49,838 bases of DNA from a virus (IMGVR_UViG_3300046477_000062:118548-168385), one strand, 5' to 3'; shown: positions 1-49,838, counted from the first letter of the stretch. The notes: generated by a model from the letters alone, not told the origin. Numbers and translations are program-made.

Positions 1-5
1 TTCAC

Positions 6-11
6 TATTTA
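6..11 (-). promoter_or_regulatory. Putative late promoter (TAAATA) firing leftward out of the window
   Basis: + strand tattta at 6-11, i.e. ATAAATAG on the minus strand; same core as the other late promoters here. Confidence 0.45.
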
Positions 12-15
12 TCCC

Positions 16-43
16 TTGACGCGAATTCCCAGACGTGTATAAT
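16..43 (+). promoter_or_regulatory. Sigma70-like early promoter
   Basis: TTGACG (16-21), 16-nt spacer, TATAAT (38-43); CCAGACGTG box abuts the -10. Confidence 0.75.
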
Positions 44-149
44 GTTGGTCACAACTTCAGAATTGAATGCAGGAACCCATGCGCTATTAGACGTAGCGCA
101 CGCTTCATTAAACGGGTAGAATCGGTGCAACAAAAACGGAGAGATGTGA

Positions 150-611
150 ATGACAATCAATGCGCAGATTCAGCCAGATGGCACGCTGACGTTCGAAGAC
201 TATAAGAAGCAGAATCCATCATATTTCCCCGGCGCGACGCGGATGATCCCCACTGCTGGTCCGTGGTCCACTTCGCTGTTCGCCGTGATCGAGCAAGCGG
301 AATCGGAACACCCGAACATGATGGTCTTCCGGGCTAAACGCATCGACACGTTCGATCAGGCCCGAGAAGTCGCGGATTATCTGTGGGAACTGGCTGAAGA
401 AGCTGGCCGTCTACTGGACAAGTATCCACGTATGTCGAACGGTCTGACACCGAATCACATCAAGGGAACGTTCGAATGGCGCGCGGACAAGATGAAGGTT
501 GATGCCGCACTCGAACACAGTCGGACTTTCAACAAGTGGTATGTAAAGTACTACAAGAAAGAGATTTACGCCTACAGAAACGCAGAACGAACTAAAAGGC
601 TACAAAAATGA
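150..611 (+). CDS. Hypothetical early protein (153 aa)
   Basis: ORF with GGAG SD upstream, downstream of early promoter; ATGA overlap with next gene. Confidence 0.8.
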   Translation: MTINAQIQPDGTLTFEDYKKQNPSYFPGATRMIPTAGPWSTSLFAVIEQAESEHPNMMVFRAKRIDTFDQAREVADYLWELAEEAGRLLDKYPRMSNGLTPNHIKGTFEWRADKMKVDAALEHSRTFNKWYVKYYKKEIYAYRNAERTKRLQK

Positions 612-820
612 AATACGAACAACTTGCTACAGACCTGATGTTCGGGAAGGTCGATATCAACGAACTCGGCCCAAAATACGGACTTCAGTTTCGCAAGAAC
701 AAGACCGCCGCCGACATTAAGCACGCCATCAGCAAGGCCATGAAAGCCGGTCGCGCGAAGGTCGAATTCGAACTGAACATGCTGGAACTCTACCTGAAAG
801 ATGTGCTGAAAAAGGCTTGA
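608..820 (+). CDS. Hypothetical protein (70 aa)
   Basis: ATGA-coupled to upstream ORF; phage-like codon usage. Confidence 0.75.
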   Translation: MKYEQLATDLMFGKVDINELGPKYGLQFRKNKTAADIKHAISKAMKAGRAKVEFELNMLELYLKDVLKKA

Positions 821-846
821 CGACGAATTCCCAAGTCTGTTATGAT
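817..846 (+). promoter_or_regulatory. Sigma70-like early promoter
   Basis: TTGACG (817-822), 18-nt spacer containing GAATTCCCAAGTCTG, TATGAT (841-846). Confidence 0.6.
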
Positions 847-878
847 TCTTCCATCGCAACGAACTTGGGGATTCGAAC

Positions 879-1157
879 ATGGACATCAAAGAACTGAAGG
901 CCGCGCTGATCACGAAGGGCTGGACGGAAGATCGTTGGGGCAACCTGAAGCGCGAAGTCGAAACCCCGAACGGCCTGTCGAAGTATCGCGTGAAGGTGCA
1001 GAAGATTTCAGTTCGTCTCGAACGTGAGTACACCGTCGAAGCGATGGCATATGCGCCCGCACACAAGAATTGGGCGCTGATTACAAGTTCTTACCTGAAA
1101 GACATCAAGGTTCGCGAGGATGGTGCTATCATCGTCGGTCGCAAGGTATTGAAGTAA
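879..1157 (+). CDS. Hypothetical protein (92 aa)
   Basis: ORF with GGGGA SD; directly after promoter. Confidence 0.8.
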   Translation: MDIKELKAALITKGWTEDRWGNLKREVETPNGLSKYRVKVQKISVRLEREYTVEAMAYAPAHKNWALITSSYLKDIKVREDGAIIVGRKVLK

Positions 1158-1194
1158 TTCCTTGTGACAATGGGACAACTTCAGGAAAAACAAC

Positions 1195-1569
1195 ATGATT
1201 CATGCTGATCCAAGTGAGTTCATGCCGACCGACACAGACACGTTGCTGGATGTGTATTGCAAGTTTCCGGTGGAGAACATCCAGCGACTATTACATGCGG
1301 TCGAAGAAAGTCTGTGTTTCGAACCCGGCAACCTGATCGATAAACTGCTGGACACGATTGATCGAGCACTTCGAGAAATCAGCGTCACGGTCAAAGAATC
1401 GTGCGTCTATGATGATGTATCGGTTGTCGTTTGTTATGAAGTCCCGACGACGATTGACCAGATCAAACACAGCATTGCGCGAGCGTGCTTCTTCTTCTGG
1501 CAGCACAACATCGTCTTCACCAAAGAAGGCCAAGAAGCGTTGATGGCGGTGCGGGAAAAGAGTCACTAA
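1195..1569 (+). CDS. Hypothetical protein (124 aa)
   Basis: ORF with CAGGA SD, co-oriented with neighbours. Confidence 0.7.
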   Translation: MIHADPSEFMPTDTDTLLDVYCKFPVENIQRLLHAVEESLCFEPGNLIDKLLDTIDRALREISVTVKESCVYDDVSVVVCYEVPTTIDQIKHSIARACFFFWQHNIVFTKEGQEALMAVREKSH

Positions 1570-1592
1570 AAATAAAAACGTGTTTGTCGGTG

Positions 1593-1620
1593 TTGACAAG
1601 TACAGCCAAACCTGTATAAT
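1593..1620 (+). promoter_or_regulatory. Sigma70-like early promoter
   Basis: TTGACA (1593-1598), 16-nt spacer ending CCAAACCTG, TATAAT (1615-1620). Confidence 0.8.
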
Positions 1621-1654
1621 TCTTCACATCGGCAAACACAACGGAGCGCACTAC

Positions 1655-2653
1655 ATGAACAAAATCACCGCTGACCAATTCCCGATCACCTTCGCGGCAA
1701 CTTCCGGCCTCACCAACAACTTCCGCGCAAACGACATCAAGCGTTTCGTCAAGGCTATCCCGGAAATCAACGAAGTCATCGACGCCAACGAAGTCATCGT
1801 GGCGCACGCGAAAGACCTTCGTCGCTACATCAACGACTTCGTGTACGCAGCGTTCGACGCGGTAATCTCGGACAAGTACTGGAAGCTTGGTCGATATGAA
1901 GCCCTCCCGCGAGCCGTACAAGACCTGAACTACGAACTGCCGCGCGAAGCACGCCTCATTGCTTCGTTCGAGAAGAAGCTGAACAAGGTCAAGACCGAAC
2001 ATGCACTGATCGCAGATTGCCGCGCGTTGATCGCAGAACTTCAACCGCTGGCTGACATCGTGGCGTTCTTCAAGACGGTCGAAGTGAAGGCCACGGTCAA
2101 GCGTGCGGCGGTCAAGGCCCAGAAGGAAGAAGAACAGCGCATCTCGAACGATACGGATGTTGTGTATCAGGCAGTTCTCCCGCTGAAGAAGCTGGCGCAA
2201 GACAAGGCTGAAGAACACATCCGCGCACAGATCGAAGTGGCACGTAAGAACATCACAAAGACCAACGACATCGAAGTGCTGGTCCCGGCCCTTGGCGACA
2301 AGCCTTCGGAATACGCGCAACGCCAGTACTTCGAAGCCCGCCAGTTCTACTTCTCGCTGTGCAGTCTGAGCAAGCATCGTTACCTGACGATCAACGAAGA
2401 ACAAGTCCAAGGCGTCATCGACCGGACGATCCGCGACGCTGGCCTTCAGTTCGACGCCTTCGTCTACAAGCTGAACGAGAAGATCAACGATGTTACGCTG
2501 TCGGCTGAACTGTCTGGCGATCCGTGGAACTACTCGACTCTGGTTGTCGAAACGAAGAACAAGGGTCGTCAAGTGTGGACCACGAAAATCATCGTGAACG
2601 TCTCGAAGTACGGTAAGCTGTTCAACCAGTGGCCGACCCGCAAGGTATCGTAA
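1655..2653 (+). CDS. Hypothetical early protein (332 aa)
   Basis: Start re-called to ATG 1655 (GGAG SD, downstream of the promoter that lies inside the longer GTG-start ORF); C-terminal KLFNQWPTR. Confidence 0.85.
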   Translation: MNKITADQFPITFAATSGLTNNFRANDIKRFVKAIPEINEVIDANEVIVAHAKDLRRYINDFVYAAFDAVISDKYWKLGRYEALPRAVQDLNYELPREARLIASFEKKLNKVKTEHALIADCRALIAELQPLADIVAFFKTVEVKATVKRAAVKAQKEEEQRISNDTDVVYQAVLPLKKLAQDKAEEHIRAQIEVARKNITKTNDIEVLVPALGDKPSEYAQRQYFEARQFYFSLCSLSKHRYLTINEEQVQGVIDRTIRDAGLQFDAFVYKLNEKINDVTLSAELSGDPWNYSTLVVETKNKGRQVWTTKIIVNVSKYGKLFNQWPTRKVS

Positions 2654-2673
2654 AAGAAAATCAGGTTTGGGTA

Positions 2674-2702
2674 TTGACGAATGATACTCAAACCTGTATT
2701 AT
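2674..2702 (+). promoter_or_regulatory. Sigma70-like early promoter
   Basis: TTGACG (2674-2679), 17-nt spacer, TATTAT (2697-2702); flanked by inverted CAGGTTTG / CAAACCTG boxes. Confidence 0.75.
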
Positions 2703-2734
2703 TCTCACATCGACAACGAAACGGAGTGAACGAC

Positions 2735-3061
2735 ATGAATATTTTCAAGGTCATCGGATACTGGAAGGAAGAAGACGAATCGCTCTACCGCATGGTTGCG
2801 CATCTTGTCATCGGAACTTCGAGTGCAGACGCACAGAAGCGCCTGATCGAAAACGAGCATCTTGGCGACGGAAACTGCCGCTACTTCATCCAGACGGACG
2901 AATGGATCAGCGAACATCCGTGTGAGACGATCCTGTACTTCACCACGTTCTCAACCGAAGACATCACGGAAACGAAGTTCAAGAAGTGGTATCGCGATAA
3001 CGTCGAAGAATTGCCGGAACATCGTTATGGACCGGCCCCGTTTCGCGAGTTCAAAGCGTGA
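2735..3061 (+). CDS. Hypothetical protein (108 aa)
   Basis: Start re-called to ATG 2735 (GGAG SD) after the promoter. Confidence 0.75.
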   Translation: MNIFKVIGYWKEEDESLYRMVAHLVIGTSSADAQKRLIENEHLGDGNCRYFIQTDEWISEHPCETILYFTTFSTEDITETKFKKWYRDNVEELPEHRYGPAPFREFKA

Positions 3062-3288
3062 AAGCCCAACGGAAAGCCTCGAAACGAGGGACAGAGGCCG
3101 AAGAAGCTTGGTTCTCTGTCCGCGTGGACATCGAACATCTGGCGCTTCTGATCACGACGAACTTTCCGGACGGTTCTACTTCCACGATGTCCCTGAACGC
3201 CAAGGAAGCGGCGCTCCTGAACAAAGAACTGGCATACGGTTCGGCATCACTCGAATCAGTCGTACAGCATCGCAAGAAGCATAAATGA
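3058..3288 (+). CDS. Hypothetical protein (76 aa)
   Basis: GTGA overlap with upstream stop. Confidence 0.65.
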   Translation: MKAQRKASKRGTEAEEAWFSVRVDIEHLALLITTNFPDGSTSTMSLNAKEAALLNKELAYGSASLESVVQHRKKHK

Positions 3289-3311
3289 AAAAGGGGCCAA
3301 TGATGGCCCCT
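3288..3311. terminator. Intrinsic terminator-like hairpin
   Basis: GGGGCCA-ATGA-TGGCCCC stem preceded by an A-tract (U-tract on the minus strand). Confidence 0.6.
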
Positions 3312-3321
3312 GTCTTACTAC

Positions 3322-3474
3322 ATGAGTTACTTCCTCGCTGCACTATCGATCATCGCTCTAGTCGGTGGTCCCGTCCTAATCACGCTGAAGCTGAACAAAG
3401 AGAATGAAATACACCCCAGAACAACTACAAGAGATGGCCGCAGAATTCATGGGCCAACTGACCGGCCACAATGA
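3322..3474 (+). CDS. Possible small membrane protein (50 aa)
   Basis: MSYFLAALSIIALVGGPVLITLKL hydrophobic N-terminus; no clear SD and overlaps the next ORF by 71 nt. Confidence 0.3.
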   Translation: MSYFLAALSIIALVGGPVLITLKLNKENEIHPRTTTRDGRRIHGPTDRPQ

Positions 3475-3601
3475 CGTGCGATGCCATCAACTGGTAGGCG
3501 CGATGTCGCAACAATTGAACATGCATCCCGATCAGGTGGTCACGGGAATTCACATGCTCGCGATGGGGATGCAGTTCGGTGTCAACCGTGCGGCGGCTTA
3601 G
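3404..3601 (+). CDS. Hypothetical protein (65 aa)
   Basis: ORF with AAGAG upstream; converges on gp54. Confidence 0.6.
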   Translation: MKYTPEQLQEMAAEFMGQLTGHNDVRCHQLVGAMSQQLNMHPDQVVTGIHMLAMGMQFGVNRAAA

Positions 3602-4401
3602 GCCACGAAGCTGACCATGTTGCGGAAGCTGGATTCGACGGACGAAACCTTCGAACCGATCTGCGACGACACCGACTTGATGATGTCCCCACCCTGCAAA
3701 ACGTTCGTCTGCTGTTCAACGGAAGCCTGAAGCTTCTTCGATTCAATCTCAATACACGACCACTTCCGGTAAGCGAAGGTCACTGTGACTTTTTGAAAGT
3801 TCTGTGACCCTGCTGAACCCGTCATTGACGAAACGACTTTTGGGTACGCATTTTCCAATGCAACCTGATAGATCGTCCCATCTAGTCTATCCAACTGCGA
3901 AATCACGATGTCGGTTTCGTAGGTGTCCGGGTACGCGACCATCTGCGTATCATTCGAGACAATCGCATCCATCCAATAATCAAACAGCTTCTTCGAGTTC
4001 ATATCGCGATCCATCAAGATCGTCATGGATACGCCTTGGTCGCCGCCGTAATCGATCCCAATCGGCATCGGTTGCGGTGCGCCAAAGGTACGCCGTTCCT
4101 TGGTCTGAAGTATCGCAGAAGGGTAGACGACCGACTCTACGCGCATCGCAGTGGAACGCAAGTACTGGTAGTACTCTGAATCCATCAGGCACGTTGGCGT
4201 ACCGATGTAGACCTCGAACCGGCTTTCCGATGCAAGACCGGTATTGAGAACTTCTTCCTTGAAGTTCTCGAATCCATCTTTGGCGAAGGAAGTTGCGCTC
4301 GATTTCGTCTTGCCGATTCCAAGCGCATCACGCACCACGTCACCGGCTGAATTTACTACGTTGTTGAGGCCATTAATCGGCAGTAGATCAAGAAGTGACA
4401 T
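3598..4401 (-). CDS. gp54: Baseplate tail-tube initiator, T4 gp54-like (tail-tube fold)
   Basis: SRFEVYI...KKLFDYWMDAI...LENAYPKVV...VTVTFAYRKW motifs; synteny with gp2/gp4/gp48. Confidence 0.8.
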   Translation of the reverse strand: MSLLDLLPINGLNNVVNSAGDVVRDALGIGKTKSSATSFAKDGFENFKEEVLNTGLASESRFEVYIGTPTCLMDSEYYQYLRSTAMRVESVVYPSAILQTKERRTFGAPQPMPIGIDYGGDQGVSMTILMDRDMNSKKLFDYWMDAIVSNDTQMVAYPDTYETDIVISQLDRLDGTIYQVALENAYPKVVSSMTGSAGSQNFQKVTVTFAYRKWSCIEIESKKLQASVEQQTNVLQGGDIIKSVSSQIGSKVSSVESSFRNMVSFVA

Positions 4402-4413
4402 GAGGATTCCTTA

Positions 4414-5001
4414 TTAAACTCGTTGCTTGGCGTCGTGCCAGACTCGTTGCTTGCTTGCCTTCTGGAAGTTCTCGACAGGAAGTAGCGCGACCATCGGCCA
4501 TGCTGTCGGATAAACCTGTTGGAACCGTGATTCCATGTGGTCGAAGCGATACATCTTAAACGCGAAGTCTGCACCAAGGTTCTTTGCCCGAGACAGGCGC
4601 ATCAGAATGTCGTAGGACATCTTCAGGCGGGTCGTTGCATCGAACTTGTCATTGTTGGTCAGATCGTACAGCGCGATCAACAACTTCAGGCGAAGCGGCG
4701 GCGGCAAGTAGTGCAGATTGATGCCGTAGAAGTGTTCTGCGTCTTTCTTCTCAACGAAGAAGATCAATGGGAAAGCATCCCAATAGGGAAGTTCATCTTT
4801 CCACTTCGCATCATAGCGGAACATATACATCGAACCGGGTGTCGGGTATGCAGTATTCGCATTTCCCATCAGCACAGACTCTTTGTACTTCGAACGATTC
4901 AGTTTCTTGATTTCAAAGCTGAACCAGTCCAATGATTGGCGAAGGTTCTGCCGCGTTACCTTGAAATTGTCGAAGGGAGAGGGTTGTCGCTTGGATGCCA
5001 T
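4414..5001 (-). CDS. gp2: DNA end protector protein, T4 gp2-like
   Basis: GSMYMFRYDAKWKDELPYWDAFPL...GINLHYLPP motif. Confidence 0.9.
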   Translation of the reverse strand: MASKRQPSPFDNFKVTRQNLRQSLDWFSFEIKKLNRSKYKESVLMGNANTAYPTPGSMYMFRYDAKWKDELPYWDAFPLIFFVEKKDAEHFYGINLHYLPPPLRLKLLIALYDLTNNDKFDATTRLKMSYDILMRLSRAKNLGADFAFKMYRFDHMESRFQQVYPTAWPMVALLPVENFQKASKQRVWHDAKQRV

Positions 5002-5026
5002 GACATTGACAATAAATTGAGTACTA

Positions 5027-5482
5027 CTATTTATTCACCCCGAGATGTTTCTCGGTGAGGACGATGAACTTGTATCCCTTGCGATCACAAAACTTCTTAG
5101 CAGCTTCCCACTTGGCTTGATTGGTCAGCCACATGATCACTTCCTCAACATATTTCTTCGTCTTTCTCTTTGGTTGCTTCGGTTCCTTCGTGTACTTCTC
5201 CGGCTTCACTTCGACAAGGTAGGTGACGACCGTTCCATCAAGATTCCTAATAGTCATTTTGAAGTCAACGAAGTACCGGTGACTCAATCCATCTACAGGG
5301 GATATGTACGGAATGATTGTTTCCTCACTCGACCACGACAGAACATTTGATCGCTGATCACAATAGTTCATGAACTTCAGTTCCCAACTACTGCGATATG
5401 TGATGTTGTGAATGTCGCCTTTGTATTTCAAAGGGTTCCGTGGTTTCCACTTACCCTTGTATGCATTAACCCCATACGCCAT
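5027..5482 (-). CDS. gp4: Head completion protein, T4 gp4-like (TnsA-like PD-(D/E)XK endonuclease fold)
   Basis: YKGKWKPRNPLKYKGD..ITYRSSWE...WSSEE..IPY..HRYFVDF...LVEVKP...NQAKWEAA. Confidence 0.92.
   Translation of the reverse strand: MAYGVNAYKGKWKPRNPLKYKGDIHNITYRSSWELKFMNYCDQRSNVLSWSSEETIIPYISPVDGLSHRYFVDFKMTIRNLDGTVVTYLVEVKPEKYTKEPKQPKRKTKKYVEEVIMWLTNQAKWEAAKKFCDRKGYKFIVLTEKHLGVNK
5028..5033 (-). promoter_or_regulatory. Putative late promoter for gp2/gp54
   Basis: ATAAATAG on minus strand overlapping the gp4 stop codon. Confidence 0.55.
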
Positions 5483-5933
5483 TTATGATCTTCTCCATCC
5501 CGCGATCCATCGCGGCCAATTCTTGTTCTGTGATTTCTCGCGGGAATGGACGACCGTTGATTGCGGACTGATCCTTAATTCTCCTAATCACTGCATCGGT
5601 CATTGGGTATGGGTTCACATTCTTCGACCCCAACGGCCTTCCTCTGCTGATGGTGTTCCCTTTCATCGCCGCCGACAGCTTGCTGCGGCGTTCTGGGTCG
5701 TCCCACTGTTTGTACTTCAATACTTCAGACGAACATCGGTTGCTGCAATACTGCGAATACCCCTGATTCAAGTCCCTGTAGTCGGTAGGGTTTCCGCATG
5801 TTTCGCAACCTCGGCATCCACCAAGGTACTTATCGTAATATTCCTTGGATGACAGTTTGTGGGCCTTCAGGTGTTTCGAAAGAGAATTGAATGACGCAGC
5901 TTCTTTATTGCAAATCTTGCAGTTGTGGGTCAT
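5466..5933 (-). CDS. Multi-zinc-finger putative DNA-binding protein
   Basis: C2H2 pattern CKIC-x12-HLKAH, CRGCETC, YCSNRC, and basic GRPLGSKN; no nuclease motif recognised. Confidence 0.7.
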   Translation of the reverse strand: MTHNCKICNKEAASFNSLSKHLKAHKLSSKEYYDKYLGGCRGCETCGNPTDYRDLNQGYSQYCSNRCSSEVLKYKQWDDPERRSKLSAAMKGNTISRGRPLGSKNVNPYPMTDAVIRRIKDQSAINGRPFPREITEQELAAMDRGMEKIINGVWG

Positions 5934-5973
5934 CGCCTAAATATTAGTTGTATAAAACCAACTATTTAGGCGA
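5933..5973. promoter_or_regulatory. Pair of divergent late promoters forming an imperfect palindrome
   Basis: TAAATA on + at 5938-5943 (gp48) and on - at 5963-5968 (zinc finger/gp4); arms TCGCCTAAATA..GTTG / CAACTATTTAGGCGA. Confidence 0.6.
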
Positions 5974-5977
5974 AGAT

Positions 5978-7192
5978 ATGTCCCTGCTTTCTGGAATCAT
6001 TGATGGTGCAAAGTCGAAGATTGAGTCGGCAGTCACGTCTCACCTTCCGCTTTCCAATCTAAATAAGGCCACAACCAACCTCGGAATAAATAAAACCACT
6101 TTGGCGGAAGGGGGTTCAGATAAATACGCCATCGGAAATTACCAATATCCGCAAGACCTGAGTGTCGCGGCGGATCAGCCGCATTGGGTCACGTTCTACA
6201 TCAACGTGCGCGGTAAATCGAAAATCGCACAGAACAATCCCGATCTGTTGGCGACGGGTCAACCGATTAAGATCGCAGAGAATCGTCTGGACCCGGCTTC
6301 AATGGATAACGCGATCATTGGCACGGCTGCGGTCGGCGGCGCTGTGGCTGCATTGGGGGCCGGTAAGCAGATCATCTCGCTGGCCGGGAAAACTGCGTAT
6401 GCTCGTTCCTTGGGGAAGGGCAGCGGCAAGGTCTTAGCTGGCGCTGATGCGTCTGCGGCGGTTCTGGGGGCATCTGCTATCACGGCGGGCGTTGGAGCCG
6501 CTGTAGGGGGCGCTGCGGCGGCTATGACGGTCAAGCCGGATACAACCTACCGACTGAAGGACGCAATCACCCTGAACGTCTCACAATCGCCTGTGTTCCA
6601 TTCCAGCGCAAACTACGATGTCATGGAGTTCGGCGCACTTGGTGGATTCGCGGCGGGCGGTTCGTCCTACGCCGACACATTGAATGCAAGTCAGCAGAAT
6701 CAGGAAGCATTGCTGGCGGCTGCACGGACAGCACTGAAGGAATCGGGCAAGTTCCTGACTAAATCGGCTGGTGCAATGATTGAGGCCACGACGAAACAAA
6801 CCCTGAACCCGTATCGAGAAGTACTGTTCAAACAGATTAACTTCCGTCAGTTCTCGTTTGATTATCGTTTCTTGCCCCGGTCGCAAACTGAAACTGATAT
6901 GGTGCAACAGATTATCAAGACGTTCCGGTATCACATGCACCCGGAAATGAGTTCGGGCGGTCTGTATTATATTCACCCCTCTGAGTTTAATATCCAGTAT
7001 TACTTCAAGGGTAAAGAAAACTCATACATCAATAAAATCTCGACATGCGTGCTGGTTGATATGGACGTTCAGTATGGCCCATCAGAAAAGTTCTCGACGT
7101 TTGGAGATGGTGCGCCGGTTGAGTACAGTATGCGTCTGGTCTTTCAGGAACTCGAAACTCTTACAAAGGAACGCGTTGACGCGGGTTATTAA
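5978..7192 (+). CDS. gp48: Baseplate tail-tube cap, T4 gp48-like
   Basis: NPYREVLFKQINFRQFSFDYRFLPRSQTE...FRYHMHP...PSEFNI...KISTCVL...LVFQELETLTK; start re-called to ATG 5978. Confidence 0.9.
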   Translation: MSLLSGIIDGAKSKIESAVTSHLPLSNLNKATTNLGINKTTLAEGGSDKYAIGNYQYPQDLSVAADQPHWVTFYINVRGKSKIAQNNPDLLATGQPIKIAENRLDPASMDNAIIGTAAVGGAVAALGAGKQIISLAGKTAYARSLGKGSGKVLAGADASAAVLGASAITAGVGAAVGGAAAAMTVKPDTTYRLKDAITLNVSQSPVFHSSANYDVMEFGALGGFAAGGSSYADTLNASQQNQEALLAAARTALKESGKFLTKSAGAMIEATTKQTLNPYREVLFKQINFRQFSFDYRFLPRSQTETDMVQQIIKTFRYHMHPEMSSGGLYYIHPSEFNIQYYFKGKENSYINKISTCVLVDMDVQYGPSEKFSTFGDGAPVEYSMRLVFQELETLTKERVDAGY

Positions 7193-7711
7193 ATGTCACA
7201 GAATAATTTGTTCAAAGCTAAATACGGTTCTCCGAAGACCCATGAGAAAATGTCCACTCATGAGAATCCGTACATCCGCGCAGAAGTTGCGCGACATGCA
7301 TCACCCGAGATTCGCGATAGACTGTACAAGGATCGTGATGAAGTTGTACGGGCGGCAACGGTCAAGGGCGCACCGAAGGCGCATATTGATCGGGCAATGT
7401 CGGACCCGCATGAAGCAGTCCGACAGCAGGTTGCGATACACGGCCACGACAGTCATCATCAGGTGTTGCAGCATGATCGAAATGACAACGTGCGATACCA
7501 AGTAGCAGCACACTCACAGAACCCGAGCATCCTGCATCGTCTGGCGCATGATGAATCCAATGATGTGGTGCGAAGCGTCATCGACAACAAACACACGCCA
7601 CACGAAACGTTGCGCCATATCGCAGACAACCACACGTCAGAACGGATTCGCGACAAGGCAGACAAAGAACACTACGGACGCACCGAATTGGGCGGCTGGA
7701 TACCGGAATAA
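7193..7711 (+). CDS. His-rich HEAT/LRV-type repeat protein A (172 aa)
   Basis: ~24-aa repeats D-x4-VR-x2-VA; N-terminal FKAKYGSP; starts immediately after the gp48 stop. Confidence 0.8.
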   Translation: MSQNNLFKAKYGSPKTHEKMSTHENPYIRAEVARHASPEIRDRLYKDRDEVVRAATVKGAPKAHIDRAMSDPHEAVRQQVAIHGHDSHHQVLQHDRNDNVRYQVAAHSQNPSILHRLAHDESNDVVRSVIDNKHTPHETLRHIADNHTSERIRDKADKEHYGRTELGGWIPE

Positions 7712-7714
7712 ACG

Positions 7715-8428
7715 ATGAACGCAGAAGACAGAGACGACAATATTTCCAACTTCGGTGTCCGGTTCGGATCACAACGAGTGCATGAGAAGTTGGCAAACCA
7801 CGAAAGCGAATACACGCGCGAAGCACTGGCATCGAATACGGAACACAAGCCGATCCTCGATAAGCTGATGAAGGATAAGCGTCCTTCCGTGCGCAAGGCG
7901 ACGCTTCGGTTTCACAATCACAAAGACCACATCGACGCGGCGGTCCATGACCCCGACTTCTCGGTACGTGGTCTGGTTGCATACAAGGGCCATCATCACG
8001 ATACGCTTGTACATGACCATGATGACTACGTTCGCACAGCGGTTGCATCGGCGGGTTCAAAGCCACATCATGACATCCTGATGCACGACGAAAGCCCGAA
8101 GGTTCGTATGGAAGTCGCACAGCATGGTCATAACGAACATCGCGATAATCTGATGCACGACGAGAACTGGAAGGTACGTGAACGGGTCGCACGGTTCGGC
8201 AATGATAAGCATCGCGACCATCTGGTCCATGATTCGGTCCCGGCAGTACGTGAGGCAGTTGCGGAACATGGTAACGACAGTCATCACCAAGTACTGAAGA
8301 ACGACTTCGATAGCAAGGTTCAATTTGCGACGATCAATAAGACCAAGAACCCGGAAATTTTGGATCACATGTCCAAGCATTCGGCATGGCCGACGAAGGC
8401 GGCGGATAAATTGAAAGGGTTGAGATAA
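7715..8428 (+). CDS. His-rich HEAT/LRV-type repeat protein B (237 aa)
   Basis: Repeats such as LMHDESPKVRMEVAQHGHNEHRDN; N-terminal FGVRFGSQ. Confidence 0.85.
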   Translation: MNAEDRDDNISNFGVRFGSQRVHEKLANHESEYTREALASNTEHKPILDKLMKDKRPSVRKATLRFHNHKDHIDAAVHDPDFSVRGLVAYKGHHHDTLVHDHDDYVRTAVASAGSKPHHDILMHDESPKVRMEVAQHGHNEHRDNLMHDENWKVRERVARFGNDKHRDHLVHDSVPAVREAVAEHGNDSHHQVLKNDFDSKVQFATINKTKNPEILDHMSKHSAWPTKAADKLKGLR

Positions 8429-9156
8429 TGGCAGACGATTACGACATCGAAGACAACAAGCATCACTTCAAGGCAAAGTTCGGTTCACCAAAGATTCATG
8501 ATGAAATGATTGCAGGTAAGCCGGGTAAGTTCGGCATCAAACCACAACATGACCATCTCGAAACCATCGCATCACATGGCGACCCAGAACATCACGCGGC
8601 ACTTTCGAAACACCCTAATTGGGTAGTTCGTAACGCAGTGGCGCAATACGGTAATCACGATATACACGACCACTTGATGCATGACGAAGATTCGAGTGTT
8701 CGTCAGACCGTTGCACAACATGGGACCGACAGACATCACGATCATCTGATGCACGATCCCGACCTGTTTGTACGTACTATGACGGCACAGCACGGTTCAG
8801 TACAGCATCAAGATCACCTGATGAACGACTCACATTTCAGAGTACGTCAGAGTGTTGCCGATCATGGCGAAGATCATCACTTCGACAAGCTGATGCATGA
8901 TCCCCACGAAGCGGTTCGACATTCGGTTGCAAGGACGACTGACAATCCCCGACACTTTGATCATCTAATGCATGACAAGGACGCTTCGGTTCGTGCTATG
9001 GTCGCTCGACGTGGCGAAGCGAAACATGCCGCACATTTGATGGACGAGAACAACGAACCCGAAGCACTGGTTCGGAAGTTTGCCCGCGAACGTCATGCAC
9101 ACTTTAATCGGGTTGACGAATCGGTCATGTCCTTCAAGACGTTTTCGGCTAAATAA
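8428..9156 (+). CDS. His-rich HEAT/LRV-type repeat protein C (242 aa)
   Basis: Repeats such as HLMHDEDSSVRQTVAQHGTDRHHD; N-terminal FKAKFGSP; TAATG coupling. Confidence 0.85.
   Translation: MADDYDIEDNKHHFKAKFGSPKIHDEMIAGKPGKFGIKPQHDHLETIASHGDPEHHAALSKHPNWVVRNAVAQYGNHDIHDHLMHDEDSSVRQTVAQHGTDRHHDHLMHDPDLFVRTMTAQHGSVQHQDHLMNDSHFRVRQSVADHGEDHHFDKLMHDPHEAVRHSVARTTDNPRHFDHLMHDKDASVRAMVARRGEAKHAAHLMDENNEPEALVRKFARERHAHFNRVDESVMSFKTFSAK
9150..9155 (+). promoter_or_regulatory. Putative internal late promoter
   Basis: CTAAATA overlapping the stop of protein C, 30 nt before 9186. Confidence 0.5.
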
Positions 9157-9185
9157 TAAACTACTACCCATCTCAAGGCTTACAC

Positions 9186-9971
9186 ATGAATATCAACACA
9201 AGCATCGTCAATGCATACAAACTGGCCCACTGGTCGCAGCTTGACGAAAGCGTTCTTACCGAAGAACAGATTCAATTCATCGTTGAGAACCGGATCGAAC
9301 ATCTGAAGAAGTCGAACCCGGAAATCAGCACGGCGCATGATCCGCACGCACAACATAAAGACGCTGGCGCAATCATCGACCACTTCGCAACGCACGCTGA
9401 TCCGTCGCCCAAGAAGACGAACACGCAATGGATCGTCGGCCAATACAAGAAGGGCAACATCCGACAAGAAGACGCTGGTCGCGTTCATGGCGCATTGTCC
9501 AGCTTCGAGAAGTACAAGGGCAAGCTGGCGAACAAAGACCTGAACAGCTACAAGAAGGTGTCGGACGTTGAAGATGCAACCGCTCCGCACGAAGGCACGT
9601 TCGCTTCGAAGAAGGAAGAAACGCGCGCAGTGAAGCATGAAGGCGCTGATCTGAAGTACGAAGACGATCACATCACGATCCACCACATCAAGAACGAAGA
9701 TGCCGCGAAGCATTACGGCAAGGGCACGAAGTGGTGTACGGCGGCGGATAACAACAACATGTTCTCCCACTATCACGCCGATGGTCCGATCCATGTGATT
9801 CACCACAAGACCGAAAAGCAAGAGAACGGTCAGCCGCGAAAGTGGCAGTTCCATGCAGCTTCCAACCAGTTCATGGACGAGAAGGACAACGAGATTTCGC
9901 ACGAAGACTTCAACAAGATCAAGCCTTCGTTCCATAAGGCCATCGACAAGCATCCTGAAATGGTGGAGTAA
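9186..9971 (+). CDS. Hypothetical protein D with YGKGTKWCT...GPIHVI...KWQFH...QFMD domain (261 aa)
   Basis: Strong phage codon bias; N-terminal L/I-x-E motifs (LDE, LTE, IVE). Confidence 0.85.
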   Translation: MNINTSIVNAYKLAHWSQLDESVLTEEQIQFIVENRIEHLKKSNPEISTAHDPHAQHKDAGAIIDHFATHADPSPKKTNTQWIVGQYKKGNIRQEDAGRVHGALSSFEKYKGKLANKDLNSYKKVSDVEDATAPHEGTFASKKEETRAVKHEGADLKYEDDHITIHHIKNEDAAKHYGKGTKWCTAADNNNMFSHYHADGPIHVIHHKTEKQENGQPRKWQFHAASNQFMDEKDNEISHEDFNKIKPSFHKAIDKHPEMVE

Positions 9972-9976
9972 CTGCA

Positions 9977-10219
9977 ATGAGCGCACTCAACAAAGCCAAG
10001 TTCGCAGAGAAGTATGGTACTGATGCGCTCAAAGCGAAGCACGACCCCATGTGGCAGGAGCATATGGAAGGCATCGACAAGAACGCATCAAAGATCGCTG
10101 ACCTTCCTATGCGCCATGTTCGCGCCGTGTTCAACAAGTACAAAACAGAAGACCCGTTCATTGCAAAGCTGGCAGCGGATCACTTCAACCGAATGGCACA
10201 AAGAGGATGTAAAGAATAA
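9977..10219 (+). CDS. Small helical protein E, possible minimal paralogue of the repeat proteins (80 aa)
   Basis: N-terminal FAEKYGT motif; C-terminal ADHFNRM resembles HAHFNRV of protein C. Confidence 0.7.
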   Translation: MSALNKAKFAEKYGTDALKAKHDPMWQEHMEGIDKNASKIADLPMRHVRAVFNKYKTEDPFIAKLAADHFNRMAQRGCKE

Positions 10220-10863
10220 TGTTCCGCGATAATAGCAACTTCCTTGCGAAGTGGGGTTCACCTAGTCATATCAATCGCCTAACACAAAGCCCGAACGAAC
10301 ATGATCGTCTGGCTATCGCAAGTAAGCGTCCAGAAGAACACCACAAGATGCTCAACGATCCTTCTGAACGAGTTCGAAAGACAATCTCTTACAACACACC
10401 CAACAAGGCGCATCTGGACCACTTCGTCAACGATTCGAGTGAGTTCGTTCGTTCTAATGTCGCGAAGCGCGGACATAAGGAACACTTGGATAAGCTGGTA
10501 CATGATTCCGATTGGGCGGTGCGTGATAGGGTTGCAGCACATGGCCATCCTGAACATCTAGCGAAGCTTGTCGATGACCCACATGAGATTGTCCGCAATC
10601 GCGTGGCATCAAAGGGTGTAGGACACGATAAGTACATCCATGATTCATCATCAATGGTCCGTGGTATGGTCGCGAGTATCGGCAGCGAAGATCACAAGGC
10701 ACATCTGGCTAACGATTCGAACGTGAACGTCCGCATGGAAGTTGCAAAGAGTTCTGAACACCCGGACACCCTAAAGAAACTCTACAAGGATAGCCATCCT
10801 GACGTATCGAGACACGCTCTACGTCATGCCGCCGACCTTGGTATCGATGTGAGGAAAGAATGA
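10219..10863 (+). CDS. His-rich HEAT/LRV-type repeat protein F (214 aa)
   Basis: Repeats such as HLDKLVHDSDWAVRDRVAAHGHPE; N-terminal FLAKWGSP. Confidence 0.85.
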   Translation: MFRDNSNFLAKWGSPSHINRLTQSPNEHDRLAIASKRPEEHHKMLNDPSERVRKTISYNTPNKAHLDHFVNDSSEFVRSNVAKRGHKEHLDKLVHDSDWAVRDRVAAHGHPEHLAKLVDDPHEIVRNRVASKGVGHDKYIHDSSSMVRGMVASIGSEDHKAHLANDSNVNVRMEVAKSSEHPDTLKKLYKDSHPDVSRHALRHAADLGIDVRKE

Positions 10864-11489
10864 GTCAAAGTATGCAATTCCGGGCTAGGTTCGGTACTCC
10901 CAAGATGGTCGATGAAATGCAACATAGCGATGATGCTGATGCACGCGCAGCGGTTGCAGAGAAGCATCCTGATCGACACGCACAGATGCTTGACGATTCG
11001 GATGAATATGTCCGTGCAGAGATTGCGCGACATGGTAACAAGGCTCACTTGGATCATCTGATGAAGGCACCCGACATTCATTCGTCTGACTGGTTGCTTG
11101 GTTCGAATATCGCCCGTAATGGTCATCCCGAACACTTGGATAAGTTAGTCAATCATCCGAGTGAATTGGTGCGTCAGGCGGTGTCTAATCACGGACTAGA
11201 CCGTCACCATGATGTGCTGATGCACGATCAAAGCTATCATGTGCGGTCGTCAGTCGCGGTAAATGGCAACGATAACCATCGTCGCGCGTTGATGAACGAT
11301 CCACACTCAGAAGTACGAAGTAGTGTTGCACGTCATACACACGATCCAGCTATCATGGCGCATCTTGCGAACGATAAGGACCAAAGCGTCCGATGGACTG
11401 CACAGAATCGCCCTAAGCAAATCGAAGCTTCAAAATTGCGCATGAAATCATTCTTAGATCAACACGGTAACGACGAACTTCTACGATGA
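10860..11489 (+). CDS. His-rich HEAT/LRV-type repeat protein G (209 aa)
   Basis: Repeats such as LMHDQSYHVRSSVAVNGNDNHRRA; N-terminal FRARFGTP. Confidence 0.85.
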   Translation: MSQSMQFRARFGTPKMVDEMQHSDDADARAAVAEKHPDRHAQMLDDSDEYVRAEIARHGNKAHLDHLMKAPDIHSSDWLLGSNIARNGHPEHLDKLVNHPSELVRQAVSNHGLDRHHDVLMHDQSYHVRSSVAVNGNDNHRRALMNDPHSEVRSSVARHTHDPAIMAHLANDKDQSVRWTAQNRPKQIEASKLRMKSFLDQHGNDELLR

Positions 11490-11740
11490 AACACGTACTC
11501 TATTTTTCTGCGCCTTGGTGCGCACCTTGCAAGGCGTTCGCGCCGCAATTTAGTGCAGTGATGGATCAGCACTCCGAAGTATCCTACGCCAAGGTCAACA
11601 TCGATGAAGACTTCGAGAAGGCCCGGACGTATGGTGTACGTGCGATCCCCTGCATCGTGCTTCTGGAAGATGACAAAGAAGTCAATCGTCTGGCGGGCGG
11701 TGCAGTCAACAAAGCCAAGCTTGAACAACTACTGAGCTAA
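11486..11740 (+). CDS. trx: Thioredoxin
   Basis: FSAPWCAPCK active site, KVNIDE, YGVRAIP (cis-Pro motif). Confidence 0.93.
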   Translation: MKHVLYFSAPWCAPCKAFAPQFSAVMDQHSEVSYAKVNIDEDFEKARTYGVRAIPCIVLLEDDKEVNRLAGGAVNKAKLEQLLS

Positions 11741-11742
11741 CC

Positions 11743-12231
11743 ATGTCCTACTTCAGCAACTTCCCATCGATCTACTACACCTTTGATAACGTCTCGGCTA
11801 CGCTGACCAAGAATTTCATGGCGCGCGTTGCGGTGTCGGATGCGCTGAAGTCGAACGTCACGCTTTACTCACCATACACCATCATTGACGGCGAAACTCC
11901 TGAGATTGTGGCCGACAAGGTGTATGGTGATCCTCAACTTCATTGGGTCATTCTCTTGACCAATGAAATCATCGATCCGCGATATGACTGGTGTCTTTCG
12001 CAATTGAACCTCGATGCGATGTGTGAGGCGAAGTACACCAACATGTACGCCACGCATCACTATGAGACGACTGACGGCTATGTCGTGGATGCTTCCTATC
12101 CGGGCGCTGTCTCCATCTCGAACTATCAATACGAAGACCGAATCAACGAAGCCAAGCGGACGATCAAGATTTTGAATCCGAACCTTGTGAGTGAGTTTGT
12201 GAAGGAATTCACAACTGCGATGGGTACGTAA
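11743..12231 (+). CDS. gp53: Baseplate wedge subunit, T4 gp53-like
   Basis: MSYFSNFPSIYY...DGETPEIVADKVYGDPQLHWVILLTNEIIDP...YEDRINEAKRTIKIL. Confidence 0.92.
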   Translation: MSYFSNFPSIYYTFDNVSATLTKNFMARVAVSDALKSNVTLYSPYTIIDGETPEIVADKVYGDPQLHWVILLTNEIIDPRYDWCLSQLNLDAMCEAKYTNMYATHHYETTDGYVVDASYPGAVSISNYQYEDRINEAKRTIKILNPNLVSEFVKEFTTAMGT

Positions 12232-13607
12232 TGACAGACGCAATCAAATCAGGCGTCCAGCACGCGGGTGACATCAACATCGTAGACGTATCGCTGATTT
12301 GCGCCAACGGCACGACGATTGACTTGTTGCCCTTCATGGTTGAATGCAACGTGACTGAAGACATCTTCGCCACGTCGCTGTACGGCAACATCGTGATCGC
12401 TGATAGTATCGGCATCATCGAGAACGGCCCGATCATTGGCGAAGAATATGTCCGTGTGGACTTCCAAACACCCGGCATGACTGCGCACATTGCGAAGACG
12501 TTCCGTGTGTTCAACATTAGTGATCGCAACGTGGCCCTCGATGACAAGACGCAAGTCTTCGTCATGCACTTTTGTTCGCCAGAAGTCTACATCGATGCCA
12601 TGAACAAAATCTTCAAGACCTTTGAAGGTCGTGTCGATCAAGTCGCGGCGAACGTGTACACGAACTACCTGAACGTGGCGCGCAACATCATCGTCAATCC
12701 GAAGTCCAATCAGTTCGTTGATTCGGATGATTCGACATCGATGACGATCCTCACTGAGACGGACAACAACATCAAGTTCACATGTCCCGGATGGGGCGCA
12801 CTGAAGACCCTCAGTTGGCTTGCGGCGAAGTCGATAGACAAGGACACCAAGGCATCAGACGGGCTGTTCTATGAGTCTACGCAGGGCTACTATTGGGGTT
12901 CCATTGGCACGATCCTGAGTGCATGGAAGCAGTCCAAGAAGGTTGCGGGCGAGTTCTACTATTCGCCAAGCAATCGACGCATCAATGAGTCGGGTACGGT
13001 CGCGGTTGATGGTGTCCAGTACACGGTCCCGAACCTGAATCGTGATTACAAGGTGGTCGAAGACTTCCAGATCATCGATTCGTTCAATACGTTGAAGTCA
13101 AACGTTTCGGGCTACTACGCAAACCAAGTGCTGACGGTTGACTTGATCCACAAAGGGTACAAGTACAATAACTTCGATTACGTGCAGGACTTTGCGAAGT
13201 ATCCTCACTTGGACAAGTATCCGCCTTTCACGACGAGTCAGTTCCGCAATCCACAGATGGTAACGGAAGTCGCGTATCAGCATCCAAGCCTATTCAACAA
13301 CGCACCGGCCAATATCAACGAACGCGTTGCGGCCATCAAGCAGAACCGGAAGTCGCTACTGGCGGGGTACTCGAATATCAAGATTGAAGTGACCGTACCG
13401 GGACGCACGGACTTTGAGGCGGCAAGCGTGGTTTATTTCGCGATGCCGAAGATGGGACCGAAGGATGGGAGTGATAAGACCGAAGCGTTCGACAAGTACA
13501 TGTCCGGTCTGTATCTGGTGACGTGCATCCGTCACAAGTTCACGCATGACCGCCATACGATGATCATGGAACTTGTGAAGGACTCGTTTGATAATCCGAT
13601 CAAGTAA
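12231..13607 (+). CDS. gp27: Baseplate hub protein, gp27-like
   Basis: EDIF..SLYGNIVIADS...PIIGEE N-terminus, C-terminal VPG...SGLYLVTCIRHKF...MELVKDS; position after gp53. Confidence 0.75.
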   Translation: MTDAIKSGVQHAGDINIVDVSLICANGTTIDLLPFMVECNVTEDIFATSLYGNIVIADSIGIIENGPIIGEEYVRVDFQTPGMTAHIAKTFRVFNISDRNVALDDKTQVFVMHFCSPEVYIDAMNKIFKTFEGRVDQVAANVYTNYLNVARNIIVNPKSNQFVDSDDSTSMTILTETDNNIKFTCPGWGALKTLSWLAAKSIDKDTKASDGLFYESTQGYYWGSIGTILSAWKQSKKVAGEFYYSPSNRRINESGTVAVDGVQYTVPNLNRDYKVVEDFQIIDSFNTLKSNVSGYYANQVLTVDLIHKGYKYNNFDYVQDFAKYPHLDKYPPFTTSQFRNPQMVTEVAYQHPSLFNNAPANINERVAAIKQNRKSLLAGYSNIKIEVTVPGRTDFEAASVVYFAMPKMGPKDGSDKTEAFDKYMSGLYLVTCIRHKFTHDRHTMIMELVKDSFDNPIK

Positions 13608-14466
13608 ACGCGATGCACTGGTTGGGGAAGCTGAAGGACAGATGGCTTCCCAGACTGTTGTTGCAGAAGTCCACGCACGATTGCATGTTGATCGATGAAA
13701 CGTGATCCAGCATGTTCCCATAGGCCGTCTGGAATTCGAATTCCGGGTAGTGGATCGATGGGAACAACGGGTCGGGCAACGAAGGGATTGTTGGGAAGCC
13801 GGGTATCGAGAAGTTGAATATCTGACTGGTCGGCAATCCGCTTTTCATCACGTCTGCCAAGGTCGATGCGCCGGGTACGTTCGCGATCACCATCGCCTTC
13901 ATCTGATCGGCGCTAGGCATTGTCGGCATAGCTGGCATCGATCCGATATGCAGGTTGCCACACACGGAATTGATCAGACCATAGATCGTCTGGGGAAGCT
14001 GCGTGATGTAGGATTTGATCAGGTTCGTCGTCACGGAAATCGACTCGAACTCTGGGATGCGCATATCCGGGAACAGCGGTGAAGGGATGCCGGGAAACGT
14101 GATGCCTTGGGCGATCTTATCCTTCACGGATGCAACCAGATCGGACGGGTTGCCCGAGAGTATGTCTGGGAGCTTCAGGTTGAGGCTAGGAACGGACGGA
14201 AGGATCGAGAGAGGGTCAACACCAAGGAAACCCGTCAGAGGCGTCAGCATCCCTGTGCAGGTCGTCATTAGTTGGTTCGTCTTCAGTTCCGCAATGCTCG
14301 TCACCATCTCGATGTTCGGACACTTCATCGTCGGGAACATTGGAGACGGCAACGTAGGCAGTTGCGGCATCGTGAAGTTGAAGGGCGGGTTCTTCAGGTT
14401 CGGCGCGAACTGGTTATACAGATCGTTGAACGATGGAACCGGCGATGACGTACAGAGATTTGGCAT
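13600..14466 (-). CDS. Proline-rich, Cys-containing late protein with 3 internal repeats (288 aa)
   Basis: LPSPMFPTMKCPNIE / IPSPLFPDMRIPEFE / LPDPLFPSIHYPEFE; TAAATA upstream. Confidence 0.8.
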   Translation of the reverse strand: MPNLCTSSPVPSFNDLYNQFAPNLKNPPFNFTMPQLPTLPSPMFPTMKCPNIEMVTSIAELKTNQLMTTCTGMLTPLTGFLGVDPLSILPSVPSLNLKLPDILSGNPSDLVASVKDKIAQGITFPGIPSPLFPDMRIPEFESISVTTNLIKSYITQLPQTIYGLINSVCGNLHIGSMPAMPTMPSADQMKAMVIANVPGASTLADVMKSGLPTSQIFNFSIPGFPTIPSLPDPLFPSIHYPEFEFQTAYGNMLDHVSSINMQSCVDFCNNSLGSHLSFSFPNQCIAFT

Positions 14467-14467
14467 G

Positions 14468-14497
14468 ATAGTAGATCGGAGTGCGATCTACTATTTA
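14468..14497 (-). promoter_or_regulatory. Late promoter overlapping an 11-bp hairpin next to the start codon
   Basis: ATAGTAGATCG (14468-14478) / CGATCTACTAT (14484-14494); TAAATA on minus strand at 14492-14497. Confidence 0.6.
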
Positions 14498-14713
14498 ACT
14501 CTCATGGTCACAGAAGTGTTGGATCGTTTCCCATGATTCTGTGACCTCTGGGGCAGCATCCAGATAGCCGTCGAAGTCATCGAAGGTGGTGTAGCATCCA
14601 ACGGCTGCGACACGTTCTACGTAGCGCCATGTCGATTCTTGGTTCATGGACATGTAGTGACGAAGCTTGCGGTAACGTGCCGCGTCGATGCGGTCTTGTT
14701 CATTCTGCGTCAT
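14495..14713 (-). CDS. Hypothetical protein (72 aa)
   Basis: DAARYRKLR motif reminiscent of small phage proteins; coupled to upstream ORF. Confidence 0.7.
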   Translation of the reverse strand: MTQNEQDRIDAARYRKLRHYMSMNQESTWRYVERVAAVGCYTTFDDFDGYLDAAPEVTESWETIQHFCDHES

Positions 14714-14891
14714 GGATCATCCTATTCAGTAGGTCTTCGATCTTCCATGCGTCGATGTACTTCAGATTGTATTCCTCAGTATCACCACGGCGGGCATAGT
14801 AGTCGGTCGATGGGACCATGATCGTCATCGAATCGGAACACTCAAGAATGATGTTCTTGAGTTCCATCAGTTGAAGTTTTGTAAAGGCCAT
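14700..14891 (-). CDS. Hypothetical protein (63 aa)
   Basis: Start re-called to MAFTKLQ at 14891. Confidence 0.6.
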   Translation of the reverse strand: MAFTKLQLMELKNIILECSDSMTIMVPSTDYYARRGDTEEYNLKYIDAWKIEDLLNRMIHDAE

Positions 14892-15082
14892 TCCGTATTC
14901 ACCATCAGGGGACAAGTTCGATGGAACTGTCCGTTTTTGTAGGGGTCCGTGACATCGCGTTCGGTGAGATGACATTCGTACCACACGGTGTGATAACCCA
15001 CATCACCATACTCGTAATCATCGACCATCGTCTTCGAATGAACGCACTCGCGACAAGAGATTGGTCCTTTGAGGATTGTCAC
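14867..15082 (-). CDS. Small Cys/His-containing protein (71 aa)
   Basis: CRECVH...ECH...TCP; ATGA-coupled. Confidence 0.65.
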   Translation of the reverse strand: MTILKGPISCRECVHSKTMVDDYEYGDVGYHTVWYECHLTERDVTDPYKNGQFHRTCPLMVNTEWPLQNFN

Positions 15083-15312
15083 GATCTGAATTCCATGAAG
15101 GACGAAAAGTAGTCGATCATCTGACGCTTTTCTTCGTCCGCATTGAAGTAGTACGCAACACGTTCGGCTTCTTCTCGCGTCCTGTACTTCAACACCTTGC
15201 CGCTTCGCGCTGCATAGGCCACGACATCATCTTGAACGATGGCAACACGATAAGGCTTGCCGAAGAAACCAACATCGACGGTCCCGACGACCCATTTTGA
15301 TTTAGTTGTCAT
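15079..15312 (-). CDS. Hypothetical protein (77 aa), paralogue of 15309-15527
   Basis: ATGA coupling; aligns by eye with upstream ORF. Confidence 0.7.
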   Translation of the reverse strand: MTTKSKWVVGTVDVGFFGKPYRVAIVQDDVVAYAARSGKVLKYRTREEAERVAYYFNADEEKRQMIDYFSSFMEFRS

Positions 15313-15527
15313 CTTCCCAATTTCTCACTCACTATGCCGTCAACTTGAAGACGAAGTTCTTCCGGTGCGTTCAGGTATTTCGCCATCACATTCGCATGGT
15401 CGAATGTCTTGAACTTCATCACTCGCATATCTGCGATCAGAAAGCCCGTTCCTGTTTCTGTGGAAACAGCCACGCGCCACGGCGTGATGAATCCGCCTAC
15501 GTGCATCGGATACCATTCAGTTTTCAT
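15309..15527 (-). CDS. Hypothetical protein (72 aa), paralogue of 15079-15312
   Basis: Start re-called to MKTEWYP at 15527, avoiding a 167-nt overlap. Confidence 0.65.
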   Translation of the reverse strand: MKTEWYPMHVGGFITPWRVAVSTETGTGFLIADMRVMKFKTFDHANVMAKYLNAPEELRLQVDGIVSEKLGR

Positions 15528-15915
15528 TGTGCCAACCCAATACGGTACAGTTCCAATCATTCCACTCGCGGATGGCCTGATGAAAGTTCTCATAGGCCCG
15601 GTCCCGCTTCTCGTTACATCCAAATACCATCGACCCGGATCGTTCTGCACGATCTTCCTTCGATGCGCCCCACAACCAGACACGTTCCGTCTGAATGTCC
15701 ATCACTGACCGCGAGATGACCTCATACCCGTTCGATGCACGGAACGTGTAGAAGGGGCCATCATCGTCACCATGCCACGTCACGCGGGTATCCGGCGACT
15801 GATACAGGATGTCGAACGTCAGGCGCTTCGTGGTCTTGACGAGACGGTACGTGATAAGGTCCAAGATCACCAGTTCCGGCGTCTCGACTCCCATTCCGTT
15901 ATTCACTCTGTTCAT
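15517..15915 (-). CDS. Hypothetical protein (~132 aa)
   Basis: Coding-like ORF; start uncertain (15957, 15915 or 15894). Confidence 0.65.
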   Translation of the reverse strand: MNRVNNGMGVETPELVILDLITYRLVKTTKRLTFDILYQSPDTRVTWHGDDDGPFYTFRASNGYEVISRSVMDIQTERVWLWGASKEDRAERSGSMVFGCNEKRDRAYENFHQAIREWNDWNCTVLGWHNEN

Positions 15916-16084
15916 CAAGTTGTTCCACTTCTTTATTTGTTCTACTTCGTACTGCATTCTTTTTACTCGTCTCCATCATTAGCGGGACGCATGTATCGCC
16001 CATCCACTTCACCACGCCATTCTTCTTGCCGCTATGACGGCGTAGGCGATTGATCCATTGTCTAAGTTCTTTCGACGCTTTCAT
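15899..16084 (-). CDS. Small basic hypothetical protein (61 aa)
   Basis: ATGA-coupled to 16081-16173. Confidence 0.5.
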   Translation of the reverse strand: MKASKELRQWINRLRRHSGKKNGVVKWMGDTCVPLMMETSKKNAVRSRTNKEVEQLDEQSE

Positions 16085-16173
16085 CGACGTTCACACAAAC
16101 AGAACCACGTCCAACCAACTTTCCATCGCTGACATCGACAACGCGGGCATCGATTATCAGAAGTGTTCTTCAT
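16081..16173 (-). CDS. Cys/Trp-rich micro-protein (30 aa), not in ORF track
   Basis: MKNTSDNRCPRCRCQRWKVGWTWFCLCERR; fills the gap exactly, stop overlaps next ATG (ATGA). Confidence 0.5.
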   Translation of the reverse strand: MKNTSDNRCPRCRCQRWKVGWTWFCLCERR

Positions 16174-16339
16174 GATTGAAGTCAGTCCATTTGAACAGGC
16201 CGGTATCGACCAAGGCCGACTGCATCCCATTCCTGAACAGATTACGGAAGGTGGTGAAGGGCATCGTGATTTCGATGCCCTCGATGTTCAGCGTGACGCT
16301 TCGCGCGTCCTTATTGACTGTCGTGTATGCTGCGCTCAT
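16157..16339 (-). CDS. Hypothetical protein (60 aa)
   Basis: Start re-called to MSAAYTT at 16339. Confidence 0.6.
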   Translation of the reverse strand: MSAAYTTVNKDARSVTLNIEGIEITMPFTTFRNLFRNGMQSALVDTGLFKWTDFNHEEHF

Positions 16340-16344
16340 TTCGA

Positions 16345-16431
16345 TTAGAAGAACTCGCTGATGATGTAGCCGATGATCGCACCGACCGGGATGGACAGAA
16401 GGAACCATTCAAACGATGTGAGTTTTCTCAT
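16345..16431 (-). CDS. Single-pass membrane micro-protein (28 aa), not in ORF track
   Basis: MRKLTSFEWFLLSIPVGAIIGYIISEFF with AAGGA SD; fills the gap exactly. Confidence 0.65.
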   Translation of the reverse strand: MRKLTSFEWFLLSIPVGAIIGYIISEFF

Positions 16432-16442
16432 GTTCTTTTCCT

Positions 16443-16619
16443 TTATGGACAACACCGTGGGCTTCCGCCGCAATAGTGTTGGTAGTTCCAGTCATCGGGG
16501 TCGATTTCTTCTGGACCACAGTAGATGTCGGTCCACTTACCACAGCAACAGCATTCCATCTGGAATTCATCCCCGAACAATCGAATCCCCGGATTGACTG
16601 GAATGAGTTCAGTGATCAC
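16443..16619 (-). CDS. Cys-rich small protein (58 aa)
   Basis: GTG start overlapping upstream gene; MECCCCGKW...YCG...HYCGGSPRCCP. Confidence 0.65.
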   Translation of the reverse strand: MITELIPVNPGIRLFGDEFQMECCCCGKWTDIYCGPEEIDPDDWNYQHYCGGSPRCCP

Positions 16620-16785
16620 GTTTGCTCGCTTCGTAGTTCGCCCATTCTTGAATGGCATGATCGACGGTATCCGTCTTGTAGCCAAGCCCCAGAAGTTCCG
16701 AACGCAGTTTGTCTGTGGTCTTGATTTGGTATTGCTTCGCGAGTGCCACAGCATCACGCACGCAGTAGAAGACTTCGACGTTCAT
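16609..16785 (-). CDS. Hypothetical protein (58 aa), not in ORF track
   Basis: MNVEVFYCVRDAVALAKQY...; ATGA-coupled to 16782-16952. Confidence 0.6.
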   Translation of the reverse strand: MNVEVFYCVRDAVALAKQYQIKTTDKLRSELLGLGYKTDTVDHAIQEWANYEASKRDH

Positions 16786-16952
16786 CGCATGACCCTATAG
16801 TTTCGTTCGATGATGACTTGTAGGCAGTAGTCCAGCGTTGCGTTTACCATCAATTCACCGGTGAAGGCGTCAACGATGGTTGCGAACAAAATAGGGCGAC
16901 CGTCGCCCTTGCCGTGATACACGGCCATCTTCACTTCGCGTTCTTCGTTCAC
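16782..16952 (-). CDS. Hypothetical protein (56 aa), not in ORF track
   Basis: GTGA-coupled; MNEEREVKMAVYHGKGDGRPILFATIVDAFTGELMVNATLDYCLQVIIERNYRVMR. Confidence 0.6.
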   Translation of the reverse strand: MNEEREVKMAVYHGKGDGRPILFATIVDAFTGELMVNATLDYCLQVIIERNYRVMR

Positions 16953-17251
16953 TTCTTCTCCGCGATGTAGAGAGTCGTTCCAATCGGGACATCGGATGCA
17001 GCGAAAGCGACCATCGTGAAGCCATCCGTTCCCGGCATAGTTCCGGTCGTTCCGACTTGCTTGAACTGCCGTTCATCTTGTTCGACCTTACATGCCGCTT
17101 CGATGTCGGCCAGTGCCTTCTGTTCGTGCGCGACGTAAGACTGATCGTAGCCATCATTCATCGCCATCAAACCTAGACCTTCGCGCCAGATGTGGATGTG
17201 CGTACTGACCATTTCGGCCAATGACTTGTGGCCCTTCAAGTGTTCGTTCAT
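16949..17251 (-). CDS. Hypothetical protein (100 aa)
   Basis: ATGA coupling; C-terminal TMPGTDGFTMVAFAASDVPIGT. Confidence 0.7.
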   Translation of the reverse strand: MNEHLKGHKSLAEMVSTHIHIWREGLGLMAMNDGYDQSYVAHEQKALADIEAACKVEQDERQFKQVGTTGTMPGTDGFTMVAFAASDVPIGTTLYIAEKK

Positions 17252-17598
17252 TCCAGAATTGCCCTCACTTCGCGGCCAAACTGCGCAAGCGCGATTTCGC
17301 CATGTTCAAAATCGTAGTGCCAGTTCCACTTCCCGCTGTATGGATTGAGGCGCGAATTGGGACCATGCGGGATGACTTTCTTCGCGGCATCGGTATCTTC
17401 GAACCGGGCGAAGATCGTCCAGATGGTTCCCTCGACATCGAGAGACATGCGAAGCTGACCGGCCTTCGTGTCGATGAACCAGTACTTATCTTCGTAGTCG
17501 CCGGTCTGTTCGTTCCTCACCGCGCCAAGGGCAAGGAACGCACCTTCGATCTGGCGGGCTGCATCTTCGCGAACTTTCTTTGCGATTCGTTTCGTCAT
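17248..17598 (-). CDS. Hypothetical protein (116 aa)
   Basis: GGGAG SD; LNPYSGKWNWHY motif. Confidence 0.75.
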   Translation of the reverse strand: MTKRIAKKVREDAARQIEGAFLALGAVRNEQTGDYEDKYWFIDTKAGQLRMSLDVEGTIWTIFARFEDTDAAKKVIPHGPNSRLNPYSGKWNWHYDFEHGEIALAQFGREVRAILE

Positions 17599-17608
17599 GT
17601 TTTCTCCC

Positions 17609-17953
17609 TTAGTTCAGCGTGCTGATGTTGTCCAGAATTCCCAGACCCTTCGCGAACACGCCGTCCTTCTTGGCCCATTCGATGATGAAGGCGTTCACCT
17701 TGCGCTTCGGAATCTGGCTGAAGGGAAGCTGCACGTCCACATCCTGACCGTTCAGGGTTCCGTGGCAGTACGACACGTCCCAGACCGGGTAGCCCGGATC
17801 GCTGATCAGACGCAGACGCGTGACCTTCAGACCCTTCGTGGTCCAGTCCACCAGACCGCCGTGGTTGATGGTGCGTTGGCAATGGTAGTCCACTGCATCC
17901 ACCAGACCGTTTTGTTCCTTCGTGCCGTAGATGTCGCGGTTGATCGTGTTCAT
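17609..17953 (-). CDS. Hypothetical early protein (114 aa)
   Basis: GGGAG SD, first gene after early promoter; RLRLISDPGYPVWDVSYCHG. Confidence 0.8.
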   Translation of the reverse strand: MNTINRDIYGTKEQNGLVDAVDYHCQRTINHGGLVDWTTKGLKVTRLRLISDPGYPVWDVSYCHGTLNGQDVDVQLPFSQIPKRKVNAFIIEWAKKDGVFAKGLGILDNISTLN

Positions 17954-17966
17954 GTCCGTCGCTCCC

Positions 17967-17972
17967 TAAATA
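17967..17972 (+). promoter_or_regulatory. Putative late promoter for gp5
   Basis: CTAAATAG 78 nt upstream of the gp5 ATG. Confidence 0.55.
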
Positions 17973-17985
17973 GTTGATAAGTGTG

Positions 17986-18014
17986 ATTCTAGCCAAAGTC
18001 GGGGTAGGTGTCAA
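17986..18014 (-). promoter_or_regulatory. Sigma70-like early promoter of island 1
   Basis: TTGACA (18014-18009), 17-nt spacer, TAGAAT (17991-17986). Confidence 0.75.
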
Positions 18015-18049
18015 CTACTTTCGTACTTGGGAATTCAAAAAGGTTAAAC

Positions 18050-21034
18050 ATGGAATATTTCATCGGCGTCGTGGAAGACCGACTCGATCCTTTGCAGCTT
18101 GGTCGGTGTCGTGTCCGCGTCTTTGGCGTTCATACCGAAGACAAGGGAGACTTGCCTACGGCTGATCTGCCGTGGGCCATGCCAGTGACCCCGATCAACA
18201 GCGCAAGCACGTCTGGGGTCGGACAGTCGCCCACAGGCATCGTCAATGGCGCATGGGTCGTCGGATTCTTCATGGATGGGGAAGATCGTCAGCAGTTTAT
18301 GATGACGGGCACACTCACGTCCATTCAAGCTGCAACGATCATCAAGCAGCAAACGACGACCACATCCAACACCACGACAACGACGACTACCGCAACAGCT
18401 TCGGCCCCGGTCGCTGCGGGTGCAACCGCTGTAACAGATTCCAAGCCTGTCGTCAATACCGTCTCAGGTACGGTCGATCCAACCACGGTTCGTCAACCGG
18501 GCGGATGGGTTCTGGGTCAGACCTCGAAGCAGTATGAATCGGGTGGGAAGGGTCCGGGCACGATCAACAGCTACACGAACTCTGGTGACTTGGGCGGTGC
18601 GTCCTATGGCACGTACCAGTTCGCCTCATACCTTCCGGCCAAGATGCCGAATGGTAAGTCACGTCCAAACCCGACGAACAGCCCTGTGGTCGCATACGTG
18701 GCGCAATCGAAGTATTCAAACAGGTTTGCAGGATGTACACCCGGTACGTCTGCATGGGACACGGCATGGAAGGGATGTGCAAGCGAAGACTCACTCGGCT
18801 TTGATGCGGATCAACACGCCTATGTGAAAACCAAGTACTACGATGTAATGATCGGCAACCTGAAGCGGGCTGGTCTTGATCTGACATCGTTTGGTGCGGG
18901 CGTTCAGGACTTGGTATGGTCTACGGCTGTTCAGATGGGACCGGCGCGAACATCGGTGTTCCTGACTCCGCTGAAGGGACAGACACGCCTTGATGACGTG
19001 ACCATCATCAACTTGGTGATGGACTACAAGATCGCGAACGTTCCGGTTCTGTTCTCGCGTTCCTCGGCTGCTATTCAGTCGGGCGTGGCTTCGCGCTACA
19101 AGAACGAGAAGACGGCGCTCCTGAAGCTGGCATCGCAATACAACAGCGCGGCACAGATCGCATCGACATCGGCAGAGAAGGATGCAGTTCTTCCGCCGAA
19201 GCCAGTCACGGCTATTCCGGCGAACCCGGATATTCCGAACTCTGTGGCGCAAGCATTTGCATCGAATTCGACGCTAACGACCACGTTCAATCCGAAGACG
19301 GATTCAGACAATCGTAACCTTCTGGCAATGACGGCAACGGGCTTCAGTGACCCAGACGGCATCTATCCGCTGAAAGAGTACGACAACGAACCGGACACGA
19401 ACAAGCTGGCGCGTGGTGTATCGGCGGGTACGGCATCAGAAGACAAGTCGCTCAATCGTGCAACGGGCATCCGTACAGCGGATGGCGACACGTTTGATCA
19501 GCCGATCAATCCCTACAATGCGCAGTATCCATACAACAAGGTGTTCCAGTCAGAAGCAGGGCACGTTGTTGAATACGATGATACGCCCGGTGCGGAACGT
19601 ATCAATGTCTATCACACATCAGGAACCTTCACAGAAATCGATGCCAATGGAAACATGGTGCGTCGCGTGGTTGGTTCGGATTACCAAATTACGGACGGGA
19701 ATGGCTATGTACGTGTGGAAGGCCGTTGTCATATCAGTGTTGGCGGTAGTGCTAATATCACTGTCGCAGCGGATGCCAATATCGAAGTCGATGGAGACGC
19801 ATTTCTCACCGTTGGGAATGACCTCGTTGCAGCAGCGGGCGGTCGTGCTCAGTTGAGTGCGGCAGAGGCAATTGATCTTCGTGCGCCGAACATCTACATC
19901 GAAGCTGATGAAGAACTGCATATGACGGCTGGTTCGAAGATCAACATCGAATCACAAGGTCCGATCAGCCAGAAGTCGGCTACGGCCACGATGATCGAAG
20001 CAGGGAACAACTTGGAAGTAACGGTTGGTGCGGACTATAACCTGAATGCTGGCGGTCATGGCAACATCCAGACGACAGGTGATGCGAACATTCAGGCGGG
20101 CGGTTCTGCGAAGTTGTATGGCACATCGTCAGCGCACCTGAAGTCAGCCGGTTCGACAAACCTCGATGGCGCTTCGATGAATATTCAGGCGGGTGCTTCG
20201 GTTCAGGCCGATGGTGCAAGTCCTGTTGCTCCCGAAGATGCAGAGTTCTCCGAAGCAGGTTTGATGGATGGCCGGATCAACTACGCGGAAGATGTCTTTG
20301 ATGATGAATTCCCGACCATTCAGGCAGATCGTCAAGCACTGGCAGTTGAGACGCCTGAAGAAGCGGCTAATGGCGGCACAGACACCGTTCGTGCGGCACT
20401 GGTTGAATCGGGTGTGGCAACTGCATCGGAACTGAATCAAGCGCCTGTAGCGCAGTCTGACGTACCGGTGATCACCTTGCCGACCATCGCTGTTCCTGTT
20501 GCCAACAACAAGTCGGACCCGAAGCAGATCGCCTACATCAAAACGTTGTCGGGCATTCCGCTTGGATTCAAGCTGACGCCGAACTTCACCTTGGGGCAGT
20601 TGTCGGCCAATGCTCCCGCGCAACGTGATCGAGTAAGGGCGCAATGTAACTTGACTGAGGGCGAAATCGTTGCCAACCTGTATGAAGTCGCAGTGAACAT
20701 CCTCGAACCCATCAAGGCTGCATATCCGAACATGTTCGTGACTAGTGCCTTCCGAGACTTCTCACATAACACCGTGAAGACTGTATCGCAGCACTGTTTG
20801 GGTTTGGCAGTGGACATGCAGTTTACCGGTGTAGCTAAGTCGGACTTCTATGACTTGGCAGGTGCGCTGAAGTCCTTGCTTCCCAACTACGACCAGTTCC
20901 TATTGGAATACAAGTCGTTCGGCACTGGAAATCCGTGGATTCATGTGAGTTTCAATTCGAAGGGAAATCGCGGACAAGTACTGACGATGTTCAACAACAA
21001 GGTACATGGGTCCGGGTTGATCAAGTTGGCCTAA
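18050..21034 (+). CDS. gp5: Baseplate central spike gp5: OB domain + lysozyme-like (VgrG3-C-like) domain + beta-helix + C-terminal M15-type peptidase
   Basis: FIGVVEDRLDPLQLGRCRVRVFG OB motif; YESGG..PG...DLGGASYGTYQ; YPYNKV..SEAGHVVEYDDTPGAERI; TSAFR...SQHCLGLAVD...PWIHVSF. Start re-called to ATG 18050. Confidence 0.92.
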   Translation: MEYFIGVVEDRLDPLQLGRCRVRVFGVHTEDKGDLPTADLPWAMPVTPINSASTSGVGQSPTGIVNGAWVVGFFMDGEDRQQFMMTGTLTSIQAATIIKQQTTTTSNTTTTTTTATASAPVAAGATAVTDSKPVVNTVSGTVDPTTVRQPGGWVLGQTSKQYESGGKGPGTINSYTNSGDLGGASYGTYQFASYLPAKMPNGKSRPNPTNSPVVAYVAQSKYSNRFAGCTPGTSAWDTAWKGCASEDSLGFDADQHAYVKTKYYDVMIGNLKRAGLDLTSFGAGVQDLVWSTAVQMGPARTSVFLTPLKGQTRLDDVTIINLVMDYKIANVPVLFSRSSAAIQSGVASRYKNEKTALLKLASQYNSAAQIASTSAEKDAVLPPKPVTAIPANPDIPNSVAQAFASNSTLTTTFNPKTDSDNRNLLAMTATGFSDPDGIYPLKEYDNEPDTNKLARGVSAGTASEDKSLNRATGIRTADGDTFDQPINPYNAQYPYNKVFQSEAGHVVEYDDTPGAERINVYHTSGTFTEIDANGNMVRRVVGSDYQITDGNGYVRVEGRCHISVGGSANITVAADANIEVDGDAFLTVGNDLVAAAGGRAQLSAAEAIDLRAPNIYIEADEELHMTAGSKINIESQGPISQKSATATMIEAGNNLEVTVGADYNLNAGGHGNIQTTGDANIQAGGSAKLYGTSSAHLKSAGSTNLDGASMNIQAGASVQADGASPVAPEDAEFSEAGLMDGRINYAEDVFDDEFPTIQADRQALAVETPEEAANGGTDTVRAALVESGVATASELNQAPVAQSDVPVITLPTIAVPVANNKSDPKQIAYIKTLSGIPLGFKLTPNFTLGQLSANAPAQRDRVRAQCNLTEGEIVANLYEVAVNILEPIKAAYPNMFVTSAFRDFSHNTVKTVSQHCLGLAVDMQFTGVAKSDFYDLAGALKSLLPNYDQFLLEYKSFGTGNPWIHVSFNSKGNRGQVLTMFNNKVHGSGLIKLA

Positions 21035-21460
21035 GAAACCAGTGACCGCGAAGCGCGTCCGAAGGACGGAACATGAAGTCCCAAATTCCCCTATTATGAA
21101 TAGTTGGTTCTAATGGGACTTCATGTATGCGCTTCGCGCGTCTCGCTTCGCTCGAAGCACTGGTTTTAGTTACTCATTAGAACCACTAATTAAATCACTA
21201 TAAAAGATAGTGTCCTCCCCCTTTACGTTTTGATCAGGACGAGCGTGGGTGCAGGACTAAGGCAACGCATAACCTGTGAATCTTGAACGCAAGAGTGGAC
21301 TACTCCCAAGTGATTCCGGCGTTCGCGGGTTTATTTGAATTCGACTTTCCTTGCGGTTCTTCGAATGCCAACGGTAGAAGGGTATGCCGTCTCGTTTCTG
21401 TTTATGAGGGTGTCTGTGCCCTTTTCATAGACGGGGTTGTTTGCCCCGTCCGTCTTGCTA
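21035..21460. other. Highly structured non-coding region (candidate replication origin or ncRNA)
   Basis: Nested perfect stems of 9, 10 and 13 bp plus several hairpins; no convincing ORF. Confidence 0.55.
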
Positions 21461-21464
21461 TTAC

Positions 21465-21950
21465 TTAGTCAGCCAGAAATTTTCTAACGTACTCGTTGAT
21501 TAGCTTCTCTTTGCTGCGTTGTCTTTCTGTGTACTGCTTTTGTTTCTTCTTTCCTACATGCGGCTTGCCACGACTTTCCAACTCACGGATCGTCTGTGAC
21601 TGTTCGGCGGCTTCCTCGGCCCGGATATTGGCATAGACGGCCTTCATCGCGTCCGTGACCGCCTTTCCTTCTTCCCGCTGTGCAATCATGCGGTCGAACG
21701 CTTTGGCACGTTCCTCGAACGTCAGTTCTTGCGCCTTTGCCTTCAGAACCTTCTCTGCCGGTCCCCACGTCTGATGCGACGAGATACAGACCGTAATTTC
21801 TATTCCATCGTATTCCGAAGTATCGGTCGCGACCACGTTGAACACGTTGCCCGACGATACGAACCGCTTACGACTTTCCCGATACATACCATCCGTCCCG
21901 GCCATGATTGACCGGGCGGTACTGGCAACTTCAATTCTCAAATCCCGCAT
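21465..21950 (-). CDS. Hypothetical protein with charged helical C-terminus (~161 aa)
   Basis: Coding-like ORF; start uncertain (21950/21962). Confidence 0.65.
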   Translation of the reverse strand: MRDLRIEVASTARSIMAGTDGMYRESRKRFVSSGNVFNVVATDTSEYDGIEITVCISSHQTWGPAEKVLKAKAQELTFEERAKAFDRMIAQREEGKAVTDAMKAVYANIRAEEAAEQSQTIRELESRGKPHVGKKKQKQYTERQRSKEKLINEYVRKFLAD

Positions 21951-22138
21951 TGCTCTTTCCATTCCTGATAGGGCATGAAGCATCCTTCGCTCCACCACTG
22001 GTCACGCCAGTCCAACTTATATCGATCCCCGAACAGGGTCGAATCTACGTCTTCAATCACGAACGGCGGTAGACCCGGTTGGCATCTGTTCTTGAATGCA
22101 ACAAGATCACCGACCTTGTATTTCTGTGGATAGATCAC
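21938..22138 (-). CDS. Small protein with YKVGD SH3-like motif (66 aa)
   Basis: GTGA-coupled start at 22138; MIYPQKYKVGDLVAF. Confidence 0.6.
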   Translation of the reverse strand: MIYPQKYKVGDLVAFKNRCQPGLPPFVIEDVDSTLFGDRYKLDWRDQWWSEGCFMPYQEWKEQCGI

Positions 22139-22365
22139 CAACGATCCCAATAGCTGTCGTTGTACTTTGGCAAACTGATCGCCTTCGTGACGGCGTGAAA
22201 GCAACCGGGAAGCGGACATGTGATTTGAAGGTAGTCCCCATCGCGCTGATCGGATACGTACTTGGCTTCACCCTGCTTGAACTGGAACATCGTCCTGCAA
22301 TGGCTACATGTGACGGTATATTCCTTCTCGGACGGAAGGCTACCTTGATTGATGATTTCTGGCAT
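22135..22365 (-). CDS. Zinc-ribbon protein (76 aa)
   Basis: TCSHC...ITCPLPGC. Confidence 0.75.
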   Translation of the reverse strand: MPEIINQGSLPSEKEYTVTCSHCRTMFQFKQGEAKYVSDQRDGDYLQITCPLPGCFHAVTKAISLPKYNDSYWDRW

Positions 22366-22373
22366 AGTTCGCT

Positions 22374-22400
22374 ATTATACCACGTTTGGGAATTCTTTAC
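22374..22400 (-). promoter_or_regulatory. Putative early promoter (strong -10, weak -35)
   Basis: GAATTCCCAAACGTGG-TATAAT (22379-22374), 8 nt before the ATG. Confidence 0.55.
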
Positions 22401-22552
22401 TTCTTCTTTTTGCTGTCGCGCTGCTTCGCTTCGGCAGCAAGCATGGCCTTCAGGAGTTCCAGTTCCGACACTTGGACGGGCATGGAGTGATATTCTTCAC
22501 CGCACGACTTGGCGGTTTCGATCAGGTAGTTCAGGTATTGTTCGGCGTTCAT
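22397..22552 (-). CDS. Hypothetical protein (51 aa)
   Basis: Start re-called to MNAEQYL (ATGA overlap). Confidence 0.6.
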   Translation of the reverse strand: MNAEQYLNYLIETAKSCGEEYHSMPVQVSELELLKAMLAAEAKQRDSKKKK

Positions 22553-22689
22553 TTCGGGATGAATCCACATGCGCGGCTGGCCCACAGCCATTCCGCAAAA
22601 TCGACGTTGTAGGGCTTGCGCAGACGGCGCGACATGTCGGCCTTGTGACGCAAGAAGTCAAGAAACATTTCGGTGGTGGTTTGCTTCAT
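22549..22689 (-). CDS. Hypothetical protein (46 aa), not in ORF track
   Basis: MKQTTTEMFLDFLRHKADMSRRLRKPYNVDFAEWLWASRACGFIPK; ATGA-coupled at both ends. Confidence 0.65.
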   Translation of the reverse strand: MKQTTTEMFLDFLRHKADMSRRLRKPYNVDFAEWLWASRACGFIPK

Positions 22690-22874
22690 ATCGGGTTTCC
22701 TCTTTCGTTGACGGCGTACTGGAACAGCACATCGAGCGTTTCCAGTTCTTTCTTGTTCCTTTCTTCTAGTTCTTTATCGATCCGTTCCAGTGCGCGACAG
22801 ACACGGATGGCGATGAAGTCTTGCTTGGTATCCAAGAGGATGTCACGGACTTCTTCGAGTGCCTTGTAGGTCAT
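22686..22874 (-). CDS. Hypothetical helical protein (62 aa)
   Basis: ATGA coupling. Confidence 0.65.
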   Translation of the reverse strand: MTYKALEEVRDILLDTKQDFIAIRVCRALERIDKELEERNKKELETLDVLFQYAVNERGNPI

Positions 22875-23059
22875 TCCGCATCCTTCTTGGTGGGTTGCAT
22901 CCGCATGGCGAGGATGAAGGCTTGCTTGATGTCGCTGCGGGCCTTCACGCGGTCAGCAAACCCGCCTTCGGATTGTGCGTAGGCATAGTCAGCCAGAAGC
23001 CCTTCGAACTTCTGCATCGCTTCGTATTCTTCGATGGACAGGTCTTTGGTGGTGATCAT
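22871..23059 (-). CDS. Hypothetical protein (62 aa)
   Basis: Start re-called to MITTKDL (ATGA overlap, AGGAG SD). Confidence 0.65.
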   Translation of the reverse strand: MITTKDLSIEEYEAMQKFEGLLADYAYAQSEGGFADRVKARSDIKQAFILAMRMQPTKKDAE

Positions 23060-23322
23060 GCGTTCTCCTTGTCGTAGTTCAGCCATTCGTTGATCGTCTT
23101 GACCGCTTGGGCCTTCGCTTCGAAGAACTTCAATGAGAAGTCGTGGCTGATGTGTTCAGCACATGCTCCCAGATTCTTCGAATATCGCACTTCGTAGTAG
23201 AAGTACGACTTACCGCCATCGACCTTACCCTTCTTGCGCTCGATCCATGCGAGAACCGTGTGGTTCTTGTCTTCGACGGTCCAGTCAAGAAGGCTTTGTT
23301 TCACTACGGTCAGTTTGGTCAT
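23056..23322 (-). CDS. Hypothetical early protein (88 aa)
   Basis: AGGAG SD; first gene after promoter. Confidence 0.75.
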   Translation of the reverse strand: MTKLTVVKQSLLDWTVEDKNHTVLAWIERKKGKVDGGKSYFYYEVRYSKNLGACAEHISHDFSLKFFEAKAQAVKTINEWLNYDKENA

Positions 23323-23352
23323 GTGATGCGCTCCTGTGTGTCAACGAGAAGC

Positions 23353-23381
23353 AGTGTACCAAACCTGAATCTCGTTGTCAA
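23353..23381 (-). promoter_or_regulatory. Sigma70-like early promoter
   Basis: TTGACA (23381-23376), 17-nt spacer, TACACT (23358-23353). Confidence 0.7.
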
Positions 23382-23397
23382 CATTCCCAGACGTGTT

Positions 23398-23721
23398 TTA
23401 GAACTTCATGAACGTCTTGTTTGTGACCGTCTGTGCGGGACGATCTGCCGCATCTTCATACACGAAGAAGGGCATGTCGTCAATCCACACGTCGATGCTG
23501 ATGCCGACCGCGAACATGAAGTCCTTCTTGGCCTGACGGTTGGTGAAGTAGATGCCATCCACTCGACCCGTCAGATCGTGCATCACCTGAAGACCTTCTT
23601 CCGGGCTGCGCATCGTCACGCAGTAGACCTTGTGGCCCCGGAATTGAAACTGCGCAATGAAGTCGTTCCAAGCCTTCGGATCGCGCGTGTAGGTGTTGTC
23701 ATAGTCAAGACTGATGTTCAT
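23398..23721 (-). CDS. Minimal HAD-superfamily phosphatase-like protein (107 aa)
   Basis: ISLDYDNT (DxD motif I), CVTMR (motif II), KK (motif III), WIDD (motif IV). Confidence 0.75.
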   Translation of the reverse strand: MNISLDYDNTYTRDPKAWNDFIAQFQFRGHKVYCVTMRSPEEGLQVMHDLTGRVDGIYFTNRQAKKDFMFAVGISIDVWIDDMPFFVYEDAADRPAQTVTNKTFMKF

Positions 23722-23944
23722 TGCGTTTCCTCACAAGTTCGAACATTTCGAACAGTTCCGACAGACGCAAAGTGTAGGTGCGCTTGCCGCCATTGATTTC
23801 TTTGAATTGGACTTCGAAGCTGTCTTTCAGGAAGTCGAACTCTTTGACGAGTGCATCCTTGCGGCGCGTCTCTCTCCATCGGTCACGAATTTCTTCTCTG
23901 GCAGCTTCTTTCATGTCCAGATAATCTTGGGATGGATCACTCAC
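23705..23944 (-). CDS. Hypothetical protein (79 aa)
   Basis: GTGA-coupled ORF. Confidence 0.6.
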   Translation of the reverse strand: MSDPSQDYLDMKEAAREEIRDRWRETRRKDALVKEFDFLKDSFEVQFKEINGGKRTYTLRLSELFEMFELVRKRNEHQS

Positions 23945-24144
23945 AGACGCGTCCTCATTTCTTCGAGTGCCAGTTCATCCTTGGCATACTGTTCGGCGCG
24001 CGTTTCAACGGGTCCGATGTCTTCGGCCAGTTGCGAACGTCCGACCGCTGTCTTGCGGAAGATGCGGTCATAGTTGTCGCGATAGTTTTCCGTGGTTCCA
24101 CGGCTGGCGATGGCGTCACCAGTGATGTCGTTGCGTGCTGTCAT
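23941..24144 (-). CDS. Small hypothetical protein (67 aa)
   Basis: Start re-called to MTARNDITGDAIASR...YRDNYDRIF. Confidence 0.7.
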   Translation of the reverse strand: MTARNDITGDAIASRGTTENYRDNYDRIFRKTAVGRSQLAEDIGPVETRAEQYAKDELALEEMRTRL

Positions 24145-24242
24145 GCGAAATATTTCAGGTAGAGTGCTGCTGCGATTGCGAGTAGACCGACCACGATGAA
24201 CGGTGTCGGGTTCGGTGGGGTGAAGCGGGCAGCGTCGATCAT
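24141..24242 (-). CDS. Membrane micro-protein (33 aa), not in ORF track
   Basis: MIDAARFTPPNPTPFIVVGLLAIAAALYLKYFA; ATGA-coupled at both ends. Confidence 0.65.
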   Translation of the reverse strand: MIDAARFTPPNPTPFIVVGLLAIAAALYLKYFA

Positions 24243-24544
24243 AGTAAATCCTTCGGCCAGACGAACCCATCGATCAGGTCTGCGATCTTCTGCTTGACCC
24301 AATTGTCATCGGAAATCAGACGCAGTTCGTGTTCCTTGGCAAACAGCGTCACGCCGTCACCAAAGGTCACGCGATAGCAGTCCTCGATGTATTCGGGGTA
24401 TCCATCCATCAAATAGTTGCCGTCTTCGACCAGACCGACGACTGTGCATTCTTCGCCGCTGTAGTCGTTGTTCTCGTCCTTATAGGTCCATAGCGGATCG
24501 ACGTAGGCAACACATACGTCACCGACCTTGTATTTGTGCGTCAC
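24239..24544 (-). CDS. SH3-like hypothetical protein (101 aa)
   Basis: YKVGDVC...CTVVG...YRVTFGDG...EHELRLI. Confidence 0.7.
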   Translation of the reverse strand: MTHKYKVGDVCVAYVDPLWTYKDENNDYSGEECTVVGLVEDGNYLMDGYPEYIEDCYRVTFGDGVTLFAKEHELRLISDDNWVKQKIADLIDGFVWPKDLL

Positions 24545-24960
24545 AGGACTTCCCGGTGGAATACGCTGTCACCAATCAGGACAACTGCGTCATGGCCGTA
24601 GTAGCCGTTGTGATCGTTGTAGGCGACAAGCTGCATCGTGCCGCGATCCGTCTCGAAGTTCACGAACATGGTGGACGCCTCGTAGAAGTTCTTCTCATTG
24701 ATCGGTTCAACTTTCAGGGCAGTGTCAACCAACTTGATACCCAGAAGCTTCGCGCCGACGAATTCTTGTAGCGTGTCATTGGTCGTGAGATAGCCCCAAT
24801 CCTCGCAACAGCTCTGACCGTTCTCGACGCCGACTTTGATGATGCGTTCGTTCGTCTCGATTGCATAGCCGTCGAAGTCGTGTTTGTATGTGTATGGTTC
24901 ACTGACGCGCGTATGCGCGAATGTCACATCCTCATGGATTGCGACGATTACTTCGTTCAT
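24541..24960 (-). CDS. Hypothetical phage protein (~139 aa)
   Basis: NGQSCCEDWG...YNDHNGYYGH; start uncertain (24960 or 25014). Confidence 0.7.
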   Translation of the reverse strand: MNEVIVAIHEDVTFAHTRVSEPYTYKHDFDGYAIETNERIIKVGVENGQSCCEDWGYLTTNDTLQEFVGAKLLGIKLVDTALKVEPINEKNFYEASTMFVNFETDRGTMQLVAYNDHNGYYGHDAVVLIGDSVFHREVL

Positions 24961-24988
24961 CTTTACTTTCTTCTTGGGTTTGGTGTAG

Positions 24989-25243
24989 TTACCGCGTGAT
25001 TGCGAGTGCTTCATAGACACGGAATTCCCGATCTGGGTAGTTGGTTGTGTAGTATTCCATGTAAACCTTCGCGGCATACTTGCTCTGGAACGGTTGATGA
25101 TTGATGATGTTCCAACCATATGCGCCTTCGAAACCTTCGACGTTCCAACCGGTGTGATTGGTTGCCAAGGGCAGACCATCTTCATCGAACTTCGTCTTCA
25201 TGGTTTCGGGCATCATGTCTTCAATGTCGTGACGGTTCAGCAT
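24989..25243 (-). CDS. Hypothetical protein (84 aa)
   Basis: AAGAG upstream; coding-like. Confidence 0.65.
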   Translation of the reverse strand: MLNRHDIEDMMPETMKTKFDEDGLPLATNHTGWNVEGFEGAYGWNIINHQPFQSKYAAKVYMEYYTTNYPDREFRVYEALAITR

Positions 25244-25255
25244 GTTCTTGTCTCT

Positions 25256-25642
25256 TTAGTTGTCTAGTTGGATGTTCAACAGCTTTGCGGCTGCGCGGAT
25301 GTCGGCTTCATCGGCCTCGCTGCGGTACTGGTTCGCGATCAGGCGATGAAACTTGTTATAGACTTCATCACGCTTGCGATCCGCGTTCCACTGGTACTCG
25401 CTGATGACCAGTTGACGCCGATAGTTCGAATAGCCATCACATTTCTCGTGGCCGGTGTCGCGTTCGAACTGTGTCTCGGTGGACCACTTACCCATACTCT
25501 TGACCGTGACGTACTTGCGTGCAACCTTCACAACCTCACACGGTTCGATTCCATTCTTTTCGCTGTCGCGATAGCGGGTAATGGTCATGAACAGACCGTC
25601 ACCGACCTTCAGGTCATCGAATTTTCCTTTTCCTTTTTCCAC
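25256..25642 (-). CDS. Hypothetical protein with LKVGD motif (~128 aa)
   Basis: Coding-like ORF; start ambiguous (GTG 25642 chosen). Confidence 0.6.
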   Translation of the reverse strand: MEKGKGKFDDLKVGDGLFMTITRYRDSEKNGIEPCEVVKVARKYVTVKSMGKWSTETQFERDTGHEKCDGYSNYRRQLVISEYQWNADRKRDEVYNKFHRLIANQYRSEADEADIRAAAKLLNIQLDN

Positions 25643-25791
25643 TCTTTCTTCCTTTCTTCGCACTCGGCGGTGCAACAAATCCAACAGTCGCAGTGATAGT
25701 CTGCTTCACCGCGTTCCCACTTCATCCGGGCAATCTCACGACGACACCACTCGGCTTCAAAGTCCAGCACGCTCACGATGATCGCCCGCAA
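25609..25791 (-). CDS. Small Cys-rich protein (60 aa)
   Basis: HCDCWICCTAEC. Confidence 0.55.
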   Translation of the reverse strand: MRAIIVSVLDFEAEWCRREIARMKWERGEADYHCDCWICCTAECEERKKEWKKEKENSMT

Positions 25792-25999
25792 AGATTTTCG
25801 TCAGTGCGTCAGTTAGTGCGAACGCGGCTTCTTCGGACAACTTGAACTGAACGACTTCACTGCCAACGTTCTCTTTGTTGGTGAACTTGAAGAAGAAGTC
25901 GTTGGTCCCACGGTACTGACCAACGAACATGTCGCGCTTGTCGTCCAGTTGGCAGGAGTAGCCTTCACACTTCACTTCAGATCCAGTTTGGTTTTCCAT
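25757..25999 (-). CDS. Hypothetical protein (80 aa)
   Basis: Coding-like ORF in operon. Confidence 0.65.
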   Translation of the reverse strand: MENQTGSEVKCEGYSCQLDDKRDMFVGQYRGTNDFFFKFTNKENVGSEVVQFKLSEEAAFALTDALTKIFAGDHRERAGL

Positions 26000-26291
26000 A
26001 TTTCTCGCTCAGTCGTTTGAATTCCGCCTTCTCGTGGTCTACTTGTGCCAGTTCGATCATCGTCTCTTGGGCGATGCGCTGGCTGTACTGGTGATCGTCT
26101 TCATCGACCAGTGAGAACACGGCGACATATTCATAGTCGTCATATGCCACGGTGGTCTTATCGACTTCTGCGTTCTCACCATACTGCTTGATGTAGCCAT
26201 CGATCTGATCGCGCAAGTCCTTCAATGTCGTCCAACTGACATCGAGACTACCAACTTCGCGACGAACCTTCTTTCGTGTCAGATTCGGCAT
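25977..26291 (-). CDS. Hypothetical protein (104 aa)
   Basis: Starts immediately after upstream stop; C-terminal EFKRLSEKYG. Confidence 0.75.
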   Translation of the reverse strand: MPNLTRKKVRREVGSLDVSWTTLKDLRDQIDGYIKQYGENAEVDKTTVAYDDYEYVAVFSLVDEDDHQYSQRIAQETMIELAQVDHEKAEFKRLSEKYGKPNWI

Positions 26292-26489
26292 TTAATACCT
26301 CTTGACCCAGACTTGGTGGCCGCACGGCGGGCACTGGATGTAGTAATCGATGTCCACGCAACCGGTGTAGTCGCGAGACTGGCGTTCTTTGATGTCCTTC
26401 GGGACGTATTGTAGCGTAGCCCCACAGTTGCGACAAACTGTTTCTTTCACCACAGACGGGTGTGGTTGTGTTGATACGACAGTGACCAT
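26292..26489 (-). CDS. Zinc-ribbon protein (65 aa)
   Basis: VCRNCGATL...IQCPPCG; start re-called to 26489 (TAATG overlap). Confidence 0.75.
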   Translation of the reverse strand: MVTVVSTQPHPSVVKETVCRNCGATLQYVPKDIKERQSRDYTGCVDIDYYIQCPPCGHQVWVKRY

Positions 26490-26947
26490 TAGTGTTTCAT
26501 CGTGATGGGGGTGTAGTCCATCAGTTCGCCGGTCTTGACTTCCAACTGCACGACCGGACGACCATTCTTGGACTTGACCCACATGTTATCAGAATTGGGA
26601 ATGAATGTGTTGAGACGAATCTGTTGGATGTCGTCGCGCCACTCGCTGAAGATCATGACAGCGAAATCGCCATACTTGACGAAGATGTCCTGATCCTTTA
26701 GGAGCGTTGCACCATGCTTCTCGAAGACGTAGGACAACAGCTTGAACATGAACAGCCGGTCTTCGCGCTTGGCGAAGTTGCGGTCCACCATGCGTTCCGG
26801 GAAGTGCTTCGAGATGAACACCCGCGCATGTTGGTTGTAACACTTCGACAGGATCGAACGCAGCGGTCCTGTCGTGAAACGTTGGTAATCCCGCGCCAGT
26901 TCGTTCACCTTGGCGCGCTTCACAAGTCCTTCAGTCGTGCAAGCCAT
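26489..26947 (-). CDS. Hypothetical early protein, possible RelE/BECR-fold RNase (152 aa)
   Basis: GAGG SD; SKHFPERMVDR motif followed by predicted beta-strands ending LNTF. Confidence 0.7.
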   Translation of the reverse strand: MACTTEGLVKRAKVNELARDYQRFTTGPLRSILSKCYNQHARVFISKHFPERMVDRNFAKREDRLFMFKLLSYVFEKHGATLLKDQDIFVKYGDFAVMIFSEWRDDIQQIRLNTFIPNSDNMWVKSKNGRPVVQLEVKTGELMDYTPITMKH

Positions 26948-27014
26948 TTTCTACATCCTCTAGTTTTTTACATTTGTTGTCCACGTTTGGGCGTGAGTGA
27001 TCACGCTGGAAACC

Positions 27015-27043
27015 ATCATACCAGACGTGGGAGAAGATTGCAA
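27015..27043 (-). promoter_or_regulatory. Sigma70-like early promoter of island 2
   Basis: TTGCAA (27043-27038), 17-nt spacer, TATGAT (27020-27015). Confidence 0.7.
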
Positions 27044-27126
27044 CAGGTTTGTCGTAATTGCACAGATACCCACGTTTGTCCGAAATCCTTACCTGATTTT
27101 CGGACAAAAGTCAAGTGGTATGGACG

Positions 27127-27164
27127 AAAAAAATCCCGCAAGCGGTCGGAGAGGGCTTGCGGGA
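27127..27164 (-). terminator. Intrinsic terminator
   Basis: TCCCGCAAGC / GCTTGCGGGA 10-bp stem followed by T7 on the minus strand. Confidence 0.75.
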
Positions 27165-27199
27165 CTAAACCCGGTGAGACAGACCGGGTAGGAACTAAT

Positions 27200-27385
27200 T
27201 CAGGAAACTACAGGTTTGGAGTTTTGCTGCGTGGATTCCATCCGGGCACGATGGCCGTCTGCGGCGCACCGATACAACGCCGCCATCTGGAACTTCCCAT
27301 CTCTATCTGCTGTGGCCGCAAGTAGGTCGAACATCTCGACGCTACGGGCACGGTCTTGCGCTGCTGTCATGCTGGCAATCGTCAT
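27200..27385 (-). CDS. Hypothetical protein (61 aa)
   Basis: GGGAG SD before MTIASMTAAQDRARS; own terminator downstream. Confidence 0.6.
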   Translation of the reverse strand: MTIASMTAAQDRARSVEMFDLLAATADRDGKFQMAALYRCAADGHRARMESTQQNSKPVVS

Positions 27386-27399
27386 CCGTGACACTCCCA

Positions 27400-27492
27400 T
27401 AAATATTAAAGGAATCCCCTTCAAACCGTCCATGCTGGTACAGCGAGAAAACCATACCACGCTGGACTGACTAAATAAAGTCCCCATAAATA
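27400..27492 (+). promoter_or_regulatory. Three putative late promoters upstream of gp25
   Basis: TAAATA at 27400-27405, 27472-27477, 27487-27492; CCCATAAATATT occurs twice. Confidence 0.6.
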
Positions 27493-27505
27493 TTCGGATC
27501 GACTC

Positions 27506-27910
27506 ATGGCTATCACTGTCTCCCAAACGAATGTCGTCTTCCGTGATCTGGATTTGGCCTTCAGTTCAAACCCAATTACGGGCGATGTTGCACGCAAATA
27601 TGACGAGAATGCGGTTAAACAGTCGATCAAGTCGTTGATCTTGATGAAACCGTATGAATCGCCGTTTCATCCTGAAATCTCGTCACAGGTCTACAACCTT
27701 CTGTTCGAACTGGCGACGCCGGTCACGTCCGAACTGATCAAGTCCAGTATCACGCAAGTCATCAGCAAGTTTGAACCACGCGTGGCGACCTTCGCCGTCT
27801 CGGTTCGGGATGATATGGACAACAACGCATATGCGATCACGGTCGAATTCATCGTTAAGGGTTCGAGCAAGTCGGTCACACTCACTACACTGCTTAACAG
27901 GCTGCGATAA
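27506..27910 (+). CDS. gp25: Baseplate wedge subunit gp25
   Basis: DLDLAFSSNPITGDV...AVKQSIKSLI...ESPFHPEI...FEPRV. Confidence 0.92.
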   Translation: MAITVSQTNVVFRDLDLAFSSNPITGDVARKYDENAVKQSIKSLILMKPYESPFHPEISSQVYNLLFELATPVTSELIKSSITQVISKFEPRVATFAVSVRDDMDNNAYAITVEFIVKGSSKSVTLTTLLNRLR

Positions 27911-29715
27911 TGGCAAACACAATTACAAATCTGGATTTTGATGACATCAAAGCTGGCCTGAAAGCTTATCTACAATCTCAGGACGATCTGACTGACTACG
28001 ATTACGAAGGGTCGGCCATCTCGCGCGTGCTGGACATCCTTTCCCTGAACACGCACTACAACGCGTTCCTCGCGAATGCCGTGTTCAATGAATCCTTCCT
28101 CTCTACGGCCATCAAACGGGCCAATGGCGTCACGCGGGCAGGGGAGTTCGGATATGTCGCACGCTCGGCAAAGTCGGCCACAGCGGTCCTCAGTGTGGAT
28201 GTCACGGACCCGGAACAGACCCCGATCAATCTGTCGTTGGATAAGTACAGCGCGTTCTCTACGTCCATCAACGGTGCGGACTACACCTTCTATACCATCG
28301 ACGCGGTAACGACGCCGCTGGTGGATGGTGCGTATGAGTTCGCCAGTGTCAAGGTCTATGAGGGCAAGCTGCTGACCAACACTTACGTCTATGACGGCGT
28401 GAGTGTGCCTTCATTCGCCATTCCGAACGCTGATGTCGATCTGGATACCCTGACGGTCACGGTCCAGAACAACACAACGGATTCACTGACGACCAAGTTC
28501 AGCGTCACAGATACGATTACAGGCGTGACGGGTGAATCGACGGTGTTCTTCCTCAAAGAGAATGCCAAGGAACAGTACGAAGTCTATTTCGGTGACGGCG
28601 TGATCGGTCAAGCACTGGTTGCGGGTAATGTCGTCAAGCTGACCTATCTGGTATCCAGCAAGACGGCGGCAAACGTCTCGTCCAAGATCGCCCAGACCTT
28701 CACCTACACGGGTGATATCGGCGGCAATACAGGCGTGACGGTTCGCACGGTCAGCAACAGTGTGGGCGGTGCGGACAAAGAGGACTTGGCTTCGATCCAG
28801 TTCAATGCGCCGCTGTCTTTGGCATCGGGCAAGCGTCTGATCACTTCGGATGACTATCTGGTCGGCATCAGCAACGGTGCAGCGTCCGTGGATGCGGTGT
28901 CGGTCTGGGGCGGTGAAGATAACAATCCCCCGGTCTATGGCAAGGTGTTCATCTCCCTGAAGCCGTTTGATGGCTATGTCATCTCAGATCAGGTGAAGAC
29001 CGATATCACGGCCAACATCCTCAACAAGCAGGGCAATCGCCTGATTACGCCTGTGTTCGTGGACCCGGACTACCTGTACCTGACGTTGAACGTGACGGCC
29101 ACGTATGACCCGAATCTGACCTCGGCGGGTTCGGATGACATCGCGGGCTACATCACGAACACAATCAAGACCTACTTCACGGGTGAACTGTCGAAGTACA
29201 AGAAGAAGTTCCAGTTCTCGCGTCTCTCCAAGCTGATCGACAACACCAACGATTCGATCCAGTCGAACATCATGACGATCAGCCTTCAGAAGCGTCAGAC
29301 GTTCCCGTACAACTATCCGACGACCATCGACATGCTGTTTGGTATGGCCGTGACGCCGGGTTCGATGAAGTCCAACGTCTTCACCTATTCGATTGGGGAC
29401 CAGTTCAACGTGGCCTCCATGTTCATTGATGATGGACTTGGCAACATCAGCGTACAGGACTGGTCAACCCTGAAGATTCTCGCACCGAACGTTGGTACGG
29501 TGAACTATGCAACCGGTGAAGTTATCGTCAAGGATTTCGTCATTACTGGTCTGATGGGCGACGTTGAGAACATCATCATCAACATGACGCCCAAGAGCAT
29601 CGTGACTGACGTTGATTCGAACAAAAACCAGATCATCATGCTGGATGATTCGACCAAGAACAATCTGGCGAATATTTCATCGGGCCTGACGGTCGCAGTC
29701 GTGGCGGCAAGCTAA
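27910..29715 (+). CDS. gp6: Baseplate wedge subunit gp6
   Basis: LDFDDIKAGLKAYL...DYDYEGS...SVWGGEDNNPPVYGKVFISLKP. Confidence 0.93.
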   Translation: MANTITNLDFDDIKAGLKAYLQSQDDLTDYDYEGSAISRVLDILSLNTHYNAFLANAVFNESFLSTAIKRANGVTRAGEFGYVARSAKSATAVLSVDVTDPEQTPINLSLDKYSAFSTSINGADYTFYTIDAVTTPLVDGAYEFASVKVYEGKLLTNTYVYDGVSVPSFAIPNADVDLDTLTVTVQNNTTDSLTTKFSVTDTITGVTGESTVFFLKENAKEQYEVYFGDGVIGQALVAGNVVKLTYLVSSKTAANVSSKIAQTFTYTGDIGGNTGVTVRTVSNSVGGADKEDLASIQFNAPLSLASGKRLITSDDYLVGISNGAASVDAVSVWGGEDNNPPVYGKVFISLKPFDGYVISDQVKTDITANILNKQGNRLITPVFVDPDYLYLTLNVTATYDPNLTSAGSDDIAGYITNTIKTYFTGELSKYKKKFQFSRLSKLIDNTNDSIQSNIMTISLQKRQTFPYNYPTTIDMLFGMAVTPGSMKSNVFTYSIGDQFNVASMFIDDGLGNISVQDWSTLKILAPNVGTVNYATGEVIVKDFVITGLMGDVENIIINMTPKSIVTDVDSNKNQIIMLDDSTKNNLANISSGLTVAVVAAS

Positions 29716-31691
29716 TGAATAACATTTCTTCGCTGATTCAGTCTCAATTTCCGCAATTTGTTCAGGAGGACTATCCTGCACTGATTGCGTTCATTGAGGC
29801 TTATTACAGATACCTCGAACTCGAAAAGAACCCGCAAGACATCCTCTCGAACCTGATTGAATACGCAGACATCGACAGGACGTTGGATGAATTCGTCTCG
29901 AAGTTCGAGAAGCAGTACTTGAACGGTCTTCCCCAAGAAGTGAAGGGCAACAAGCGCACCTTCATGAAGTATGTGCGGGACTTGTACAACACAAAGGGTA
30001 CTGAGGAATCGTTTCGCCTGTTGTTCCGTCTTCTGTTCAATGAAGAAATCGAGATTACCTATCCTAAAGAACAGATGCTTCGTCTGTCGGATGGTAAGTG
30101 GTCCCAACGGGTGTCGGTCAAGGTCGTGTTGGATGCAGGAGTAGACACATCCAATGTACTGAACAAGAAGATCAAGATTTGGACGATGAATGGTGTGATC
30201 AACACCTACATCAAAGATTTTATCTTCCAGTCGGACAACATCTACGAAATCTTCATCGACAAGACGTTTGGTATCAACATCTCGCCGGGTGATCGTGTCA
30301 CTGGCATGGACTTCGGTGCGACCACGGTCCCGACCACGACCAAGATGCTGATCACATCACCGGGTAATGGTTTCCATGTGGGACAGGTGTTTGATGTCTC
30401 GTCGGTTCTGGGTACGGGTACGAAGATCAAGGTCACGAAGATCGATGCCAATGGCGGTATCAAGCGTGCGGCCTTCATCCAGTTCGGCACGGGCTATGAA
30501 GCGGACTTCATGGTCCAGTTCGCATCCTCGGAACGTACATCAGGCGCACTCGATCCATTCAAGTCCTACACGAACGGCTTCAAGGAAAACGTGCTGGTCA
30601 CGAAGGTCACGTACTTCGTGTCTGATTACGTGGCAATCGACTATTCCGGTCAAGTGGTCGGATCGTCGTCACTGGATGATTATCGTCCAGACAATGCACA
30701 GGCTGCGACCACGCAACCGGCAGTGATTCAGTTCTACCTTGGTGCGATGTGTACCTATCGCGGCGAGTACACCACGGCAGACGGTTTCCTGAGTGACGTC
30801 AACGTGATTCAGGACGGCTACCTGTACCAAGACTTCAGCTACGTCATCAAGTCGAAGCAGAAGATTTCGGACTACGCATCAGTTATCAAGAAGCTGTGTC
30901 ACCCGGCTGGCACGATCATGTTCGGGGAGATGTCCCTTGAATCTGACGTGGATGTGGGCGTGACCTATGAGTACTTCAAGGTTCTGTCCGAACAGTTGCG
31001 CATGACGGACTTCGCTACACCATCCGAATCAATGGCATTTGTGACAGGTAAGGCACTGGTAGATAGTTTGACCGGTTCTCTGGATGCGATGTCGTTCTCT
31101 ACCTCCAAGGTATTGACCGATACTCTGGCGGGTTCTACCGACACCACATCAAAGGTAGTTGGCAAGGCACTGGTAGATGGTCTGCTTGGTTCTATTGACA
31201 CTATCGCGATTGAAACCGGGAAGAATGTCACGGATGCACTGGCTGGTTCGGATGACAGCACTATGTCATTTACTACCGGAAAATCCCTGACGGATGCACT
31301 GGCCGGTTCGACTGATAGTGCCGCACTCACGACTGGTAAGAATCTGACGGATGCACTGGCTGGTTCGGATGATTCGGCCTACACATTCAACACCGGGAAG
31401 AATGTCACGGACGCGCTGACTGGTTCCTTGGATGTGATGTCGTTCTCGACCAGTAAATCTCTTGCGGACGGTCTGGCCGGGATTATTGAAGCACTTGCAA
31501 TTGCTACAAGTACGACCCTCTCGGATTATCTTGATGGCGTGGACGATAGCGCCATTGCACTAAATACTAGTAGGCCAATTGCCGATTCACTTAGTGGTTC
31601 TGATGATTCGGTAATCTCGGCTTACCTGTTCAACTACTCGGACGTAACTTATTTTGCCGACTCATCCTATGTTGGCACATCCGTAATGTAA
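29715..31691 (+). CDS. gp7: Baseplate wedge initiator, gp7-like, with C-terminal tandem repeats
   Basis: SQFPQFVQEDYP..IAFIEAYY...KGTEESFRLLFRLLF...QDFSYVIKS...HPAG. Confidence 0.82.
   Translation: MNNISSLIQSQFPQFVQEDYPALIAFIEAYYRYLELEKNPQDILSNLIEYADIDRTLDEFVSKFEKQYLNGLPQEVKGNKRTFMKYVRDLYNTKGTEESFRLLFRLLFNEEIEITYPKEQMLRLSDGKWSQRVSVKVVLDAGVDTSNVLNKKIKIWTMNGVINTYIKDFIFQSDNIYEIFIDKTFGINISPGDRVTGMDFGATTVPTTTKMLITSPGNGFHVGQVFDVSSVLGTGTKIKVTKIDANGGIKRAAFIQFGTGYEADFMVQFASSERTSGALDPFKSYTNGFKENVLVTKVTYFVSDYVAIDYSGQVVGSSSLDDYRPDNAQAATTQPAVIQFYLGAMCTYRGEYTTADGFLSDVNVIQDGYLYQDFSYVIKSKQKISDYASVIKKLCHPAGTIMFGEMSLESDVDVGVTYEYFKVLSEQLRMTDFATPSESMAFVTGKALVDSLTGSLDAMSFSTSKVLTDTLAGSTDTTSKVVGKALVDGLLGSIDTIAIETGKNVTDALAGSDDSTMSFTTGKSLTDALAGSTDSAALTTGKNLTDALAGSDDSAYTFNTGKNVTDALTGSLDVMSFSTSKSLADGLAGIIEALAIATSTTLSDYLDGVDDSAIALNTSRPIADSLSGSDDSVISAYLFNYSDVTYFADSSYVGTSVM
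31044..31625 (+). repeat. Ten tandem 19-20 aa repeats in the gp7 C-terminus
   Basis: Consensus T-G-K-x-[LV]-T-D-A-L-A-G-S-x-D; near-identical DNA such as ACGGATGCACTGGCTGGTTCGGATGA in two copies. Confidence 0.85.
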
Positions 31692-31711
31692 ATTAAGGAA
31701 ACCAAACCAAA

Positions 31712-32155
31712 ATGCTGAAAGAAACTTTTGAAGCAGTCGGCACACTGAAGATTGAACACCGTGATGCCAACGGCAAACTGATTGAAGAACGTAGCCTGAA
31801 GAACCTGATTACCGATCTTGGCAAGGCATTCATTGCTGGCCGTATGTCGGCAACGGGTACACCGACCGCAATGGGTTGGATGTCAATCGGTACGGGCACG
31901 ACTGCCGCGACCAGTTCACAGACGACGCTGGTGACGGAAGGTGGTCGTGTCGCACTCACGTCCACGACTGTCAGCACGAACACGGTGACGTATGTTGCCA
32001 CGTTCGGCGCTGGTGTTGGTACGGGTGCGGTGACTGAGGCGGGTATCTTCAACGCTTCGTCAGCGGGCACGATGCTGAACCGCACGGTGTTCTCGGCCAT
32101 CAACAAGGGTGCGTCCGATACCATCACAATTACGTGGGTTGTCACGATCCAGTAA
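31712..32155 (+). CDS. Beta-rich tail/fibre-anchor-like protein (147 aa)
   Basis: KNLITDLGK...MSIGTGTTAA...EGGRVAL...TEAGIFNA..GTMLNRTVF..INK...ITWVVT; resembles fibre N-terminal/collar-type domains (inference). Confidence 0.7.
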   Translation: MLKETFEAVGTLKIEHRDANGKLIEERSLKNLITDLGKAFIAGRMSATGTPTAMGWMSIGTGTTAATSSQTTLVTEGGRVALTSTTVSTNTVTYVATFGAGVGTGAVTEAGIFNASSAGTMLNRTVFSAINKGASDTITITWVVTIQ

Positions 32156-32222
32156 TTACGCAGTAAAGATTGGCAGTCCTGATTGTTCGGGACTGCCGGG
32201 ATAGATTCACATGGGATAAACA

Positions 32223-34658
32223 ATGGACTACGTTCTGAAATCATCGATTCATACAGTGATTGGCGAGACGATCATTGCGGACATCCGTTCGCAGCGTTCT
32301 GCCTATTACTTCTTCGTTGGCGGGCTTGACCTCTCCAATGGCACAGGTGCGACCAGTGCGGACGACACTTACACATATGAATTGGGCGTTCGGAACCAGA
32401 TCGTCTCTCTGAAGAAGATTCAGGATTCCGACGTTTCGTTCGTGGTCCCTCGCATCGATTGGGTCAGTGGCAATGTCTACGACCAGTACGATGACTATGC
32501 GCCTGACTACCCTGCGGTATCGGGCGCTACTTCTATTGCGTCGGCACAATTCTATGTGGTGACGGACGAATACAAGGTCTACAAGTGCCTGTTCAACAAC
32601 AATGGCGCACAGTCCACCATCAAGCCGACCTCGACGCTTTCGACACCGTTCTACTCGGCGGATGGCTATCGCTGGAAGTTCATGTACATGATTCCGCTGT
32701 CGGCACGCAACCGGTTCATGAACAATGCGTTCATCCCGGTGCAGACCGCATTGCTGGACAACTTCTATTCAGCGGGCCAAATCCTCACCACGGCGATTCT
32801 GAACAAGGGCACTGGCTACACAACGGCCTCGATCCTGATCGACGGTGACGGCCAAGGTGCGGTGTTGACTCCGGTCATCAGCGGTGGACAGATCATTCAG
32901 GTGATCGTGACCAATCCGGGCACGGGATACACCTACGCGAACCTGACGGTATCTGGTAATGGTACGGGTGCAAATGTTGTGGCGACGCTCTCTGTGGGCG
33001 ATCTGGACACGGCACAGGCCGATGTCGAACTGTTGGCAACACGCGGCACGATTGAAGCCTATCGCATCACCAATGGTGGGTCGGGCTACCAAGCACTGAC
33101 GGCGCAAACTGATGGCCGCACGAATGGCACAACCAATCAATTCCAGATCACGGATGGTGGTGCAGTGGTCAATAACGGCCAAAACGTGTCGATCTGGCGT
33201 AACAACTGGCAAGGCAATCAACAGCAATTCACATCGCCACGCACGAACTATCTGTCGTACTCCCAACAGTTCGACAATGCGGCATGGACCAAGAGCAATA
33301 TAACGGTCATTGCCAATGCGATTGCTGCACCGGATGGCACGGTGACGGCGGAACACATGGGCGACACGGACACCACGACCACGACCCGTAGCCTTCAGCA
33401 CTTGTCAAATACTTCGGCCAATGCTGCGGCCACGAACACGTATTCGATCTTTGTCAAGAAGGCAGAACGCAGCTACGTCATTCTTCGCATGATCGCAACG
33501 AACGCCACAGGGAACTACTGTACTGCATGGTTTGACGTGAATGCGGGTGTAGTGTCCGGTACGACTAATGTCGGTAGTGCGATTGGAACAGTTGCAAGCA
33601 TCACCCCGTATCCGAACGGTTGGTATCGCCTCTCGATTAGCGGCACTCCTAATCCCGGTGTGACAAGCCAAGGTGTGGCCTGTTTTGTTGCTGCACCGGT
33701 TGTTCTGGGGAATAGTTCGAACTATACGGGCGTTACTGGTGCTGGCATTTATGTCTGGGGTGCGCAACATGAAGACGGTAGCGTGACGACTTCGTACATC
33801 CCCACGACCACGGCGGCACTGTCGGTCACGGATATTTCGTCACTTACTATTGACGGTCGTGTGACATTCAGTAGCAATCCGAACAATGGTGACTACATCA
33901 CATGGAAAGGCCAATACATCCCGGCAACTGGCGGTGCGGCAACTGTGGTGACAGGTTCCCCGGTGGTTTCACTGGATACGTTGTCTGGTCCGACTGTGGC
34001 GATTGATGGCGATGGTACGGGTGCAGCGGGCTATCCGATCATCTCGAATGGTCAGATCGCGGGCATCATCGTGACCAATACGGGCAAGAATTACACCTAT
34101 GCCAAGGTGACGATCAGCGGCAACGGCCTTGGTGCAACGGCAGTGCCGATCTATGCGCCGCCCGGTGGACATGGCAAGAACGCCATTAACGAACTGTTTG
34201 CGACCCGTCTGTCGTTCTTCAGCAACCTTCTGAACGATCAGAACCAAGGTCTGACTGTCTCGAACCGTTTTACCACGATTGGGTTGCTTCGTAATCCTAG
34301 TGAATATGGTTCAGACCGGTTCTACACTTCGGCACAAGCTTCGGGATGCAATCTGATTACCTTCAATGGACCGGCCCCGGCACAGAATGATTTGCTGACG
34401 GATCGTACAACCGGTAATAGATTCCAAGTGGTGCAAGTGTCTGGATCAAGTTTGTTGTTGCAGAACCTTGACAATTACGAACTCCCAAGTAATTCGTCTC
34501 TCCTAAATAATAACTCAGGTGGACAAATTACGGCGGTAGGCATTACTGACCCATCCATCGATAAATTCTCTGGTGATCTGATGTTCATCGACAACTTCGC
34601 TATCAATCAGCAAGCCGGTCAACAGATCATCATTTTCAAGACCACACTCAAATTCTAA
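32223..34658 (+). CDS. gp8: Baseplate wedge subunit gp8 with inserted domains
   Basis: VVPRIDWVSG.VYD.YDD...FYVVTDEYKVYKCLFNNNGAQST..P...DGYRWKFMY. Confidence 0.88.
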   Translation: MDYVLKSSIHTVIGETIIADIRSQRSAYYFFVGGLDLSNGTGATSADDTYTYELGVRNQIVSLKKIQDSDVSFVVPRIDWVSGNVYDQYDDYAPDYPAVSGATSIASAQFYVVTDEYKVYKCLFNNNGAQSTIKPTSTLSTPFYSADGYRWKFMYMIPLSARNRFMNNAFIPVQTALLDNFYSAGQILTTAILNKGTGYTTASILIDGDGQGAVLTPVISGGQIIQVIVTNPGTGYTYANLTVSGNGTGANVVATLSVGDLDTAQADVELLATRGTIEAYRITNGGSGYQALTAQTDGRTNGTTNQFQITDGGAVVNNGQNVSIWRNNWQGNQQQFTSPRTNYLSYSQQFDNAAWTKSNITVIANAIAAPDGTVTAEHMGDTDTTTTTRSLQHLSNTSANAAATNTYSIFVKKAERSYVILRMIATNATGNYCTAWFDVNAGVVSGTTNVGSAIGTVASITPYPNGWYRLSISGTPNPGVTSQGVACFVAAPVVLGNSSNYTGVTGAGIYVWGAQHEDGSVTTSYIPTTTAALSVTDISSLTIDGRVTFSSNPNNGDYITWKGQYIPATGGAATVVTGSPVVSLDTLSGPTVAIDGDGTGAAGYPIISNGQIAGIIVTNTGKNYTYAKVTISGNGLGATAVPIYAPPGGHGKNAINELFATRLSFFSNLLNDQNQGLTVSNRFTTIGLLRNPSEYGSDRFYTSAQASGCNLITFNGPAPAQNDLLTDRTTGNRFQVVQVSGSSLLLQNLDNYELPSNSSLLNNNSGGQITAVGITDPSIDKFSGDLMFIDNFAINQQAGQQIIIFKTTLKF
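34504..34509 (+). promoter_or_regulatory. Possible late promoter for tail fibre (inside gp8)
   Basis: CCTAAATAA ~155 nt upstream of the fibre ATG. Confidence 0.35.
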
Positions 34659-34664
34659 GACGAC

Positions 34665-37600
34665 ATGGCATACACAATGGTATATCGCGGTGTCAAGGGT
34701 TCTCCGCTGACGAACGCAGAAGTTGATACCAACTTCCAGAACCTTGATACCTACAAAGCGCCGCTGGATAATCCGGCGTTCACGACTGCCGTGGGCGTTA
34801 CGGGACCGGTGACGGCTGTCGCTGCATCTGGCGCACTCATTGCCTCGAACGGTTCGGGTACGGGTGCTACGTCGATGTTCCTGAAGCGGATTGGGGCGGC
34901 AACCGATCAGAAGACCTTCGAAATGATTCAGGACGCATCGGGTAACTTCACGATCCGTTCCGCGAATGATGCATACACATCGTTCTACAACGTTCTGCAA
35001 GCCAAGCGCAGCACGACCTACACGCTCGCCTCTGTGACCCTGATGGGTTCGGGCGGTCGCGTGCTGATCGGTACGGGTGCGGATGATGCAACGAATGCCC
35101 TTCAAGTGACGGGCAACATTGAAAGCGATTCAAAGCTGTTGCTGACGGGTACGACATCGGGCCTCGAAATCGGTTCGACTTCATCCACTGGCACGCCTGT
35201 CGTGGACTTCCACTCGTCGGGCACGGCTGCGGACTATGACGCTCGTATTTCGGCCACTGGCGGTTCGTCAACAGCGGGTCAAGGTACGCTTACGGCCACG
35301 GCACTGAACATCGTCCTGACATCGGGCGGTTCGCCTACGCTGACGCTGAATAACGGCGGTCGCGCACTCCTGAACACGTCTACGGACGATGGTTCAACCA
35401 TGCTTCAGATCAAGTCCGGTTCGACCGGCCAAGGTCTGACGGTTCAACGCAATACACAACCGCTTCAGTACGTCGCTATCAGTGCGTCGTCGGGTCTTGA
35501 CACGTCTGCACCGAACGACAACAAGATCACGTCATACTCGCCCACGGGTGCGGCAAAGCCCCTGTATATCCATTCGACCACGGATGAAGCGGGTACGGCT
35601 GCGACCAATGGTGTGCCGGGTATCAACTTCAAGGTCTACAACGCGACTTATGGCCGATTCTGGTCAACGGGTCGGTTCGGTCTTGGTGCGACTATCACGG
35701 ACGATGGTTCGTCGCAGCTTCAGGTCCAAGGTGACGCGAAGATTACGGGTGACATCATCGGCAACGGTACGACGACTATTCGTTCGGACTACCGGTTCGT
35801 CGTGGCGCGCAATTCGACCTCGTTCACGCCGTACATGTACATCATCAATTCGGCATGGACACAATCAGCACTGCCGACTAGCCAAACATCGCTTGGTAAC
35901 GTGTCGATCAAGTGGGGTTCCACAACGGCTGATGATACGGCTGGTCCGAATGCGGCTGACTTTATCGCCTATGGCAACGCGGATGGTACATCGACGGCGT
36001 TTGTTGGTGCGCGTACTGCTGGTAACGCGTCGGCAGGTAAGGTGTATCTGAACGGTTCGGGTACGGTGGTTGTCAATTCGTCTTATGACGACAAGAGCAC
36101 GATCTTCATCGTCAACAAGGCAGCATCTGCTCCTGCACCTATCAATACGCCGACGACGCGTATTATCGATGACGGCAATGCGACCAGTGGTGGTCTGGCA
36201 ATTGAATCGTACCAACCGATCATCCAACTGATCGACCGTTCGGCATCAGCCAAGAACAGTCGCATCATGCAGAACGCGGGTACGATCTACTTCGCTAATG
36301 ATCCGGGTGACAATTCGGGTACATATGCTGCGCCGGGTGTTGTGTTCAGTCCTGATGGTTATATGGCTGTCGGTAGTGCCGCGTCGCTGTCATCGAACGT
36401 CAATTTCTACGCCAATGGTCCGACTGTCGGTACTGGTACGTCGCAATACGGCTTCTACTTCAATGGCGAATTCAATTCGTCTGCGACCAGTGCTGGCTAT
36501 TCGTTCCAAGCTGTGCCGAAGGTCAATGCATCTGCCTTCACGATGGCGAACCTGTACGGCTTTGCTGCGAACGCTCCGACCATCGGTACAGGTGCAACGG
36601 TCACAAGTTATCAGGCGTTCTATGCGGCTGATTCGAGTGCCGGTGGTTCGAACTACGCGTTCCGTACCAACATGACAAGCGGTTCCGGTAAATGGGCGTT
36701 CTATTCAAGCGGTACTGCACTGAGCTACTTCAATGGCAACGTGTTGATTGGTACTACTACGGATAATGGCACCGATAAGCTTCAGGTGACTGGTTCGGCT
36801 ACGGTGACGGGCACACTTACATCTGGTTCACACACGGTGACGGGTGCGGCTGCATCGTATCGCGCGATTTCGTACTACACGGCCACGACACAACGTTGGA
36901 TGATTGGTGCAAACCAGACGGCTGAAAGTGGTAGCAATGCTGGTTCGGACTTTTCGGTTGATCGCTATAACGATGCAGGTACGTGGGTCGATTCTCCGCT
37001 TACTATCCTCCGTTCATCTGGTGTGGCGAACTTCAAGTTCCGTCCGACCGTTAACGGTAATGCAGTGTGGGATGCGGGCAACCTGAACTTTGCAACGCCC
37101 CCGGCTATCGGCGCAACGACACCGAGTACCGGTAAGTTCACGACTCTCGCAACGACCAGTACCATCTCGGCGGCAAGCACGGTGTCGAGTGGTCCGGGTG
37201 CAGGTTCGGCTACGTCCTACGTCACGCCGACTGCGATCTTTGCGACCAAGACGGGTAACACTGGTGCGACCGATTGGTACACCGAAATGTGGAATGACGG
37301 TACGACCGGTGGTATCTGGATTAACAACGGTTCTTCCGCGAATTCGAAGGGTCTGATTACCGCAACAGCGGCACAAATTCAGTCTGGTATCCCGTCGATT
37401 CTTGGACGCAACGCGGCGGTTCTGCATTCGCATTGGTCAGGTAGTTCCGCAACGCCGAATTCGCCTAGCGCGGCACTCAATTGTTCCGCAACATGGCTGT
37501 CTACTGGTCGTCTGCGTATCTACTTGACTACGGCGTTCGGTTACGCCACGCACGCGATCATCGTCACCGGAACTGCCGCAACAAACGGCACGAACTGGTG

Positions 37601-37727
37601 TGTGGTTTCGCAGATCGGTAACGCCGGTGATGGTACATGGATCGACATTGGCTGCGTGATCACGGGTAACGGGGCGGGTAGCCCTGTCGAAATGCAGATG
37701 CAATGTACTGTTCTGAAGGTGATTTAA
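34665..37727 (+). CDS. Tail fibre protein (1020 aa)
   Basis: N-terminal RGVKGSPLTNAEVDTNFQNL; G/S/T/A-rich; repeated G-x-V-L-I-G-T-x-x-D-D...LQV-x-G junctions; followed by chaperone-like gene. Confidence 0.88.
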   Translation: MAYTMVYRGVKGSPLTNAEVDTNFQNLDTYKAPLDNPAFTTAVGVTGPVTAVAASGALIASNGSGTGATSMFLKRIGAATDQKTFEMIQDASGNFTIRSANDAYTSFYNVLQAKRSTTYTLASVTLMGSGGRVLIGTGADDATNALQVTGNIESDSKLLLTGTTSGLEIGSTSSTGTPVVDFHSSGTAADYDARISATGGSSTAGQGTLTATALNIVLTSGGSPTLTLNNGGRALLNTSTDDGSTMLQIKSGSTGQGLTVQRNTQPLQYVAISASSGLDTSAPNDNKITSYSPTGAAKPLYIHSTTDEAGTAATNGVPGINFKVYNATYGRFWSTGRFGLGATITDDGSSQLQVQGDAKITGDIIGNGTTTIRSDYRFVVARNSTSFTPYMYIINSAWTQSALPTSQTSLGNVSIKWGSTTADDTAGPNAADFIAYGNADGTSTAFVGARTAGNASAGKVYLNGSGTVVVNSSYDDKSTIFIVNKAASAPAPINTPTTRIIDDGNATSGGLAIESYQPIIQLIDRSASAKNSRIMQNAGTIYFANDPGDNSGTYAAPGVVFSPDGYMAVGSAASLSSNVNFYANGPTVGTGTSQYGFYFNGEFNSSATSAGYSFQAVPKVNASAFTMANLYGFAANAPTIGTGATVTSYQAFYAADSSAGGSNYAFRTNMTSGSGKWAFYSSGTALSYFNGNVLIGTTTDNGTDKLQVTGSATVTGTLTSGSHTVTGAAASYRAISYYTATTQRWMIGANQTAESGSNAGSDFSVDRYNDAGTWVDSPLTILRSSGVANFKFRPTVNGNAVWDAGNLNFATPPAIGATTPSTGKFTTLATTSTISAASTVSSGPGAGSATSYVTPTAIFATKTGNTGATDWYTEMWNDGTTGGIWINNGSSANSKGLITATAAQIQSGIPSILGRNAAVLHSHWSGSSATPNSPSAALNCSATWLSTGRLRIYLTTAFGYATHAIIVTGTAATNGTNWCVVSQIGNAGDGTWIDIGCVITGNGAGSPVEMQMQCTVLKVI

Positions 37728-37732
37728 AAAAA

Positions 37733-38260
37733 ATGACTATCAAATATCGCATTACTGATACTGGCACGGAGCAAGTTGCTGATAACGGCGACGTGACCGT
37801 TCTCAAAATAGGTACACCGGAATATCAGGCGTTCTTCAATTGGCTGGTAGCTGGCGGTGTACCCGAAAACATGATGAATACAGAGACGTTGCAGGACGTA
37901 AAGACGCGTCTGTCTGGTGACATCGATAGCAAGATCGCGAGCATCTATTCTAATTGGACACGTTTCCAGCAAGAGTACATTGAACGTCTGAACGCGGCCC
38001 AAGCGTTCAGGGATGCTAACTACATTGGTGATCCGGGAGTTTGGGTCACTAGTTTCGCGATCCCGGCTGGTTTGACTAATACTCAGGCCACGGATGCAAT
38101 CATCAACCAGTCGATTACATTGAATGGTGCGTTGCAAGCCCTTGGTGCATTGCGGATGCGGAAGTACGAAATCCTGAACGCCAAGGACAAGCCAACCGCA
38201 CAGTCGGTTCATGATGACATCGTGACGAAGATCGACGCAGTGGCGGCTTCACTTAGCTAA
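37733..38260 (+). CDS. Putative tail fibre assembly chaperone (175 aa)
   Basis: Position directly after the fibre; PEYQAFFNWLVAGGVP then helical domain; start re-called to 37733. Confidence 0.65.
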   Translation: MTIKYRITDTGTEQVADNGDVTVLKIGTPEYQAFFNWLVAGGVPENMMNTETLQDVKTRLSGDIDSKIASIYSNWTRFQQEYIERLNAAQAFRDANYIGDPGVWVTSFAIPAGLTNTQATDAIINQSITLNGALQALGALRMRKYEILNAKDKPTAQSVHDDIVTKIDAVAASLS

Positions 38261-38268
38261 ACCATATT

Positions 38269-38296
38269 GACCCGGTTCGTCCGGGTCTTTCTTTTT
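38269..38296 (+). terminator. Intrinsic terminator
   Basis: GACCCGG-TTCGT-CCGGGTC followed by TTTCTTTTT. Confidence 0.85.
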
Positions 38297-38310
38297 CTAT
38301 GGAGTACATA

Positions 38311-38865
38311 ATGATCTATCTGAAATACGCGTTCCAGACTGTCCTCAATCTGCTGTTCACCCTGTTTGCGGTGATTGTGGCCCCATTCGTCGCACGGTTT
38401 GCGGACAAAGACGGCTGGTTGCCCGACTATCTCAAATGGTTCCAGACCTTTGATGCCTCGCTCGATGCTGGCTGGAAAGATGGCTATTTCGGCACGTTTG
38501 CGGCCCCGCCTACCGGCCTGAAGCTGTGGTGGATGCGTACCAAGTGGCTGTGGCGCAATCCGGCCTATGGCTTCTGTTACTGGTTCCTTGGTACATCATT
38601 CAATCCTGAAGACTGGACGGTCGAAACCTTCATCCAAGAAGGGAACTACACCAAGTTCATTGCACGGTCAACAGATGGTCACTTCTGCATCTCCTACAAT
38701 GGACCGTGGGGAAGCTGGAAACTTGGTTGGAAAGCATGGAACTACTTCCAGAAGCTTGATGAACAAGGAAAACCCATCTGGAACGATAAGCCGTGGGGTC
38801 CGCAATGGATCGCACCTATCTGCTTCACGCCGAACTTCTGGAAAGGATTCAGCTTCAAGAAGTAA
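38311..38865 (+). CDS. Trp-rich protein with N-terminal membrane segment (184 aa)
   Basis: GGAG SD before 38311; LPDYLKWFQTFDASLD...WLWRNPAYGF. Confidence 0.78.
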   Translation: MIYLKYAFQTVLNLLFTLFAVIVAPFVARFADKDGWLPDYLKWFQTFDASLDAGWKDGYFGTFAAPPTGLKLWWMRTKWLWRNPAYGFCYWFLGTSFNPEDWTVETFIQEGNYTKFIARSTDGHFCISYNGPWGSWKLGWKAWNYFQKLDEQGKPIWNDKPWGPQWIAPICFTPNFWKGFSFKK

Positions 38866-38872
38866 CACTATG

Positions 38873-38899
38873 GCCCGCCTTGTGCGGGCTTTTTATTTT
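38873..38899 (+). terminator. Intrinsic terminator
   Basis: GCCCGC-CTTGT-GCGGGC followed by TTTTTATTTT. Confidence 0.85.
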
Positions 38900-38906
38900 G
38901 TCAAGC

Positions 38907-38912
38907 TAAATA
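38907..38912 (+). promoter_or_regulatory. Late promoter
   Basis: GTCAAGCTAAATA, the same 13-mer found before gp13. Confidence 0.7.
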
Positions 38913-38952
38913 GTTTCTACGAAACAATCCTCATATCCACACTAAGGATACC

Positions 38953-41900
38953 ATGAGCGCACAAATCCAAAATTTCAATACTGCACCGTACTACGACGAC
39001 TACGACGAGACTAAGAAGTTCTACAAGGTCTTGTTCAAACCCGGCTATGCGGTTCAGGCGCGCGAACTTACGCAGATTCAAACCATGCTTCAGCAGCAGA
39101 TCAAGCGGCATGGCGACAACATCTTCAAGGATGGATCGATGGTGATTCCGGGCGGAACGTCCGTGGATACTTCGTTCCCCTATGTGAAAGTCCAGAACAG
39201 CTACAACAATGGCGCACAGGTTGCCTACTACACGGACCAACTGGTCGGCGCATTCGTCGTCGGACAGACTTCTGGCGTGCGTGCGCAGATCATCAAGGTG
39301 GTCCACACAAATACGGTCAATCCCGAAACCCTGTACGTGAAGTACATGAACAGCGGTTCGGACAATCAGACCAAGGTATTTGCTGATAACGAAGCACTGG
39401 TCCCGGAAGATGCATCCCTCTCGTCGCTTGGTGTCCAGACTGTCACGTCCGGTTCGACGGGTATTGGTTCGGCTGCATCCGTGGCACGCGGTGTGTACTA
39501 CATCTCGGGCTTCTTCTGTCTCGTTGATGCACAGACGATTGTTCTGGATGCCTATAGTAATTCGCCGTCCTATCGTGTCGGCCTGAATGTGGCATCGACG
39601 GTGGTTGACAGCGAAGACGATGAATCCTTGCTGGATAACGCCCTTGGTGCATTCAACTACAACGCACCGGGTGCGGATCGTCATTCTATTGAACTGACGC
39701 TGGCTGCACTGCCGGTTGGTTCGACCAATGACGCGAACTTCGTGGAACTGTTCACGGTGGTTGATGGCGTGGTGCAATCCAAGGTTGACACTTCGACATA
39801 CAACGTCATTGCCGACACGATGGCACGCCGTACCTATGATGAATCGGGTGACTATACGGTCACGCCTTTCACATTGGATGTGCGCGAACACCGTAGTAAC
39901 AATCGTGGCGCATGGTCAGCGAATCTGGCTGTACTGGCGGGCGACATCGTTACCAATGGCACGAACATCTATACAGCCAAGATCGGCGGCACGACCGGAA
40001 CGACTGCGCCGTCTGCAACGACTGGTGACATCACTGATGGTACGGTGACGTGGAACTACACGCCTAAACCTTCGTACAACCGTGGTATCTACACTGCCGA
40101 ACAGGGTGGTGATGCGACGATGCTGGCCCTTGGTCTGGAACCGGGTAAGGCATACGTGCGTGGCTATGAAGTCAGCAAGGTTGCCATTGATTACCTGACA
40201 GTTCCCAAGGCACGCGATACACAGTACGCGACCAATGCCAAGGTTGCGTCGAAGGTCGGTAACTACATTCTGGTGACGAACGTCAACGGACTGCCGAATA
40301 TCGCCCAGAACGCCACGGTGACACTGTATGACCAACTGAATACCTCGCGCGGCACGGCGAACGGTTCTGTGGTCGGTACGGCACGCGTGCGGGCATTTGA
40401 ATACGATTCGGGTACGGCTGGAACGACTTCGGCTGTCTACAAGATGTCCCTGTTCGACATCACGCTGAACGCTGGTAAGAACCTTGGCGATAACGTCAAG
40501 CAGTTCTACATCAACAATGGCGGTGCTGCGACCAACTTCACGGCAGACATCTTCCCGTTCCTGTTGATCAACACAGGTTCGATCACGGCATCTGGTTCAA
40601 CCACGGTGACCGGTGTCGGCACGCTGTTCCAATCAGAACTGGTGGTTGGCGACTACATCACTTGTGCTGGTGGGACGAAACGCGTCACGGCCATCGCATC
40701 CAACGTGTCCCTGACCGTGGATTCTGCTTTGACGGTGACGGGTTCGGCGTTCTACACCTTGGGTACGGTGCTGAATGAACCGGGCAACAGCCCCGCGATC
40801 TTCCAGATGCCGAACTATGCAATCCAGACGGTGCGCAGCAATGACGGCACGATTGGTACTGCCTATTCGATTCAACAGTATTTCACTCAGACGACCAACG
40901 GTTCGGGCGCAATCACGTTGGCTGTATCGGGCGGCAATGACACATTTGGTTCGGAAGCCGAATCAACGAACTATGTCTGCGTGGATAACACGACTGGCCT
41001 GATCGTTGCACCTACGTCCATCGTCCGTAATGGTCCGCTGTACACACAGGCAACGATCACCTTTGGTGCGACCTATGCAACGCGTTCCTTCACGGTGATT
41101 GCCACGGTGAATCGCTTTGGTGCAGGTACGGAAAAGACCAAGACCCTGACGACTGCAACGACCACGTTCAGCACGGCTGCAACGGCACAATTGAAAACGA
41201 TTGGCTTGCCGGTTGCTGATGGTTATACATTGGTGTCTGTGATGATGGATACGGGTACGTTCGCGTCCCCGACCGGTTCGTACACCAAAGATATTACGAC
41301 CAACTACTCATTCTTTGACGGTCAGACCGATTCGTCCTATGGACAATCCACGATCACCCTGATTGATGGCAGTCCGGTTCCGGTCGCACCGATCCGTGTG
41401 ACGTACCAGTACTTCCAGCATTCGGTGACGGGTGATTACTTCACGGTCAATTCGTACCTGTCCACGATGGGTTATGCATCGATCCCGTCATACAACGGTG
41501 TGTCATTGCGTGACTGTATCGACTTCCGTTCGCGGATCGACAATACGGGCAAGAACTACACATCAACAGGCGCAGTGGTCAATGGTGTGCCGAAGCGTGG
41601 CGTGGACATTTCGACCAACTACACGTTCTATCTGCCCCGTAAGGACAAGCTGGCGCTGTCAATCGATGGTTCGTTCTTTGACGTGAAGGGTGTGTCAAGC
41701 CTCACGCCGTCTTTGCCGGATGATCCGACAACGGCAATGGTGCTGTTTACGATTTCGCTGGACGCCTACACGTTCGATACCAGTTCTACCAGTGTGTCGG
41801 TCACGACGATTGACAACAAGCGGTACACCATGCGCGACATCGGCAAGATCGATGCACGCGTGGCTAATCTGGAATACTACACATCGTTGTCCCTGCTTGA

Positions 41901-44900
41901 ACAACAGACGACCTCGATGACGATCCCGGATTCGACTGGTCTGGATCGCTACAAGAACGGCTTCATCGTGGACAGCTTCAATGGTCACGGTGTGGGTAAC
42001 ACTACGTCCCCTGACTACATGTGTTCCATCGACATGACCAACAATGTGTTGCGTCCGTTCTACTCGATGGAAAACGTGACCCTGTTCGAACAGAACACGA
42101 CTGATGCACAGCGCGCAACAGCGGGCTACCAAGTGACGGGCGATGTGGTGACACTGCCGTACTCGTCGGTCGCACTGGTGACGCAACCGTATGCTTCACG
42201 CACGGAGAATGTGAACCCGTTCGCGGTCTATGCATTCGTTGGTACGACTGATCTGAACCCGTCTTCGGACGAATGGTTTGACACGTATCAATTGCCTGAC
42301 ATCGTGACGAACGTGGACGGCAACTTCAATGCGGTGTATGCATTGGCGGCATCGACGGGTGTTCTGGGTACGGTGTGGAATGCTTGGCAGACCCAATGGT
42401 CGGGCGTGACGGCATCGTCAACGACTGTGATTGACTATGGTGTCCATACGCAGACATACACGGTAAATGGTGTTACCTACCAACGTGCGGCCACGGATGA
42501 TCAATACGGTTATGCGGGTGGTGCAGCGCGCGGTGTCGGTATGGCCCGTACTATCGTGCTGGAAACGGATGCAACGACGACTGGTTATTCACGCACCGGT
42601 ATCAACACGCAGATCGTGCCTCAGATCACCAACACGGTGACGGACGACAAGGTTGTGGCGCAAGCTGTGATCCCGTATATCCGTAGTCGCAATGTGTCGG
42701 TGGTTGCACGCGGTCTGAAGCCGAACAGCACGTTCTATCCGTTCTTTGACGGTACGAATGTTTCGGCCTATCTGACGCCTTCAATGGCAATCAGCTACAC
42801 GGCAATCAACGGTTACACATCAACGTTTGATTGGGAATCCAATGTGGGCGGATTGTCGGATGAAAGTTCGCGCACTATCGCGGGTAATTCGGACAACGCA
42901 CTGGATCGTGGTGACGTGATCTATGTGGCACAACGCGGTTCGAACAATTACACCCTGACGACTTCACCGGCTACGGCAGTGGTGGGTCTGCAATCGGTGC
43001 ATGGCGATGGTTCGTTGCAAATCCAAGTCCAGAATGCGAAGGGTACGTTCCAAGCTGGTGATGTGATTGCGGGTACGCTGTCTGGTTCGCGTGGCACGAT
43101 CAGCGTGACGCCTACGGTTCCGGTCAAGGGCGGCGCACTGGTGACGACCTTCAATGGCGATCTGGTTGCACTGTTCCAGATTCCGAACACGTCTGCGCTT
43201 CAGTTCCGTACTGGTACGCGTGTGTTCAAGCTGACGGATGATTCGGCCAATACTACGGATGCAACATCATCTTCATCAGTTTCATATTCGGCAACGGGTA
43301 TTCTGCAAACCAAGCAAGCCTACGTGACCTCGACACGTAACGCCCAAGTGGTGCAGACCCAAGTGTCGGATACGAAGACGGTGACGACGACTGCAACGCG
43401 TACTGTGTCGGATACTGGCTGGTGGGATCCATTGGCCCAGACGTTCCTTGTGCAGTCCACGGATGGCGCATTCCTCACTGAAGTTGATCTGTTCTTCCAA
43501 TCAAAGGACGCCAACATTCCGGTGCAGGTTGAAATCCGTGAAGTGGTCAATGGTTATCCGGGTGCAACGGTTCTGCCGTTCTCGCGGACGGTGCTGACCC
43601 CGGACAAGGTGAACATCTCGCAAGACGGTTCGGCGGCTACTACGTTCAAGTTCTCGGCCCCTGTGTACGTTCAGGACGCCACATCATATGCGCTGGTCGT
43701 GATGTCGGATTCGAACGGCTACAACGTGTGGATTTCGCAGCTTGGCGACAAGATGGTGAACTCCGACCGCTTCATCAGCGAACAGCCCTACGCGGGTGTG
43801 TTGTTCAAGTCACAGAATGCATCGACTTGGACTGCTGATCAGACGCAAGACTTGAAGTTCAATATCCGCCGCGCCTCGTTCGTGACGGGTCAGTACGGTG
43901 AAGTGGTGTTCCAGAATGATACCGTGACGTTGGATAACCTCCCGGCATCGGCATTCCAGACGACTTCAGGTTCCAAGATTGTGCGTGTGTTCCATGCCAA
44001 CCACGGTCTGCCGGTCAATTCGACGGTGGTGATCGCGGGTGTGACAGCGGCAGTCAACGGAATCCCGGCTGCACAGTTGAACGGTTCGTTCGTTGTAACC
44101 AATGTGGACTTTGATAGCTACACCATCACGGTCGCAACTACGGCGGCAACCTCGACGGGTTATGGCGGTAATGCGGGTGTCACGGCATCGGGCAACATTG
44201 GTTACGATTCGATCCAACCGGTGGTGCAGCAACAGACGTTTACGGATACGACCACATCGTGGTTCATCAAGACGACTAGCGGTAAGTCGCCGGAAGGTGC
44301 GGAAACCCCGTATCTCTTGGATACGACATACAGCCCGGTCACGGTGAATGACACGAACACGTTGTCCCGCACCTGTCTGGTCGCAACCCCGGCTAACCAG
44401 TCTGCATCGGTTCTCGCGGGTAGCAAATCGTTGTTCCTGAAAGGTCGGTTGTACTCAACGAATGATGCAGTATCCCCGTTCATTGACATGCATCGACTGT
44501 CGGCAATTCTGGTCCGTAACCGGGTCAATGCGCCGACCAGTGCTTCAACGAACGTCGCAGTGGTGGATGATCGTGTCGTGGCCTCGGCTAAGACGACGAT
44601 TGCCTTCAGTGGCAACACGATCACGACAGCGGATTCAACGACCCAAGCGTTGTTCCAGACTGTGGTGGTTGGTCACTACCTGAATGTGGCGGGTTCGGTA
44701 GCAGCGAACAATGGTGACTGGCTGGTGACGGCAGTGGCAAGCGATGGTTCAAGCATCACGACGAACGCAGCGTTTACCACGGCAGCAACGGGTGCAAGCA
44801 TCACGTTGACTTCTCGCGAAATGTTTGTGGACGAGATTGCCCCTGTAAATAGCACGACGATCAGTAAGTATGTGTCCAAGAAGGTCAACTTCGCCAACAC

Positions 44901-45195
44901 ATCCACTTACCTGCGTGTGCAACTGGCGGCAGCGGTTCCCCCGACTGCGAAGCTTTCGGTGTACTACAAGGCAAACCCGGCTGGATCGACAGCATCATTC
45001 GATTCACTTCCGTACACCTTGCTGGCCCCGGATTCGACTATCCCGTCAACGACGAGTAACACATTCACGGATGTGACCTATTCGTTGACCGGTATGGCGG
45101 CATTCGACGCGATCCAAGTCAAGCTGGTGATGCAATCTTCGGATACCTCACAAGTTCCGATGGTGAAAGACCTCCGCATCATTGCTTGTGCGTAA
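38953..45195 (+). CDS. Large virion structural protein, DUF4815/VrlC-like (2080 aa)
   Basis: NFNTAPYYDDYD..KKFYKVLFKPGYAVQARELTQIQ N-terminus; WWDPLAQTFLV; EQPYAGVLFKSQNASTW. Confidence 0.88.
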   Translation: MSAQIQNFNTAPYYDDYDETKKFYKVLFKPGYAVQARELTQIQTMLQQQIKRHGDNIFKDGSMVIPGGTSVDTSFPYVKVQNSYNNGAQVAYYTDQLVGAFVVGQTSGVRAQIIKVVHTNTVNPETLYVKYMNSGSDNQTKVFADNEALVPEDASLSSLGVQTVTSGSTGIGSAASVARGVYYISGFFCLVDAQTIVLDAYSNSPSYRVGLNVASTVVDSEDDESLLDNALGAFNYNAPGADRHSIELTLAALPVGSTNDANFVELFTVVDGVVQSKVDTSTYNVIADTMARRTYDESGDYTVTPFTLDVREHRSNNRGAWSANLAVLAGDIVTNGTNIYTAKIGGTTGTTAPSATTGDITDGTVTWNYTPKPSYNRGIYTAEQGGDATMLALGLEPGKAYVRGYEVSKVAIDYLTVPKARDTQYATNAKVASKVGNYILVTNVNGLPNIAQNATVTLYDQLNTSRGTANGSVVGTARVRAFEYDSGTAGTTSAVYKMSLFDITLNAGKNLGDNVKQFYINNGGAATNFTADIFPFLLINTGSITASGSTTVTGVGTLFQSELVVGDYITCAGGTKRVTAIASNVSLTVDSALTVTGSAFYTLGTVLNEPGNSPAIFQMPNYAIQTVRSNDGTIGTAYSIQQYFTQTTNGSGAITLAVSGGNDTFGSEAESTNYVCVDNTTGLIVAPTSIVRNGPLYTQATITFGATYATRSFTVIATVNRFGAGTEKTKTLTTATTTFSTAATAQLKTIGLPVADGYTLVSVMMDTGTFASPTGSYTKDITTNYSFFDGQTDSSYGQSTITLIDGSPVPVAPIRVTYQYFQHSVTGDYFTVNSYLSTMGYASIPSYNGVSLRDCIDFRSRIDNTGKNYTSTGAVVNGVPKRGVDISTNYTFYLPRKDKLALSIDGSFFDVKGVSSLTPSLPDDPTTAMVLFTISLDAYTFDTSSTSVSVTTIDNKRYTMRDIGKIDARVANLEYYTSLSLLEQQTTSMTIPDSTGLDRYKNGFIVDSFNGHGVGNTTSPDYMCSIDMTNNVLRPFYSMENVTLFEQNTTDAQRATAGYQVTGDVVTLPYSSVALVTQPYASRTENVNPFAVYAFVGTTDLNPSSDEWFDTYQLPDIVTNVDGNFNAVYALAASTGVLGTVWNAWQTQWSGVTASSTTVIDYGVHTQTYTVNGVTYQRAATDDQYGYAGGAARGVGMARTIVLETDATTTGYSRTGINTQIVPQITNTVTDDKVVAQAVIPYIRSRNVSVVARGLKPNSTFYPFFDGTNVSAYLTPSMAISYTAINGYTSTFDWESNVGGLSDESSRTIAGNSDNALDRGDVIYVAQRGSNNYTLTTSPATAVVGLQSVHGDGSLQIQVQNAKGTFQAGDVIAGTLSGSRGTISVTPTVPVKGGALVTTFNGDLVALFQIPNTSALQFRTGTRVFKLTDDSANTTDATSSSSVSYSATGILQTKQAYVTSTRNAQVVQTQVSDTKTVTTTATRTVSDTGWWDPLAQTFLVQSTDGAFLTEVDLFFQSKDANIPVQVEIREVVNGYPGATVLPFSRTVLTPDKVNISQDGSAATTFKFSAPVYVQDATSYALVVMSDSNGYNVWISQLGDKMVNSDRFISEQPYAGVLFKSQNASTWTADQTQDLKFNIRRASFVTGQYGEVVFQNDTVTLDNLPASAFQTTSGSKIVRVFHANHGLPVNSTVVIAGVTAAVNGIPAAQLNGSFVVTNVDFDSYTITVATTAATSTGYGGNAGVTASGNIGYDSIQPVVQQQTFTDTTTSWFIKTTSGKSPEGAETPYLLDTTYSPVTVNDTNTLSRTCLVATPANQSASVLAGSKSLFLKGRLYSTNDAVSPFIDMHRLSAILVRNRVNAPTSASTNVAVVDDRVVASAKTTIAFSGNTITTADSTTQALFQTVVVGHYLNVAGSVAANNGDWLVTAVASDGSSITTNAAFTTAATGASITLTSREMFVDEIAPVNSTTISKYVSKKVNFANTSTYLRVQLAAAVPPTAKLSVYYKANPAGSTASFDSLPYTLLAPDSTIPSTTSNTFTDVTYSLTGMAAFDAIQVKLVMQSSDTSQVPMVKDLRIIACA

Positions 45196-45215
45196 TCAAC
45201 CCTAAAGGAACCATC

Positions 45216-45443
45216 GTGACCGACTACGTAAAAGTCGAAGGTCACGATGGCCTTGTTCGAGACAGAAACAGCAAGGCCATCGTGAACATGAATCAAGCGG
45301 GCTATCAAGCCTACGTCGCCCAACGTGATGCCCTGATGCGTCGCCAGTCCCAGATTGACGAGAACACTCAGGACATTCGGGAACTGAAGCAAGACCTATC
45401 TGAAATTAAGCAATTGCTACAGATTCTTGTCCAAAAAGCGTGA
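45216..45443 (+). CDS. Small coiled-coil protein typical of T4-like neck regions (75 aa)
   Basis: AAGGA SD before GTG 45216; VEGHDGLVRD..SKAIVN...LKQDLSEIKQLL. Confidence 0.8.
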   Translation: MTDYVKVEGHDGLVRDRNSKAIVNMNQAGYQAYVAQRDALMRRQSQIDENTQDIRELKQDLSEIKQLLQILVQKA

Positions 45444-45499
45444 GTAGTCACGAAACGTGGACAAGGTACATTTTTGGACAGAAATAGTAAGGAGTACAA

Positions 45500-46243
45500 A
45501 TGAAGTTTGCATTCCACAAGGCACAGGACACACTGTTTGCCAAGCTGTGTAGCTGGAAGATGGAAGGCCCGTACACGCACGTTGAGGCGATGTTTGGTCC
45601 CGATCCGGTCGATCCCAAGCTGACGGTGTGTGGTAGTTCCAAGTTCACGGAAGGTGGTGTACGTCTCAAATCGTTGGACCTGTCGGATACGGTCAATACG
45701 TGGGACATCGTTGAAGTGCCGGGTATTGATGAAGAAAAGGCGCTGCAATGGTTCAAGGATCATGCGGGCGAACCGTATGACACGCGTGGCCTGATTCAAT
45801 TCATTACGTTCTTCCCGGTTGGTCACAATCCGAAGGGTTGGTTCTGTGATGAAGCGGTGCTGGCCTCAATTGGCATGGAAGATTCGTACCGGTTCGATCC
45901 GAACGGTATGGCACAAATCCTGAAGTTCCTCACCAAGTATCAGGCGGGCAACCTTCAGGCGGCAGTGGCAGTGATCGACAAGGGCGAACTGGACACAGTT
46001 GCTAAACCGGTCAACCCGATTGATGCGATCCAAGCTGAAGTCAACAAGGTGCTTCCGGCCATCGAGCAAGTCGCGCACACGGTTCAACTGGCTGCACCCT
46101 TGGCTGCGGTCATTCCCGGTGCTGCACCGGTTGTAGCGGCTGTGGAAGGCATTGCAACGGCAGTCGATAAGATTGCTGACAGTGCTCCCCAGATCAACGC
46201 GACCATTGATGCACTACAAGCCCTGAAAGCTGCACAGAAGTAA
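45500..46243 (+). CDS. Permuted papain-like (NlpC/P60 superfamily) amidase-like protein with Ala-rich helical tail
   Basis: His before Cys order: PYTHVE...GEPYD...GWFCDE; AAGGAG SD. Confidence 0.72.
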   Translation: MKFAFHKAQDTLFAKLCSWKMEGPYTHVEAMFGPDPVDPKLTVCGSSKFTEGGVRLKSLDLSDTVNTWDIVEVPGIDEEKALQWFKDHAGEPYDTRGLIQFITFFPVGHNPKGWFCDEAVLASIGMEDSYRFDPNGMAQILKFLTKYQAGNLQAAVAVIDKGELDTVAKPVNPIDAIQAEVNKVLPAIEQVAHTVQLAAPLAAVIPGAAPVVAAVEGIATAVDKIADSAPQINATIDALQALKAAQK

Positions 46244-46279
46244 CTCTCACCCGGCCATGTGATTTCACTCGGCCATGAT

Positions 46280-46304
46280 AGCCCTACCAAGTGTAGGGCT
46301 TTTT
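46280..46304 (+). terminator. Intrinsic terminator
   Basis: AGCCCTAC-CAAGT-GTAGGGCT followed by TTTT. Confidence 0.8.
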
Positions 46305-46333
46305 CATTTGTGGGGATTCTTTCTTCGTCAAGC

Positions 46334-46339
46334 TAAATA
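46334..46339 (+). promoter_or_regulatory. Late promoter
   Basis: GTCAAGCTAAATA upstream of gp13. Confidence 0.7.
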
Positions 46340-46372
46340 ATCGAATAACTGTCACTTTACAACGGGACCATC

Positions 46373-47137
46373 ATGGCACGTCCAAATTCATTTGACACAC
46401 TCTCAACTTACTGTCTGCAACAGTTGGGCGCACCGGTCATTCAGATTCACGTCGCACCTGAACAGATCGAAAACCGAATCGAAGATGCATTCGACTTCAT
46501 GCGCGAATTCCACGGTGATGCCGTTGAGCGCACCTACCTGAAGCATCAGGTGACACAGGACGACATTGACAACGGTTGGTTGCCAGTGGCCGATGGCGTG
46601 ACGGCAGTGCTGAACGTGTTCCCGATTACGGCGGGCGCGAACAGCAATAGTCAGTTCTCCGCTTCATATCAGATCAAGGTCAATGACATCTACTCGCTTC
46701 AGTATGCGTCTGGATCGTTGGCAACGGGTGGACTTTCCTATTATGAGGAAACCAAACAATATCTGAACATGATGGACGATATGTTCCTTGGTCAGCAACA
46801 GTTCCGCTTCAATGCCAAGGTCGGCAAGCTGTATATCGATATGGACTGGTCCGAGAACGTCAACGTTGGTGACTACATTCTGGTCGAATGTACGGTCGTA
46901 CTGGACGAGACGGTCTACACGGCGATCTACAACGACCGGATGCTGAAGAAGCTGGCCGTCGCCTATGTGAAGAAGCAATGGGGTAGCAACATGAAGCTGC
47001 ATGGCAACATCGTGCTTCCCGGTGGTATCACGATTCAGGGCCAACAGATTTACGATGAAGCGATGGAAGAAATCGAGAAGATCGAAGACCAGATTCGCGA
47101 CACGTATCAAGCGCCGCCGATGTTCCTTGTGGGGTAA
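46373..47137 (+). CDS. gp13: Neck protein gp13
   Basis: YCLQQLGAPVIQI..APEQIENRIEDA...KKQWGSNM...LPGGITIQGQQIYDEA. Confidence 0.93.
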   Translation: MARPNSFDTLSTYCLQQLGAPVIQIHVAPEQIENRIEDAFDFMREFHGDAVERTYLKHQVTQDDIDNGWLPVADGVTAVLNVFPITAGANSNSQFSASYQIKVNDIYSLQYASGSLATGGLSYYEETKQYLNMMDDMFLGQQQFRFNAKVGKLYIDMDWSENVNVGDYILVECTVVLDETVYTAIYNDRMLKKLAVAYVKKQWGSNMKLHGNIVLPGGITIQGQQIYDEAMEEIEKIEDQIRDTYQAPPMFLVG

Positions 47138-47143
47138 TCAATA

Positions 47144-47794
47144 ATGGCAGTCAATCAATATTTCCAAGCCGGTATCCCGGAAGCATTCAGTGCAACACAG
47201 GATTTGATCGAATCCCTGACCATTGAAGCCATTCAGATCGGTGGGATGAACGTTTATTATGTGCCGCGAACAATCGTCCAAGAGGACATCAATCCGGTCC
47301 TGACTGAAGACGTTCTGGCATCGTATGAGAATGCGTACCAGATTGAAGCCTATCTGGAAAACGCCACTGGATTCGAAGGTGATGGCGCGATGTTGTCAAA
47401 GTTCGGCATCGAGATTTCGGATTCCTGCACATTCGTCATGTCTCGCGCACGGTGGACACAGGAAGTCGGTAGTAAGCCCGGTTCCCGTCTGCCCCGTCCG
47501 ATTGAAGGCGACATCATCTATTTGCCACTGACCAAATCGTTCTTTGAAATCAAGCGGGTGAATGCCCAAAATCCGTTCTTCCAACTTGGCAAGCTGTACA
47601 CCTATCGTCTCGAATGCGAACTGTTCAACTTCTCGCATGAAGACTTCCTGACTGGTGTTGACGAAGTGGACGAGATTGCGCACGAAATCAACCTGCATGA
47701 TTTGGACGCTGGTTCCCAGAATGAAGTGTTTGATACCAAGAAGACCACGGTCCTCGATTTTGACGAATCGAATCCGTTCGGAGACATCCAGTAA
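47144..47794 (+). CDS. gp14: Neck protein gp14
   Basis: QDLIESLTIEAIQIGG.NVYYVPR...GFEGDG..LSKFG...EGDIIYLP...NPFFQLGK. Confidence 0.93.
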   Translation: MAVNQYFQAGIPEAFSATQDLIESLTIEAIQIGGMNVYYVPRTIVQEDINPVLTEDVLASYENAYQIEAYLENATGFEGDGAMLSKFGIEISDSCTFVMSRARWTQEVGSKPGSRLPRPIEGDIIYLPLTKSFFEIKRVNAQNPFFQLGKLYTYRLECELFNFSHEDFLTGVDEVDEIAHEINLHDLDAGSQNEVFDTKKTTVLDFDESNPFGDIQ

Positions 47795-48561
47795 TGCTGA
47801 ACAGTAGCCCCTACTACAACGGCACGACAGAGAAGGCCATTGTCGCCTTTGCCAACATGCTGAAGGATGTGTACATCATCCGCCAGAAGCAGGACGGCAC
47901 GATTGAGAAGACTGTTCGGGTTCCGGTGTCCTATGCTCCCAAGGAAAAGTTCTTGGCGCGGGAACAACAGCAACCGAACATCGACAACAGTACGGAAGAA
48001 CTGACGTTGCCCCGTCTGTCGTTCGAAATCACTGGTTTCCAACCGGATGCCAGTCGGCGTATGAACCCGATGCAGCAGCGCAAGGCGGTCGTGAGTGGAC
48101 AGACCAACAGTGTGTTCAACCCGGCCCCTTGGAACCTGACAGTGAGCCTGTACGCCATTGCCAAGTACCAGACTGATGCATTGCAGATGTTCGAACAGAT
48201 CGTGACCATCTTCAACCCGTCCTACATCGTGACGATGAAGGCCATGCCGCAACTGAACCTCACGGACGATGTACCGATCATTCTGGACACCGTGCAACAT
48301 GAGGACAACTATGACCAGAAGTTCCAAGAACGTCGCGTGGTGGTCTTCACGTTCAACTTCACGATCCAGTTGAACTACTTTGGTGGTGTGCAGCAGAACC
48401 GTGCCGTCATCAAACAGACTGAAGTCGATATTGTTAGTGGTACGACCGATCCTAGCCTCAGTCTGCCCTCACTGGAACTTATTAAGAACACGGTGTCACC
48501 ATCCTCGGCAAATGCAGGGGACACTTACACCGTGATTACAGAAATTGATGGATTCAACTAA
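47794..48561 (+). CDS. gp15: Tail sheath stabiliser/terminator gp15
   Basis: VRVPVSYAPKEKFLAR...LPRLSFEITG...EQIVTIFNPSY. Confidence 0.92.
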   Translation: MLNSSPYYNGTTEKAIVAFANMLKDVYIIRQKQDGTIEKTVRVPVSYAPKEKFLAREQQQPNIDNSTEELTLPRLSFEITGFQPDASRRMNPMQQRKAVVSGQTNSVFNPAPWNLTVSLYAIAKYQTDALQMFEQIVTIFNPSYIVTMKAMPQLNLTDDVPIILDTVQHEDNYDQKFQERRVVVFTFNFTIQLNYFGGVQQNRAVIKQTEVDIVSGTTDPSLSLPSLELIKNTVSPSSANAGDTYTVITEIDGFN

Positions 48562-48563
48562 TC

Positions 48564-49061
48564 ATGACTGACACTGCTGACAAGATGGTCAATGCGTTCC
48601 GCAATCTGGACGAAACATTTGGCCTTGAAAATGAAAACCAGTTGCCCGCCGTCCGGGAACCGCGTCAAGTGATCGTGGCCCCGGTGGTGGAAGATCGTCC
48701 TGTCAATACAGAAGATCAGGACAACGACATTGCGATTGCGCGTGAGACGTATCACCGTCTGATGACCAAGGCTGAAGATGCGCTGGATGACATCATGCAT
48801 CTGGCAAAACAGTCGGAACATCCGCGTGCCTTTGAAGTGGCGGGACAGATGATTGACAAGGTGACTAGCCTTGCCGACAAGCTTCTGGATATGCACAAGA
48901 AGGTGAAGGACATCAAGAAGCTGGACGAATCACCGCGTGAAGCTGCATTGAATGGTGCGAATGGTACAGGTACAACCAACATTGTGTTTACTGGTACGCC
49001 ACAGCAACTACTGGAAGCGATGACGGCGAAGGTGCCTCTGAAGGATGTGACAGACGTGTAA
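48564..49061 (+). CDS. gp16: Terminase small subunit gp16
   Basis: ARETYHRL...SEHPRAFEVAGQMI...LLDMHKK...NIVFTGTPQQLL; position after gp15. Confidence 0.88.
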   Translation: MTDTADKMVNAFRNLDETFGLENENQLPAVREPRQVIVAPVVEDRPVNTEDQDNDIAIARETYHRLMTKAEDALDDIMHLAKQSEHPRAFEVAGQMIDKVTSLADKLLDMHKKVKDIKKLDESPREAALNGANGTGTTNIVFTGTPQQLLEAMTAKVPLKDVTDV

Positions 49062-49083
49062 GGTTAGTGAAAGATCGATCATG

Positions 49084-49091
49084 TATAAATA
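49084..49091 (+). promoter_or_regulatory. Late promoter with exact T4 consensus
   Basis: TATAAATA upstream of the homing endonuclease. Confidence 0.75.
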
Positions 49092-49122
49092 GATGTATAA
49101 CTCCACAAAAGTATATTCATCT

Positions 49123-49806
49123 ATGTTCTCGATCTACAAAATCATTAATACAATCAACGATCTAGTCTACATCGGCTTCACTTCGAAGTCCCCGGCCAGT
49201 CGGTGGAACGACCACAAGGCGGTGTCCCGCAATCCAACCCGCCATGATCATCAGCTTCTACATCGAGCAATGCGGAAGCATGGTATCGACAAGTTCAAGT
49301 TTGAAGTTATTTACCAGTCTAAGGACAGTGACCATTGTGTCAACGAGATGGAACCGTACTTCATTGCACATTACAACTCGTTTGGTGATGGTGGTTACAA
49401 CCTCACTCCCGGTGGTGAGGCTTCGATGCTTGGTCGCAAGTTCACAGAGGAACACAAGGCCGCTATCGCCGCCGCATTGACCGGTAAGGTCAAACCGTAT
49501 ATGCAGATCGTCAACCGCGATCCTGAGAAGATCAGGAAGACGGCAGAGAAGCATCGTGGAACTAAGCGGTCGGATGAAACCAAGGCGAAGATGTCCGCTA
49601 TCCACAAGGGTAAGGTCATCTCCGAAGAACAGAAAGTGAAGTTGTCCAAAACGTGGATCGTCGTGTTTCCTGATGGTCACGAACAAACAGTCGTCAATCT
49701 GAACGCGTTCTGCAAAGAACATGGCCTCGATGTCGGCAACCTCAGTAACGTCGCGTATGGTCGCGCCAAATCACATAAGGGATTCCGTTGTAGGAAGTCA
49801 GAATAA
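49123..49806 (+). mobile_element. Free-standing GIY-YIG homing endonuclease gene with NUMOD3-like repeats (Seg-like)
   Basis: SIYKIINTINDLVYIGFT...RWNDH...E; basic repeats GRKFTEEHKAAI, GTKRSDETKAKMS, GKVISEEQKVKLS; C-terminal HTH-like LSNVAYGRAKSHKG. Start re-called to 49123. Confidence 0.9.
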
Positions 49807-49809
49807 TAA

Positions 49810-49838
49810 ATGGTCGCAAAACTCCAACTGCGTGACCA
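49810..49838 (+). CDS. Start of next ORF (truncated), plausibly terminase large subunit gp17
   Basis: ATG 3 nt after the endonuclease stop; identity from synteny only. Confidence 0.25.

Follow-up and report, generated by a model that had tools for sequence, protein, structure and literature searches.

A cassette of histidine-rich LRV solenoid paralogues and a conserved WCT-domain protein between the baseplate genes gp48 and gp53 of a T4-like soil phage

The window, a 49,838-nucleotide stretch from the 168-kb genome of an uncultured T4-like soil phage, carries eight tightly packed plus-strand genes (A to H) that fill the interval between gp48 and gp53 in the ORF listing (Table 1), with neighboring cassette genes spaced by -4 to +29 nt. 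An earlier note on this DNA had described eight close or overlapping genes, five of them His-rich paralogues that are built from a repeat of about 24 residues and are foreign to the canonical T4 layout, and the analysis agreed on both counts. T4 itself has gp48 followed by gp54 and then alt, and the five paralogues A, B, C, F, and G all matched phrog_20647 (E 3e-12 to 1e-53), accounting for every match to this family in the genome. The hand-counted His contents of B (27/237) and C (35/242) were exact. Gene B contains five 24-aa repeats and the product of gene A begins with LFKAKYGSPK, while D and E did not score as repeat proteins. Gene E is possibly a cap-only member of the solenoid family, and 144-aa relatives of E bearing the motif were present in L003 and L004 (L-numbered relatives, L002 to L020, are contigs, including those from IMG/VR and JGI). 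The thioredoxin gene H was found at the cassette end only in the close clade of L002, L004, and L011; the neighborhood of D in L007 and L012 yielded no thioredoxin. No cultured relative with the cassette was found. The gp48 ORF also has an alternative TTG start at 5948.

Table 1. Genes and promoter-like motifs at the gp48-gp53 interval, in window coordinates.
Feature	Coordinates	Strand	Evidence or remarks
CTAAATA late-promoter-like motif	5937..5943	+	34 nt before gp48 ATG; would open gp48-A-B-C unit
gp48, baseplate tail-tube cap, upstream flank	5978..7192	+	phrog_230 E 4e-47; weak Pfam T4_tail_cap
A, LRV solenoid paralogue, 172 aa, 10.5% His	7193..7711	+	phrog_20647 E 3e-12
B, LRV solenoid paralogue, 237 aa, 11.4% His	7715..8428	+	phrog_20647 E 7e-35; Pfam HEAT 45.5 bits
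C, LRV solenoid paralogue, 242 aa, 14.5% His	8428..9156	+	phrog_20647 E 1e-53
CTAAATA late-promoter-like motif	9149..9155	+	30 nt before D ATG; would open D-E-F-G-trx-gp53 unit
D, conserved non-repeat WCT-domain protein, 261 aa, 8.8% His	9186..9971	+	80 homologues
E, 80 aa, N-terminal KFAEKYGT, hardly any repeats	9977..10219	+	same N-terminal motif as solenoids
F, LRV solenoid paralogue, 214 aa, 9.8% His	10219..10863	+	phrog_20647 E 1e-23
G, LRV solenoid paralogue, 209 aa, 10.0% His	10860..11489	+	phrog_20647 E 8e-26
H, thioredoxin (WCAPC), 84 aa	11486..11740	+	Pfam Thioredoxin E 2e-18; TIGR01068 E 1e-20
gp53, baseplate wedge protein, downstream flank	11743..12231	+	Pfam Phage_gp53 E 3e-14; phrog_232 E 4e-50
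Conserved tail/baseplate-module protein, 458 aa	12231-13607		ORF

The five paralogues are true LRV-type alpha-solenoids. A single register aligned 97 repeats, with VR anchors mostly 24 residues apart (a few junctions have 22 or 25), and the paralogue profile matched PDB 1LRV, the leucine-rich repeat variant protein of Azotobacter vinelandii (PF01816), at E 3.3e-19 (73 bits over 163 positions). The AF2 model of C (pLDDT 94.9), with helices of about 10 and about 7 residues per repeat, also had 1LRV as its top PDB match (TM 0.67/0.69, E 2.5e-6), and matches to PP2A-A were much weaker. The Pfam LRV model was above its cutoff of 21.6 bits in F only (29.8 bits; G reached 21.1), and the Pfam HEAT model was above cutoff in B, C, F (37.7 bits), and G (30.4 bits) and slightly under it in A (21.2 bits). 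These HEAT matches spanned only the D-x-x-VR-x-x-VA half-motif, and the canonical HEAT repeat (PF02985) was rejected because the unit here is 24 residues, against about 37-47 residues and a pair of long antiparallel helices in that family; the HEAT/LRV fold proposed earlier was retained for LRV and dropped for canonical HEAT. The phage proteins share with 1LRV the 24-residue repeat, the D...VR..VA pattern, and alternating long and short helices, but differ from it in carrying His at positions 1, 2, 4, 7, and 20 of the repeat, which are Leu or polar in 1LRV, in having a distinct N-terminal F-x-A-K-Y-G-S-P-K cap, and in occurring as tandem paralogues beside D. The N-terminal 4Fe-4S domain of the 1LRV protein is ruled out for the phage solenoids because they contain no Cys; the 1LRV protein is itself not known to have a function.

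Promoter-like sequences indicated that the cassette is very likely expressed late with the baseplate genes, in line with the co-expression first suggested for it. CTAAATA occurred 11 times in the window compared to 1.16 expected, a count reached in 0 of 100 shuffles, and ten of the sites were on the plus strand, including six at 30-47 nt before the start codon of a structural gene. The site before gp48 was also present in L002 and L011 and read TAAATA without the leading C in L004, and TAAATA about 30 nt before D was kept in L002, L004, L011, L017, and L018. The late timing is argued from the enrichment together with the sites before gp48 and D, the latter conserved in relatives.

Gene D codes for a confidently modeled protein (AF2 pLDDT 92.5), and many of its homologues carry LRV/HEAT repeats fused at the C-terminus. 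Residues T181, W183, C184, T185, Y196, Q221, H223, and D234 were near-invariant in 39 homologues, and the T-W-C-T, Y, Q-x-H, and D residues remained so even at 26% identity; from these conserved residues alone D is probably an enzyme. No Pfam, NCBIfam, or PADLOC match was identified for D and a Foldseek search against the PDB found nothing, while its C-terminal half gave GNAT-like matches with Z of at most 7.3. A PcfJ-like domain (PF14284) was also considered from a feature-based lead and weak structural rows (probability 0.7-0.97, TM about 0.25), and was rejected as neither D nor five homologues had the Pfam match even at E 5. Structural neighbors of D bear ankyrin, LRR, DUF4116, or WG repeats. 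The distant D homologue EST35_0205 of phage PA5oct was identified as a structural (virion) protein by ESI-MS/MS (PMC7318152).

Four lines of evidence (fusions, gene neighborhood, the N-terminal motif, and complex prediction) linked D to the solenoids. Fused proteins combining a WCT domain with repeats, including EST35_0205 and the metagenomic P0174, P0196, P0200, and P0102, have the D domain with its invariant W-C, Q-x-H, and D, and in many of them it is followed by the same 24-aa LRV repeat as in the cassette. LRV arrays were fused to D homologues in P0174, P0186, P0196, P0200, and P0102, the last with 11% His and a retained F-L-A-Q-F first repeat, and D-LRV fusions were also present in L014, L015, and L020. 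In the fused proteins there is one polypeptide with one array, whereas the cassette has 5-9 separate repeat genes whose products would need non-covalent docking; a fusion is evidence of a functional link and not of a stable complex between split D and LRV proteins. From 1 to about 9 LRV genes flanked D in L004, L007, L010, L011, L012, L013, L017, and L018/19, with motif-bearing LRV genes beside D in at least 8 independent contigs, and the module lay among gp48, gp53, gp5, and the 458-aa protein in several divergent lineages with differing insertion points. The motif F-x-A-K-[YF]-G-S-P-K was N-terminal in 26 of 36 D-flanking LRV ORFs, with near-variants in most others, compared to 5 of 1412 other ORFs, all five being cassette members. 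Among the best 150 LRV representatives from 1.84 billion it occurred in 8 only, all small His-rich proteins.

Prediction of the D and C complex, using alignments built in this analysis, gave ipSAE values of 0.85, 0.85, and 0.87 against 0.02 for the best of three controls, where the D-C mark was reached by 58/80 solved complexes and 2/110 mismatched pairs. The runs had at least 95% of contacts in common with a partner pLDDT of 89, and in the predicted interface C residues 2-34, the stretch of the motif, faced residues 199-200, 222-229, and 242-261 of D, such that the LRV N-terminal cap is predicted to dock on the D C-terminal domain. The complex model may only echo fused homologues already seen by the predictor. 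The motif can also be taken for an ordinary first (capping) repeat; its residues pack well in the model of the monomer (pLDDT 84-96), so it may have no docking role.

The cassette varied in number and content in the survey of relatives that the earlier note had called for, with 5, 6, or about 9 solenoid copies. Values of dN/dS from 0.02 to 0.11 across the cassette genes (A 0.07 versus L002, B 0.04, D 0.025, and E 0.055) identified real genes under purifying selection. Gene C is a swapped, hyperdivergent member representing a deep allele replacement, being 55-58% identical to its 302-aa L002 counterpart (dS 2.1) while the genes around it are 85-98% identical (most 90-98%), and L004 has a degenerate 211-aa relative in place of G. 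When orthologues were compared, identity was 0.82-0.96 at scaffold positions but only 0.24-0.37 at the exposed positions 9, 15, 19, 22, and 24, and a fixed scaffold with variable exposed long-helix positions is what diversified binders would be expected to show. The diversified paralogue set claimed earlier was borne out at exposed positions but not as a fast arms race, since close relatives are under strong purifying selection with the exception of C.

The reading that best accommodates these results, with a probability of roughly one half, is that the cassette is a split and multiplied WCT-plus-repeat protein in which D is a hub for interchangeable, late-made solenoid adaptors. The constant WCT domain would be retained in D and the variable, target-binding repeat domain would now be encoded as separate polypeptides. 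The cap motif F-x-A-K-[YF]-G-S-P-K, with which A, B, C, F, G, and the short E would each begin, is modeled to dock on the D C-terminal domain beside its conserved Cys-His-Asp-type site, which would make D the common hub and probably an enzyme, and the differing exposed long-helix positions of the solenoids would direct it to different targets. Both D and the solenoids would be transcribed from the CTAAATA promoters with the baseplate genes and most likely be packaged in the particle and carried into the next infection, or else act late in the infected cell. A constant module combined with repeat-based target selection and expanded as paralogues is known from LRR-NEL ligases (IpaH type) and poxvirus ankyrin/F-box proteins; the logic is the same without homology, and the specificity modules of the cassette differ in being separate proteins with one common hub. 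A more specific version, offered tentatively, is an undescribed effector system in which D is a Cys-His-Asp enzyme retargeted by 5-9 adaptors competing for its single docking site via their common N-terminal cap. The complexes would be packaged along with the baseplate or tail and then reach the host, and a His/Asp-lined face might switch loading or release in response to metal or pH.

It is unlikely that the solenoids are free-standing late binders, each working by itself as a decoy or sponge for, or an inhibitor of, some host (e.g., defense) protein, perhaps packaged as T4 internal proteins are, with D unrelated. The solenoid binder fold with its variable exposed surface, the copy-number variation, and the allele swap at C are compatible with such a role, as is the Vibrio phage vB_VmeM-32 (KU160494), whose paralogues in effect constitute phrog_20647 and which, as here, has several copies of small LRV proteins per genome. 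Its repeats (G-N-D-x-H-R-D-I-L-V-N-D...VR) share the position-1 His and position-3 Asp with the cassette, but its five phrog_20647 genes are dispersed in non-structural regions (one adjoins denA and rnlA), and the single copy that was read differs in its N-terminal domain and contains few additional His residues. A tblastn search for a D homologue in vB_VmeM-32 gave no match, such that LRV proteins can evidently function without D. Against solitary action, as the earlier note had envisaged, the D-LRV fusions, the conserved D neighborhood, and the cassette-specific motif predicted to sit on D make the paralogues appear as subunits of a two-part module, and no PADLOC or anti-defense family match was identified. 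The comparison with the T4 IP locus also broke down at the defining feature examined, the protease site. The T4 IPI-III and Alt genes are, as in the cassette, late and variable accessory genes; alt directly follows gp48-gp54 and Alt enters the host with the DNA, but they have no sequence or fold relation to the cassette. The T4 IP genes have a short N-terminal signal in common, while the cassette motif lacks behind it the conserved (L/I)-x-E prohead-protease site by which the T4 capsid-targeting sequence is defined, the following residues being THE, VHE, IHDE, HIN, and MVDE.

A role of the solenoids, D, and thioredoxin as assembly helpers or accessory structural parts that chaperone or decorate baseplate or tail proteins would explain their seat in the baseplate operon, and is consistent with the recurrence among baseplate genes in several lineages, late co-transcription, strong purifying selection, and the presence of non-structural assembly factors such as gp51 in the same T4 region. 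It is nevertheless improbable, as paralogue number, length, and presence vary among phages with 66-93% identical baseplate proteins, the insertion point changes by lineage, and D-type domains also lie by terminase (PA5oct) or capsid genes (L006) and are fused to unrelated repeat types.

The proposal that His recurs at fixed repeat positions was upheld over the 97 aligned repeats, with frequencies of 72% at position 1, 36% at 2, 22% at 4, 39% at 7, 32% at 20, and 21% at 22, and C repeats reading H-H-D-H-L-M-H-D. The five solenoids have 9.8-14.5% His compared to a median of 2.0% in the other ORFs of the window and 2.2% in the best 150 LRV proteins of 1.84 billion representatives, and D has 6-9% only where LRV genes accompany it (1-2% in distant homologues). 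The position-1 His may just as well build a structural ladder of the kind seen with the TPLH motif of ankyrin repeats. That stacked H1, H2, D3, H4, H7, and D8 serve primarily in metal or proton handling (Zn, Ni, Cu, or Fe binding, or a pH switch for storage, delivery, or triggered unfolding), with target binding secondary, fits a His content 5-7 times background at fixed positions, a His-rich D only beside LRV genes, and LRV proteins at large not being His-rich, but is very improbable since the best conserved His, at position 1, is also found in low-His vB_VmeM-32 repeats and may form an inter-repeat ladder, and since simple metal handling needs no 5-9 diversified paralogues with variable surfaces.

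Beyond this phage, the WCT domain with a repeat domain is a widespread, uncharacterized two-part phage protein, fused or split in many large phages.

Between gp48 (phrog_230) and gp53 (Pfam Phage_gp53), eight plus-strand genes (A to H) followed each other at spacings of -4 to +29 nt. Five products (A, B, C, F, and G) matched phrog_20647 at E-values of 3e-12 to 1e-53 as well as Pfam HEAT/LRV families, D (261 aa) and E (80 aa) were not scored as repeat proteins, and H was a thioredoxin. The earlier note had described this cassette accurately, including His counts of 27/237 in B and 35/242 in C, so that its observation stood, and its interpretation as late-expressed, virion-associated or injected binders stood in part. 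The reading favored here, at roughly even odds (about 0.5), takes the cassette for a split hub-and-adaptor module, with D as its constant and probably catalytic component. The His-rich LRV paralogues would be interchangeable target-binding subunits docking on D through their N-terminal cap, and the module would be made late and possibly be delivered along with the particle.

The phage is a very divergent T4-like virus, represented by a record ~94% complete (168,385 bp, the window being its final 49.8 kb). The best identity of its 458-aa tail/baseplate-module protein among 50,697 phage records was at most 28%, and megablast of a 6.4-kb region gave no match in the same records. A sequencing-run search located the full stretch in a single run, a rhizosphere metagenome that is likely its sample of origin, and returned rhizosphere DNA runs only with no RNA run. 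Weak Acb3 and EndoS matches of protein E (E-values of about 0.01-0.09) were taken as noise, and a literature search found nothing relevant on phage LRV, anti-defense HEAT repeats, PcfJ-like, or DUF4116 proteins.

Coordinates of features in and around the cassette (window positions unless stated)
Feature	Position	Strand	Remark
TnsA-like endonuclease gene	5027-5482	-	Pfam E 2e-17
Cys-rich protein gene	5466-5933	-	155 aa
Inverted repeat	5934-5972		perfect 10-bp arms, CGCCTAAATA ... TATTTAGGCG, 19-nt loop
CTAAATA	5937	+	before gp48, in inverted repeat
CTAAATA	5963	-	in inverted repeat
CTAAATA	6059	+	
Cassette, genes A to H	7193-11740	+	
CTAAATA	7218	+	inside gene A
CTAAATA	9149	+	before D
N-terminal third of D (with H51 to D72)	9186-9400	+	
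458-aa protein gene	12231-13607		
CTAAATA	17966	+	before gp5
gp5 spike gene	18008-21034		1008 aa; Gp5 OB domain and VgrG3-like C-terminal domain (Pfam E 4e-49)
CTAAATA (five sites)	27471, 31560, 34503, 38906, 46333	+	
T4 late promoter TATAAATA	49084		
ADP-ribosyltransferase-like gene	L007:12206-12997		263 aa, 12.2% His; NCBI GCA_016276955.3

The paralogue repeats were of the LRV type and not canonical HEAT repeats of ~40 residues, as indicated by their 24-residue unit, by the match of the paralogue profile to PDB 1LRV, the type structure of the leucine-rich repeat variant (E-value 3.3e-19 over 163 positions), and by the AlphaFold model of C. The latter was predicted as a regular solenoid (pLDDT 94.9, pTM 0.86) with helices of ~10 and ~7 residues per unit, and 1LRV was its best PDB match (TM 0.67/0.69). 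Of the previously proposed HEAT/LRV identity, the LRV part was therefore retained and canonical HEAT set aside. A word-based homologue search with C was defeated by the repeats and found nothing; an exhaustive profile search succeeded. Scaffold positions over 97 repeats were L5, V/M6, D8 (81%), V13, R14, V17, A18, and G21.

D had 80 homologues in one search, many of them 330-440 aa long and with 24-residue LRV/HEAT repeats following the D domain, here termed WCT (P0174, P0186, P0196, and P0200), and the 576-aa P0102 joined the D domain to a His-rich array (11.3% His). Structure search with the D model (pLDDT 92.5) recovered phage and giant-virus proteins carrying this domain ahead of ankyrin, LRR, DUF4116, WG, or LRV repeats, and many Uroviricota structure clusters held the WCT domain alongside the same repeat types; proteins joining a WCT domain to exchangeable repeat binders are common among large phages. 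Residues T181, W183, C184, T185, Y196, Q221, H223, and D234 were near-invariant in 39 D homologues down to 26% identity. In the predicted model, a short helix begins with the Cys, a strand ends with the Gln and His, and the Asp comes after the following strand, an arrangement resembling that of Cys-His-Asp enzymes. No fold assignment of D was secure. PADLOC and NCBIfam gave no match for D, C, B, E, F, or A, nor did Pfam (including PcfJ) for D, and Foldseek of D against the PDB found nothing at E <= 0.001. GNAT-like matches, the only ones given by VIA-align (Z <= 7.3, residues 147-261), were not accepted as a fold assignment, the PDB profile search yielded designed-solenoid matches only, which were low-complexity-like, and a literature search found nothing on the function of the WCT domain. 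The closest cultured homologue, PA5oct EST35_0205 (482 aa, Foldseek E-value 3.5e-15), carries a structural-protein annotation based on ESI-MS/MS; 93 products were detected in PA5oct particles, some probably not true virion parts (PMC7318152). In the N-terminal third of D, residues H51, D52, H57, H66, and D72 (S-H-D...H-K...D-H-F...A-D-P) were invariant in LRV-associated clades and absent from more distant homologues, and may make up a metal site peculiar to these clades, within the helical N-terminal domain.

Four lines of evidence connect D with the solenoids, namely fusions, gene neighborhood, a shared motif, and complex prediction. LRV genes flanked D in the window clade and in the related loci L004, L007, L011, L012, L013, L017, and L018/19, with the N-terminal consensus F-x-[AG]-[KRQ]-[YFW]-G-[ST]-x-K/H. 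The strict pattern occurred in 26 of the 36 D-flanking LRV proteins, with near-variants in most of the others. Among the 1412 other ORFs of these loci only five had it, each a cassette member: E and its 141-144-aa relatives, a degenerate 211-aa G-type protein (L004), and a short LRV-like ORF (L012). Prediction of the D-C complex gave ipSAE values of 0.85, 0.85, and 0.87 vs 0.00-0.02 in three controls, at a mark that 58 of 80 solved complexes attained, as did 2 of 110 mismatched pairs, although the prediction was built on our own alignments and may echo learned fused homologues. The runs agreed in at least 95% of contacts (partner pLDDT 89), and the predicted interface joins residues 2, 7, 10-11, 13-15, 17-23, and 33-34 of C, corresponding to the motif, to residues 199-200, 222, 224-229, 242, and 249-261 of D.

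As a further caveat on the predicted docking, the motif can also be read as an ordinary capping repeat (G-S-P-K-x-H-D-x-M aligning with G21...D3-x-L5). In phage vB_VmeM-32 it was absent from the one LRV copy read and no D homologue was found. The fused P0102 keeps an F-L-A-Q-F first repeat, which fits split proteins re-creating an intramolecular junction. A T4-type capsid-targeting role for the motif was rejected for want of a conserved cleavage site. The rival reading of the solenoids as free-standing binders appears unlikely.

The same cassette was present in the sister contig L002/L010 (168.5 kb), where A, B, D, E, F, and G were 94-98% identical with dN/dS of 0.02-0.11, a constraint equal to or stronger than that on gp53. 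On these values, fast positive selection on A, B, E, F, and G was discarded. Gene C was 55-58% identical to its counterpart (242 vs 302 aa), and its dS of 2.1 vs 0.26-1.0 in the other compared genes suggests that recombination introduced an old allele, as opposed to rapid in-situ change; a sixth paralogue (119 aa) lay between D and E. In L011, two solenoids preceded D and four followed it in a mosaic region, as D was 95% identical vs only 66% for gp48. Identities of L004 to the window were 69% for gp48, 82% for D, and 75% for thioredoxin, and only 38-64% for the solenoids (298, 245, 252, 119, and 208 aa, plus two degenerate members), while ~nine solenoid genes surrounded D next to gp5 in L012. 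As the earlier note had envisaged, copy number differed at the locus (5, 6, or about 9 adaptors), and the relatives compared did not share a single unchanging cassette with a structural role assigned to it. Across orthologues, scaffold positions were 0.82-0.96 identical vs only 0.24-0.37 at positions 9, 15, 19, 22, and 24; such constancy of the scaffold next to a variable, exposed patch on the long helix is what diversified binders would be expected to show. The TnsA-like and Cys-rich protein genes lay immediately upstream of gp48 on the opposite strand, and L004 held TnsA-like and HNH genes at the corresponding place and a further HNH gene after thioredoxin. Mosaicism of the region may be driven by these flanking mobile endonucleases.

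The heptamer CTAAATA occurred 11 times in the window vs 1.16 expected, a count that no shuffle reached, with ten sites on the plus strand. For six of those ten, the start codon of a structural gene (gp48, D, and gp5 among them) followed 30-47 nt downstream, and TAAATA was kept at equal distance before D in L002, L004, L011, L017, and L018. The T4 late promoter had one, non-significant site in the window, and CTAAATA is probably the late-promoter core of this phage in its place. The copy inside gene A is probably a by-product of A-K-Y codons, and sigma-70 and terminator scans of the window were below shuffle expectation. With one site before gp48 and another before D, the cassette is probably divided into the late units gp48-A-B-C and D-E-F-G-trx-gp53 onward, and late timing of the cassette is probable judging from the motif. 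The inverted repeat, with one CTAAATA per arm on opposite strands, spans the divergent gap between the Cys-rich protein gene and gp48 and could serve as a late promoter for both directions or as a regulatory hairpin.

The setting between gp48 and gp53 also brings up baseplate assembly or accessory proteins, a reading judged quite unlikely since the module sits at differing points among late structural genes. The order in L007 was gp48, gp53, an LRV-like gene, D, the 458-aa-protein homologue, LRV, gp5, LRV, and an ADP-ribosyltransferase (12% His); in L016 the module faced gp48, gp53, and the 458-aa-protein homologue, and in L006 a fused D-LRV gene lay between capsid genes and a tail-tube-like gene. 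This recurrence with shifting insertion points fits joint expression with particle parts better than a fixed structural slot, and T4 alt, a packaged effector directly after gp48-gp54, offers a loose precedent for the position. The L007 ADP-ribosyltransferase-like protein, from a distant T4-like phage and annotated on record as Pfam ADPrib_exo_Tox, is a His-rich late accessory protein in a similar module, located after gp5 and a small LRV gene.

The five paralogues contained 9.8-14.5% His vs a median of 2.0% in the other ORFs of the window, and the median of 2.2% in the 150 best LRV proteins among 1.84 billion representatives marks His-richness as a subfamily trait, not general to LRV repeats. 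Over the 97 repeats, His occupied positions 1 (72%), 2 (36%), 4 (22%), 7 (39%), 20 (32%), and 22 (21%). Helix register put positions 1 and 4 on one face of the short helix; short helices reportedly form the inner layer of the 1LRV superhelix, which would place an H/D/K-H stripe on the inner face of the solenoid. Position-1 His may be a structural ladder, as it is kept even in low-His vB_VmeM-32 repeats. Such a ladder does not account for the excess at positions 2, 4, 7, 20, and 22, nor for the parallel enrichment of D (6-9% His where LRV-associated vs 1-2% otherwise). Primary metal or pH handling, akin to the metal-binding or pH-responsive ladder suggested earlier, is improbable. In the representative search, LRV proteins of a further class (450-1000 aa, 7-9% His; P0006, P0008, P0021, P0081, P0103, and P0107) shared another N-terminal domain, S-x-Q-K-x-x-V-D-S-W..., which may be another constant module using a similar His-rich LRV array.

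The split form of the hub-and-adaptor module is convenient experimentally, as the constant part and the specificity parts come as individual small, soluble proteins, the predicted interface is resolved per residue, and natural variants are at hand in adaptor number (5, 6, or about 9) and in the swapped C allele. Should the model fail, the cassette would still be a well-delimited His-rich solenoid family with a conserved His ladder to explain. If the model is true, the cassette would supply a compact natural 24-residue-repeat scaffold for binder engineering, with variable positions 9, 11, 12, 15, 16, 19, and 22-24, and the phage would diversify its host targeting around one catalytic module.
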